This document shows positions 1 to 64,000 of a stretch of DNA of 64,000 nucleotides, piece after piece. How positions within the stretch are numbered: the stretch's first letter is position 1; each line of letters opens with the position of its first letter. This stretch comes from Cetorhinus maximus (lineage: Eukaryota), in NCBI RefSeq assembly GCF_964194155.1, contig NC_135902.1:43834001-43898000 (forward strand), given 5' to 3'. The notes beneath the pieces were generated by a model. The model saw only the letters and a list, made by a program, of their open reading frames with translations. It was not told where the DNA came from and did not search any database. A program made the translations under genes and the position numbers.

Positions 1-827
1 GGAGGAAAGGATCAGACAGCTGTTGTAGTCAATAAGAGTTTGTGTACCACTGTCTCAATCACTTAATGATCTGAAAGAATAACAGCCCGAAAGCACTTGG
101 TTGGTCAACCATACTAAAAGAGCACAGTTATGGCACGGTAGAAGCTGCCAAGAGAAACAATTTGTAAGCATGCACAAACAGACTGGTAGAAGGCTGCATT
201 AATAACATGCATCTTGAGCCTGCCCAATGTGCATGAATACAGGACTCTAGATACAGTCTGAGATAGGCTAAGAGTTTCTGGTGCAACCAATCTCCCAGAG
301 ATAGCCTATCTCTGTCTGATACATCGCAGTAAATTGTAGTGATACAGCAAAAATAGTATACGGTTCCAAAAGAAAGCTGATCACTTGATCATCAGGTTGC
401 GAATACAGGTAAGGAGGAGCTGCATAAGTATAGGAGGGAGGAAGGAATAGAATGCTATGTTGATACAGTGAGATGGCAGGAGGTAGCTGGTGTGATGCAC
501 TCGCACTGGCAGAGACCTGTTTCTGTATGTAAATTTTAGAAATGCACTTTGTCTTTCTAGTACTGAGTTTCCTGGAAAGTGAGAAGGGAGAGATCCTAAG
601 CAGCTATTAAAACATATCACCTGGTGACTGATCTTATGAGGCACCTTGGGACATTTTACTATGTTAGTCACATTATATAAATTCAAATTGCTGTTGTTAA
701 TTCAAGGAATAGCACTGATGATTGCTATGGGCTGTTTTCCTCATGTGAGAGTGACAAAGATGTAGGAGATGTAGGAATTGAGTCGGAACAGTTCATTTTA
801 TGAAATGTGCAAATACGAAAGAAAATG

Positions 828-1185
828 CTATTCAATGTGAGAATGCACCAGGGTGCAAGTAACTGCCAAGCTTTTGTTTAAATTCAAATCAGGCAAGTCG
901 AATCTGATTGAGCAAGGCATTGCCATGGGGAATGATCCAGGGAATGGCTGACCCCCAAGCTTTTCTTTAGCTGAAAAAGGCACAATGCGTGGACACGTTC
1001 TTTCGGTCTGCAAAGGACATGACAACGCCCAAGGCAATGCCTCTACCAATCAGAGTCCATCTGCCAACCAATCAGCACCATCTTCTCATGTAGCATAAAT
1101 TGTTGTTCCCTTTGAGATTTGGCATTCTTCTGATTCTGTCCTGATGAAAAGCTTCAATAGCATGTCTCTTTTTTCAGCAATACTC
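828..1185. mobile_element. Remnant of a second Penelope-like family (pLTR pieces in inverted arrangement)
   Basis: 828-1020 is reverse-oriented and 1030-1185 forward-oriented relative to the homologous 45630-46030 copy. Confidence 0.65.
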
Positions 1186-2029
1186 ATAATTCTAGCGATG
1201 AGCACAGACCAGAGTGTCTGCGGTGTGCCATGCTCTTCTCACATGTTGTTTAAATGACACATGAAGCCATAATTGTAACAAGCAGAAAGTTATTCGTGTA
1301 ATATTGGGAGCACCGAGCGGTGTTACCAACTTTTCAGCTGCTGTTTTGACAAAACTACAACCCTCCCTCAAAACTGCACAGAAAAATTCAAAATGTTACT
1401 AGCTCAAAAAGGTTTGCTGTAAGGACAAATCTGGATTGAGTGATTCACCAAGTGCAAGAACAATTATGGCATGAGAGTCAGTTTATGATTTTCACCATTT
1501 AGAAAGGAAATTTATGGATTGGCAAGAGAAGCTTTTATGTTAACAGCTTGGAACAACCCATCCCCTCATTAGTATGGCTGAAAGTACTGTACTAAGTCAG
1601 CAGAGTCTTGGGTGGGTCGATACAAGTGACAAGAGCTGCCCATTAGTTCTCGGGTGGGTTGCAGAAATAGGGCACCAAATTTAAAGTGCGGGAAACGCAG
1701 CCCGCCATCGATGGGCTGAGTGCATGATCGCAAACTGGCTTCACAATTTCTGGCCTTCTCACCATATTGTCTGCTCACACCGCCAAAGACTGACACCAAC
1801 AAGCATGGAAAACTCGACCCCAAGACTGCCAACTTCCATCTCTGTATTATCCATTTCTATCCCTACCTTACCTCATGTGCAGCCAAAATCCACATCCATG
1901 CCTTTGTTACCTTTTGTGCAGTTTATGGGTGATTTGTTTAAGTGAGTGACCCTTTGCATTTTTTTTTTTGCATGCCACACATGCGAAATAATATAAAAAG
2001 CCCAACATGTACAGCTGTGCAGCTCAGAG

Positions 2030-2576
2030 GGAGCTTGGATTCGGTTATTTCAATGCTCTCTTGGACAGTCTCTCATCTTGTATTCTCTGTAAACTTGAGG
2101 CTATCAAAAACTCTGTTGACTGTATCCAAACTCACACCAAGTCCCGTTTACCCATCATCCTTGTGCTCGCTTCCATTGGCTCAAACTTCAACATCGTCAT
2201 GATTTTATAATTCTTATCTGTGTTTTTAAATCCTCCATGGGCTCACGCCTCCCTAATTCTGTAATCTCCTCCAGCCCTGCAAACCTCCAAGATCTCCGTG
2301 CTCCTTGAATTCCAGTTTCTTGTCCATCCTTGATTTTAATCCCTTCACCATTGGTGGCCAAGTCTTCAGCTGACTGCATCCCAAGCTCTGGAACTTCCTC
2401 CCTGCACCTCTTTTCATCTCTACCTCTCCCTCTTCCTCTAAGATATTCCTTAAGACCTAGCTCTTTAACCAAGCTGCCCTAATATCTCCTTATGTGCTTT
2501 GGTACCAAATGTCATTTGATGATGCTCTTGTTAAGCACCTCACATTGAAAAGACACAATATAAATGCAAGTTGTTC
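2030..2576 (+). mobile_element. L2 LINE / L2-tailed SINE 3' fragment
   Basis: YFNALL..L....KL..IKNS remnant of the L2 ORF2 end. Tail ATAAATGCAAGTTGTT. Confidence 0.7.
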
Positions 2577-4859
2577 TTATTGACCCGGAGGATAATCATG
2601 CGGGTACTTTTTCCTGTATACATTAAGATTTACTTTGAAATCTATAGCAAAATGTTAGTTTTGTGTTTATTGTCATATTATGTTTGATATTAATTTGTTA
2701 ATGCAAGTGTTGTCCGGTGCATTAGTCATTAGCTAGATATGGCTTATTGCATTTCTGTTTACCTGTAGTAACTAAAAAATGAGTAATTGACACTGTCGTT
2801 GGGCAGGTGATCTAAATACTATTATTCACACGGTATATGCACGTGGGGTTTGATATCTTCGTTCATTTGCTGGTGAAATGGTAAGATGACAACAGAGTAT
2901 CAGAGTATGTGGGTGTTTTGATCATTGTGAGTACTTTCTTTATTTGGCTACTGGGTGGTGTAAGATGTACACACGTGGGAGTACATTTATCTGTAGTATA
3001 TGTAAGGCGTTTTCCATTAAAATTTAGTGCCTGTGGCTAAAGCAATGTCACTGTAGCTTTACAGGAGCTAGTCAGTGACTTCTATTCAACACCGCTACGT
3101 CAACAGCTAAGATTTTCAAATTAGCTGAAGCACAAAAAACAGTCACCTGTGAGTTTATACAGATACTTGTGGTGGACCTATTTTAAGGATGCATCTTTTC
3201 ATCCATCCAAAGCCGAATTGTATATTAAATTCAATTGCGCTGATCACAAGCAGCATATCACGACTTGAGGGCCCAAGACTGGTCAAGGGCCGGAGCCCCA
3301 GATGTAGCAGTGGTTCGGAATCACTTTCCTTTTGATGAGTTACAGCAGGCTGTGTGATGGATCAAAGTATTGCACCTTAGGGGAAAGGAAAATAGAGCAT
3401 GGTTCACCTCTAGTTGGCCAATGGAAGTGTTTTCCAGGCAGTGGGCATTGAACTTTTGGAGGCTTCTTTCTAGCACAGCCTGCAGAGGAGAAGGTTGTTA
3501 CATGGAACAGCATGCAATAATGAGCAGGATAATAATCCTTTAGAAAAACAAAAATTAAACTAAATCCACAGCATGAGAAGAGCTAAAACCAGTCACAATC
3601 TAAAATCCTCGGCATTTGGAAATAGCCGTCAGGTTCATTTTGTTTCAATGCTTCACAAATCCTGGGAAAGTCATAACTCTGGGCACAAAATGTCACAAAT
3701 AAATGCGAACGTTTATGCTGAACTGAACTGTTCATCAACCTTAGAAAGGATGGAGGGTCCTGGTATTTGCCTGGCCTGATGTTGCACACAGATCAGAAAA
3801 ATACATTTCATGTACATTCCAGAGCTGTATTCTTGATTAACAATTTGCACTCAAAAGTAGGAGTGGCCTTAAAAAAAAAAATCAATCTCTTCAGTGTGGG
3901 CAAAGGACCAAGAGAGAAAATGACTGGGACAGCAAATAACTTGTTATGTACAGAAAATATCAAATTAGCAATTGCAAAGAATCAAATGTAAAGCATTATT
4001 GAAATTGCGCTACTACCATTCCTCGTTTAAAACCAGTAGAAATGCTCTGACTTCTTCCCGTTATCACCAACAATATTACTTAGGAAAAAGTACCAACTAG
4101 TATTATGACACAGCCGATGGTAAAGGCTGAGTTGTTGAAATCCCAGAGGGAAACTTGAAACAACTGTCATAACCCATTTTTGCAATTTGTACATTTCGAG
4201 ATGCAGGCTTTGAATTCAGTAGTAATAAGACCACCATAAAACTAAATTAAACATTAATACAAGAAAGATTGTAAACACATACACACGTCTACAAAATTAC
4301 TACTATAGTAACTACAAAAATCCCCTAATTAATCTCTCAGTTACACCACCATTAAGGCAACAGCAAATCTCATAGATCTAAAGAGACACCTGGCAAAGCA
4401 CAACCTGGACAGTCGCATTAAAAATGAGTTTCTTTCAGCTCTGGGTCCTTGCAGAAAGCAGCTTGAAGCTTCTCACATTTGTTGGATCTTAAAATGCCTC
4501 TACCTTACACTTCTCCTTTATACATATCTTTTTCTTTGCATGTAAGTTTTCCATTGTATCACTAGGCTTTTAATTTTACCTCTTCTAACAATAACATCTT
4601 TTGATTCCACCAATTTTATGAGTTGGCTGATGAAAAAATAAACACATTGCTTGGCGTCTTCTAGCTAGGTGCAAGATTTCACCCATTCTTTTGAACGGTT
4701 TATTTAAAAATGCAAATTGCACCCTTGACACCCATGTTTCTTTACCTCACCGTGTTTATCTTATTATCATTTCAAACCTACTTCTTTCTATATATCAAAG
4801 CCTCTGGACCAGCTGGCATTAATGCAATTAAGACACACACACACACATACACACACGTA

Positions 4860-5502
4860 GGGTAAAATTTTTAGCTCGGCGGGCACGTGCCCAACCCACT
4901 CAAGCTTAAAATGATGCGTGTTGACATCATGCGAGCGTCCCGACATCAGCGCGCAGTTGCGCAATATTTCATTCGGCGGGCACGCACCAGAGTCGGCAGG
5001 GCGCCCACCAGCAATTAAAAGGCCTGTTAAGACCATTAAGTTATCAATTAAATAGAATTTTTCGCTGCCTGTCCAACCTTATGGTTGGCGGGCAGGCGAA
5101 AAGGCCAAGCGGCCTTTGCACTTTTTAGGAAGCCTCATCCACGGGCGGGTTGAGGTTTCCTAAAGCAAATAAAAATTGAATTTAAAACTTAATTAATAAC
5201 ATGTCCCTGCTCATGTGGCAGAGTGACATGAGGGGACATGTTTCATTACATTTTTATTTTCTTTATTTTTTTTATATCTCCATCTCACCTGAGGCATAGA
5301 GCTGCTTCAGGGAGGTTATGGAACGTGCACTCGGGTGCATCCGTGAAGTTCACGCTCGCCCTGCTCGCACTCCACCCCACCCCCCCACCTGCACAGGCCG
5401 CCACTTGCACTTCACGCTGGTCGGGCCTTAATTGGCCCGCCGGTGTGAAATCGCAGTCCGGCTTCCCGACTGCCCCCGCCCAATATGGGTGAAATTCTGC
5501 CC
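4860..5502 (+). mobile_element. MITE / non-autonomous DNA transposon, copy 1
   Basis: Termini GGGTAAAATT...AAATTCTGCCC, flanks GTA/ATA. Homologous to copies 2-4. Confidence 0.8.
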
Positions 5503-7299
5503 ATAGACACAGACACCACTAAACTCTATTTTAAAAAATAATTGCCAATAACGTTACACATTCTCTTCATGACGTTAGTTATTTTGCCTCCCAAAGAACA
5601 AAATGAAATTCATTGTACAGTATTCAAAATATGAAACATAATTCATATTCTCAACATTAATATCCCTAAAACGACTCGCACTACAACCTGTCATGTTAAC
5701 ATGCCAGTTTAAAATTAGACCCAGACCCTACTTAGCAAAACAAATCGCAAGAAGCCATATATTAAAAAAAGGGATTAACAAACTTGATGAACCTTAAAGT
5801 GAGTCACAACCATTGCTCTGCTAACCATAGTTGCTGTTTATTTAGTAAAGGGTAAAGGTTAATACCCATTAAAGAAACATTAAGAAACAGCTTTAACGCA
5901 TTTAAGTGTGCAAACATGCCACAATTTAAAGAAGTTTTATAAAATGAGTTGAACTATATAATTCTTATTTATCGAGTTTGCTCCATCCCAACCTTCAATT
6001 TTGTAAAAAAATTTGCATCCGATTTGAAATGAAATATGAAAAATAGTGGGCTCAGCGTCTTAATTTCAGCTACATATATATGCTAATAAATTTGAAAACT
6101 ACCTTTTCCTCCAAAACGGAATCCAGCAGGAAATCATAGGGCTGGTCACACAAAAAGAATTACAATCCTGGTGTCACTTTATTTCACATATTTTTGGAAA
6201 CAAAATTATAGAACTGAACAAAACAACACAGGACGGACCGTATTTTTGATATCTGACAATATCAAAGTAAAGCCACATACTCATTTACAGCTATCCTCGC
6301 TTGACTAGTTATTTCTCTTCCTTCTGTCCCGGACAAAAATTCATTCTGAAATCTTAGATTTCAATTTATCTCCACCCGGTCTCTCTACACCATTCCTGGC
6401 TGAGGATAGATTCACGACTGTATTGAGCAGGTGCCTGCAAGAAATGTAGTTGGCAGATCAACAGGAACCTCACAGTGGTCAGGATATTTAAGGTCAAGAG
6501 AAAAAAAACCTTAGATCTTAGCTATAAGTACATGTAACTTTGTTATCATTTGATAGAAGGAGGTGTGAATCACTAGCAGACACCACACGTTGTTGTTCTC
6601 ATGACAGCCTGTTCACCTTCTGATTAAGAGCCAGTGAACAATTCATTCAGCAGGATGTTTGGATTTTATAACAGGAGCAAGTTGAAAACACAGCATTGAA
6701 AGGTCGATTGCTGTCTCAAAAACACTTCCCAGATATTGTTTCTTCCTTCCAAATTATGAAGAAAATCAAAGCAGAAATCAAAACAGATGCTCAGCAGAGA
6801 AAGAAATTGGAAACATGGGAAAACAGAAAGGAAGCAAGATCATGAATATGTCATCAGACTCAAATCCAAGTAATTTGAACTTGTGCTTGACGACTGATGA
6901 TAGGAGACATCGTGCCTTGTGTGCACTTAACCGCAATGAGTTCCATGCAGGTATCAGAGAGGGGCAAATGAAAAAGATTGTGCAAAAAAACAACTTGGAT
7001 GTGCAGGCAGGAAAAGAAAACAGAGGAGATGTGCGGGTCAGGCATTCTGCAGTCATGTAAGTATTGTAGAAATAAGTTTAAAATCTGAAGCCTTTCCAAT
7101 GACGGAAAACACTGAGCAGTCATAAAAATATCACCAGCTTTATTGTGAAGCTACCCTCATTTCAAAAACATTCAGCAGGAGACCACAATTGTGGCCTATG
7201 TTAAAGATAAAGACTTCATGCCTGCATATTAAATGAACACAGTAAGCAAAGTGGCAGTTGGTCTCCCAATGCACAGGCGTACAGGAGGTCTGGAGAAAA

Positions 7300-8610
7300 A
7301 TCAACAACAGCCTGCATTTATACAGCGCCTGTAGCATAATATATTGTCCCAAGGAATGTCAAACGTAATGACGCAAAGCCACATAAGGAGATATTAGGAA
7401 AAATGGCCAAAAGCTTGATCAAAGGGATAGGTTTTACAGAGTATCTAAAGGAGGAAAGAGGGGTAGAGGGTCAGAGTGCTTTAGGGAGAGAATTTCAGAG
7501 CTTAGGGCATAGAGAACTGAAGACACAGCCGCCAATTAAAATCAAAGGATGCTCAAGAGGCCAGAATTAGGTGAGTCCAGGTAGCCCAGAGGGTTGGGGG
7601 CTGGAAGTGATTGCAAAGAGAGGGAGGAATGAGGTCACGGAGGGATTTGAAAACATGGACACCAGAGGTAACAGTGCAGGAGAGGGAGGAGAAGCCATTG
7701 CAAGTGATACTGCGGCTGTGATTAGATAGTTAAGAATGGAACCAGGTGAGAGCAGTCCCAGCCAACTGGATGACAGTGAAAAGGCATCGGAGGAGAATGG
7801 TGTGGTCAACCATGTCATAGGCTGCAGACAGGTCGAGAAGGATGAGGTGGGATGGTTTACCTTTGTCACAGTCACATAGGATATCATTTGTGACTTTGAT
7901 AAGAGCTGTTTTGTGGCAGGGGCAGAAACTTGATTGGAGGGCTTCAAACATGAAGTTCGGGGAAAAGATAGGCATAATTTGGGAGGTGACAACATATTCA
8001 AGGACTTAAGAGAAAAGAGAGGTTGCAGCTGAAGCGATAGATTGCAAGGCTAAAGAAGTCAAGGTTTGGTTTATTGAGGAATGGGGTGATAATGTAGATT
8101 TGAAGGATAGGGGACAGTACCCAAAGAGAGAGAGAACCATTAACAATATCGGCTAACATGGGGACCAAGGAGGAAATGCAAAAGCAAAATACTGTGGATG
8201 TTGGAAATCTGAAGTGAACACAGAAAATACTGGAAATACTCAACAGGTTAGGCAGCATCGATGGAGAGAGAAATTAATGTTTCAATTCTGTGACCTTTGA
8301 GCAGGAGGGGGCTCTCTGACAAGATTAGCTGGAGGGGACATGAGGGGAGATAGGATAGAAACTACAGAAAGAGTTCAGGTCTGGGTCGGTGGGGGGGAAA
8401 CCTTGCAGGAAGTTTGATCTGGTGAGCTAGGGGAGGGGAGTGAATTGGCAATGAACAGATAGTCTCAATCTTAGGGACAAAGAAGTCCATGAGCTCCTTG
8501 CATCTTCCGTTGGAGTTGGGGGTGGACAAGGAGAAGGGTTTAAGAAGTTTTGTAGTAGAGAAAAGAAGCCAGGGGCTATCTTTGCAATCCAGGGTGATCA
8601 TGGAATTGTT
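7300..8610 (-). mobile_element. L2-clade LINE remnant (rearranged)
   Basis: ORF 7730-7975 encodes TALIKVTNDIL...LILLDLSAAYDMVDHTILL, an L2 RT signature. L2-type 3' tail near 7300-7360. Confidence 0.85.
8183..8300 (-). mobile_element. Short PLE pLTR-derived fragment nested in an L2 remnant
   Basis: Reverse complement resembles 50922-51050 (GATGCTGCC..ACCTG.TGAGT..TTCCAG...GATTTCCA.CATCC.CAGTA). Confidence 0.7.
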
Positions 8611-8950
8611 TGTGAAAGAGTGGTGGAAGTAGACGCAAAAATACCTTTCAAAAGAGATTGGGATTTAAATTTGAAAAGGAAAAATGTACAAAGAAAGAGC
8701 AAGGAGTGGGACTAATTAAACAGCTCTTTCCAAAAGCCAGCACAGCATGATGGACCCAGTGGCCTCAGTTGAACATATAAATTCGGAGCAGGCGTAGGCC
8801 ATTTGGCCCTTCAACCTGTTCCGCCATTTGATAAGGTCATGGCTGATGACTAATGACTAATATGATCTTACTATATTTTAGTGCTGACCAATTATACTCA
8901 ATCAGAATTTTTCAGCTGAGTGAATTCTTCTGTGTTATGGAGTCACAGGC

Positions 8951-8975
8951 CACACACACACACACACACACACAC
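8951..8975. repeat. (CA)n microsatellite
   Basis: About 12 CA units. Another imperfect (CA)n lies at 4833-4856. Confidence 0.95.
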
Positions 8976-10284
8976 CCCTAGGACAACAGTAGCTTGTCAC
9001 AATGAAGTCCAAGTACTTTCACTTATTACTTGAACTATTATTAAACCAGTAATGTTTTTGGTCAAATCATCATCTGGCTTAATAAATTAAAACTCAAAAT
9101 CAGACTGACAACAAGCAAAATCATTGCTCATTTCTTTTAATAAAATGCACAATGTACAGTTAATAAACGGCAGCCCACTTTTAGGTGGATGTGAGGTATT
9201 GACAGAATGCAAGTCAAGCACAATCTTTGAAAAAAAATCAATGCCTTTTAAGCAGAATTAAAATGTGCAACATATACAGTTCTTCAAAACAAACAACTTG
9301 CTGACACACACTTCTTGGGCTAATATAAGGATGGCACTAAGATGCTGTACAATAGAAATCACTGAACTATATTCCAACATGAACAACCATCTTTTGAAGA
9401 CAAGGAGAGAAAAGAGAAGAAAATCTGGTTTGGGATAGCGGCGGGGGGGGCATTTGTGGGGTAAATATTGGGCAACTGCAATCGATTTGCACATGCCAAC
9501 CCTGAAATTCGTATAGGAGGCCTTCTGGTGGCACTGTACCCTTAAAAAGTGAAATTGTGAACAAGAGCACAATCTGAAATATTCTGAGTTCAGTAATTGC
9601 TAGGTAATCTGAATAAAAGCTTCGCCAAAATTGGCTAGCCTGCAGTAAATCAGCACTAACCATGTGGTCTAGACAACTGGAGACACAGCAGAATGGAAAT
9701 GAATATCACTGTAATTTGACAAAATAAGCCATAGCTCCATCTGCCTATTTCTGTCTTAGTAAGTTTATGATTTATTTATTCTCTTTCCCACTTGCTCAAG
9801 ACATTCTTGACTTTAATATCTTGTAACAATTGCTGCCTCTAAAGTTTTTCAGTGAAATATTTAAAAACAAAGAAAGTGCATTCTGCTAGATACAGCTCTG
9901 TTTTGGAATCCATCTTAATTAGATATTTTCACACAATACTTCCCCCCCCAAGACAACTAACTTCCCAGCTCTTGGCTGAGATACCATGGGGAAAGCCAAA
10001 AACTGGCTCAGGAGGTTCTCTGCTCATATCGTCCAAGAAAGTTTCCATGGACCAACAACAGACATGATCAAGATACGCACAGGCTGAACCATCCCATCCT
10101 GCCAAACAGGGAGCGGACAAGCATGAGTGGCAAACATGATGGGAACACAGCGCAACAGAAATCAAAAAACAAACTGCACATTCCAGATCAAATGAGGATT
10201 TCTCTAAGGCACCCCAATTTCCTTACAGTTGGTGGAGACTATAGGATTAGGTGAACAGGTAAACCAATAATGAATTGCAACTAA

Positions 10285-10588
10285 GGGCAGAATATTAAGC
10301 TCAGCGGGCGGGCGCGCGCGCACCCAACCCGGCCGAGCTTAAAATGACACGCGATGACGTCAGGCGAGCGTCCCGATGTCATCGCGCAGTCCCACGATAT
10401 TTCATTTAGCAGGCAGCGCGCCCACCGACAATTAATAGGCTGTTAAGGCCATTACAAAGGTAATTAAATTCAAATTTACGCAGCCGCTCGCATTCCACAC
10501 CGGGCAGGCCTCAATTTCGGATCACGGGCGGCAGTCGGCTTCCCGACCACCCCCGCCGAGCCCGCACGCCAAGGGCAAAATTCTGCCC
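10285..10588 (+). mobile_element. MITE copy 2 (internally deleted), PIF/Harbinger-like
   Basis: TIRs GGGCAGAAT...ATTCTGCCC with a perfect TAA target-site duplication (10282-10284, 10589-10591). Confidence 0.85.
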
Positions 10589-13079
10589 TAAGATCCAACA
10601 GGAATTCCTGCTTTCAGAGTCGTTGAGGTAAGAAATAAAATGAAGCATAGTTTTATACAAACAGGGAAGTATAATGGCAGTCACATGACTACAAACCCTT
10701 CACCTTATAGTCTCAGTTTAAATCGGGATCTTCAAATTTTTGTTTTTTTTAAACCACCTTGAGCATGTCATATCTGGAAATGGTTGCAACACTGCAAAAA
10801 TTTTAATAATATTACTGCAATCTCTACTTAAAATACAACCAACTAATGCATTTTGTTTGCTAATAATAGATTTGGTAAACATGAAGATCAAGAAATTAAT
10901 CAAATTAAACGAATGCAATTAATCCATCACTTTAATGGGTTTTAGTGGTCTATGTGCTGTTTTGCTCAATTCTACAATGTACCTCAAGCTCAGTCTTCTA
11001 AATCTCTTCAATTGAAAACATTACCAGAAAATGTAGAGTTCATTGTAACTCATCCTCTGAAAAGCTCAGATTTTCTTCTCAATATTTAAATTCTGGCACA
11101 CATCAACATCTGTATTAAAAGAATTTCAACAGGAAAAACGAATTTACTGAGAAATTTTGATTGAACTAAGGTGACAGGGATGTGGCGCAGCTCGTGTAAC
11201 ATGAAATTTATTGGAAATATTTCCGATTTTTCGGGGTTCCAAAAATGTAGATTCATGTATTTTTTTAAAATCAAGTGCAGCAGTTATTGTTCCAAATTAA
11301 GGGAAGGTGAAGAAAATGATAAAGTCAGGCAAAATTTTTCTAGAACAAGGATGATAAACATACCGAATGTGTGAACCATGGAGGCAGGATGAGTAAGAAA
11401 CCATGACAGGAATCAAAAAGGAACTACACAAATTTCTGTCAGCAAATACAACTCAGGATGTCTAGGTTTCGTAGGAAGCTAAATGAATAGGCTAGATGGA
11501 CCAATGGTATATCTTTGCCTGAGATTGCTAATTTGATCGTCAAAAAATGTTAGCATGGAACAAACCGGTGTCCACTTTTAAAATGTTACCATAATTGTGG
11601 ATTCTAATCACCATTAGCTTTCTGATATTATGGGTATAAAATTGCCTATCATATTGATTTAATTTCCACTTCTGTGGGAAAACATAAGGAAAACATTAGT
11701 TAATTTGTGATTATCTTATTTTACACCAAGCCCATGCTTTTACTTGGTTTGCAATTGGATCTGGAGTGGTCAGTTGAAAGGTTTCTTCATGTTGCTTTAT
11801 AGTTCGATTTAATTTTTAAAAAGGAATAAGGCACAGACTTCCTACTCGAAAATACAATTAGACAGTACTAAGTGGAACTTATAAAACAAAAAAATAGCAC
11901 AATCACAACTAATCGCTGCAAGATATTAGGTCACTGGGGAGAGAAGCATTGTGGTGGGCCAGAGTGCTTGGAAAACTTTCATTATATACAGTCTTAGCAT
12001 TCAATTCAAATTCTAAATGTTCCATTTGACCACTTTCTCTTATGTATATTGAAGTAATCTGCATTTAATTCATATACAATGCCACTGTTATATTGTTATA
12101 TTATTTGTAAAGGGCTAGGAACGAATTGTTATGAGAACGTACATCGAGGGTGCCACATTCACTATGACACTGCAGTCAGGTGCCAAGCAACGTGAAAAAC
12201 AGCAAGAAACACACTCGATGGAGCTCCAGTATTTTGAGTCTAAAAGTATGATTATTTCAAACTTATGAGAATCAGAAGACATAGCAGCCACTAAATGGTA
12301 TTTTTACATATATAATCCAAGAAACACAATGTCTAAAGGCAAAAATGAGCATCTCAGCTTAGCCTCATGTCAAAACGCCTACATATTCTTGGTCATTCTT
12401 TACTGAATATTTGAAACTGAAATGTAAATGAGGCACTGAAATATAGGGGCATTTTCAACATCAATTTTAGTTTTCAATTGTCCCAATTACATAAATGAGT
12501 TTGTTTTACAAAGCAAAGCAGGCATGGACAACTACATTTTGAACAAGCTGTTAGTAACAGTTAGAAACATTTCTAATAGTTCAAAGCTAATCAATCTCAG
12601 AACTTTCCAATGACTTCATTATCACAGCCAAGTAAACAGACATAATATTTATACTTGACTAGTTCCTTACGGGAATAACTTGGGCTTTTTAAAAAATGTT
12701 AAGATCTTCAAGTGTAAAGCCAGTGTGTAAGTTAGTGTAGTGAAGGGAGCATTACCGCCTGAAGGGACCTACAACAGCGGAACATTAGCTCCTACAACAA
12801 TCATTGTCTGCATCATAAAGTTATATTTTCCCTAATTGATGCAAATGCCACAGTTCTTTATCAACCACTCACTTCAACAGGACTTTTCCCTGACAGATTT
12901 TAGTACTCAATTTCGCATTTATACAAATAAGATCCAATTCATGAAATTTTGCAAGGTTTGGATAATTGCACAAGGCACAGTTTATAAATTATGTAACAAA
13001 GCATTTTATTGGAAGAATATTCCTTCAAGAAAATTTACAGTACTATATGGGGCAGAAGACAGCCTACAATCTAAAAATA

Positions 13080-13613
13080 CATAGAACCATAGAAAAGTTA
13101 CGGCACAGAAAGAGGCCATCTGGCCCATCATGTCTGCACCAGCTGAAATAAAAAACAAAAAGCTAGCTGACCATTCTAATCCCACCTTCCAGCACCTGGT
13201 CCATAGCCTTGCAGGTTACAGCACTTTAGGTACAGATCTAGGTACCATTTAAATGGAGTTGAGGGTTTCTGCCTCCAACACCAAACCAGGCAACAAATTC
13301 CAAACAGCACCACCCTCTGGATGCAGAAGTTTTTCCTCATGCACCCTCTAATCCTTCTGCCAACCACCTTAAATCTGTGCCCCCTGGTAATTGACCTCTC
13401 TGCTTGGGGAAACAGGGCATCCCTGTCTACTCTCTCTAGGCCCCTCATAATCTTGTACACCTCAATCAGGTCACCCCTCAGCCTCCTCAGTTCCAAGGAA
13501 AACAACCCCAGCCTATCCAATCTTTCCTCATAGCTGCAATTTTCAAGCCCTGGCAACATTCACGTAAATCTCTTCTGTACTCTCCCCAGAGCAATTATGT
13601 CCTTCCTGTAATG
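13080..13613 (-). mobile_element. CR1/HER1-like LINE 3' fragment
   Basis: ORF 13176-13559 encodes [29 protein letters not shown]...TRGH (CR1 ORF2 C-terminus). TTCTATGG-type tail. Confidence 0.92.
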
Positions 13614-13929
13614 AAGGATATATTTCAGTTTTGATGTATGAAGCCACTCACTTTGGTGTAAAAATTGCCTGTCATCCAGCAAAGGAAATTTTAAAAATCA
13701 AATAATTGTTGGGAGCTGCAGGAGACTCATCATTACAACTCCTTCAAAAATAGCATGGCAAAATTATAATTAAAATAAGCAGTTTGCAATTATTTTATAT
13801 TAAGCACCAAGTACAAATGCCTTCCTCGGGGGTTTTAATGGTTCTGAGAAAGCTAAATTAGTGGCAATTATCACTACTATTAACCAAAGATGTTTTAATA
13901 CAGCATTGAATTTCTTAAAACTGCATTTG

Positions 13930-14112
13930 AATGTTGCCGAAAAGAGAGACATGTTGCTGAAGCTTTTCATCTTGCACTTCTCAGGACAAATGCAAGAATG
14001 TCAAATTTCAAAGGACCACAACAGTTTATACTACAGAAGAAAAGAAAGCGGATTGGTTGCTAAGTCCACTCTGATTGACCAAGGTGTTGCCATGGAGAAA
14101 GCAATGGGGAAT
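13930..14112 (-). mobile_element. Second-family PLE pLTR fragment
   Basis: Reverse complement resembles 1030-1185 and 45880-46030. Contains a degenerate hammerhead motif at 13951-13988. Confidence 0.65.
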
Positions 14113-14899
14113 TCTTTGAACTAAACATCATCAAAACCAATTATGTGGTCATTTATCCCATTGCTGTTTATGGGAGTTTGTTGGCTCATCTGTTTAGAAC
14201 AGTGGTTCCACTTCAAAATTACTTAATTTGCTGCGAATTGATTTGGATAGCCTGTGGATGTGAAAGAGACTATATAAATGCAATGGGTAGGACAGCAGTT
14301 TGAGCAATACCTGTTACAGATCAACCAAGTGTCGCAAATTAGAATTGATAAATGTTTTAATAAATGCACGATTTATTTTCTATATACTTAGATAGTTCTG
14401 AAAGCTGCGTCACTTCATGTGATCATAAATATCATGCCCAACAGTTCTCTCTCCCAATACTGATAATTCTGTCTATAATCCCTAGGACTCTGACTTGAGT
14501 TCACTCTACTTGGGGGAAGCCTCCCTTCTGGTGGTCCAAAGTAAGGTAAGGCACTACAATAGGCGCAGTCACATAGGGAGAACTGGGGTCTTGTAGGAAG
14601 TGCAAGCAAAAAGGAATATATCCCGTACCAAAATATTTATCTCTGTCAATGGGAAACATGTCCTCCGACTTCTAGTGGCTTCACATAATGAAAAGGACTT
14701 GAAACTAAGCTCTCAAAGACGAAACTGGCACTAACTCTCCCTTGAAGGGATTGCTGGAGTTGGTAAAGAAGAGGATCAGAGTGGTAGAGTCTGGGGATGG
14801 GCTAAATGCGATGCTGGGGCTGTGTAAATGGCGCTTGACTGCGCTTCCCATTCTTTCGAACACTTAAAAACAATAGAACCTCGTTACATTCCCATCACT

Positions 14900-16800
14900 G
14901 ACATCCTGAGCCCCTGATAGGCGCAAATATTAAGGGGTGGGGGGGGGGGGTGCCTGTTTGTGAATGCAGGTGACACATTGCAAAGCAAGCGTGGCTTTCC
15001 AATGGTCAAAGGTGAATCGTGATTAAAAGGCTTTTTGTTTCAAGAAGTCAATGTTCACAGGCTGTTCGGAGGCAGGGCGCTGCTATTGTGAATTGGCCAC
15101 CCACCAATAGAGTTCCCAGCGCCAGCGGCTGGGGCTTGTGTCATTTAATCGATGCAAAAGGCGGCGACAGATGTGTCCACTCTTTGTGGGCTATAGGCGG
15201 TAAACGGTCAATTCACACAGACATGGATGATTTCCATATGATTGGAAAACGTGAGAGTGTCAAAGTCTAATTTTAGCATCTTGTTGTTAAATGTGACTGC
15301 AGCTTCTCCAGAATACCCATGCTCGGTGTTGAAAGCGACGAATAATCTCTAACAATATTGCATTTAGTGAAGGTACAATTTTTGGTCTGGTTTGCAACTC
15401 GATATGCAAATATATTCTTAATAGCTTTACGTATTACAAATAAAGTGCCGCGGCGGCGCTATTGAAAGGCAAGTGCTGGTCGCCTTTTGGCTCAAGTTAC
15501 TTTTTTTTTTGCAATTCTAGTTTTGTATTTGCGAATCATGCATTTGGACTTTTGTTTTGGCTAACATTGAGCTGCACGTTTCTGGTAAGTTAATGCATTT
15601 AATTAGCGGTTAAAAGAAACGCTCTCTGCAAATGACGGTTGCGTGCAGCTCAGTTCATCGATGCAACGCATTTAAACGCTTACACCCCCCCCCCCCCCTC
15701 AAAAAAAAACTTGAGCAGTGCTTTACGTAACATATTAGCACCTCGATCTGTTTGCAAAAAAGCACCCTGAGCTCAGTAATCGGAATGCAAATACGTCAGT
15801 GACCAGCTGAACAGCAAAACCCAGCCTCAGGATCCTCTGTCTGCAAAATGCAAATTCAGTATGTTCAGCTAAAACAGGAAATGCAATCAGCTCTGCAAGC
15901 CCTGAAACTTAGCACTGACATTGCAAAGCTCAAGGTGCACCATTGCATTTTGCATTAAGCACAGGTCTTTTTGCATTCTACTCAAATATCGCCCCTTGTA
16001 TCTGTGCAAACCTTACCTCCTCTTGACAGCGACATTTTTTTTTCCTTTTTTTTCCCCCCTGCTGGGAGGGGGTGGGGTGGGTTTGGGGGAGGGGGGTTGG
16101 GGAGGGGATCACAAAAGACTTTGCCTTTTCAGCTTTGCAACAAAGATGCAAAAAGATTGGTGCCTCCCAATTTTCATCCACCTGGGAATCCTGAGCGATT
16201 TTTTTTTGGTTTTTGTTTTCTGCAGCTGCGAGCTAATGCAGAGGGAATGGCCGGTTGCACAACTCGGAAGCAAGCTGCAAACAGCGAAGATTTGCAAATG
16301 CAAAAAAAAAAGCTGTTCGGTAATTACGGAGCTGCTGCTGCTGCTGCTACATGATCGGCCGGAGCTGAGTTCACCAGCTCCAAACTTCTCAGCGTGTCAT
16401 CACGTTCTTCCTGCTGCTGGCGGGGAAAGCATTGTGGGAGCTGTAGTCTTCATCCAGCAGCAACTTTATTTCAAACTTAAGTGGGTGAAGGCGGCGGCGG
16501 CGGGGCAGAGCCATTGCAGGGAGGCGTCCTTTGCAGGCACTGCACGCCGCTGCGCTGAAAGCACCGGCTGCTTAGCATTTCACACACAATAGATGCCCTG
16601 GTTGTGTTCAGCGCAACCCAGACGAGGGTCCAGACCCAGCAGCACAAAAGCAGTGCGCGAATTAACAGCTCCGCACCGATTTCAACCCCAAACGTTAATT
16701 TCAGTCCCACGCATTTTGTTAACTTGCACATCAGGGGTTTTTTGATCCTTCTGCTGGGGCCGTTCCGTGCAGCTCAGGACACTGTGACCAGGCTCCACAG
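14900..16800. promoter_or_regulatory. CpG-enriched promoter or first-exon-like region of an unidentified gene
   Basis: Locally raised CpG, no recognisable TEs, CCAAT boxes, three ATGCAAAT octamers, (CTG)n and (GCG)n runs, and a minus-strand donor GAG|GTAAGG at 16017/16016. Confidence 0.5.
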
Positions 16801-18971
16801 TAGTTTTTTTTGTTTTTATATCACTGTGACCAGGCCTGTACATGTTCCTCTGGAACAGAATATTGGCTGATTAAGTTAAGTTCGGTGCCACTTGTGTTTC
16901 TTGCACTGTTCAGGATGCATTGCATATTTACAAGGAGGGATTCATTTTTTTTTAAAATAAAAATTAGTGAACCACCTGCAAGTCTTCATATCTAAACATC
17001 GAGCTTGACCAACAGTGCTTCCTACAAAGAAGCTGGAAAATGTATTCTACTTAACATACAAGAGATGTAAAACATAGTGAGGGCAAAGTAGGCATCAGTC
17101 ATTTTCTGTGAATTTAATGTGCTGGTCTGCTGGGGATAATTCCAACTCCTGACATTAGTGAGTTGCTGTAATCAGCGATGCAGGGTCTAAGGGTTAAAAA
17201 AATGTAATTATTTTCAGTCTGCTGTGTAGCACAGGAGGAAACTTGAGATTTTATTGGCTACAGATAATATGTGGCCTGCTTTAGAAGAGGGAGTGGGCAG
17301 CAGGATAGCTATTTGTACCCTAATAAAGATTGCAAAGACACTGTTATTCCAAAGGAGCAGCAAAGAAGAAAATGCTGTTTTTGCAATAGAATAGCAAAGC
17401 CTAAGTTGTTGCCATGACAATGATTTAGTTAAAATCAAAGCCAACATTGGAGCTTTAAAGACTAGACGCTCCGTAGTTATTTTTTTAATGCCTCAATACT
17501 GAGTTTATGGAAAAGAGTGTAACCAGTCAAACCTAAAGGACCGTCCTTACCAAATATACACACACCATCCTATATATATTAAATAAGTACAATATATATA
17601 CATTTGTTAGGAGCATAAGGTGCTAGTGTACCAATACAACAGCTGATAAATAATCACAACTAACCCCATTTACTGACTTTCTTACCAGCCTACCTAAGGA
17701 CCATAAAATGGAATTTGAACCGGAAATCCTGTCATTATATATCATTTTATTACCCCATTAAGAATGGAATTAAACTGGTCCACTTAGTGGTACAAATGTA
17801 TTTTAATTATATCATTAAAAATGACATTAATTTTTTTTGGTGGCACCATTTGAGTTTCCACTCAGTCAGATGGGTAATCAGTCTGACGCACAAAGTCCTC
17901 AACAAGTCTGTTTATACGTTTCTGACATAAGGGAGTTCGTTCAGAATCTCACTCAGTATTTGGGAACCAATCTAGAATTTGAGTTGTCAGAAATAAGAGA
18001 AAACCTATTGATAGTAGACACTGTTCAAAATGAATATTTGATTGCAGTAATAATTAAATACGTTTAATGTCCAATGATAGACAATACTACATCAATAATT
18101 ACATGTTATTTGGGCAATTGTTATCTAATTTGGATAAGTGTACAGGACATATTCCAGTTATACATACAGCTATCTTAGCAGCGCACATTGTACCTGACTA
18201 GAGGTGTAATTCTTGCAGCGTCCTGGAAAATCTTTTTTTCCCAATTATATTTAATACCGAAAACCTCTCTAATGCTTAGCTGGCACTGATTTATTACCAT
18301 CTTTTCAGCCACACAGGAAATTAAGGTTAAAAGTGAATGCTTCCACATAGAATGCAGCTATTTACTCCTTTAAGGAGTCTGTTCGTGCTCTCTCACGACA
18401 CTGGCATCACATTGCTGCAGACAGGAACAGTTTTAAATTGAGAATTAAAAAAAAACAAACCTCAGCAAAAAATCTTGTTTTAAGAGTTTCACTTTGGACA
18501 CATTTACGTAAGTACAGCAGGTGAATACTTTAAATTAAATCCAAACATATCCTTTCTTTTAAAAAAAAAACACATTTTTAGACCCGGTGTGTAGAGCAAT
18601 GAAAAGTATTGGATTGTGGTCCCAGTTGAAATGTCAGTATGATGTAAAAACATACATAATGGAAGTGCTGTAATTGTGGATTTGGTTCAGGCAGCTTTTC
18701 CTGTATCTGTGAAATTTAATTCCACATTAACAATTTGTGACAGTAATTCTGAAAAAGGATGAAGGCTGTGCTTGTGAGAACATCCTGGGGAAATCGCATT
18801 ACTGAATCTGCCAAATAGTCATTTGGAAATAAAAGGCCCACTACTAAATTTGCAAAATTCAGGCATCTTCAAAATTTTTCGAAAGGATTTTTGAAGGCCG
18901 TTTTGAATACTTTGTAGGATGGGTAGCTGACAGTGGGGTGATCAGACTATGGTCACTGAGTCACTTCACTT

Positions 18972-19205
18972 CATTTTTTCACCCAGATGGTGGTAGGGAC
19001 ATGGAGTTCACTACCTGAAAGGGTGGTAGAGGCAGAAACTCTCGAGATGTTTAAAAGATACCTAGATGTCTACTTGAAGAGCCCTGACCTGCAGGGCTGA
19101 GGACCTCGCTCAGGCAGGTGCGATTAGACTGGGCAGCTCTTTGTCAACTGGCACAGACATGATGGTTCAAATGGTTTCCTCCTGTGTTGTAAATTTTCAA
19201 TGATT
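18972..19205 (+). mobile_element. CR1-like LINE extreme 3' end
   Basis: Encodes FFTQMVVGTWSSLPERVVEAETL..FKRYLD, followed by a CR1-type 3' UTR. Confidence 0.8.
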
Positions 19206-20424
19206 TACATGAGTCCTTGCTATCTGTGCACTCTACATCTGTGCTTCACCATAAGCAGAGGCAAGGGATAGAAGGTCAAAAATAAAAGCAACCCCTGACT
19301 TAATCTGCATTCCACCTGTGGAATATGCATCTCAATGGCAACTTAGTATGATTTTGGACACCAAAGGAAGCAGGAAATGGGGCAGGAAAAGTGGATTTGA
19401 GGTGCTCTTATTGAATGGTGGAGCAGGCTTAAAGGGATGTATGACCTACTCTTATATTAACTCATGCGGTTGATGTAAATGAAGGCAGTCATCTGGCTAC
19501 ACAGTTCCATCAATGTATGAAAGAAAGAAAAACAAGTGCAGACACGATTATTAGTTTACCACAATACAGATATAGTTGGAATTGTTCCCAGAAATACCTA
19601 TAAAGTTTATTTTTTCATTGAGTAACTTAATATTTCTGATCTTGATACTGTCGCAGCTGGGTGTATGAATGTTTAGTAGTTTAGGGCCTTCCTCACAGAA
19701 AAGGAGGGGAAATGGAAAGATCAGGTCACTAAGGAAACTTGCACACCTCCTAGTGGCAAGATCAAGAGCAGCACTTGGAAGAGCTGGCAGCTGGTGCCTT
19801 TTGGCCACTCTCTCCTGCAGGGAATAGTTCTATGATGCAGAAAGGCCATGGGAATCAAAATGTGAACAGTAGCAAGAACATTCTACAAAGATCAAATGTT
19901 GGCAACTTCAGGTTTTTACTGAACAAGCCTGTTTATGTTGAAAGTAAAGGAGAACAGCATTTTTCCTACCCAAGACAAACCATACAAAAGAGAAACAAAA
20001 AAGGTAAAAAACCACTGCATGTAAAGTAGATGCATGTAGGAAAGAAAAAAATGGTACAAAAGAAACAGGAAAGTATAAATATGAGACAATTTTCTGTAAA
20101 GGATCTTGGGAACAATGGAGGAAAATGCAAAGAATAGGTGAGAATAAATTAGCAAAGAACTGGTGTACATGTGCAGATCTTGTAAAAACAGATTGGCAGT
20201 CTAAGCTATAAACCAGATGTAATTTAAGGTGATGCCATGAGCTAAAACTCTTTCACTGTTATAACAAGCACGTATCCAGGCAGTAATCTGGGGAAAAAAA
20301 CACCATGCACTATGTGCAGAGAAGCCCAAGAGGGAGGTATTTTACATTTTCATAGAGGAACATGAATTTTACAAAGGCAAATGTTAAGCAATATAGTTTT
20401 GAGTACAGTTTGGCTCACCACCAC

Positions 20425-20507
20425 CACCACCTCAACAGCAATTAAGGATGGGCAACAAATGCTGGCTTAGCCAGCAGTGCCCACATCTCGTGAAAAAAAT
20501 AAATAAA
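20425..20507 (+). mobile_element. LINE/SINE 3' terminal fragment with A-rich tail
   Basis: GCAATTAAGGATGGGCAACAAATGCTGGCTTAGCCAGCAGTGCCCACATC followed by AAAAAAATAAATAAA. Confidence 0.6.
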
Positions 20508-20774
20508 TTGAGATGACACCTGATGCAACTGTTAGAGAAATTTCTGTCACTTTCTGCATAAAGACAACATACAGATGGTAATTGTAAAAAAGAATGCATT
20601 TTAAAAAATTTCTGCTGTTCTCTTCTGAATATCAGCTTGTATTTCTTTCCTGCTCCTTACAAGAAAGATGCTTCACATTATTTGAACATGAGTTGGACCA
20701 GAAACTAACCACAGAGGTAGGGGGAGGGAGAAACAGAAAGGGAACCAAAGGAATGATGAGGGGTTTTGAGGTTT

Positions 20775-21450
20775 TCAGGCACAGAGTAAAGAGGTAAGGC
20801 TAAGGAAAAAAAATGAAATAGGCTGAATAAGGGCCACCAATGGTAGTGGGGATAAGGAGAAGCCTCGTGTTAGGAGCGTATAAGGCAGGAGAGAAATCAC
20901 TGAATTAGCGTGACATGGAGTTGGTGAGATTAAACGAGGAAAACAATGCACAGGTGCAGAGATTAGACAGAAAGGGCATTGGAAAGTGTGGGTGTGGACA
21001 TGGGCTGTCAAAGCTTCAATGAGTTGAGGGAATGCTGATGCAGGGAGAAATGCAAGGAGTGTATTAAAGAAATCAAGCCTCCAAGTGATGTAAGCAGGGA
21101 CTGAGGCTGGAGGCTGGATGCAGTCAATTCTCCAAAGATGAAAAAGTGATCTTAGTAATAGAGATGTGGGATAAGAAAATGAACTTAAAGTCAAGCAGTA
21201 TGCCAAGATTCTGCATCTCTTCGACTGTCTTGGGTTGCCAACTAGGAAGTCAAGGTCAGCGACAAATAGATTTTAGTGGGAATCAAAAAGGATGACTTCA
21301 GTTTTGCCAAGACTAAGCTGGAGTCATTTTGGCTCACTCAAGATCTGAACATCAGTTAAGCAGTTGCAGATTATAGCAACAGCCTTTGGATTAATGGAAG
21401 AGGCAGAGAGATAAAGTTAGATGTCATCAACTTATATGTGGAAGCATAAC
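20775..21450 (-). mobile_element. Old L2-like fragment
   Basis: ITWRLDFFNTLLAFLP remnant, and reverse-strand YKLMT at a position resembling YADD. Heavily decayed. Confidence 0.55.
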
Positions 21451-24400
21451 TGCAAGACAACAATACACTTCACTAATTTGGAAAAGTTGAGATAGGGCAG
21501 TTATTATGATTCCTGTAGAAACTGATAACATTTACTTCCAATGGGTTCACATTTACCCATTTCATTAAGTAGTAACTTCAAGTGACCGTCTCCAGGCACT
21601 TCCCTCAATTTTCAGTTTCCTGAACCCACTACCAGCAGTAAGGTTCACTCTGGTGATTCCCCCTGGCCACTCCATCTCCTAAATTCCTTAGATGGCTGCA
21701 TAATGCATCTCTTCAAATAGAAACTGTCTCCTTTCCGCATCCATCTTGGATAGCTGACACAGCAGCCTCATCTCTCGGCTGATCACACCAACTGCAGTTC
21801 TTTTCTTTTTTTCTTCTTCAACCCAAAAACTTGGAGCCAGCAAGTCTTTCTACTGTTAGCGCAGCTATCCTTGACTTTTGTTCCCAAGCATGAGAACTTC
21901 ACACCTTGCTCAGCAGGTCCCTTGACTTAGCTAGGCTTGTTGTCAAGCAGGATTTGGAATAGTCACATGACCCTCTTCATTTTAACCTTCATTTTAGGAC
22001 ACAGTCCGAAACATAATCTTATAAACCTCATAATTGTTACTCGGCAATCATAGGTAGTGAAAAATCTATGGAGAGATTTCTCAGAGATATAATAAGTGGG
22101 CCTGAAGGAGGGTAATTGCTAATGGAAAAGTAGACAAGCATGGGACTAAGGATATGAAGCTGGAAGGTGAAAAGCCTGTATTAGAAGAGATCAAGGGAGC
22201 AAGTAGTAAAGACCATTAGAGATACTGAAGAGAACAGATATGGAGATAGAGTGGGAAGATGGAGTTGAGGTAGAAGATCAGCTGTGATTTTGTTGAATGG
22301 GGGAACAGCCTCAAGGAGCCAACTGGCCTACTGTTCCTATTTCTTATGTTTTTTATTAGGGTAGGCGGGGCCTCGGTTGGATGATAGACAGCAGGAAGAC
22401 TTGGTGCACTAGAGAGGGGAAATCAATCGAGGAAAAAGCTTACTGATAAGCAATATGGAGAGGTGAAAAAGGATCACAATGGTTAACAACGTCATAGGGA
22501 TAACTAAGGCAGTTGATGCTGTGGACAAGACAGAAACCAGACTAGAGATTTTCAGAATAAATTTTGGGAGTTGAACGCTAGGTCAGGAAGGTTAGATGTG
22601 GGATGATAGAAAATACACAAAGGTAGGGTAAGATTTTTGATGGAGGGTATGATACTGGTTTTAGCTGTAGATACCCATGCATGACAAAAGGAAGCCATTT
22701 AGACAAGTAAAAATAGTTGAGTGTCCAGGATTTTGGGGGCGGTGGGGGGGGCAGTTGCTGAAAGATTGAAAAACTGAGTTTGAGGAATTGCCCTGGTTTC
22801 ATGTTTTTTATGCTTGCTTGACTGCTCATATTATGTAGTTACACATATGTGCAAACCACTGAAAGAATTTGAACTCGGAGTAACTTGCTGATTTGCAGGA
22901 CTAAAGCGTCAGTTTAAAGGTTTATGCTAATTTCTCCACGCCTAAATTGACCTACTACTCGGGGATCATCCTTAAGGCTAAGCAAACCATGGACTCTTGA
23001 AAGACCAACAACCTCCTTTGACTTCCTACCACCTCCACCACCACCATATATCCTGAGCTTCAATACCAAATGCAAGGAGCCTATGACCCTTTCTGTCCCA
23101 AAAATCAAGCTGCTATTTCTTCCTCCTCTCTCACCCCCATTTGAGACTTCACCTTATCATTTCCGTGATTTGACTCAAATGCTTTCTCATATTTTGCCAA
23201 TCCCGTCAAGGTGAAATGAAGGATTGTGGGACTCAAATTTGGATCCCTAAAGATACATGGGATATGTATGATCGCCTTAAATTCCTGATTATTTACAGTT
23301 GCCCAAAACATCTCCAGCAGTATCTTATTGCAGTTACCTCCAACATACCACCCTTGCCAGTCCTACATGCTATCTCTTCCCCCTCATTTTACATGCTGCT
23401 CCTCAGAGACATCATCAGTAACTACAAGGTCAGTTTTTAATTTACTGATGACAGCAGTACTACCTTTCTTTCATCACCTGTGTTGGCATACAGTCGGAGA
23501 TCAATTTATCGATGAACAAGAATTTTCTCAAGTTGAACAACGGGAAATCTGGTCAGAACAAGTTTCAAAGGGAACCACAAAGCAGTGACAGCCATTATTT
23601 GCAAAAACAATGGGAAAAGGGAATTTTTTTATTCCACTGACAAACTGTTCTCCTTTAGGCTCCTTGTACTTCCAAGATGTTTTGTTCTTAGTAAGAATGA
23701 GATTTTATTTCATCAGGGTCTCATTAAAAACTCAGTAATAAATAGAGTTTATGTAAGTAGCTGAGTGTGCATTTTAAGTACCTTTTTGAATTTAAAATGT
23801 ACTAAGAATTTCAGGCTGGTCTCAGATGTGAGTTGAGGCGTACATTGTGGCCACACTCCCTCTGCTGGCTCAAAACTGGGTACAAATATTTTCTGCTTGT
23901 GTTTCAAAGCATCCAACATACCCATACTTGACATTGTGAAAAAGGATTATAGATTTTGTCATTTAATAATAATATAGAAGCCCTGTTTGATTATAATTTT
24001 AGGAATAAAACAATTTGGAACTACCCCTTTCATTTATTTTAAGTCAGTAACCAAGGTTTTCAGCTTCTGGTGACAGCTTGCATACTATGAAGTTTGAATT
24101 AGTTCTAGTCAATAACATGGTTGTTCACCAGACAGCGCAGATACAAACTGGTATCAGTCTTGGTTAAATCTGAAATTTCCACTGGCTTTTGCTTATCAAT
24201 TCAAAGTTTGGATTTAATGTTACGCAGCAAGTTCACTCGTACCCAACATATTCCTCATCAGAAAATCAATTCAGATACAAAAGAAATAAAGTTTCAGATC
24301 ATTAAGTTTCTGGCTAAGAGTACATATATTTGCCCAATAACAAAGGAGGAACACATACCAATAAATAATTTAGCCCTAATTATATCTTGAGCTATATTTA

Positions 24401-25576
24401 ATACTAACCAACCAAGAAACTACAGAATTTCATACGATTTAAAACTAAACATTAGTGGAATACATCAAGATTAGTGCATAGATTGAATACTGCCATATTT
24501 TGAGACACAATGTCAAACCATAAGGCTACAATCAGAAAAAGGCTTTAGTTCCATTGAATTTAAATGACTTTAAGCAAGATTAAATTTCAATTTCACAGTA
24601 GGCCCTCAAGAGCAACGTAACTTGAACATTTATCCATCTGTTACAAAGAGACTGTAACTTCAAGTGCTAAACCATTTACAACCTTCTGATATGAAATTCC
24701 AGTAAAACGCAATGGTTAAGGAAAATTGCTAGCTGCTATATTTGAAAGCGCAGCTTCATCTGGGAGGTTATGAGACAAGAAAGTGTGCTTTTCCTCTTGT
24801 CTCACTAACAATGTTGCTTTGGGCATGCTATTGTATAAAAATGATCATATGGCAATAATCCAACTCTCCATTTCCACGGGCACTAATAGATAATGCTTCA
24901 AGGCAGCTTAGGGAACCAGGCAGAAAACTATTTAGTGTTGATTTTACTGGTGAGAGAATTCCATTTTTTGTGATTTGTAAAAAAAGGCAGTCTGTTTTGT
25001 GTTTGGACTGAAATCTTGAAACATTTTTTATGTTCCAGTTTATGGTTTTGCTACAAAGAAGAAACAGGAAATCTTCCCCTGAGCTTTCTTTTATTTCCAT
25101 CTGTGCCCTATTAATGGAAGATGTAAACACTGAGAGATATTGTATGAGACTTCATCATCAAAATGGGACTACACATCCCATAGTGCTAATGGAAGTTTGC
25201 TATTTGATGGATGTGTACTGACAAAAACTGCACGTTGAAAGAGAATGGCTGCATGTGTGAACAGCTGAAGAATTCATTCATTGAATGCTGCTCCTGCACC
25301 CGAGAGACATGCTCATGTTACCAATCTGGTTAACTAATTCAGTGTCATTAGGAATGGATCTATATTTCAATTCAATAAAGGTCCAAGTTGGCGTACTGTG
25401 GGACAGATGATACTGATATGTATTTTTCTAGAAAATATGTATCCTAATAATGGCAACAGATGACCATAGTTACATGAAAGTGGTTGCCCATGACTACAAA
25501 TGCATCATTAGTACTTCTTTAAGTTACAACAGCAATAACATTTACGTTAGATGGTAGTCGATATTTTTGAACAGTA

Positions 25577-25582
25577 TTTATT
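25577..25582 (-). terminator. Candidate COG1 polyadenylation signal AATAAA
   Basis: TTTATT on the plus strand about 58 nt past the stop codon. A further one lies at 25090-25095. Which is used cannot be determined. Confidence 0.4.
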
Positions 25583-25639
25583 AATTTGCATTGACATCAC
25601 ACTTTGCATCCACCATTTTTGTTTTGAATGCTGGCATTA

Positions 25640-25786
25640 TCACTTTGTCATACTCGAAAGCCACCCTAGTTTAAAGAGGGAGGATGATGATGATGATGAA
25701 GAATCATCTTCTTGAAAAGCTGCCAGCTGCCGGAATAAGGAGCCAGGTCCCTGACTTGTATCTTCTGTGATTGACGTGGGAAGCAT
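25640..25786 (-). CDS. COG1: COG1 last coding exon 14
   Basis: Acceptor gtacag|ATG. Encodes ...GPGSLFRQLA...SLFKLGWLSSMTK, then TGA at 25640-25642. 147 nt. Confidence 0.95.
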   Translation of the reverse strand: MLPTSITEDTSQGPGSLFRQLAAFQEDDSSSSSSSSLFKLGWLSSMTK

Positions 25787-28700
25787 CTGTACAAAAAAGA
25801 GACAACACAAAAAATGTTTTAAGTGCTATATCCTGGGTACATTTACCATTCAATACACAACGTGTTATAATGAAACAGCGGAGCTCCTATTCTGTTTCAT
25901 TATTTGCAGCTAAGCAACAATGCGCTTTGCAATAATTATATGTTTGTAACTCTAAGAACATCATTTTGGCTTCCTTATCAAGTCAACTAGCTCAATCAGC
26001 AATTATGTGAACTCAACCACCCATCCTCACTCCCCCAAAATCAAAACAGAAAGACAGCTTTCCCAATGTGCTCCCTTTCTGTCCCTGCAGAAACAAGGCT
26101 GAACCCTCCCAGAACAAATCCTTATCCATAAACTACAAAAGGTTTCTTGTTAAGAGTTCAGGTGGACCATATGTTTCAAAGCACATTCATCTATGCACAC
26201 TTTCCACTGTGAATTGGAAGATTAGGTCATCTACTGTTATCACAGTTCACTAATAAAAATATGCAAACCAGAAATCAAACTGATTTGTCATGATTCAGTG
26301 CCATAATTTTTGGAGTAACACAGATCACACAAGTAAATAGATGATAGTGATGTGACAGTCCCTTCTATTAATCATGACAAAACAATGTCATTTCCAGAAA
26401 CTGCAAGCCTTTAAGTACTAACAAGTTTGGATTAGTTCTGGTCAGTCACACAGCTGTCCACCTGACAGAGCAAACTGGATCTAGGGACCATTTTTGGCTC
26501 CAACTGAAATTTCCATTGGCTCAAGGTACTACAAGAGAATAGCTAATCTTTGGAGCCAAAGATTTTGGATTTTGGATTTAATATCGCTCAGCAAATTCGC
26601 ATTAATTTCCCCAACACCCTCTCCTTCATACCAAATCAAAAAAGCAGTGAGTCTTTCTGACAACACAACCAGCCACAAGCTTTGATAAATTAGATTTGCA
26701 GGAGTGGAAGAGAACTCACCCAAAAAATACATTGGAAACAAATATGAAGCATTTGCAATCATTTGTAGTAAAATCAATCACTCAAATATTTGAGTAAAAC
26801 TGCCAACAGTTCACATTATAACACATTCTATCTATCCTGTGTACATCATGAGTACAATACTAACAAGTGAAGAGGGCACTCAAGAGTGCATATCTCTGCC
26901 ACACTGTGTTAACTCAACACTTTTACAATTACGCAGCTTTTCCTTGAGGCTTTTCCCTGCCTGGTTAATGCTCTGTAACTACAAAGATGTAAGAAATCTT
27001 TTTATTAAAAGCTTCTATCTCTCAGAGGAGGCTTCACATCCAACAACCTGCTCTGAAAACTCTGCTCATATTTTGACAGCTGTGACAAATTCCACCTCAG
27101 CTGCTGAGACAATCCACAACATTCTAAATCAAGCAATCCACAACATTCTAAAAATAAGTCTATTTATCCCATCTCCAAGTTAATGAATCCTATTTAAAAA
27201 TTCCAAGATCCAGATCAGAATGCGCATCTTCACCAAAAACGAATCAGCTCTCCCTTGGCCATACCCTGTGTACCAGTTTTTGTTGAAATATGTCCATTAG
27301 TTTTTCAGATATATTGTTTATAGACCAACAGACTAACAAACCGGGGTGAAAACCTTCAGTGGCAGAGGTAATCAGGAATTCCCAATATGGAGATGGTCAT
27401 TCTCATCTCAGGCAACTGACAGGAGAAAGAAGATCCAAATTTAAAACAGACTATCCAAAAGCTCCCCATTACACAGGTACTGGTTGAACGCCTTTCACCA
27501 TCAATAAGTAATAATGCCTTAATAAAATGGATGATATCAACATAGATTCATGCTTGTTTTGTGTTAGAAATCACTTTCATGTTTGTAGCATGCACATTGA
27601 TAGACAATGAAACAAGCTGAATGGTAAAATAGCAGCCAACAGTTCGGAGAACAAACACACTGCAATACAAACGTATTTTCCAAAGCAGTAAATTGAGTTA
27701 ATGAATTTGGAATAGAAATTTATAGGTTTTATACAGTGCGCAACACAAGACAAAGACTATTAACCTTCTGCGGACTATGCAAATATTTTACTCTACAGTT
27801 TTCAGCTGAATCATCAATATTATGATAAAGTAATAATTTTGTGGCTGCTCAAATTTGATTTTCCTTGTTGGCACTCAACACCTGATATCTATTTTTTTTT
27901 TGTATATGACACTGGATAAAAAACGTGTAATTTGAAAGCTACTTAAAAATTCAGTCCTCAAAGAATATGGCGCATTCAATCTTAGTCAAATATTAAAGTC
28001 ACAATGTCTTCAACTGTGGTAGCCAAAGGAAGGGAGAAAAATTGCCTCTTGCATCTGGGCTGCCTAAACCTCCAGTAACTTCTAAAATACGAGTAAATAG
28101 TTGATTGCAAGTCAATCTTGCTGTATTCTGATGATTATTCACAGCTTCAGCTAGACAGCTCAATTGATGCACACTAAAGTAGAACACTCACAAACCACAG
28201 AAAAATATCAACTGGGTAACAAGGGAAATATAGGTAAATTACAAATTCAGGCAACTATAAAACCAGTGCATTTGAATTGAGCAGAGCATCAGAGCCTCCA
28301 TAAGATAAACTTTAGCCCCAACGTGTTCATGGTTAACTTTTAGATTAATTTTTTTCGGTTTGTGTTACATGGCAAAAATGAACTGTTATACTGTATTTAA
28401 AATCCATGACACTTTTGTTTCCTAACTCTAGATTGTGCTAACATTAATCGAATCAGGAGTTTGGATAAGACATTTGCACTTCTTTGTCCAATTTGGAGTA
28501 ACTTCCATTTCGAATTTGATGCAGGTTTGGTTAATCACAAAACTTGCACAACCAACCAAAGGATTAGGAAGAGATTTTAAAAATTAGGTTTCTTGCCAGT
28601 CTCATTTCCTCATACAATAGGAAATGCTGGAATCACTTTCCTTTCCAACTCTTCAAAATACATGATAGAAACCAAGATAAAGAAAAATGGTATATAAAGG

Positions 28701-31700
28701 TTTCAAAGTTAGAAAATGACTAAAAAGACATTAGGGAAAAAAAATACAAGTTTAATTTAGAAAATAGAAATCGCACAAAGTATATAAAAGAAGTGGGAAT
28801 GGGGGTGGAGACAATAGGGCAAGCAGAGTTTTTTTTAAAATCTTACAATATTTAACTTAAGTTAGCAGCTTAGGATCAATACTATAATAAGGGAGTGTAG
28901 TCCAGACATTTTAAATATTGCGGTTTCAGCTGAAAATTCAATGCCAGTCTACTAGAGAAACAGGAAGCTCTGAGCTTAAAAAAAAACAATGTGAAGCTCA
29001 TATTATTGTTGGGCTACTTGGAAGAGATGAGATTTCTTATCTATGTTTAGAGAGAATTCAAAGAATTGAGCTGGTTCAAAGTAAGATTTGGTTTTAGCAA
29101 AGTTAGTCTTAAATAGCCTTGAATGTAGCTTCACACAACCACTAAGCACTCACTCACCACAGATACACTGGTATTGATTGTTACCGGATCATAATACTGT
29201 CTACTGTGTATTGTTATTCAAGCTGCAATGAAATACCCAGTGACGCTTCATCAAGAAGGTTGCAGCTGTGACAGTTCAATGTATCAACTGAAACTGAATT
29301 TACAGAAAGTAGTTAAATTAAATCACTCAAGTAAAAATTACATTTTGTAAAATAAGTGTCATATTGTAAGAATATGTAGTGCAGTACCAACAATAAAGAT
29401 AAAATACACGGTACCAATTTAACAATCAAGATTGTCCACTGTCTTAGTATGTGGAACGAGGGAAGAGCCCAGGGGTGTTTTGTCAATATAATGCACTTGT
29501 TCTGCTGAATCAGTGTTTGGCATGTGCAGAAAAAGGTGTGCCACTTTTCAGAATATCATTGTACTTAATTATCAGTATCTGTGTATGGCAATGTACATTA
29601 CAAAAGAGCAGTATGAATGGATTTTATTCATCATTACTATAAAGTTTAAGTAGTATACTCTATGCAGCAAAGCTGGAGTGTCCTCTCCAGGGCACATGCA
29701 TGGGCAAAATGTGAAGGCCCTGGGTTTCCCACAGGTCAAGGCCCCCCTCTTGACCTTCCTGACTGGATCCAAAGCACCAGCTTGGGACACACAACATAGC
29801 AGTGCCAAACAAGTCAATGTGATGCATCAAGCATGTGGGTCAAGAGAGTTGGCGCTTTTGTTTGCTAGTTTTCTTTTCATTTTCAGCATACACCACTGCC
29901 TAGCAGCAATGCAAAAAGATGAGCCTAAAGCACAAGCCTCTCCCTGTGAATACACATCCTCTCCATCTGCAAGTTCTCTACTGTGCCTCCTCATGGTGAC
30001 ATACAGAAATTGGGTCCCTTGTGGCCGCAGGCTAAAGCTTCTGAGGAGCCGTGGCCCCCAGACATGTACTCATGAACCAAACTCCCAGCTATGTGAATAG
30101 CTCTGCAGCCTTGTGGACACCTTGGGAGAGTTGAAGGCGAAGGGAGTTGGAGTCCAAAGACAGACTGATGTCTAAATATGTCATCTTTCCTGCAACCAAG
30201 CCATTAGGATGAACACTGACTTGGCTTTCCAACAAGAGACAAGCCTTGCCGAGAGTGGATCACTGAAAGGAGAAACATTACACATTCATCTGCCAGGGTA
30301 AGAGTGGAGAGGAAACGCATGAGCAGAGTGAAGGCTTCACTGTAAGGAACTTGCAGAACCCTCCGTAAATCATTCAGAACGTGTTCTCTCCAATCTCTTA
30401 CGACTCTCTCAACAGCATTCTCAACATATGCAACTACCACAGCACCAACTGTAACAGATCACTTCCTAGTGTCCCAGGGTTAGCATGCGTTCAAAGCAGA
30501 AAAACCGTCTTCGTGTCAACGTCTGCCATACTGTCTACGCAGATAAGAACCAACAGTACCTCGACTCGTTGAACAGTTTTCCCCCACATACAGTGCAGAA
30601 GTAAAATGGAACACACTTCAAGACACCATTTACAATATTGCACTCTCAACATATGGAAAGCAAGAGCGGGAAGTGTTGACTAGTTCGAGACTAACATCGC
30701 TGTGATGAAACCTGTTATTGCAACTAAGTGATCAAATCTCATTCAGTACAAGAGGGATTTGCGTAAGAGGCTCTGAATGCATTATGAGCTGCTCAAAGTA
30801 AAGTCCAACAGTCTGCTGGGCGTGCAGACTGGTTAAAACCTTGACAGATTATCCAGATGTCTTTCAACACAAGGAATGCTAGGGGTATGTACAATGGGAT
30901 CAAAAGAGGCAACAGGTCCATCAAAGAAACCGGCTCCAATGAAAACAAAGGCAGGGAGGTCATCACTGACTGCAATAAACAGTTGGAGAGATGGATGGAA
31001 CATGACCTTTAATTATACCCTAGACAGAACAGTGTAACTGAGAAAGATCCTGTCATGGCATAGCTGGATACTGAATCCACAGTGAAGGAATTTAGCAAAG
31101 CTATTGACTCATTTGCCATTGGCAAAGCTCCAGGTGCAGATACTATACCCACCTGAACTCATCAAGCACACAAAACCAGCACTCCTGCAGCATCCGCACA
31201 AACTTCTCTGTCAGTGCTGGAAAGAGGGGGCAATGCCTCAGGATATGCATGACGCAAAGACTATGATCCTGTACAAGACCAAGGGAGATCACAGTGATTG
31301 CAACAACTATTGAAGCATCTCCCAGCTGAGCAGCGTGGGAAAAATATTTGCCCTGGCCAGACTCCAGGTCTTGGCTGAACCCAAATATCCCGAATCTCAG
31401 TGTGGTTTCAGAACTGGAAGATCTATAATTGACATGAGCTTCAGTCCGGCAGCTGCAACAGAAATGCCATGAACAAAGAAGGCCACTATATATTATCTTC
31501 ATCGATCTCACCAAGGCATTCAACCAGATGAGCACAGATGGTGTATTTAAGCTGCTGCAGTAATTGGCTACCCCTGAAGCTGCTGAGTGTGATCTCCTCT
31601 TTCCATGAGGACATAATGGACAAGGTCAGCTATGACAGAGCAAGATTGGAACCCTTTGAGATCCGTAGTGGGGTCAACAGGGTTGTATTCTGGTTGTATT

Positions 31701-34700
31701 CTGCCACCAACAATCTTTGACATATTCTTCTCTTTGAACTGAAGGAATATGAAAGCTTCATCAAGAGAGCATGTCTACTTGCATACCAGAGCTGATAGAA
31801 AGCTGTTCAACCTTACCCGGCTGGGATCCAAGACAAAAATGCCTCAAGTCCTCAAACAGCTGCTCTATGCTGATGATGCCACACTCATTCCAGACTGGGG
31901 AACACCTTCAGCAGAAAACAGACAGGCTTTCTCACACCTGCAAAGAGTATGGTTTGCCCATTAACCTCAGAAAGACAAGTGTCATGGTTCAGGATGTTGC
32001 TTTACTGCCATTAATCAGCATTGACAAGATGACACTGGAAGTTGTTTTACATATCTCGGCTCTACAATCACCAGCAATCTGTCACTTGATGCTGAAATCA
32101 ACACACGCGTTGCAAAAGGTACAGCTGTTTTGTCCAAGCTGAGTAAGAGTGTGGAACAACAGCAACCTGAGAACATCAAACTGCGTGTCAACCAAGCCTG
32201 CATCCTCAGTGCACTCCTCTACAGTAGTGCATTGCTAACAGGAAAAACAGCTGAACAGTTTCCATCTTTGCTGTTTCTGACAAATCCTCAATGTCTCTTG
32301 GCAGGACAACATCAGCTCAGAGATCCTGGAGCATGTTAATTCCATCAGCATGCACTTATTGCTAAGCCAAGACATCTGGGCTGGTCCGGCCATTTTCATC
32401 AGATGGACGACGGCCATGTACCCGAAGACTTTCTGTAAGGTGAACTGGGCACAGAGTCACAATCTGCTGGATGTTCATACCTCTGTTTTAAGGACACCTG
32501 CAAGCAAGATATTAAGATGGCTGATGTTTAACACTGACAACTAGGACACACTTGTTGTCAGCCATGACCTCTACAGGCTGACTATTTGGTAGGGCATTGG
32601 AAGAGGCGAGGCGAAATGGAAAGCTCTGCTGGTCAAGAAAAGGGCCCAGGGGAAAACCAAGACCAGCAAATCCTGCACCTTCTCAGCAAAGTGCCTTGAT
32701 CTGCAGCAAATGTGGCAGAGACTGCCATGACAGAGTGGGGTTCCTGAGCTCCACGTTTAACACAGAGTTGACCACCATCTTCTCATGAGAAGGAAGGCTG
32801 CCAAAGATGTAACCATAAATAATAAGCAATGCTAATTTGTCAGAATTCCACGGCCAGGGTTTTTCAGTCGTCAGGTGGGCTCAGTGGGAGCAGTCGCGGA
32901 GCCAACCGTGATTGGCTCCGCACCGCGATTTCACATGGACGGACCAACTAAAGCCCCCCTGTGTGGATCGCAAGCAGTAACGCTACCTGTGCGGGCAGGG
33001 GTAGGAGGGAGGAGGAAGAGCAGGCCTAGCGCACAGTTCACTCATGTGCGCAAAAGAGCGCTTCAATCTCCCTGAGGCACAGAGCTGCCTCAGGGAGTTT
33101 GAAGCGCTTTTTAAAAAAATATATAAGGACATTAAAAATTTAATGAAACATGTCCCCACTTATGACTGTGTCACATGAGATGGGACAAGTTTTTATTTTC
33201 AAAATAAAGTTTTTATTTCATCAGTATTAGCTTTAGGAAACCTCATCCCGCTCGTGGATGAGGTTTCCTAAAAAACATAAAGGCCGACTCAGGCATGCAT
33301 GCGCCGAACGAAATATCACACCAGTTCGCAATGACGTCAGGATGCACACCTGACGTTATCGTGCGTCATTTTACATTCCGGCGTGTCGGGCACACACGCA
33401 CGTTGAATGTAAAATTCTGCCCCACCTTGCTATCGTTTTATGAAGAAAAAACAGGTCAATGTACTAAATGCAAACAAACTTCAATGAGGTAGGTAAGCCT
33501 ATTTTGTAAAAGCTAAAAGATTTAGACACTTTAAAAAAAAAGTACTAAGAGTTATATTTTAAATCAAGTCTATATATACACACATCACAGTAATATGAAA
33601 AGAAATAAAGTAATTACACTGACCTGATTCTTAACTTCATTTCCCTGAACAGATGATTTAGGCTTTCGTGAACTCGCCATGCTAAGTGGCAACAAACCAA
33701 ATCTGGAAACAAAGATTCACAAGATTGATGCCATGTACAGATTAGTTAACCACTACTGACAAATTATTATGGATCCGAGCAAGTGAGAAAATTATCTACA
33801 TAAACATAATAAAATGCAATACGTTGGCTGAATTGCTGAGCATTGTCAAAGCAGAAACTGGAATTTGCTTATTGCATCAGCTGCACACACGCCTTCACTT
33901 TTTACCAGGGCCAGTTGGCAAGCCGGCACACAGGGGATTGAACTTCTCACCAAACACACACATTGTAAACTAAGCTGTTACTATAAACCCAGGTGGTCTA
34001 CATGTACTTGAACATTAGCAGCATTACTCAGCCAAATTAGCATTTTTCCTTCACTATCTTACTGAGCCACTTAAAAAAGAATACTTTTCTGGTGTGTTGG
34101 GAAGATTTGATTTGAGAACTTCAGTCTGCATGATAAACAAGCAATGCAATGCTTGTAAGGTGCTGAAACAGAATTACTGTGTTGGCTGATGTATTTCAAA
34201 CTTAGTGGGTTTCAGGAAGGATTCTAATCAACAAATGATATTTAGGATTATAAGAAATAGACCAAGGAAATATTGTGGCTATAAGGTCAGATGGACTGAA
34301 GAGCTCCATCTGCCGGAAAATTTTAAAAATTGGGGTGGGGGGCAGGTGTCCAAACAAGCAAATTAAATTTAGTACAAGATCTTGCATTTATATAGCACCT
34401 TTAATGTTGTAAAACATCCAAGGCCCTTCATAGGAAATGTTATCAAAGAACATTTGATGAGCAATCCTTTAGGATGGAGGTCTTCTGGTTTCCATAATTG
34501 TTAAATTCCTATTATCAGAGCAAAATTATTTTGGTATATAGAGCTATGTAGTCTCATCTGTTTGCCATTTGAATAGAAAACAGACCAACAGTATCTAATG
34601 ATCAAGCTTGGTCTGTATTGCAATTCTTATCAGACCACATCAACATGCACACAAGTTTACTGTTTGCTGCTGCAGGAATGCAACGAAATTCATTTACCGG

Positions 34701-37700
34701 ATCTGACTAGAAGCCAGTGGCAAGATGTTATGAGGTTCTTGTGAATTAAAAGGTCCACTTCTGCTGGTGTATTGTTTCTCTGTGCCTGTTAATAACCCAA
34801 ATAGTACCTAAAGGACAGAATTATGTATATTTACAGTGTCTTTTCTACATAAATGCAACATTTTCCTATCAGACACTAGGGGCTGCTGAAAAATTCTGGC
34901 TCAAAGCCCTGCTTTGGCACATTTTACATTTCAAAGCCTGACGTGGCTGAAGACCATGGCCTTTCAATTCTGGGAAAACACTTTCAGCCAATGAAAGATA
35001 ATTTTTGGAATTAGGGATTTAAAGAGCAAGACTTTAGATTTAAGGCACTGAAGGATAGGGAACCAACTTATATCATTAAGCATAGGCTGATGTATGAGCA
35101 AGATTGATACAGTATAAGGTACAGATATGTTTTAGAGATATTTTAAAATTTAGTATGGTTATCAATACAGTAATGAGGCGAAAGCTAACACTTAAAAGTT
35201 AATCAGGCAATGGTAAATATACTGCAAAGCTTGCAAAGAGCTAAATGAGCAATTAAACTTCTTTTCACTTAATGGAAAGTATATATATATATTTCTAGTA
35301 AAATATGTATTTTATTTCTACTTATCTGTACTGCAAATCATGGGGAAAGCGTAAAAGCAGACAACCTTAGCTACCTATATAATATAGACAATGCTGTGGC
35401 TCTGTAACCAGCCAAAAGCAAGCTACAGTAATACTCCACCCTTACATCAGCTCATCAACTCAGTTTCATTAAGTATTGGCCCAATATTCTAGCCGAGGTT
35501 GCAACTTGAAAAACATGAGACAAATTTGTTTTGAATATGGCTGCTGTACTCACTGAAGTTCTTTGAGAAAGTTTGTTTAGATTGTTGTTGAGGTGTGGAG
35601 TAAAAACATCCAAATCAAATGGATCAATATGACTTTCCAAAGCATCTGCCACATTCTGAACCCTGTTCAAAAAACACAGAAGAATATCAACGTTAACATT
35701 TGGATCTCTGATATCAGGAGTATAAAAAATATATAAAATTGAATAACTTTGCTATTTAACAGAAGTTCCGTACCTCGGGTCCTGCTGGATCCTGCTGCTT
35801 TTTACCTCTTCATTTCTGGCCGTTAAAATTGAACCAAGGTATCTAAGATCAAAAAGTAGCTGCAGAGCTCTATTCTGGGTTAAAGGGAACGCAGAATCAA
35901 TCTGAAGCAGAACACAAATTGAATAACATCAAAACGTTAGTGTCACATTTAGCAATTATGTTCCAAAGAAGCTAGTTCAGTAATCTTTCATTCTAAGATG
36001 TTTGTAAGTCAGAAAGAAAACAGTTTTTGAATGAAGGACTTCTAATCCTTAGGTACAGTGGATCTTACTTAAAACTCCACAATCACACCTTGTTGTTGAA
36101 AGTAGCAGGGTATAACCACAGGAAGCTATCAGCAAATTCTGCTATCATGGTAGCCATAGTGACAGACAGCCTGTCTCTTGTGAACAACTCAGCATACGCA
36201 TGAAAAAGGAACCAACTTTGGCGAACAAAAAAAAAAGCCATGAACAACAAATTTATAACTGAAGGTTATCAGGACACAATTTTATCCTTCTAGTAATGTA
36301 ATTTTGACAAAGATAATTCAGCTGGTTACCTGCCTATCTCTTGAATGAGAAATAATTTGAAGCAATGAGGATCTAACTCAGTAGATAAAACAAGCTGCAA
36401 TGAAAGAAAAACAAACAAAGCCACAAGTTCTCTCCTGGCCCATACAAAGTGCATTGTTGACTTTAGCATCTTCCAAATACTGAGATCAGATTGTAATTGG
36501 AGAGAGTGAGGAAAGTACTGCCAATGTAAGCAGGATCTGCAAGTGTAATCAGGAACTAGTAATTTGAATGGCAATCATCTGACTGTAAATCAAATAAAAA
36601 GGGATTATTCGGGGTTAAAAAGTTCTTCAAAAGTTTGTGGTATTTACACAAGTAATTTTCTTGAAGAAACAGATGCAAAAAGTCAAAGCAGCTATTTGAG
36701 ACAAGTGCTTTGGGGAAGGTACAAAATTGCTGTTGCCTCCCACCATAATAAGAAGGGTTGCAGTAATCTCCTGAAATACTGAAAGAAAAAACAGTTAAAT
36801 TATTTGCTTGTTTACTCTTTTTACATTTCAGTGTGAATTTCATTTGTCACTTCTCATACTTAGATGAAATATTTTAAAGGATTTTCTGGTGTTTGAAGAG
36901 CTGTAGACCAGTTTGGACTGCATGTTAAAATGGAGTCAGTTCCAACTTTTGTGAGATTACAGCTCTGGTTACTTATTTTCGCAGCAGTAGGTCTGGAGAA
37001 TCAGAGGTCAAAAACTTTAACCACCAGATCTCTTCAGAACACTTTTGAGCATGATCCATGCACTATTGAGGCCTGCGATGCACTAGACACATTTAGAAGG
37101 AATGAAACAAGCCATCTATAAGAACTTTAAGGTATTCAGATTTTTTTGTCAGAGATTATATACATCATAAAAATTGGGGATTAGAAGGCTGGCATTTTAA
37201 GGCATTTACATTATCATAATATTTTCATCTTTTGATGCAGTAAGTTTCTGAAAATAATACTTGTGAATTTCTGGTGAGTTGCTCCCACTCCACTGATGTA
37301 ACTTTACTGGAAGTTATGCTAGTAGAAAAGCGGTCAAAAAGCTTCAGCCTTCATCCCAATCTCTTACTTTTGAATTTAATGACACAGTAAAGAGAATGAT
37401 CTTCTGCATGGATGCATGAGCTGCATAGTGAATTAGTAACACATACGAGACTTAATATACACCATAAACTCAAAGCTGGCTGCTTAATTTCTGTATTGTT
37501 TTCAATAATTTTATTTTTGCTTCATGAAAACAATGTTTTTATTTAAAGAGTTACAGTTGCCATCAGCAACTAACCAAATATAAAAGACGTTGCAAGTTGA
37601 GGTGAGTTGCTCTCACCATTGTGAACATGGTCTGGTTTAGATAATAATGGTAACACATACAGTTTCCTAGGCAACACGAGACAGAAGCAAAATAAATTCC

Positions 37701-40700
37701 ACTATCCCACTGAAATTAAAGATACCCTGTCATAATTTTCTATACATTATCCAGTCAATTAATGTAGATTTGTTTATCTCCTAATAGTAAAAGTGAAAGA
37801 CAATTCTTCACGAGTAAACAAACTGATCAACTGAATAGAATAAAGAGCAAAGGATGACTAGAGAGGAATTACAGACAGTGACGCATACCTGACTCCAATG
37901 AGACTTGCAATTGTTAATTTTTCGAAGTGCAATTCATGTCTCAGGATTTTCTCTGCATACTTTGTATAGTTATGTTGCAGCTACAGTACTAGTTAGAGCC
38001 ACACCAATGTGGCCTGACAAGTTTTTTTTTTATATACGTACCTTATCTTGTTTTACAGAGCATAATGTTTCATAACCAGTAAGCACCTCATCCAAACAAG
38101 TCTTCAACAACTCCTGAAGTGTGACCTTAGGAAGAGCATGACCACCAACCCGGTTTACTTCTTGACAAAAGTTAAAAAGCAGTGACTGGACGTACCAAGA
38201 TGGCTATCAAAAGAAAAATCAAAGACACAAAACAAATTGAGTGCTAGAATAATAATTGAATGTTCTTGAAAAATTAATTTACTTAAGATAAACAATAGCT
38301 CAATTGGTTTAGTAATTATAAAACAATTAATGCTAACTGCTAAAGCAACTTTGAATTTTCTCAATTATATAGTGAAATCTTCCTATTGGTATCTCTTTTA
38401 CAAAAAAAGGAACTATGGTCTCTGACAGGCTGCTTATAATAGCCTTTCAAACTACACTTTCAGAAAACTATTTTTACAGAGAGCAGGTTGCTATCATTCA
38501 AGAAGCTGACTCAGAGAAGTTACTGAGGTTGACAAGAGGAAGCTGAGTGAACTTCAACAATGATAGTTTGATCTGAAGTGCCTCAGAATATCTTCATACC
38601 AACCATGAATATCAATTCAGCTCCTTCAGTTGGGCTCCGCAACACTTGGAAATCTCATTAAAACATCAGCAGTATTTATGAAACATGGTATTCCGAAAAC
38701 ATGGATAATTGTCAAAGATATCACAGTTCTTTTATACAATTTGATTTTTTTTTCAATAGATTCTGATAAAGGGATTGAATGGCACTGTGGATTAGGACAT
38801 ATTTTTGCACCTCCAGCAGCTGGAGGCAAATCCACCAAGACTGAAAAGTTATCTACATCAATGACCTGGATACAACCAGGTGGTGCACTGGAATTGCTCA
38901 GAAATTACAAAATGAATTGAACAAAAATGTTCAAATAGGCAAAAAAAAATCTCTTAACGTAGTCAATTATAGAATGATGCACATAGGAAGAAAAAAACAG
39001 CAATATCACATCAATGGTGTTGAAATAGGTACGGATGAAATGGAAGAAACCCTAGCAGTCTTAACAGACTTGGCATTAACCATGTCCTATCTATATGGAA
39101 CAGCAATCAAAGTCAAAAGAATGTTGACCTTCGGAGCCAAAATAATAGATTGAACCTTGAATATTTCTGGTTCCCAAGAAACTAGCAAGAGATTCAAGGA
39201 CTGGAGGCAATGAAGAGAAGGGTCACAAGGCTGATCCAAAGTAACTGTGGTCAGATTAGAGGGCAGGACTTGTACTTTTCAGCTCGTCAAAGAAGCGTCT
39301 ATGAGGTGATCTTAGAGGTAGTAAGATTGTTATGAATATAGAGAAAGTTAACCCAGAATATTACTTTAAATTATACTCTGGCTGCTGACCTCAAAAAAAC
39401 TACCCACAAAGATCTAGCAATCTCTGCAGAGATCCCAAAGGCAGCTTGAATCTCCATGGGGTTCTCCAGGCACCCAGCAGCAGTGATGTCAGCATGCAGT
39501 AGACAGTCAATCACACACAAGTATTCTCACATACAGACAACTAGGAAGTTAAAAGCACTTATTATCCTTCACTTTTAATTTACATTTTCAGATAGTGAAA
39601 TGAATTATGACTGGATTAAGATAGAAACTGAAATATTATAAACCAACTTTGAAAAAAGAACGTGAAATGTTGTCATCATTGAGAAATGAGATATTTCATA
39701 AATATAAAATAAAAAAATCAGCTTTTCCAAACCAGTGGGCATTTACAGCAATAATTATGAACTTGATAATACATTAGAAACCCAGTTACATCTCATTCAA
39801 GAGGTGTAAATTTTTCAGGGTTTTCATAGCAAGGCTAACAGCGTAAAAAGTGCAGTATTTCATCAATTCACTGACTGTTTTGGGATTGCAGTCTGGAGGA
39901 ACCTCAAAAGTGCACTCTGGAAAAGTGTAGGACAACTGTCGGCTCCTTCTAAATTTCTGCGATAATCTTTGCACATACGGACATGTTGGAAAAGCTTCCC
40001 CACATATGGAAGCATTGTTAACCTCTTGAACAGACTTGGACATTATAGAGTCACACTTGGACAAGGGAACAAAAGAATATATGTTCACGTGTCCATCTCT
40101 TCTTTTCCTACTCTGACTACTTAATAAAAATCACACCAGTACTGATCAGGTCTCACAGGAGGAAGAAAAAAGCCTGGCTAGATAGAATTGTTGCTCTTCA
40201 GTAAGGCATATTGAGCAAGTTTAAAAATTCATGTAATATACACTTTAAAAAAAAATTCTCATTTTTGGCCTACCTTAATCACATCAGGGCCCTATTTCCT
40301 CCAAGCATTTCAAACATGCAAAAGAAGCCTTCCAAAAATGGAGTTCCCATTCCATTATCATCATCAGAGTGAAAGTTTCAGTAGTAGTAGTATTGTAATT
40401 ATATGTACAATTTTACATTTCAATTCTGTATTGTATATAGTCAGGGTTTATGTTCTTGCCACATGATCTAGATTAGATTACCGACATCTGTGGTTTCACA
40501 TTACTATGAGCACTACTCTTACTGCTTCAAATAGCCCAGCAAATTCCAGCAGCAGTCAAGTAACAGTTGTACTTTACTATAAATAACAGTAGAAATAATT
40601 ATGCACACGTGAACTAATGAATGTTCCAAACCTCTTAGAGCCATAGAAAGGTTATGGTGCAGAAAGAGGCCATTCAGCCCACTGTGTCTGTGTCGGCCAA

Positions 40701-43700
40701 AAAGAGAAAAAAGAAACTAGCCGCTCATTTTAATCCCACTTTCCAGCACCTGGTCCATGGCCTTGCAGTTTACAGCATTTCAGATGCAGATCCAGGTACC
40801 TTTTTAAATGAGCGGAGCGTTTCAGCCTCAACCACCAACTTAGGTAGTGAATTCTGGACGTCCACCACCCTCTGGGTAAAAAAGTTTTTCCTCATGTCCT
40901 CTCTACCAATCACCTTAAATCTATGCTCCCAGGTAACTGATCCTTCAGCTAGGGGAAACAAGTCTTTCCTGTCTACCCTATCTAGGCTCCTCATAATTTT
41001 GTACACCTCAATTAGGTCACCCCTTAGCCTCCTCTGTTCCAAGGAAAACAACCCCAGCCTATCCAATCTCTCCTCATAGCTGCAATTCTCAAGCCCTGGC
41101 AACATTTTTGTAAGTCTCCACCACACTCACTTTGCTGCTTTCTACAACAATTCTAAATTCCAGGCTAACAATGGTGAAAAATAGAGAGTGTGTCATGGGT
41201 TAACATCACTTCTGAATTTTAAAGATAAATGTTATAATTCAACAGTATTGAAAACTGAGGCTAAAGTTTATCTTCTTGTGAAAATTTCTGGATTTACTTT
41301 GTTATACATGGAGGAAGATTTTTATAACATAATTGTAATTCTTCATACTAATGAGAGTAGCTACCATCACCATCTACCATCTCCCCACCACAGCAACAAA
41401 CATGAGTAGTTTGGGGATTACCCTAACAACAAGCTGTACTACAATTTAGTGCATCACACACAGGGAGCAGCTGAACAGCATACATAGTTGGAGGGGGGGG
41501 GGTGGGGTTGTGAAGGAATAAAAAGAGGGCAGGTGCAGGAGGAGTAGCCCCCGTATTTGGAAACTAAAGTCTCAATCTTACTGATAAAACTAATCGGACA
41601 AAATAAATTGAGATTTTACCAGAATAAAAGCAAAATAATCACAAATTGATCACATATCAAGGAAGAAATAGCGATTATTATGTCCGTTATGTTTTTTAAT
41701 ATAGGAAAAACTATCCAAAGAGTTCCAACACAGACAAATAACAATCCTTCAAACCTGAACAGGAAGACGAATTTTGGACGTAACACTATTTCCAGCTTCT
41801 GTTTCCTCTTGAATTTCAATTTCATCCCAGTTGGTGGCTGTAGATAAAATAGCTCCAGCTGTATGAGAATGCAACGTTTGAGTGAAACGGTAAACAAGAG
41901 CCTTAAAAGAAAGAAATCAAAAATATTTTTATAAAGGAATGAAAAAAACTAGGAAAGTACAATAACTAGTTTTTACATCATTCTTAAAGTAAATTGTGTT
42001 TCTCTTTCCAGTCGTAACAATCGCAGTGCACCATAATCGTAAAACATTACATTAAATTTCTCAAAGTATAAATGAAATGTTCCCCATATTCTACAATTTC
42101 ACTATTGCAACTTTTAAAGATTTTTAAAGATTACTTAAATTTACAATCTTCATATTTCTTAACATGTATCCAATCTAATAAAGCATGCTGCCAATCATAA
42201 ATCCAAACAATCTGCAGCACCTGTATGTAAAACATCTCTATTCCATAGGTTATGTAGCCATCAGTTATTACCAAGCCACAAACACCATGCAAAAGTCATT
42301 TCATCTCACAAATGTTGCTCAGACTGAGCTAAAATTTATCAACATCCCCAGGTGTAGGAGCCTTACAAATAGACCTGCACTGTTGTTATTAGCTTTGCAA
42401 TGCCGCATCTCATTTCAGTGGCATCTGATGACTTGGCTGGACAGTGGAACTCAATGTCAGGTCACACCTATCATTTTATATCAGGTGAACATTGTAGAAA
42501 CCAATCACTTTTAATAGCACATTAATTGCAGGACCACACCATGATTTTAAACTGATCATTAAGCAGAACTTTTCCTTGTCCCACTGGGCATCCTCAAAAT
42601 AAATGAAAATTAAAGCTACAGTACCATTGCTTTCAGAAGTGTTTACTGCTCCTAATCTCAGCAAATTATTCAATAAGATGGTAGTTCTTGGGGTGAAAGT
42701 TGCAATTTAACACAATTCTTAAAAGGCATTTTGTGTCACGGTGAAAAAGTCAGTGTAATAAAAGAATTAAACTTTAGTATTTTACAATATAATAACTTAA
42801 AACTTAAGACATTTGAATAGGATTTCTTCACGTAAAGCCTGATTCTATTATCTGCATGAAAGTCTCTGTATATATTCACAGAATAAAACAGGGTAAAAAG
42901 CTTTTCTATAGGTTTGAGTTCCCAAATTCCTGTTCAGATGCTCTCATTTACATTGCAACATGATTTTAGAAAGCGAGATGAAACATATGGCAAAAGGAAA
43001 GCACGCAGCTGTTAGTCCATGTGGTTGAAACCTTCCTCCTTCTCTTCTCTCTCTTTCTCCAAGCAGCATTCAATTACACCAGGATCCCTCAGCAAAGAGA
43101 AGCGATTGGAGCAGTGTTTCAGGTAAAATTTAAGAAAATGCTTCCAACAGCTTGGGCAATCACTGGGAGCTCTCCTAGGGGGAAGCTATGAATTTTTGCT
43201 ATTGATCAAAGGCCTTATGATGTCAGAGACAATAAAATCGCCATGTTTCTTATACAGATCCACCACTTGTAATAGCAGTTAAAACAGATTTGAACAATGG
43301 GCTATAAAATGCACTTTTTTGCTGTGAAAAAGAATTCCAGGCACACTCTAGCAAGGATCGCCAGTATGTCCTATTAGGATTTGATATCAAATACAGTAGA
43401 TTAGGTACAAGTGGAATTGTCCCAATCGAACAAAAGCCTAATATATATGGTTAAAATATGAAATTAAATCAGGCGAAAGAAGAAATTGCCCATCTCTGAC
43501 TGTGTAAATCTCAATAGGACTAATTATAATAACAAAAGATAAATATTTGCAATATATACAATCCATTCTTCCAGCTCTGTAATATTTGAATGGCAACTCT
43601 TCATTCAGTCCCCAGCCTCAGCTCCCACTGTATCTATTTGCTGGGGTGTATTTAATTTTAAAACAGTAACAGGAGCCTGGGCTGCATGCAGAAGGAAATG

Positions 43701-46700
43701 TTATGATCTAAACATTACATCCCCAGAGCAACAAATGATAGAAACCTCCTTTAGTGCAATGATGTAACAACCCCTTCCTTCCAACTTCAACTCTGGTTCC
43801 TAAAACCAATTTAAAATTGGAGATAGCCCAGAAGGACATAAAGGGCTATGAGATTACAAATCAGCAGAGGAAGACTGAACTGGAAATAGAAGGGAGAATC
43901 AGAGCACTGGGAGAGTAGAACAACAGCTGACCAGAGTACATTCGAGGGCAAACATATTTTCCAGAAGGGGAAAAAAATGAATCACATTGCCCTGTAACTG
44001 TTCAGCAACCTTTTCTGGTTCGGTCTTCCTAAACTTTGGTTACATTTTTAAGGATGAAAACCTGAATTCACGTAACAATTCAGTATTGTAAAAAAAAAAA
44101 CACTATTTATAAGCAAGCATCAGGTAGTCACTGACCTTTGATATAGTAACATTCCAAATCTTATAAGCACTCGTGCTCTGTTGCAAGAGCTGATCCTTTA
44201 CTTCCTGCCACTTAACTTGTGCTGGTTTCATTTCTTGCAGCTTCCCTTTGCCCAGCTTCTTGATAGGACGGGGCTCACGTACAAGCAGGTCATTACTACT
44301 CGACTTACCCAAAACACACTGCTTTAAGTGAGGGCAGAGTTCTCCAATAGATTGGCATAGCCGTGCCATGAAAAGGACAGCGTTGAGACTGCAATCATTA
44401 GGCGAGTATGTGCAATTTTGTAATTTTTCTTCTGCCGTTTTAAGCTCTGCTTTCACACAGTCCAGGATGTATTGTACACAAGAAAGGCAATGTGTCCGTA
44501 GCATTTCTTCAACCTTAGCTGTATCAGCGTACCTATCAAATGCTGAACTCTGTAGCTGTGAAGATGAGTGATCATTTAAACTGTCCTTAACTGCAGAAGA
44601 ATCTGGTGGAAGGTACATAACTAAATCGTCCAATTTAACTTTTAATTTGGAGTCAAGTGCAGAACAGAAACTTTGAACACAGAGTGTGAGAGCTTGGGCC
44701 TTCATAGAGAGTCCACTCTTTAAAAACTGGCTACGATTTGTAACGCTGACCCAGGCAGTGTCTGATAAAAGGTCGTTACTGCTCTCTGACCAAAGAAATG
44801 CAGCAACATTATACTCGAACTCAACAGGTTTGTTGGGAGCAGAGCTGGGGTTCTTGACCTGAAGTTCCTGTAGAGCCGAAACTAAGAGCTGTTTGGAACT
44901 GTTTGAGATGGATTCTAAACCTTCTTTTGTCAGTGCCTACAGGAAAGAAGGGCTTTTATTAAATGTGTCTAATAGAACCAACATCCCCAATTACCACCCA
45001 CAACAAAATAAATTATTCTATAATTACATTTTCAATTTTATAAAATAAGATACAGTATTCCTTGATTTTAGTCTCAATGTGACAATAAGCATTCAAATCA
45101 TAACTTTGTTGCTGAAAAAAGGTACATGTTGCTGAAGCTTTCAATCTTGTACCCATCAGGACAGAAATCCCAAGAATGCTGAATTTCAAAGGGAATAAGA
45201 AATTTACATTGCATGAGAAAAGGGTGCAGATTGGTTGACGCGTCACCATAGGGAATGCACCAGGGACAGTTGTCCCCTATGCATTAGTTTAGTTGAAAAG
45301 GTGCAATGCCTGGACATGTTCTTCTTGTTTGCAGAGGACAGGGTCCTATGTATGAATATACGTAGATTCTAGCAAGGGTAACTTAGCCACATTGTGAGCC
45401 TGACTGATAGTCTTAAATTAGAGTCAGGGTTATACAGCACAGAACAGGTCCTTCGGCGCATTATGTCCATGCCAGCCATCAAGCATCTATCTATTCTTAT
45501 CCCATTTTCTAGCACTTGGCCCATAGCCCTGTATGCTATGGCGGTTCAAGTACTCATCTAAATACTTTTAATTCTGCGATTGTTCAGTAATTGTTGTCCA
45601 ATCCAGAGTGTGCTAAGAATAACACTAACAACCAATTTAAGATTCAGTCAGGTTCGCAATGTGGCTCACTTACACTTGCTAGAAGTTACATATATTCGTT
45701 TGCAGGGTCCCGTCCTCTGCAAACAAAAAGAACATGTCCAAGCATTATGTCTTTTTCAATTAAACAAAAGCTTGGGGGACAACTATTCCCTGATGCATTT
45801 GCCATGGTAACACTTTGACCAGAGTCAACTTGCCTCATTAGAATTTAAAAATCTTGGAGATAAATGTTCCCTGATGTATTCTCCATGGCAATGCCTCAAC
45901 CAATCAGAATCCACTTGCCAAACAATCAACACCCTTTTCTCAGCAGTACAAATTTCTTGTTCCCTTTGAAATTTGGTATTCTTGCAATTCTGTCCTAATA
46001 AGCGCAAGTGAGAAGCTTCGATAGCAAAGCTCTATTACAATTATAATACTTGTAGCATAAAAACTTCCCGTGGGTCTTTACAAATCATTAAGGATAAAAT
46101 GAACACCAAGCCAAAGGAGGAGATGTTGCAGCAATGACCATAAGCTTGGTCAAAGATGTAGGTTTTACAAGTGATCTTAACGGGGGAGAGGAAGTTGAAG
46201 AGGTAGCGAGGTATATGGAGAGTTCCAGGCATACAACTTGGATATGGAAGACAAAGCCGCTACTGGTGAGACATGGGGGAGGCGGGGCGCGGGGGGTTGC
46301 ATAAAACAGCAGCGTCTGAAGAGCTTGGGAGAGGAAGTGGGTGGAGGAGTGTTGCAACATTGGAGGAGGTTAGGGATAGGAAGGAATGAAGCTATGGATA
46401 GAAGTTAAACACAAGGATAAGAAGTTTAAATTTGAGGCCTTGAAAGGATTGGGAGCCAATGTAGGTCAGTGTGAGCAGGGGTGATGGGAGAGCAAAATCT
46501 GGTAAAGGAAAGGAAATAGTCAGAGTTATGGATTAGTGAAAGTTTATAGAGGGGAGGGATAGAAGGTAAATTGGGAAAACACTGGAATAATTGAGGTTGG
46601 AAATCGCAGTGGACTGGATGAGAGTTTCAGCAGCAGATGGGTTAAAGTAAAGTAGAGGCAGAAATAGTTCATGTTACAGATGTGCTGATAAAGAGGGTCT

Positions 46701-49700
46701 AAGATTGGAAGCTCAGCTCAATCTCAAATATGACACCAAGGCTGCGAACAATCGGAACAGCCCAAGAAAGTGACATCAATGGCTAGGGCTGAAGTTAATA
46801 ATCCATGTAATAATCTTAAACAATAAGCAGATTTGTTCTGTAATTTAATATATGACAAGGAGTTCTCTGATGAATCAGATACCCTATGTCTCCCTGTGTA
46901 ATGTCAGATTGCTGGAATTATAAAAGAGGTAAATAAAACATAATTTTTAGCTGGATTTTTCACATCTTAGTAATTATAAAATACAGACCAATTCTCCTGA
47001 TTTTAACCTTTGAAACATATCTTCTATGGTTATTTTGGAGCCACAGGAGTGGATCATTTCTTTTCCTAAATTCACAAATAAAGAATACGTTTACCCTATC
47101 ACTATACAGAATACAAGAAATCATTAGCTGCAGGTTAACAACCACTCAGTTTGAGAAAGAACCTAAATCACTAAAAAGCATTTATCAGGATATGGCTGAT
47201 GTTATCTACCTGCAATCTGTCAAGGAAGAGCTGCTGAAGGAAATCCTCCCAGAAGGAGAAAGGTTTCTCCAGTAGTCGACAGCACACAGTTTCCCAGTTC
47301 TGACTTATTGATTCACTAGTTAGGAGTTCCCACACTGCATCTCTAATTCCAGCAAGACCCTTCAGACTTTTCACGTAGATCAACAGGTTTCCAATTCCCA
47401 TCTTTATGTCATCCTTACACCTTTTAAAGAAAATTAAAGTCTTGATCAAGTATAGGGCACACACTTTATTTTCACAAATTTTACTTCCTGTTTGCATGAT
47501 CTTTAGCTATATGTTTCTGTCAACATATAACTTTTTAAATTGCTATACTGTACTAATATTCCCCAATCTGTTTTGCCATATTGACCATTATGATACTAGA
47601 GCATGCTCTGACTACTAGGGGGCTCTATGGAACAAAATTCTAGAATCCCTCCCATTCCATTGCCACCTTGTACATAGAAGAATTTGTAGTGACATATAGT
47701 GCCATTGTCATGGAAATTCATGGTAATGAATAAAAAGTGAAGGTTTTATCTAAGATAAGTGCTAAAGCAGATTCCAAGAACCAATCGAGCATGTAATTTA
47801 TTAATTGTATAGGATTATGGAAGGTCTAGTGGTTCAGTGGGTAGGATCCCTGTCCCTGGACCAGAAGCTCCAGGCTCAAGTCCCACTTCAGACTTGATGG
47901 TCACATAAGGAGAGTTCATAATGTGGCCAAACAGGTTGATTAACAGCCTGTAAGTCCTTCCAATATGCCTGATGGCAGGTGGTAAGAGCGGGACAGTCTT
48001 CTGGTCAGCCATACTGAAGGCAATGGCAAACCACCGCAGTACTTTGCCAAGCCAATCCAATGGAAGTTCATGGTCACCAATGCCCTCTTAGGGCATGGTA
48101 CCTGTAGGAGGAGGAGGATAGGGTTATGGTAAAATGTATTTGTGAATAAAAATTTACAACTTAGTTAATTGCTGTGTTATGTTACAAAAGCATTAGTTTC
48201 CATCAGCTTGACTCAATGGCAGCATTCTTTATATGCTGTCTCCTGCTACCGCAAAGATGGCCGTCGAGACAGATCTGCGTGTGTATTGGTTTTCTGAGTA
48301 AGCGTAGACCAATGATGCTACGCCCCAGTGTATGGCTTCGATTTATGGTCAGAGTGGGGAAGCAGGAGCCATAGTGTTGATTTATTGCATAGCCTGAGTA
48401 TCTGCATATTCTGTACCAAGGCGATTAAAGCTGTACTTTGCCACATAGGAACCAACTCCCAAACCATCTCATGTATTATGCCTTACTTTTCTTTCAAATG
48501 CTGAAGAAAAGAAACTCTTAATGCAACTGCATATATAGCACAATGAAAGCAAGTGTAGTGCCACACAAACTTTAAGAACACAGCTCCACAATCGAATTGT
48601 GCCAGAGCTTCATCAGTTTCTGGAATAATCCAATTTTCCCATTGTTACCAGCTTCAGATAACTACATAACCATATATTATCAACTTTATCTTATGTTTAA
48701 CAAGAAAGAAAATGAGGCATTTGAGTTTGCAAGGGAAAATAACCCTGCATTCTGTCTTTGCTTGCTTTTTATTTATCAGCCTCTTGGGCTACTGCATTGC
48801 TGTAGGGAATCAGATGAAAATTAGAATGCCATAAGGGAACTGTATGAACCTTTGAACCAAGATTAGACAATTTAAATTTGAATGGCTACAAGTACAATAG
48901 GTCACTTCACTGAAAAACAGTGAAATCAGTAATGTGGTGTACACAGACATCACCAGCAAATGGAACCCGTTGCTCACAATGACACCACATCAGTACAACT
49001 GCGCATGCACCGCACTGGCAGCAAACACTGCTTCTTTATAGTCTGTGTCAGAAGTTATGGGCTTAAGTTGATAAGGGGACATAACATAGGGCAAACCACA
49101 GATGTTGGAAGAAGGAACGTTTGGGCTTTCCATTTGAATGAACTGTAGCCTCCCATATGTGGTGAGCTAGTGAGACTAAGCAAATGCTGATTTCCTTTCA
49201 TAATGAAATACCAGTTTGTCTTCAAATCATACTCAAAAAAAATACATTATTTTACTTCTATTGGCTGAGGCAGAATTTAATTTCTCCAGAGAAAATAAAG
49301 CATTTGGAATTTTCGCCATAATAAAAATTATTGCAATTCCTTTGCATCGGGTAGGTTACAAACGCCTTCATATATGACTTTTTGTCCATGGGCAATATGC
49401 GCTTTAAAAGCCACGACTGACATAATGCTGGAATTTCTCCTGATGAACAGAGCAGCCTGTTTATTTCAATATGCGATACATTCCAGATTGCTACATGACC
49501 ACATGCACAAGTGCATAGAGGGAACACTGCACAACTGTGTAATCAGCAGTCTATCACACTTGAAGTTGTGTCTCAGTTTTTCTCTTTAACCAGCTATGCA
49601 TACAAGCACATCAACAGCTCCTGTTTTAAAAAGCCCAATATTAACTTCACCTGAATAAAAGTTTCTGAAATGTGTACACTATCTTTTTTTAAAATAATTT

Positions 49701-52700
49701 TGAAAAACAGACACTGCTGGAGGCTCAAAGAAACAAGCACAAAAAGGAAGGAGGAGGCAGTACAAACTGTTCAATGATCTTAATCTTAGGGGTGAAGAAA
49801 TCCATGAGCTTTTTACATTTGCTGTTAAATGTAATTTTGGCAGTTAACCCACAGTGTTTTATTCTGTTACTGGTTTCTGCTCTTCAGTGTTCAACATTAT
49901 GTAAATAAAATCCACTTGCTTACATGTTGATCCATTGCTGAAGTGTGTCTCTCAGGTAATCACGGTTTATTGGATGAGCGAGTGTCCTAAGAGGCGGCTG
50001 AAAATCCACAATAGAAGGTGGTAAATATTTGAACCAGGTCTCAGATTTCATCTCGTCTTTTAACACTGTGATTCCTCTGTCTGCAAAGGTTAAGCAAAGA
50101 TGTGTTTAGTCACCTGTGAATAAAACAAATATTCTCACCAGTATTTCCAAACGCGCATACTGCCTAAACGCAATGATCTTCTATCTCAGATAACTGGATT
50201 TAAAGCTGCAGCTCTCACATAACTGATTTTTGACAAGACACAGAATCCAATACTATTATTATATACCAGTGCTTTCTTTAGTGTAGCAGGAACAATTAGC
50301 TCCAAGCAAACTGGGCGACCGCTTTGCAGAACACCTGCGGTCTGTCAGCAAGAAAGACCCAAACCTCCCTGTCGCTTGCCATTTTAACACTCCACCCTGC
50401 TCTCTTGCCCACATGTCTGTCCTTGGCTTGCTGCATTGTTCCAGTGAAGCCCAGTGCAAACTGGAGGAACAGCACCTCACCTTCCGACTAGGCACTTTAC
50501 AGCCTTCCGGGCTGAATATTGAATTCAACAACTTTAGATCTTAAACTCCCCCTCCCCCCATCCCGTTTCTTCCCCCGTTCCTTTTTTTTCCCAATAATTT
50601 ATATAGATTCTTCTTTTCCCACCTATTTCCATTATTTTTAAATCTACAACCAATACCCTGTCAGTCTTTCCACCCCACCCCCACTAGAGCTGTACCTTGA
50701 GTATCCTGCCATCCATTCTTAATTAGCACTTTTCTTAGATAATATCGCCACCTTCAACACCTCTTTGATCCTTTTGTCTGTGACATCTTTTGATTATCTG
50801 CTCCTATCACTGCTTGCTTGTCCCCACAACCACCCCACCCTTAACTTCTCTCCCCCCGCCCCCCCCCACCTTAAACCAGCTTATATTTCACCCCTCTCCT
50901 AACTATACTTCAGTTCTGTTGAAGGGTCATGTTGGACTCGAAACGTCAACTCTTTTCTTCTCCGCCGATGCTGCCAGACCTGCTGAGTTTTTCCAGGTAA
51001 TTCTGTTTTTGTTTTGGATTTCCAGCATCCGCAGTAGCTTTTTGTTTTTATCTCTGTGTTTAATTGACTGCCACTTCTCTTCAAGAAATGCCTTCCTTGA
51101 AGAAGTATTGCTCTGTTCTCCGACAGGATTTCCGCCTGTCTCTTCTGCCCTGTTCACCTTCATTGCTTTCCATTTCTCTCCTGGTGTTTGACAAGGTGTT
51201 TACTAAAACCCGCTTTCACAGCCATATTTCCTTTCTCAGTGACTGTCTCCGTCTCCGACTCACCCCACGTGGATTTCAACTGAAATTCCATCCCTCTTGT
51301 TTCGAACCCACCCAGGATTACAGGTATCTCCAGGACATAAAACGTTTCTCGGACTGCTGTTCCCGTCGCATTCTGAGATCCACACTCAGTGCCATGCGCC
51401 GCCATATGAACACACTCGACCTCTCCCTCCAGCAGCACCGCCGCACCCTTTTTCAAAGCTGCGCGTGCCCCCAGTTTCATTTTATTCTTCGCCTCATCCG
51501 ACGCCTCAACAAGAAACTTTCTCTCTTTCTCTCAAGTGCTAAGGAATGCAAGCTCCAACAACTCACCGACACCAACACCCATCTGGGACCCTCCACCCCT
51601 GCTTGTCCCTCCATCCCCACCCCATCTTCCAATCCCAGCCCCAGCCGCGTATTCACTATACCCCCTGACCTTCCCCTCTCTGATGCTGAACGTTCAGTGC
51701 TCAGCAAAGGACTTAGTTTCATACCCTTACGCCCTCATCTCAATGAATTTCGGGCTCGGCATGATGCTGAACTCTTCTTCCGCCGTCTTCGTCTCCGTGC
51801 TCACTTCTTTGGGCAGGAGTCCTCTCCCCGTTCAACGGACCCTTTTACCCACCTCCAATATTCTCCCTCCACCTGGACCCCTCCCTCTGGATTCTTACCT
51901 TCTGTTGATCTTTTCATTGAGAACTGTCGGCGTGACATTAGCCATCTCAATTTCTCTGCTCCTCTCACCCATTCTAATCTGTCTCTCTCTGAACTTACTG
52001 CACTCCGTTCTCTCAGGTCCAACCCCAACATTGTCATCAAACCCGCTGACAAGGGTGGTGCTGTTGTTGTCTGGCGCACTGACCTCTACCTCGTGGAGGC
52101 TGAGCGTCAACTCGCAGACACTTCCTCCTACCTCTCCCTGGACCATGACCCCACCACAGAACATCAAGCCATTGTTTCCAGGACTGTCACTAACCTCATC
52201 TCCTCTGGAGATCTTCCTCCCACAGCTTCCAACCTGATAGTCGCCCAACCTCGGACGGCCCGCTTCTACCTCCTACCCAAAATCCACAAACAGAACTGTC
52301 CTGGCAGACCGATCGTGTCAGCCTGTTCCTACCCCACGGAACTCATTTCGCGTTATCTTGACTCCCTTCTCTCTCCCCTTGTCCAGTCCCTTCCCACCTA
52401 CATCCGTGATTCCTCTGACACCTTACGTCACATCAACAATTTCCAGTTCCCTGGCCCCAACCGCTTCCTCTTCACCATGGATGTCCAATCCCTCTACACC
52501 TCCATCCCCCACCAGGATGGTCTGAGGGCCCTTAGCTTCTTCCTTGAACAGAGGCCCCAACAATCCCCATCCACCACTACTCTCCTCCGTCTGGCTGAAC
52601 TTGTTCTCACACTGAACAATTTCTCCTTTAACTCCTCTCACTTCCTCCAAATAAAAGGTGTGGCTATGGGTACCCGCATGGGCCCCAGCTATGCCTGTCT

Positions 52701-55700
52701 CTTTATAGGGTATGTTCCAGTCCTACTCCGGCCCCCTCCCACAACTCTTTCTCCGGTACATCGATGATTACTTCGGTGCTGCTTCATGCTCTCGTCGGGA
52801 CCTGGAAAAATTTATTAATTTTGCTTCCAATCTCCACCCCTCCATCATTTTCACATGGTCCATCTCTGACACTTCTCTTCTCTTCCTTGACCTCTCTGTC
52901 TCAATTTCTGATGATAGACTGTCCACCAATATCCATTACAAGCCTACCGACTCCCACAACTACCTCGACTACAGCTCCTCACATCCCGCTTCCTGTAAGG
53001 ACTCCATCCCATTCTCTCAGTTCCTTCGCCTCCATTGCATCTGTTCCGATGACGTTACCTTCAAAAACAGCTCCTCTGACATGTCCTCCTTCTTCCTTAA
53101 CCGAGGTTTTCCACCCACGGTCGTTGACAGGGCCCTCAACCGTGTCCGGCCCATCTCCCGCACATCCGCCCTCACGCCTTCTCCTCCCTCCCAGAAACAT
53201 GATAGGGTCCCCCTTGTCCTCACTTATCACCCCACCAGCCTCCGCATTCAAAATATCATCCTCCGCCATTTCCGCCAACTCCAGCATGAAGCCACCACCA
53301 AACACATCTTCCCTTCACCCCCCACCCCCCGCTAGCGGCATTCCGTAGGGATCGTTCCCTCCAGAACACCCTGGTCCACTCCTCCATCACCCCCTACTCC
53401 TCAAACCCCACCTATGGCACCTCCCCATGCCCACGCAGAAGATGCAACACCTGCCCCTTCACTTCCTCTCTCCTCACCGTCCAAAGGCCCAAACACTCCT
53501 TTCAAATGAAGCAGCATTTCACTTGCATTTCCCCTAACTTAGTCTACTGCATTCGTTGCTCCCAATGCGGTCTCCTCTGCATTGGAGAGACCAAACGCAA
53601 ACTGGGCGACCGCTTTGGAGAACACCTGCGATCTGTCAGCAAGAAAGACCCAAACCTCCCTGTCGCTTGCCATTTTAACACTCCACCCTGCTCTCTTGCC
53701 CACATGTCTGTCCTTGGCTTGCTGCATTGTTCCAGTGAAGCCCAACTCAAACCGGAGGAACAGCACCTCATCTTCTGACTAGGCACTTTACAGCCTTCCG
53801 GGCTGAATATTGAATTCAACAACTTTAGATCTTAAACTACCCCCCCCCGCCCCGTTTCTTCCCCCTCCCTTTTGTTTGTTTTTTTTCAATAATTTGTATA
53901 GATTCTTCTTTTCCCACCTATTTCCATTATTTTTAAATCTACAACCAATACCCTGTCAGTCTTTCCACCCCACCCCCACTAGAGCTGTACCTTGAGTATC
54001 CTGCCATCCATTCTTAATTAGCACTTTTCTTAGATAATATCACCACCTTCAACACCTCTTTGATCCTTTTGTCTGTGACATCTTTTGATTATCTGCTCCT
54101 ATCACTGCTTGCTTGTCCCCACAACCACCCCACCCTCAACTTCTCTCCCCCCGCCCCCCACCTTAAACCAGCTTATATTTCACCCCTCTCCTAACTATAC
54201 TTCAGTTCTGTTGAAGGGTCATGTTGGACTCGAGACGTCAACTCTTTTCTTCTACACCGATGCTGCCAGACCTGCTGAGTTTTTCCAGGTAATTCTGTTT
54301 TTGTTTTAGCTCCAAGTTATGCTGCTGACACTTTTAAACCCTGATAGACTTGTGGGCAAACTCAAGCTGAAGTATCTTTCTGGGATTGCTTGTATCTCTC
54401 CAATTCTAGTATCGCATGCAAGCAATCCTTCTTGTAAATTTGGTGAAAGAAGCCAGACCAGTGGATCACAGGAGGCGTAATACTGGAGTCCAACCGTGTC
54501 TTAAGTCAACAGTACCAACATGCAAGTTTTTTCAACAGGAGTCACTGGATTGTTATCAGGAGCTTTAACCAAATCTGTTTTTCTCTTCCCAGCTACTCAC
54601 TCCCATTCCCACATCCACTATTTCTGCCAAGAAAGATCAACAATTCAGCTCAGATCATGATCCAACGTAGCCTATATGTTACACATACCACTAATCCTTT
54701 GGAAAAGCAAGTCTGTACTCACTATTTGACCAGATAGCTAAGCATATTCAGAGAATTTTACATTACAAGAAATACTGTTACATATTATTTACAAAAAGAG
54801 GAAATAGTATGGGGACCTACAAAACAATGCTAGTCACTACACCTCTGCTAGAGTTTATTCCATTTGTCACCCAGTTGTGCTGTCAATTGCCAAACAGTTG
54901 TCAGTCAGCAAGCAACCAAGTTCTAGAATAATTTCTGTAGGCATTTAACAAGTTTAGAAACAATTTTTAAAGCAACTGGCATTGATAGACCCACATACCT
55001 GCTGAAGACTCACTTGTGATGGATGCCAACGTGTTAAAGAGAAGGCCGCTGGTCAGTGTGGTATCTGGCACTTTTCCTTCAGTCGGTGTATAAAACACAG
55101 CTTGAGCCTGGTACAATGTGGTGGCTAACAGTTCAACAAGTGAACATACCTGTGCCTTAATACCAGCACCTAAAGACATAACACTAATTAATTTCTGTAA
55201 GGTTCAACGTGTGAATAAGCTTTTCAATCCTTACAAGTAACATCAAGATAGGATAGAGTTTGTAATCCATTAGGATCAGCCCTAATAATTGGTTACAATA
55301 AATACAGTTTTCCTTTCTCATTTATCCAAAGACTAGATTCAAACAGGACTCCTTTTTCTACAGAAATAAGTGCTCACCATGGTGGGGTTGATTAAGTAAC
55401 TGTTGAATCGCTGATTTTCTAGCTAGAAGGAAATCAGCGAGAGCTTGGCGTGGTGAACTATCTTCCAGGAGCATTATGGAACAAAGAGCCTCTGCAATAG
55501 CTTGGTCTGATACTGCTCGGCCCTTCAGAAGCGTTTTACTCTCTTGTAAAATGGACGCTCTAGAAAAAACAAACAGATTGACTTAGAACCTGTATTGATC
55601 CCATTTCAGAGCAGAATGAAGCTTTCATTTCAATTAAGAGACAAAGCTGAATGATTAAGAAGGAATGAAATGTAGAACAAAGTGTGCTCATTTCTGATCA

Positions 55701-58700
55701 TGTAATGGAAAGAACAGGAATATTTGCACTTTGCATCCAATAATTATAAGCTACTTCACGTTCCATTTGTATCCTATAAAACTACAGCTCCACTGTATTA
55801 GTCACTCATTCCACTTGAACACCATCATCAGGAGTCCGAAACTGTCTACTGCTGCTTCGTGCCAACAATCTTTGTGATCACTCCGGCTGAGAATGTTAAA
55901 TTCATACTAACTACAACTGATTCAAAAGGCAGTTGTGTGCTGTAGTTTTAAATTCAACAGGAAATTAATTAAAATTTATTTCATTCATAGTTGCAATATC
56001 ACTGCAAAATTGCTAAACTTATGTGCAAACAAATGAAGTTACTAGAATCTTGCGCCGAAAGATGGGAATATACTTTTTATCCAATCCTGGATAGTGGGTC
56101 ACACTAGTTGTGGGGCTGGTAAAGAGCTTTGTGCCCGATACTAAGTGGATTTTATACCCCAAGTGAACTTCATTCTATTAAGGATGTGTGGTTGAGGGAG
56201 AGAGAACCCCACTAACTGGATCAGCTAGGAAGATTTTCAGTTGTGGCAATAGGAATGGGAACTTGTGTTATAACGCTGACCCACATCCTTGCAGTTATTT
56301 GTTGGCATCTTGAGAAGGCTGCCAAGCGTGATGTTTGGCTGTAATACAGAACAAAAAAAAGGAACAGCCTTGTTCAGAAAACTGCTGCCTCTGGCTGGCA
56401 CTCCATCAATCATTCGAAAGAACCAATCCAAAGACCAATTTGCACTCAGAATAGCTAGATCCTATCTAAAGCTGCACAGCACTGCATCCTCTTAAACAAG
56501 TTACAGATTGGCCCTGTCTTAGAAACCTTATTTCCCAGTTCTGCAGTAAATCAACATAATGCTTTAGCAAATGGGAAAATTCAGATGAGCAAGGAAATGG
56601 GAAACCCTAACTTGATGACAACTTTTTAAAATATAAAATAACGACACAGTCACCATGAATAATCTCACACTACAGAGTGGTGGGTAACAACAGCAACCCC
56701 AAGATGAATTATATGGCACCTTTAAAGTAGTAAAAATGTCCCTTGCTGCTTCACAGGAGCAACCTTAACTCCTGTTAACTCATTGTTTGAGAGAGCAGTT
56801 AACTCATTGTTTGAGAGAGAAGCAACCAAAACATTGCAAGTTTATTGAGGAATTGGACACAGTGGGAAAATTACAAAATATTCAATGCTATACAATACGG
56901 AGGAAAACTATGGTAACATATTGCACAACTCTTCTCCACAAATGTACCATACTCTCTTTAGTTACAAATATCTAACTCTTGACGGGGTGTCTCAAATGTA
57001 AATACTCGAGATAGATGACACTGTGGATCAGCCGCCCATTATAAAAAGAGCCCGACTTTATTTCTACAGTTGCAGATGTATCCCACTAGATAAAATGGCT
57101 GATGGTGGCTGAAAACTGGTATAAGTCTGGAAGTTCTTAAGAAAACTACTTTTCAGTCAGTGACTCAATAATTATTTAACAATAGAAGCCACCTTCAAGA
57201 TCATAACCAGAACATAACACCACAAGAGTTGCTGGTGGTTCTTCAGTTGGTATTCACAATGCAAGGAGTTTTTAAGAGCCAGAGCTACACCTCAGTATTG
57301 TATTAATTAAATTCTAACAAGCTACACCTCAGTATTGTATTAATTAAATTCTAACAATGAATCTTGACATCGTGTCTCCTGTTTTGTGAAAGTTTTTTTT
57401 CCTAGCTTGTGTTGTGTCCGAAACTCTGCCCCTTGATCAATGAAGTTCAAGCACAGAATTTACCACTGTCTTTTCAATAGGAGCGTTGAAACAGATGCCC
57501 ATGAGATAGCTTAGACTTTCCAGCTGACAGATCTGTAAACATTTCCAAGGGCTTTTTTATGTTTTCAACAACTACCAAGATTAATTCCAAAACAACTGCA
57601 CTTTGCTGTCATTTAACAAACCCGGCTTAAAACTATCATAATCCTCAAAGGCAGACGATTTCACAGGCATACAGCCAAAACTAGAAAGATGTAGAAACAT
57701 GTGAAAGATGATTCTAAAAACACTGCAACACTTCTGCTCAAACCTCCAAAATCGGTATTAAAACAATGCAAATATATTAAAATAATGGTAATTGACTGCC
57801 AAATGAAGTGAGAGTTATTTTTATTCATGACTGACTAACCTGAAGTGACCTGCTGCTGCTACTTGTCGAACAAGGATGGGAAAGCGGGCCAGAACAGGAC
57901 TGTAATAGGAACCAGAGGAGTCCAACTGGAGGATACTATGAATGTGACAGCACAGCAGATACATTTGAGTAGCATGGAGATATTGTGATGACTCTAAGGC
58001 ACTCCAAATTTTCTCTGGCATATTCAGAAGGAGCTTGATCTGTGCTGCCATACTGTAGAATTTCTCCTGGGATTGTTGCTGAGCCTGAAGCAAAAACATA
58101 AAATCACTGTCTGCATTTTACATTACTGTTGCTCACACCTCTGTACCTAGTTTAAAGATTAAGTCTACCAAGATCATATTAACCATATAAAGCCTACTTT
58201 TACTTTCAGAGATACGGACTGATCTGCTGGCTTTATTCTGATCTGTCTCATTGTCAAAACATCTCCCTCAATTGCTTTTCATTCAAGTCTGATTATTCCC
58301 GTGGCCTAAGGTGCCATCTCTGGCTCCCCCTCCCCAACCTCCGTGATCTGTTGTCCCCCTACAACTCAATTTATGATGATGGAGTCAGTTTCCACATACT
58401 ACTACTATAACCTGCTGCCTTTTTCCACATCAAGTCACGGATGGTCCTGAATTTTCTCCAACTAAATGTTGCAAAACCGATGCCACCCTTTTCAGTTCTT
58501 ACCATAAAATACGCATCTTAGGTCCAAATTCATTCTTTCCCTGGGGAAACATTACTCCCCCCCGCCCTCTCATTTGGAGGACAAAGTGCGGGAGCGGGCA
58601 CGCCTCCGATTGGAGGCGTGCCACCATTTTACGTGGGTGGGCCAATTAAGGCGTGACGCTCGGAAGCATTATGCGCTCCCTGTGCGGGCAGGGGGGATTC

Positions 58701-61447
58701 CCTGAGCCGGGAGTGCGCTCTTTCGCACATGCACACGTAACAGCGCACAGATCTCCCTGAGGCTAAGTGCTGCCTCAGAGAGATCGGCTCCGAATTAAAA
58801 TTTGTAATACAAATGATAAAAAAATTTCCCTGACATGTCCCCTCATGTGACCCTGTCACATGAGTTGGGACATGTCCATAACTTTTATTGAAACCTTTAA
58901 TAAAAATTTAAATACCCCCATGAAACCTCATCCCGCCCGTGGATGAGGTTTCATGCCTTTTCCGAAGCCAGCCTGGGTTCCCGGCCTGCCTGCCTACCTT
59001 AAGGTTGGACGGGCAGGTCCAATAATGACTTTAATTAGTTTTTCAATGGCCTCAATGGGCCGTTGACAGGTCGGCGAGCACGCAGCTGACTTGGCTGTGC
59101 CCCCACCAACCTGAAAACAGAAATGACGCGGGTTGACATCGGGAGTTCCAACCGACATCATCCCTTGTCATTTTACATGTTGGCGAGCAGGTCCCACCCC
59201 CGCTCGCTGACCAGAAGATCCTGCTCCTGGTGTTTATTACTGAACTCTATGTATACAACATTGATGACCTAATTTATGAATAAATTTCGAACCATATACA
59301 ATGGCAGTGCAAGATGGCACCCTAACTGGCAGTTGTCTACTAGGTCCTTCTCCTTTGCAATTTGATCCACTGCCATTCTTATTCCTGAACAACACCCACA
59401 GGCAGCGAGCTGCCAACCCCATATAATCTCTACTACTTACATCACCATTCCATCTAAAACCCTCATCTATGCCTCTGTTAATTCCAGATTCTTCCATTCC
59501 AAAGATGTATTCATCAATCTACCATTCTTCAACCTCTACATTACTTCAGCCCAAAACTCAGCTGGCCATACTCTTTCCTGAAGAATTTCCTCCAGCACAA
59601 AAACATTTAAAATTCTTATTCTCATGTTTAAGTCCCTCCGTGGCCTCACTCCTCCCAATCTCTAATATTTTCCAGCCCTTCAGGAAATCACTATTCGTTT
59701 GATGCCAGCTCCTCGTACATCTCTCCCTTTCCTTCACCCTACAATTGGTGGCAATGCCATCAGCCACCTAAGCATCAGACTGGAATTCCCTTCATAAATC
59801 CTTCCACCTCTTCGCCAAAGGATTTGTTCACTATTTTTAATATCTTCTTATTTGGTACAATATCCTTTTTTTTTAAGATTACACTGCTTAGATTTTTCTG
59901 CATTAAAAGTTGCTTTATAAATCCAATTTCATGTACTGTCAGCAAGGTGCCTTTTTCCACTTTAAATATCATCTGTCTCTGCCCATACCACCACCTCAAA
60001 TCCACATCAATATTATGGTCATCACTCAGATCAACTTTGCCAACCCTTTGACTAAAACATTGCTGCATGTATCCAAACCGACACTAATTCCCAAGCGTCT
60101 ATCACCCATCTCACCTTCAGCAGTCTCTATTTTATAAACTAGAATTCTCTCCCTCAACTCCTCTCACATCAGTATGCCTTATCCTACTTTCGGAAACATC
60201 CTCAAAAACTAATCTCTTTGGCCATACATTTATTTGGTTACTTCTCCTGACTATACAACTAATGCTGGATACTGTTCTTTTGGTCAGTTAAACACCATGA
60301 GATGTTTACTTTGTTATAACAAGTACTATTAATACAAATTGTAAATGCTGGGTGAGTTAGGTGTTTGCTAATGTCATAATAAAACACCGAAAACATGTTA
60401 GCTGAAAATTGATAAACGCAAAAATACGTAATACCGTATGCAGACCATTATAAGCTTAGTGCTGCTTTAGACACCAGTAAAAATTGTACCAGAATGAATT
60501 CATAAAGAAGAGACCAGTGGAATGGGGGGTAGAGAGAAGATAAGAAATAGGAGGCAGAGTAAGTCACGCTGCCCCTCGAGCCTGGTACTGTTCAATAAAA
60601 TTATGGTTGATCTTTGGCTTCATCCCCACTTTCCCCCCTATTCCTACTACATTCCTTAACCCCCATAGCATCTAAAAATACTCAACAATTGAGAATCCAC
60701 AGCTCTTTGGGATAGAGTATTCCAAAAATTTCACAGCCTCCTGATTGAAGAAATTACTAATCTCAGTCCAAAACGATCGGCCCTTATCCTGAGACTGTGC
60801 CCCCTAGTCCTGATGAAAGGTCACAGGTCCGTAACGCTGACCCTGTTCCTCTCTTCACAGATGTGAGCATTTTCTGTTTTTATTTCAGATTTCCAGCGCC
60901 ACCCCCCCACCTCCCTCCCTCAGTGTTTTTTTGCTTTGGGCCGCCTAGTTCTAGGTTCTCCAGCCAGGGGAAAACAGCCCCCTCAGCATCTACCCTGTCA
61001 AAACTCAACAGAAAAATAAGCTGCAATAATGAGTGGCACAGCTTTTTGTCCCTTTCGGCCCCTGTGATGAGGACACTATATAAACCCGGGGCTGTTGTGC
61101 AGAATTGGGCTGGCAGGCGCACACACACACACCTGGCTGCGCTTGGCCGTGTGAGGAGCGGCTCTGCCGGTGGCGGACGGTTTGATGCGGGTGCAGTACT
61201 CGTACATGTCCCGCACCGAGGTGACCACCTTCTCGGAGCACAGCCTCATGTCGGCGATGGTGTCGGCTGCCTCGATCAGGTCGCGGTACCTCTCGCCCAC
61301 CATCTGGCGCAGCTCCTCCTTCTTCTGCTCGATCTCAGCGCGGACCCTCCGCTCCACCTGCCGGATCTCCTCGGTGCCGTAGCGCTCGAAGAGGGAGCCG
61401 GGGTCCTGGATGTCGCTGACCCGCAGGTTCCTGGCGGACACGGCCAT
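25640..61447 (-). CDS. COG1: COG1 (conserved oligomeric Golgi complex subunit 1), 14 coding exons, about 987 aa
   Basis: Exons joined by hand: 315+245+182+171+157+211+801+147+162+128+109+110+79+147 = 2964 nt, in frame, all GT-AG. N-terminal Vps51/COG1 motif (EIEQKKEELRQMVGERYRDLIEAADTI) and C-terminus SLFKLGWLSSMTK* match vertebrate COG1. Confidence 0.97.
27110..27152. repeat. Tandem duplication, period 24
   Basis: CAATCCACAACATTCTAAA occurs twice. Confidence 0.9.
29650..32806 (+). mobile_element. Decayed RTE-clade LINE in COG1 intron 13
   Basis: Fragmented APE (QET.LAESGSLK). RT pieces GKAPGAD, KGDHSDCNNY, PESQCGFR, FIDLTKAF, LLYADD and YLGS. C-terminal CSKCGRDC zinc finger. RTE-like 3' end CCATCTTCTCATGAGAAGGAAGGCTGCC. 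Many stops and frameshifts. Confidence 0.88.
32852..33422 (-). mobile_element. MITE copy 3
   Basis: Reverse orientation relative to copy 1. Right end AAAATTCTGCCC. CAC/CAC 3-bp flanks. Confidence 0.8.
33624..33702 (-). CDS. COG1: COG1 coding exon 13
   Basis: Acceptor tttccag|A, donor CAG|gtcagt. Encodes (R)FGLLPLSMASSRKPK...KNQ. 79 nt. Confidence 0.93.
34698..34807 (-). CDS. COG1: COG1 coding exon 12
   Basis: Acceptor tttag|GTA, donor CG|gtaaat. Encodes VLFGLLTGTEKQY...NSQEPHNILPLASSQI. 110 nt. Confidence 0.95.
35554..35662 (-). CDS. COG1: COG1 coding exon 11
   Basis: Acceptor aacag|G, donor TCA|gtgagt. Encodes VADALESHIDPFDLDVFTPHLNNNL...QRTS. 109 nt. Confidence 0.95.
35774..35901 (-). 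CDS. COG1: COG1 coding exon 10
   Basis: Acceptor cttcag|ATT, donor AG|gtacgg. Encodes FPLTQNRALQLLFDLRYL. 128 nt. Confidence 0.95.
38042..38203 (-). CDS. COG1: COG1 coding exon 9
   Basis: Acceptor gatag|CCA, donor AAG|gtacgt. Encodes PSWYVQSLLFNFCQEVNRVGGHALPKVTLQELL. 162 nt. Confidence 0.95.
38920..39380 (+). mobile_element. Old CR1-like fragment
   Basis: Degenerate MHIGRK, RRVTRLI and RL*GDL.EV.KI-like remnants. Confidence 0.55.
40635..41120 (-). mobile_element. CR1/HER1-like LINE 3' fragment
   Basis: ORF 40770-41126 encodes [29 protein letters not shown]. Same family as 13080-13613. Confidence 0.92.
41755..41901 (-). CDS. COG1: COG1 coding exon 8
   Basis: Acceptor ttaag|GCT, donor CAG|gtttga. 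Encodes ALVYRFTQ...ATNWDEIEIQEETEAGNSVTSKIRLPVQ. 147 nt. Confidence 0.95.
44136..44936 (-). CDS. COG1: COG1 coding exon 7 (large exon)
   Basis: Acceptor ctgtag|GCA, donor AAG|gtcagt. 801 nt open frame including MKAQALTLCVQSFCSALDSKLKVKLDD and VLFMARLCQSIGELCPHLKQC. Confidence 0.95.
45105..46030. mobile_element. Second-family PLE remnant: inverted pLTR pair (45105-45419 minus, 45571-46030 plus)
   Basis: The arms are reverse complements. The plus arm encodes HLLEVTYIRLQGPVLCKQKEHV, resembling a PLE GIY-YIG C-terminus. A CR1 3' end sits between the arms at about 45421-45570. Confidence 0.75.
46035..46760 (-). mobile_element. Old L2-like 3' fragment
   Basis: Purine-rich plus strand homologous in reverse to 2030-2576, including LKT.IFDQA and the tail. 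Confidence 0.6.
47210..47420 (-). CDS. COG1: COG1 coding exon 6
   Basis: Acceptor aaag|G, donor CAG|gtagat. Encodes CKDDIKMGIGNLLIYVKSLKGLAGIRDAVWELL...FLDRLQ. 211 nt. Confidence 0.95.
47821..48117 (+). mobile_element. tRNA-derived SINE with RTE-like body and (GGA)n tail
   Basis: A-box-like TGGTTCAGTGG, B-box-like GGCTCAAGTCC, Bov-A/RTE-like segment GAAGGCAATGGCAAACCACCGCAGTACTTTGCCAAG. TSD ATAGGATTATGG (47809-47820) / ATAGGGTTATGG (48118-48129). Confidence 0.8.
49924..50080 (-). CDS. COG1: COG1 coding exon 5
   Basis: Acceptor ttgcag|AC, donor AT|gtaagc. Encodes RGITVLKDEMKSETWFKYLPPSIVDFQPPLRTLAHPI...QQWIN. 157 nt. Confidence 0.95.
50306..51015 (+). repeat. 5' pseudo-LTR (pLTR) of the PLE
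   Basis: About 710-nt near-identical copy of 53597-54307 containing the endonuclease C-terminus, the 3' UTR and the hammerhead-like motif. Confidence 0.92.
50912..50951 (+). ncRNA. Minimal type I hammerhead-ribozyme-like motif in the 5' pLTR
   Basis: AGTT-CTGTTGA-A-GGGTC(atgttg)GACTC-GAAA-CG-TC-AACT. Stem I AGTT/AACT, stem II GGGTC/GACTC, GAAA box, ACGT palindrome. Core reads CUGUUGA rather than CUGANGA. Confidence 0.7.
51064..53833 (+). pseudogene. PLE RT/GIY-YIG polyprotein ORF, disrupted
   Basis: Split across ORFs 51064-52767, 52712-53335 and 53506-53778. Frameshifts near 52713 and 53320-53335. Premature TGA at 53776-53778, which is CGA in the 5' repeat copy. Confidence 0.9.
53597..54307 (+). 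repeat. 3' pLTR of the PLE
   Basis: Direct repeat of 50306-51015 with scattered substitutions. Confidence 0.92.
54204..54243 (+). ncRNA. Hammerhead-like motif in the 3' pLTR, with GAAA mutated to GAGA
   Basis: Same fold as 50912-50951 but reads GACTC-GAGA-CGTC. Confidence 0.55.
54999..55169 (-). CDS. COG1: COG1 coding exon 4
   Basis: Acceptor tttag|GT, donor AG|gtatgt. Encodes GAGIKAQVCSLVELLATTLYQAQAVFYT. 171 nt. Confidence 0.95.
55378..55559 (-). CDS. COG1: COG1 coding exon 3
   Basis: Acceptor ttctag|A, donor G|gtgagc. Encodes ASILQESKTLL...EALCSIMLLEDSSPRQALADFLLARK...NQPHH. 182 nt. Not in the ORF track. Confidence 0.95.
56774..56819. repeat. Tandem duplication, period 24
   Basis: GTTAACTCATTGTTTGAGAGAG occurs twice, separated by CA. 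Confidence 0.9.
57283..57356. repeat. Perfect 37-bp tandem duplication
   Basis: AGCTACACCTCAGTATTGTATTAATTAAATTCTAACA occurs twice. Confidence 0.95.
57840..58084 (-). CDS. COG1: COG1 coding exon 2
   Basis: Acceptor ttcag|GCT, donor AG|gttagt. Encodes EKFYSMAAQIKLLLNMPEKIWS...RQVAAAGHFR. 245 nt. Confidence 0.95.
58544..59226 (-). mobile_element. MITE copy 4
   Basis: Same internal palindromes as copies 1 and 3. Degenerate TIRs. CTG/CTG 3-bp flanks. Confidence 0.78.
60807..60900 (+). mobile_element. Short PLE pLTR-derived fragment nested in a CR1 remnant
   Basis: CTGATGA-A-AGGTC...GTAA-CG, followed by TTTTCTGTTTTTATTTCAGATTTCCAGC as in the pLTR. The host CR1 piece runs about 60540-61000 on the minus strand. 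Confidence 0.65.
61133..61447 (-). CDS. COG1: COG1 coding exon 1 (MAVSARNLRV...KRSQ)
   Basis: ATG in Kozak context (GCGCCATGG). Encodes LFERYGTEEIRQVERRVRAEIEQKKEELRQMVGERYRDLIEAADTI. Donor CAG|gtgtgt. 315 nt. Confidence 0.96.
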
Positions 61448-61914
61448 GGCGCCGGGAGGGAAACGGTCGCTCCTCCACCCCGGTAGCGAGTGATCGGCAG
61501 AGCCAGGCCTCGCACAGTCTAACCTCCCGATTTAAACAAAAAAACGCCACCGGAGAATCGGCCACGGAACAACCGGTAAACAATGGCTGTTTAGTCGCTG
61601 CTTTCCCTTCAGCAGGAACCCTCTCTCCAAACAGACGTGGCCCTCAGCGATGGGGGAGCATAATGCGCTTGCGCGCGGGGACGAAGCCGCGGCGGTGCAT
61701 GCGCAGTAGTCGAACCGGCCGGGTGGACGCGTGCGCACTTCTTGAATCACTCCGGCTGACGCGTGCGCCTTGATGGAACGGGGTCCGGTCGACGCATGCG
61801 TATTTGTGGTGGTGTGGCTGCGCCTGCGCCATTCATTTTCTACACCCCCCCCCTCCCCCCACCACCCTGGCTGGGCTTGGGGGAATGAGGGGGGCGGGGC
61901 GGCTGTCTCCGAGC

Positions 61915-62016
61915 GGAAGTTCACAGGTGAGTGAGTGAGCGAGCGAGCTCTCCGCCCAGAGGCTATAATGTGGGAGTGAAGCCTGGAGTGGCGGTGACAC
62001 TGGATCTGTCCGATCG
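61915..62016 (+). other. Putative non-coding first exon of an unidentified divergent gene
   Basis: Two consensus donors just downstream of the GC/ETS motifs: CAG|GTGAGT (GT at 61927) and TCG|GTAAGT (GT at 62017). A strong acceptor (T-tract, TTTTTGCAG ending 63991) sits at the window end. Confidence 0.5.
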
Positions 62017-64000
62017 GTAAGTGTTTTCAGCTCTTTTATCGCTCTCTAGATCCCCGGGATAATACGCGTTTCCGACAGGCGAGGGTTCCTTGCCATGGAA
62101 CCCGGGGCCCCCTTTGGCTGGCGTTACCAGGGCAATGGAGGGTGTTCGCCCCCCCCCGGGGTCCCTGGAACCAGTGGCAATGCTCTGCCCTGGGCTGCTT
62201 CCATCAGGAAGTTCAGCTGTAAAAAATATATCTGTGGTCTCGCCCAATTCCTGTGCCACTGCTGCAGAGAGATCTGGTTAATAATAAAAGGAATATGAGG
62301 TGGTCAATAAAAGTATGGAAAAAAATCTGATTGTCAATCATTATTACATCCCCCAGGTCCTGCAAATCGATGGCACCTGTTACAACTTGTGACATCGTTT
62401 TGCAACTGTTTGATATAAACTTTTCCCCCATTTCTGTATCCTGCAGTCTTTTTGCAACCATGCCCTTCTCTTTTGCTTTAAGTGGGAGTACGGTATTATT
62501 CAGTTATTAAACCTTAGTGATGTTTTCCATTGGAAATTGGGCTGTCTGTTACGACCAGAATAAGATCTATTTCCTGTGGGAGTGAGTTACCAGCTTTGGG
62601 CATGTGTTTTCAGATTTAAAGTCTTTCATGTAGTGATTCTGTCATGATTGGTCCCACAGATTTACATATACTATGTAAATTTCTGTATATTTAAGTATGA
62701 TTATAAGTTTAAAAGTATAGTGACAATGACTGCTTGGCTACCTGATCGATTAGCTACACTTTTATTTTGGTTTTGGCCTGTGGGTGCCCCTGGGAAGACT
62801 CCATTTCTTTCTAACCACTTGTGGCCTGTGGCAGTGTTGCTGGTCTCTTTTAGCCTGGTAACTACTGAGTTACTTTGAATATTGTGGTTTATACTGACTG
62901 TCTGCCTGGAATGAATCACAATCGATCCCAATCACACTTTTTCTTCTCCATCTCTCTCTTTTCCAACCACCACCACCCAAATCAGAAGTGTGCATCCACA
63001 TGGAGAGTTTCACTCCTGAACCTGAAATTGATTCTGCATCATAGCAAAGTGGAAAACTCGTCATGACGTTGTATGAGTAGCACTATAATTATGCTGTGGC
63101 CCATTTTAATGGCACTACTGTAACGGATTGTAACTCAAACTATGATGCATCAATGAGAAAGATAAAATGTTAATATTTCTCAAGAAAGCGTTTTAATATG
63201 AAATGAGTAGGGTCGATATCCAACCATCTTGCCCTCCTCCAGCCAGCCTTGGGGCAGACTTATGTGGCACTTGGCAGTGGATTGAGTATCTCTAATCCTA
63301 GCTAGCAACAGAGAGCCGTGTATTGTTTATGGTTGGGATTATTTACAATAGTTTGAACACTATTTCCCTGTAGATTTATGGGAGCCAATTCGCTTAGTGT
63401 ATAGGTTTTAAACTATGTTGGTTTCTCCCCCATAAAATCCTAATTCAACATCCTAATTCATTAGTCTTCCATAAGAATTTTGGTAATGACTGATATGAAA
63501 TACCTGAGGTAAGTTGAACCAAAGTTAATTGCTCTGTTAGTTTTATTACCATTTATTGCAGATTACTTGGAGTCATGTTTCTCCAGTGAACTGTCTTGTC
63601 GGTTGCACCATTCACAAAGATCTGCTGGTGATCATACAGCTATGTGCATCTGAGCTAAGGTTTAATAGAAAACCAAACCAAAGCTTCCGAGAGATTGGCT
63701 GGTGGCCTACCGGAGCTAAGTCAGTTGCTCAAACTTTACCCAGCTTCAAAGTAAGGAATTGGAATTAGCAAGACTTCCCTACTTTAATACTGCATGCACT
63801 TTTATCAGTCTGATCCTCTAAGGGATGAGCAATTGCTTTAGCTACTCTCCTTTTTATGCACTTGGAAAAGCTCTTAATGTTTATTTTTATATCTTTGACT
63901 GTTTACTCAATCTATTTTAAAATTAGTCATAGGAATGGCAGCTGTAGGAAGTGAAGGAGAACTGGATAAGGTTTTTTTTTTATTTTTGCAGACTTATTGT

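Follow-up and report, generated by a model that had tools for sequence, protein, structure and literature searches.

Organization of the element and its hammerhead motif

The window analysed here, a 64,000-nucleotide stretch of the Cetorhinus maximus genome, holds one broken Neptune-like Penelope-like element (PLE) with a hammerhead motif in each of its two pseudo-LTRs (pLTRs). The insertion spans 50306–54307 and is flanked by an 11-bp target-site duplication, the left copy at 50296..50306 (whose last base may be element-derived) being identical to the right copy at 54306..54316. It is a seamless more-than-unit copy within this single duplication and begins with a forward-strand partial tandem copy (50306..51015) containing the endonuclease 3’ end and the 5’ pLTR, seen as direct repeats D1, D2, and D5; the 5’ and 3’ repeats of the insertion have 20 mismatches in 703 columns. 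The element terminus lies about 68 nt past the predicted hammerhead cut, at the first of two tail sites.

The broken open reading frame (51088..53835, forward strand) encodes a reverse transcriptase (RT) and a GIY-YIG endonuclease, with the DKG motif, a CX4CXXC linker, and a CCHH endonuclease recognizable in the translations. Relative to an intact 917-residue ORF in a copy with C at hammerhead position 6, it has a 14-nt deletion near 52713, an 8-nt insertion near 53324, and a stop at 53776. Its ATG at 51088 matches the start of the relative’s ORF and lies 140 nt past the cut, as a first-pass annotation of this DNA had placed it. The relative matches Pfam RVT_1 and GIY-YIG just below the curated cut-offs. 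A single ORF with RT followed by a C-terminal GIY-YIG domain, DKG, a CX2-5CXXC linker, and CCHH is the organization of EN+ PLEs, and these features fit the definition of Neptune and Nematis in the parts of Craig 2021 (PMC8557442) from which the criteria were taken; the assignment is by ORF motifs rather than RT phylogeny and is to the Neptune/Nematis type. Partial tandems, inverted truncated partners, and a tail are also held in common with these elements (PMC8557442). An intron at an AG/GT-like site near 50995 was considered and rejected, as the GT is not retained across subfamilies.

Outside the element, there is a COG1-like first exon at 61076–61528 on the reverse strand (Pfam Vps51/EXO84/COG1 N-terminal) and a possible downstream exon at 54960–55160 on the same strand. 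The element may lie antisense within an intron of this COG1-like gene, in which case the hammerhead strand would be absent from the host pre-mRNA. A second dispersed repeat with internal palindromes is present at 5110–5273, 33037–33286, and 58626–58952 (families D8, D9, I3, I4, and I9).

The 5’ motif (50912..50951, forward strand) is a minimal type I hammerhead with an A6U core (U6 at 50919) and a predicted cut after 50947. It reads as stem I AGTT, CTGTTGA, an extra A, stem II and its loop (GGGTC-ATGTTG-GACTC, including one G.U pair), GAAA, CG-TC with C17 at 50947, and AACT. The 3’ pLTR motif (54204..54243, forward strand) is the same except at 54234, where a private A14G substitution converts GAAA to GAGA. 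Direct reading of the sequence bears out the parts that the first-pass annotation had named in both copies, including this last change. The 5’ core departs from CUGANGA...GAAA by the U at position 6 and otherwise matches, and the 3’ core departs twice, at U6 and A14G. In its remaining features the motif resembles the metazoan PLE minimal hammerheads of Cervera and de la Pena 2014 (PMC4209133, compared in part): a type I arrangement with a 4-bp stem I, a 5-bp stem II closed by G10.1-C11.1, an extra base after A9, no stem III, a palindromic C15.2-G16.2 (CG), an NUH cleavage triplet, and a location in both pLTRs about 3.3 kb apart. The 50912 motif agrees with the consensus of their Fig S3 except at position 6, where all 56 rows have A, their descriptor having fixed the catalytic boxes, whereas the family described here mostly has U or C; the sole core change reported in the parts of that paper compared is U3-A8. 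Identity as a PLE minimal hammerhead is supported by pLTR location, stems, and the CG palindrome and cleavage triplet, and we class the motif as a variant that fails a strict test of the core, and as a candidate rather than a proven ribozyme.

An Rfam scan of the window gave no hammerhead match, and the 40-mer folds no better than shuffled sequences (z −0.71), as expected for a motif lacking stem III. In each pLTR (50929–50934 and 54221–54226) loop II is 6 nt long as compared to 5 nt in most family copies, so the extra nucleotide was already in the template of the window copy. Downstream, a forward-strand segment at 50967..51029 contains the two 3’-end (tail) sites and a predicted hairpin, an RNAalifold helix without covariation that is weakly supported (z 0.22). 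A forward-strand fragment of an older related family with A6 is present at 60806..60900; the canonical CTGATGA noted in the first-pass annotation at 60810 is there, but the second core box (GTAA-CGC) and stem II are broken and the fragment is decayed.

Position 6 and conservation of the motif across the family

We counted family members in the 3.99-Gb genome by exact-context pattern matches, which under-count old copies. Patterns restricted to the stem II sequence of the window copy gave 19,857 U6U7, 10,074 C6, and 2,758 A6 matches, and the reversed-pattern control gives none against the 19,857 for U6U7, so the motif is not due to chance. Generalizing stem II yields 64,275 matches, of which 12,363 are A6, 641 are G6, and by subtraction 51,271 (about 80%) are U6 or C6; the element is very abundant. 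G5 is altered in only 1,171 copies. A separate sample was drawn with a downstream anchor that has 88,117 exact matches; 162 copies were collected and 112 have the full motif, 50 truncated or too diverged copies being excluded, and in these 112 position 6 is A in 38, C in 24, G in 3, and U in 47. G6 is not accepted as a subfamily, its 641 copies (about 1%) being near the level of G5 decay; among the matches listed, G6 copies cluster in one stem II context. When contigs were aligned to an A6 copy, the share of U6 in summed depth (at place 1577) was 51% in organism A, 56% in C, 83% in D, and 30% in B; these depths are not copy numbers and derive from assembled contigs whose RNA status is mostly guessed; U6 is found in contigs of three other organisms besides this genome.

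These counts show that U6 is not private to the locus but is older than the insertion, and that the family spread with it, as the first-pass annotation had supposed. Its description of a U6 core variant is nonetheless an understatement, because the youngest subfamilies have C there, and what the family shows is release of position 6 from the requirement for A, not a core specialized for U.

The remainder of the motif is well kept. C3, U4, G5, G8, A9, A13, A14, A15.1, and U16.1 are each retained in 107–112 of the 112 motifs and G12 in 99, the remainder at G12 being CpG-type decay, with a mild bias in that the parse score included core bases. Other subfamily changes obey hammerhead rules: N7 is free, N17 is only C (37/112) or U (75/112), and 10.2 is A or G opposite U. 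We compared the majority letters of six subfamily groups (82 copies, including pattern-selected loci), and none of ten core positions differs among the six groups, whereas 33/63 flank columns do (p 0.0015). When the comparison is restricted to the four groups without A6, the values are 0/10 and 20/63 (p 0.03, or 0.009 if four further positions are included). Support for conservation once A6 was lost is modest (p 0.01–0.03), and constraint on the promoter at the DNA level could account for some of that conservation.

Covariation is seen in stem II, whereas stem I changes are limited to a one-sided U.G change plus, among the oldest copies, a C.A mismatch. A stem II pair has changed from U-A to C-G in the youngest C6 group, a compensatory change that followed A6 loss. 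The U.G intermediate is found in 381 copies, and 68 of 100 among the matches listed share one loop (hand count), several of them as inverted pairs, so the intermediate transposed. The C.A alternative is found in 165 copies with the same loop in 9 of 100 among the matches listed (hand count), and this loop diversity makes the C.A copies look like decay. Stem II covaries across copies through a U-A, U.G, C-G series and, with the fold apparently still under selection, the vestigial fold that the first-pass annotation had offered as one option is unlikely.

The A6 subfamilies share stems, flanks, and ORF with the others, which supports descent from A6 hammerheads of the same family. An endonuclease tree of 35 copies forms a ladder from A6 to U6 to C6 (three of 32 branches strong, midpoint root) and places the window copy in a 100/97 clade with ten C6 and four U6 rows; this ladder, together with A6 in all of the published examples, suggests that A6 is ancestral. 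In a flank tree of 86 copies, A6 and U6 are mixed with at least seven forced changes of the A6 label, although bootstrap has not settled, so that U6 must have had repeated origins or there was recombination between subfamilies. The flank tree thus gives no support to one origin of U6, although the weakly resolved ORF tree is compatible with it. CpG decay is 14/80 in A6A7, 6/64 in A6U7, 19/188 in U6U7, 4/48 in C6U7, and 0/44 in C6C7; the similar values for A6U7, U6U7, and C6U7, taken with the changes of the A6 label, indicate that the A to U step was not one clean event. Within-group divergence is about 0.10 for A6A7 and 0.02–0.06 for the other groups of two or more, too poorly resolved to serve as a clock. 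The stem I C.A mismatch of the A6A7 group (the oldest, e.g. L022, L034, and L038) is replaced by U-A in later groups, and this canonical-core group with its weaker stem I may be attenuated in another way.

Promoter elements and the ends of copies

A TATA-like box at 50882..50888 (forward strand), a putative promoter element, lies 30 nt upstream of 50912. Of 86 copies whose upstream sequence is intact, 80 have a similar box 27–31 nt before the first A; only this spacing is informative, because the motif used to pick the copies contained the box. An Initiator-like element (50910..50916, forward strand) is called from its match to the Inr consensus and from the pile-up of copy 5’ ends, and the RNA start is predicted at 50912–50913, where stem I begins. 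Putative TATA and Inr elements are likewise present in rotifer pLTRs (PMC3846280), although a start site coinciding with the first base of the hammerhead was not found in the parts of PMC8557442 and PMC3846280 compared.

We mapped the ends of 130 copies that match the anchor with no more than one mismatch. Of these, 26 have 5’ ends at 31–35 nt upstream of the cut, five at 0 to +4, and 50 beyond −120, and the 3’ ends fall at two sites, about 65–75 nt (60/130) and 100–110 nt (50/130) past the cut. In the younger U6/C6 families, genome-wide 15-nt windows contain 4,955 copies at the motif 5’ edge and 929 around the cut, a ratio that is rough because the two patterns differ. Among the first 100 of the 4,955 listed, 27 start at −34, 15 at −36, 12 at −35, and 11–13 at −33 (hand tally), and a scripted check places 21 of 30 loci at −36 to −32. 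Among 100 matches listed for the cut-site window, 19 are internal deletions and 81 are truncations spread from −5 to +9 (hand tally). At −1/0 there are 17 of these 81, where a uniform spread would give 10.8 (post hoc p 0.037), and microhomology with an inverted partner explains at least five of the 17. Cut-site ends are found in 3/55 copies of the older, mostly A6 families versus 2/52 and 2/58 in the younger ones, with no sign in these 55, 52, and 58 copies that A6 copies are cut more often.

The first-pass annotation suggested that cleavage may define the transcript ends, which the end map does not support. Copy 5’ ends cluster where the hammerhead begins, 32–36 nt upstream of the cut, and are nearly flat around the cut itself, and 3’ ends lie about 65–110 nt past it. 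The promoter rather than cleavage probably sets the RNA 5’ end, the RNA would start at 50912–50913 with the hammerhead as its first 40 nt, and the inserted templates appear to have been uncut. Alternatively, RNA could be processed where the 5’ ends pile up, or integration could favor that position. The end map matches that of PAc, a Poseidon element of Anolis (Frangieh 2024, PMC11167929, compared in part), in which reverse transcription starts at two tail sites downstream of the hammerhead, unprocessed RNA is the template, and no RNA ends lie at the cut.

Head-to-head inverted pairs are common among the copies; each arm starts at the first bases of the hammerhead, and the result is a short palindromic insertion (e.g. 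L001/L002, L004, L009/L010, and L099). The base preceding copies that start at −34 is T in 17/27 (hand count), which is above chance; in U6 copies, slippage on a short internal repeat accounts for part of the excess.

Models for the role of the motif

We favor, at about even odds (roughly 0.5), a model in which the motif is an attenuated hammerhead, with A6 replaced by U or C, the rest of the core and the stems kept under selection, and self-cleavage likely dependent on a dimer or a protein. The lineage would have replaced A6 by U and then C while keeping the other core bases and both stems. With transcription starting at 50912–50913 from the TATA and Inr elements in the pLTR, the motif would occupy the predicted first 40 nt of the element RNA, and a cut at +36 of the capped mRNA would both decap it and split the template needed by the RT. 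Because fast cutting would harm both cap and template, slower cores may be tolerated or favored, and the short copies would be run-off products of uncut RNA. We rank this model first because position 6 alone departs from the hammerhead rules, whereas the catalytic G8 and G12 are retained, as are G5, the palindrome, and an N17 that can be cleaved. Published changes at position 6 slow hammerheads: a natural A6C variant cleaves slowly but detectably, with kobs <0.1 per min in Mg2+ (PMC3088659), A6C is strongly reduced in Mg2+ and rescued by Mn2+ (PMC7151607), and in a deep scan all CUGA mutants except a C3-G8 swap have low activity (PMC9901934), these papers being compared in part. No A6U cleavage rate was found in the literature. 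Minimal hammerheads are weak even with A6, and together with the deep scan this suggests that A6U may be effectively dead. Evidence against a throttled ribozyme is that copy ends give no clear footprint of cut RNA, although RNA that had been cut would not have to serve as a template. A proposal that U6 makes a specific inactive helix was dropped, since in folding predictions C6 breaks the helix and A6 monomers misfold too.

Somewhat behind this, we consider it possible that the motif is non-catalytic, with its fold and sequence kept as a binding or positioning element for the element protein at the RNA 5’ end that overlaps the DNA promoter. The uncut templates and the lack of a clear cut-site pile-up fit such a model, the 5’ strand of stem I and C3 overlap the Inr-like element, catalytic mutants left insertion in vitro unaffected (PMC11167929, in part), and Naiad PLEs proliferate without hammerheads (PMC8557442, in part). 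The folding predictions in which a core with U6 can close up as an inactive hairpin also fit, although the predicted monomers of A6 versions are inactive too. However, a simple hairpin needs none of G5, G8, G12, the C3-G8 pair, the palindrome, or an N17 restricted to C and U, yet all persist, two of them in hypermutable CpGs. That A6U is instead a neutral first step of decay, which hitch-hiked with successful master elements and left the rest too little time to erode, seems unlikely to us. The comparison covers no more than about six subfamily groups, its result among non-A6 groups is modest (p 0.03), and ORF substitution counts (36 nonsynonymous and 28 synonymous shared, versus 151 and 83 private) do not clearly show purifying selection, but the compensatory stem II change after A6 loss passed through a wobble rather than a mismatch, 20/63 flank columns changed over the same interval, and U6 is found in four organisms. 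Least probable, and by our estimate very improbable, is the stronger reading of the first-pass annotation, a fully active U6 core whose cleavage and religation give unit-length or circular templates that define the element ends, as modeled in PMC4209133 (in part). A circular template would explain the seamless more-than-unit insertion in one target-site duplication, and degraded or religated cut RNA would leave no genomic footprint; against this, copy ends lie at the predicted start and the tail sites rather than at the cut, published position-6 changes lower activity in the parts of the literature compared, and a template switch across the terminal redundancy could also yield seamless tandems.

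Within the attenuated-hammerhead model, a more specific proposal is that a dominant vertebrate PLE lineage tuned its ribozyme down stepwise from A6 to U6 to C6, with cutting only when gated by an element protein or a partner RNA; we regard this as rather doubtful. Such tuning would be explained by the position of the ribozyme, as the capped 5’ end of the mRNA that carries it. Thousands of short copies from its first base would be strong-stop-like products, and seamless tandems would arise, as in retroviruses, by template switching across the terminal redundancy without cleavage.

Minimal hammerheads in PLEs and a natural A6C are already published. The closest parallel is the A6C hammerhead of phage Bcep176 (Perreault 2011, PMC3088659; Naghdi 2020, PMC7151607; both in part), a natural position-6 change with the remaining core intact. 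It differs in being a single phage motif, A6C only, that was assayed and rescued by Mn2+, whereas the motifs described here are known from sequence, include both A6U and A6C, number in the tens of thousands, and lack stem III. PAc similarly has a hammerhead at the pLTR-ORF junction, although it belongs to the Poseidon clade, its hammerhead overlaps the ORF start rather than lying in the 5’ UTR as here, and no position-6 change is described in the parts of PMC11167929 compared; cleavage by the anole hammerhead requires protein, and insertion in vitro does not need the hammerhead (PMC11167929). A natural A6U PLE family was not found in full-text searches of the literature, which included parts of PMC2377424, PMC6765202, PMC6155905, and a 2026 retrozyme preprint, with the PLE hammerhead variants of Lunse et al. 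2016/2017 outside the comparison. The role of hammerheads in PLEs is called unclear in PMC8557442 (in part), and this one lineage offers A6, U6, and C6 in the same backbone, a member with an intact ORF, and tens of thousands of copies, such that the map of template starts and ends and the A6/U6/C6 series make the role directly testable. If stepwise tuning is true, the family would provide a natural allelic series with which to test the purpose of PLE hammerheads. We also note that about 80% of the motifs in this family would be missed by searches whose descriptor requires CUGANGA.
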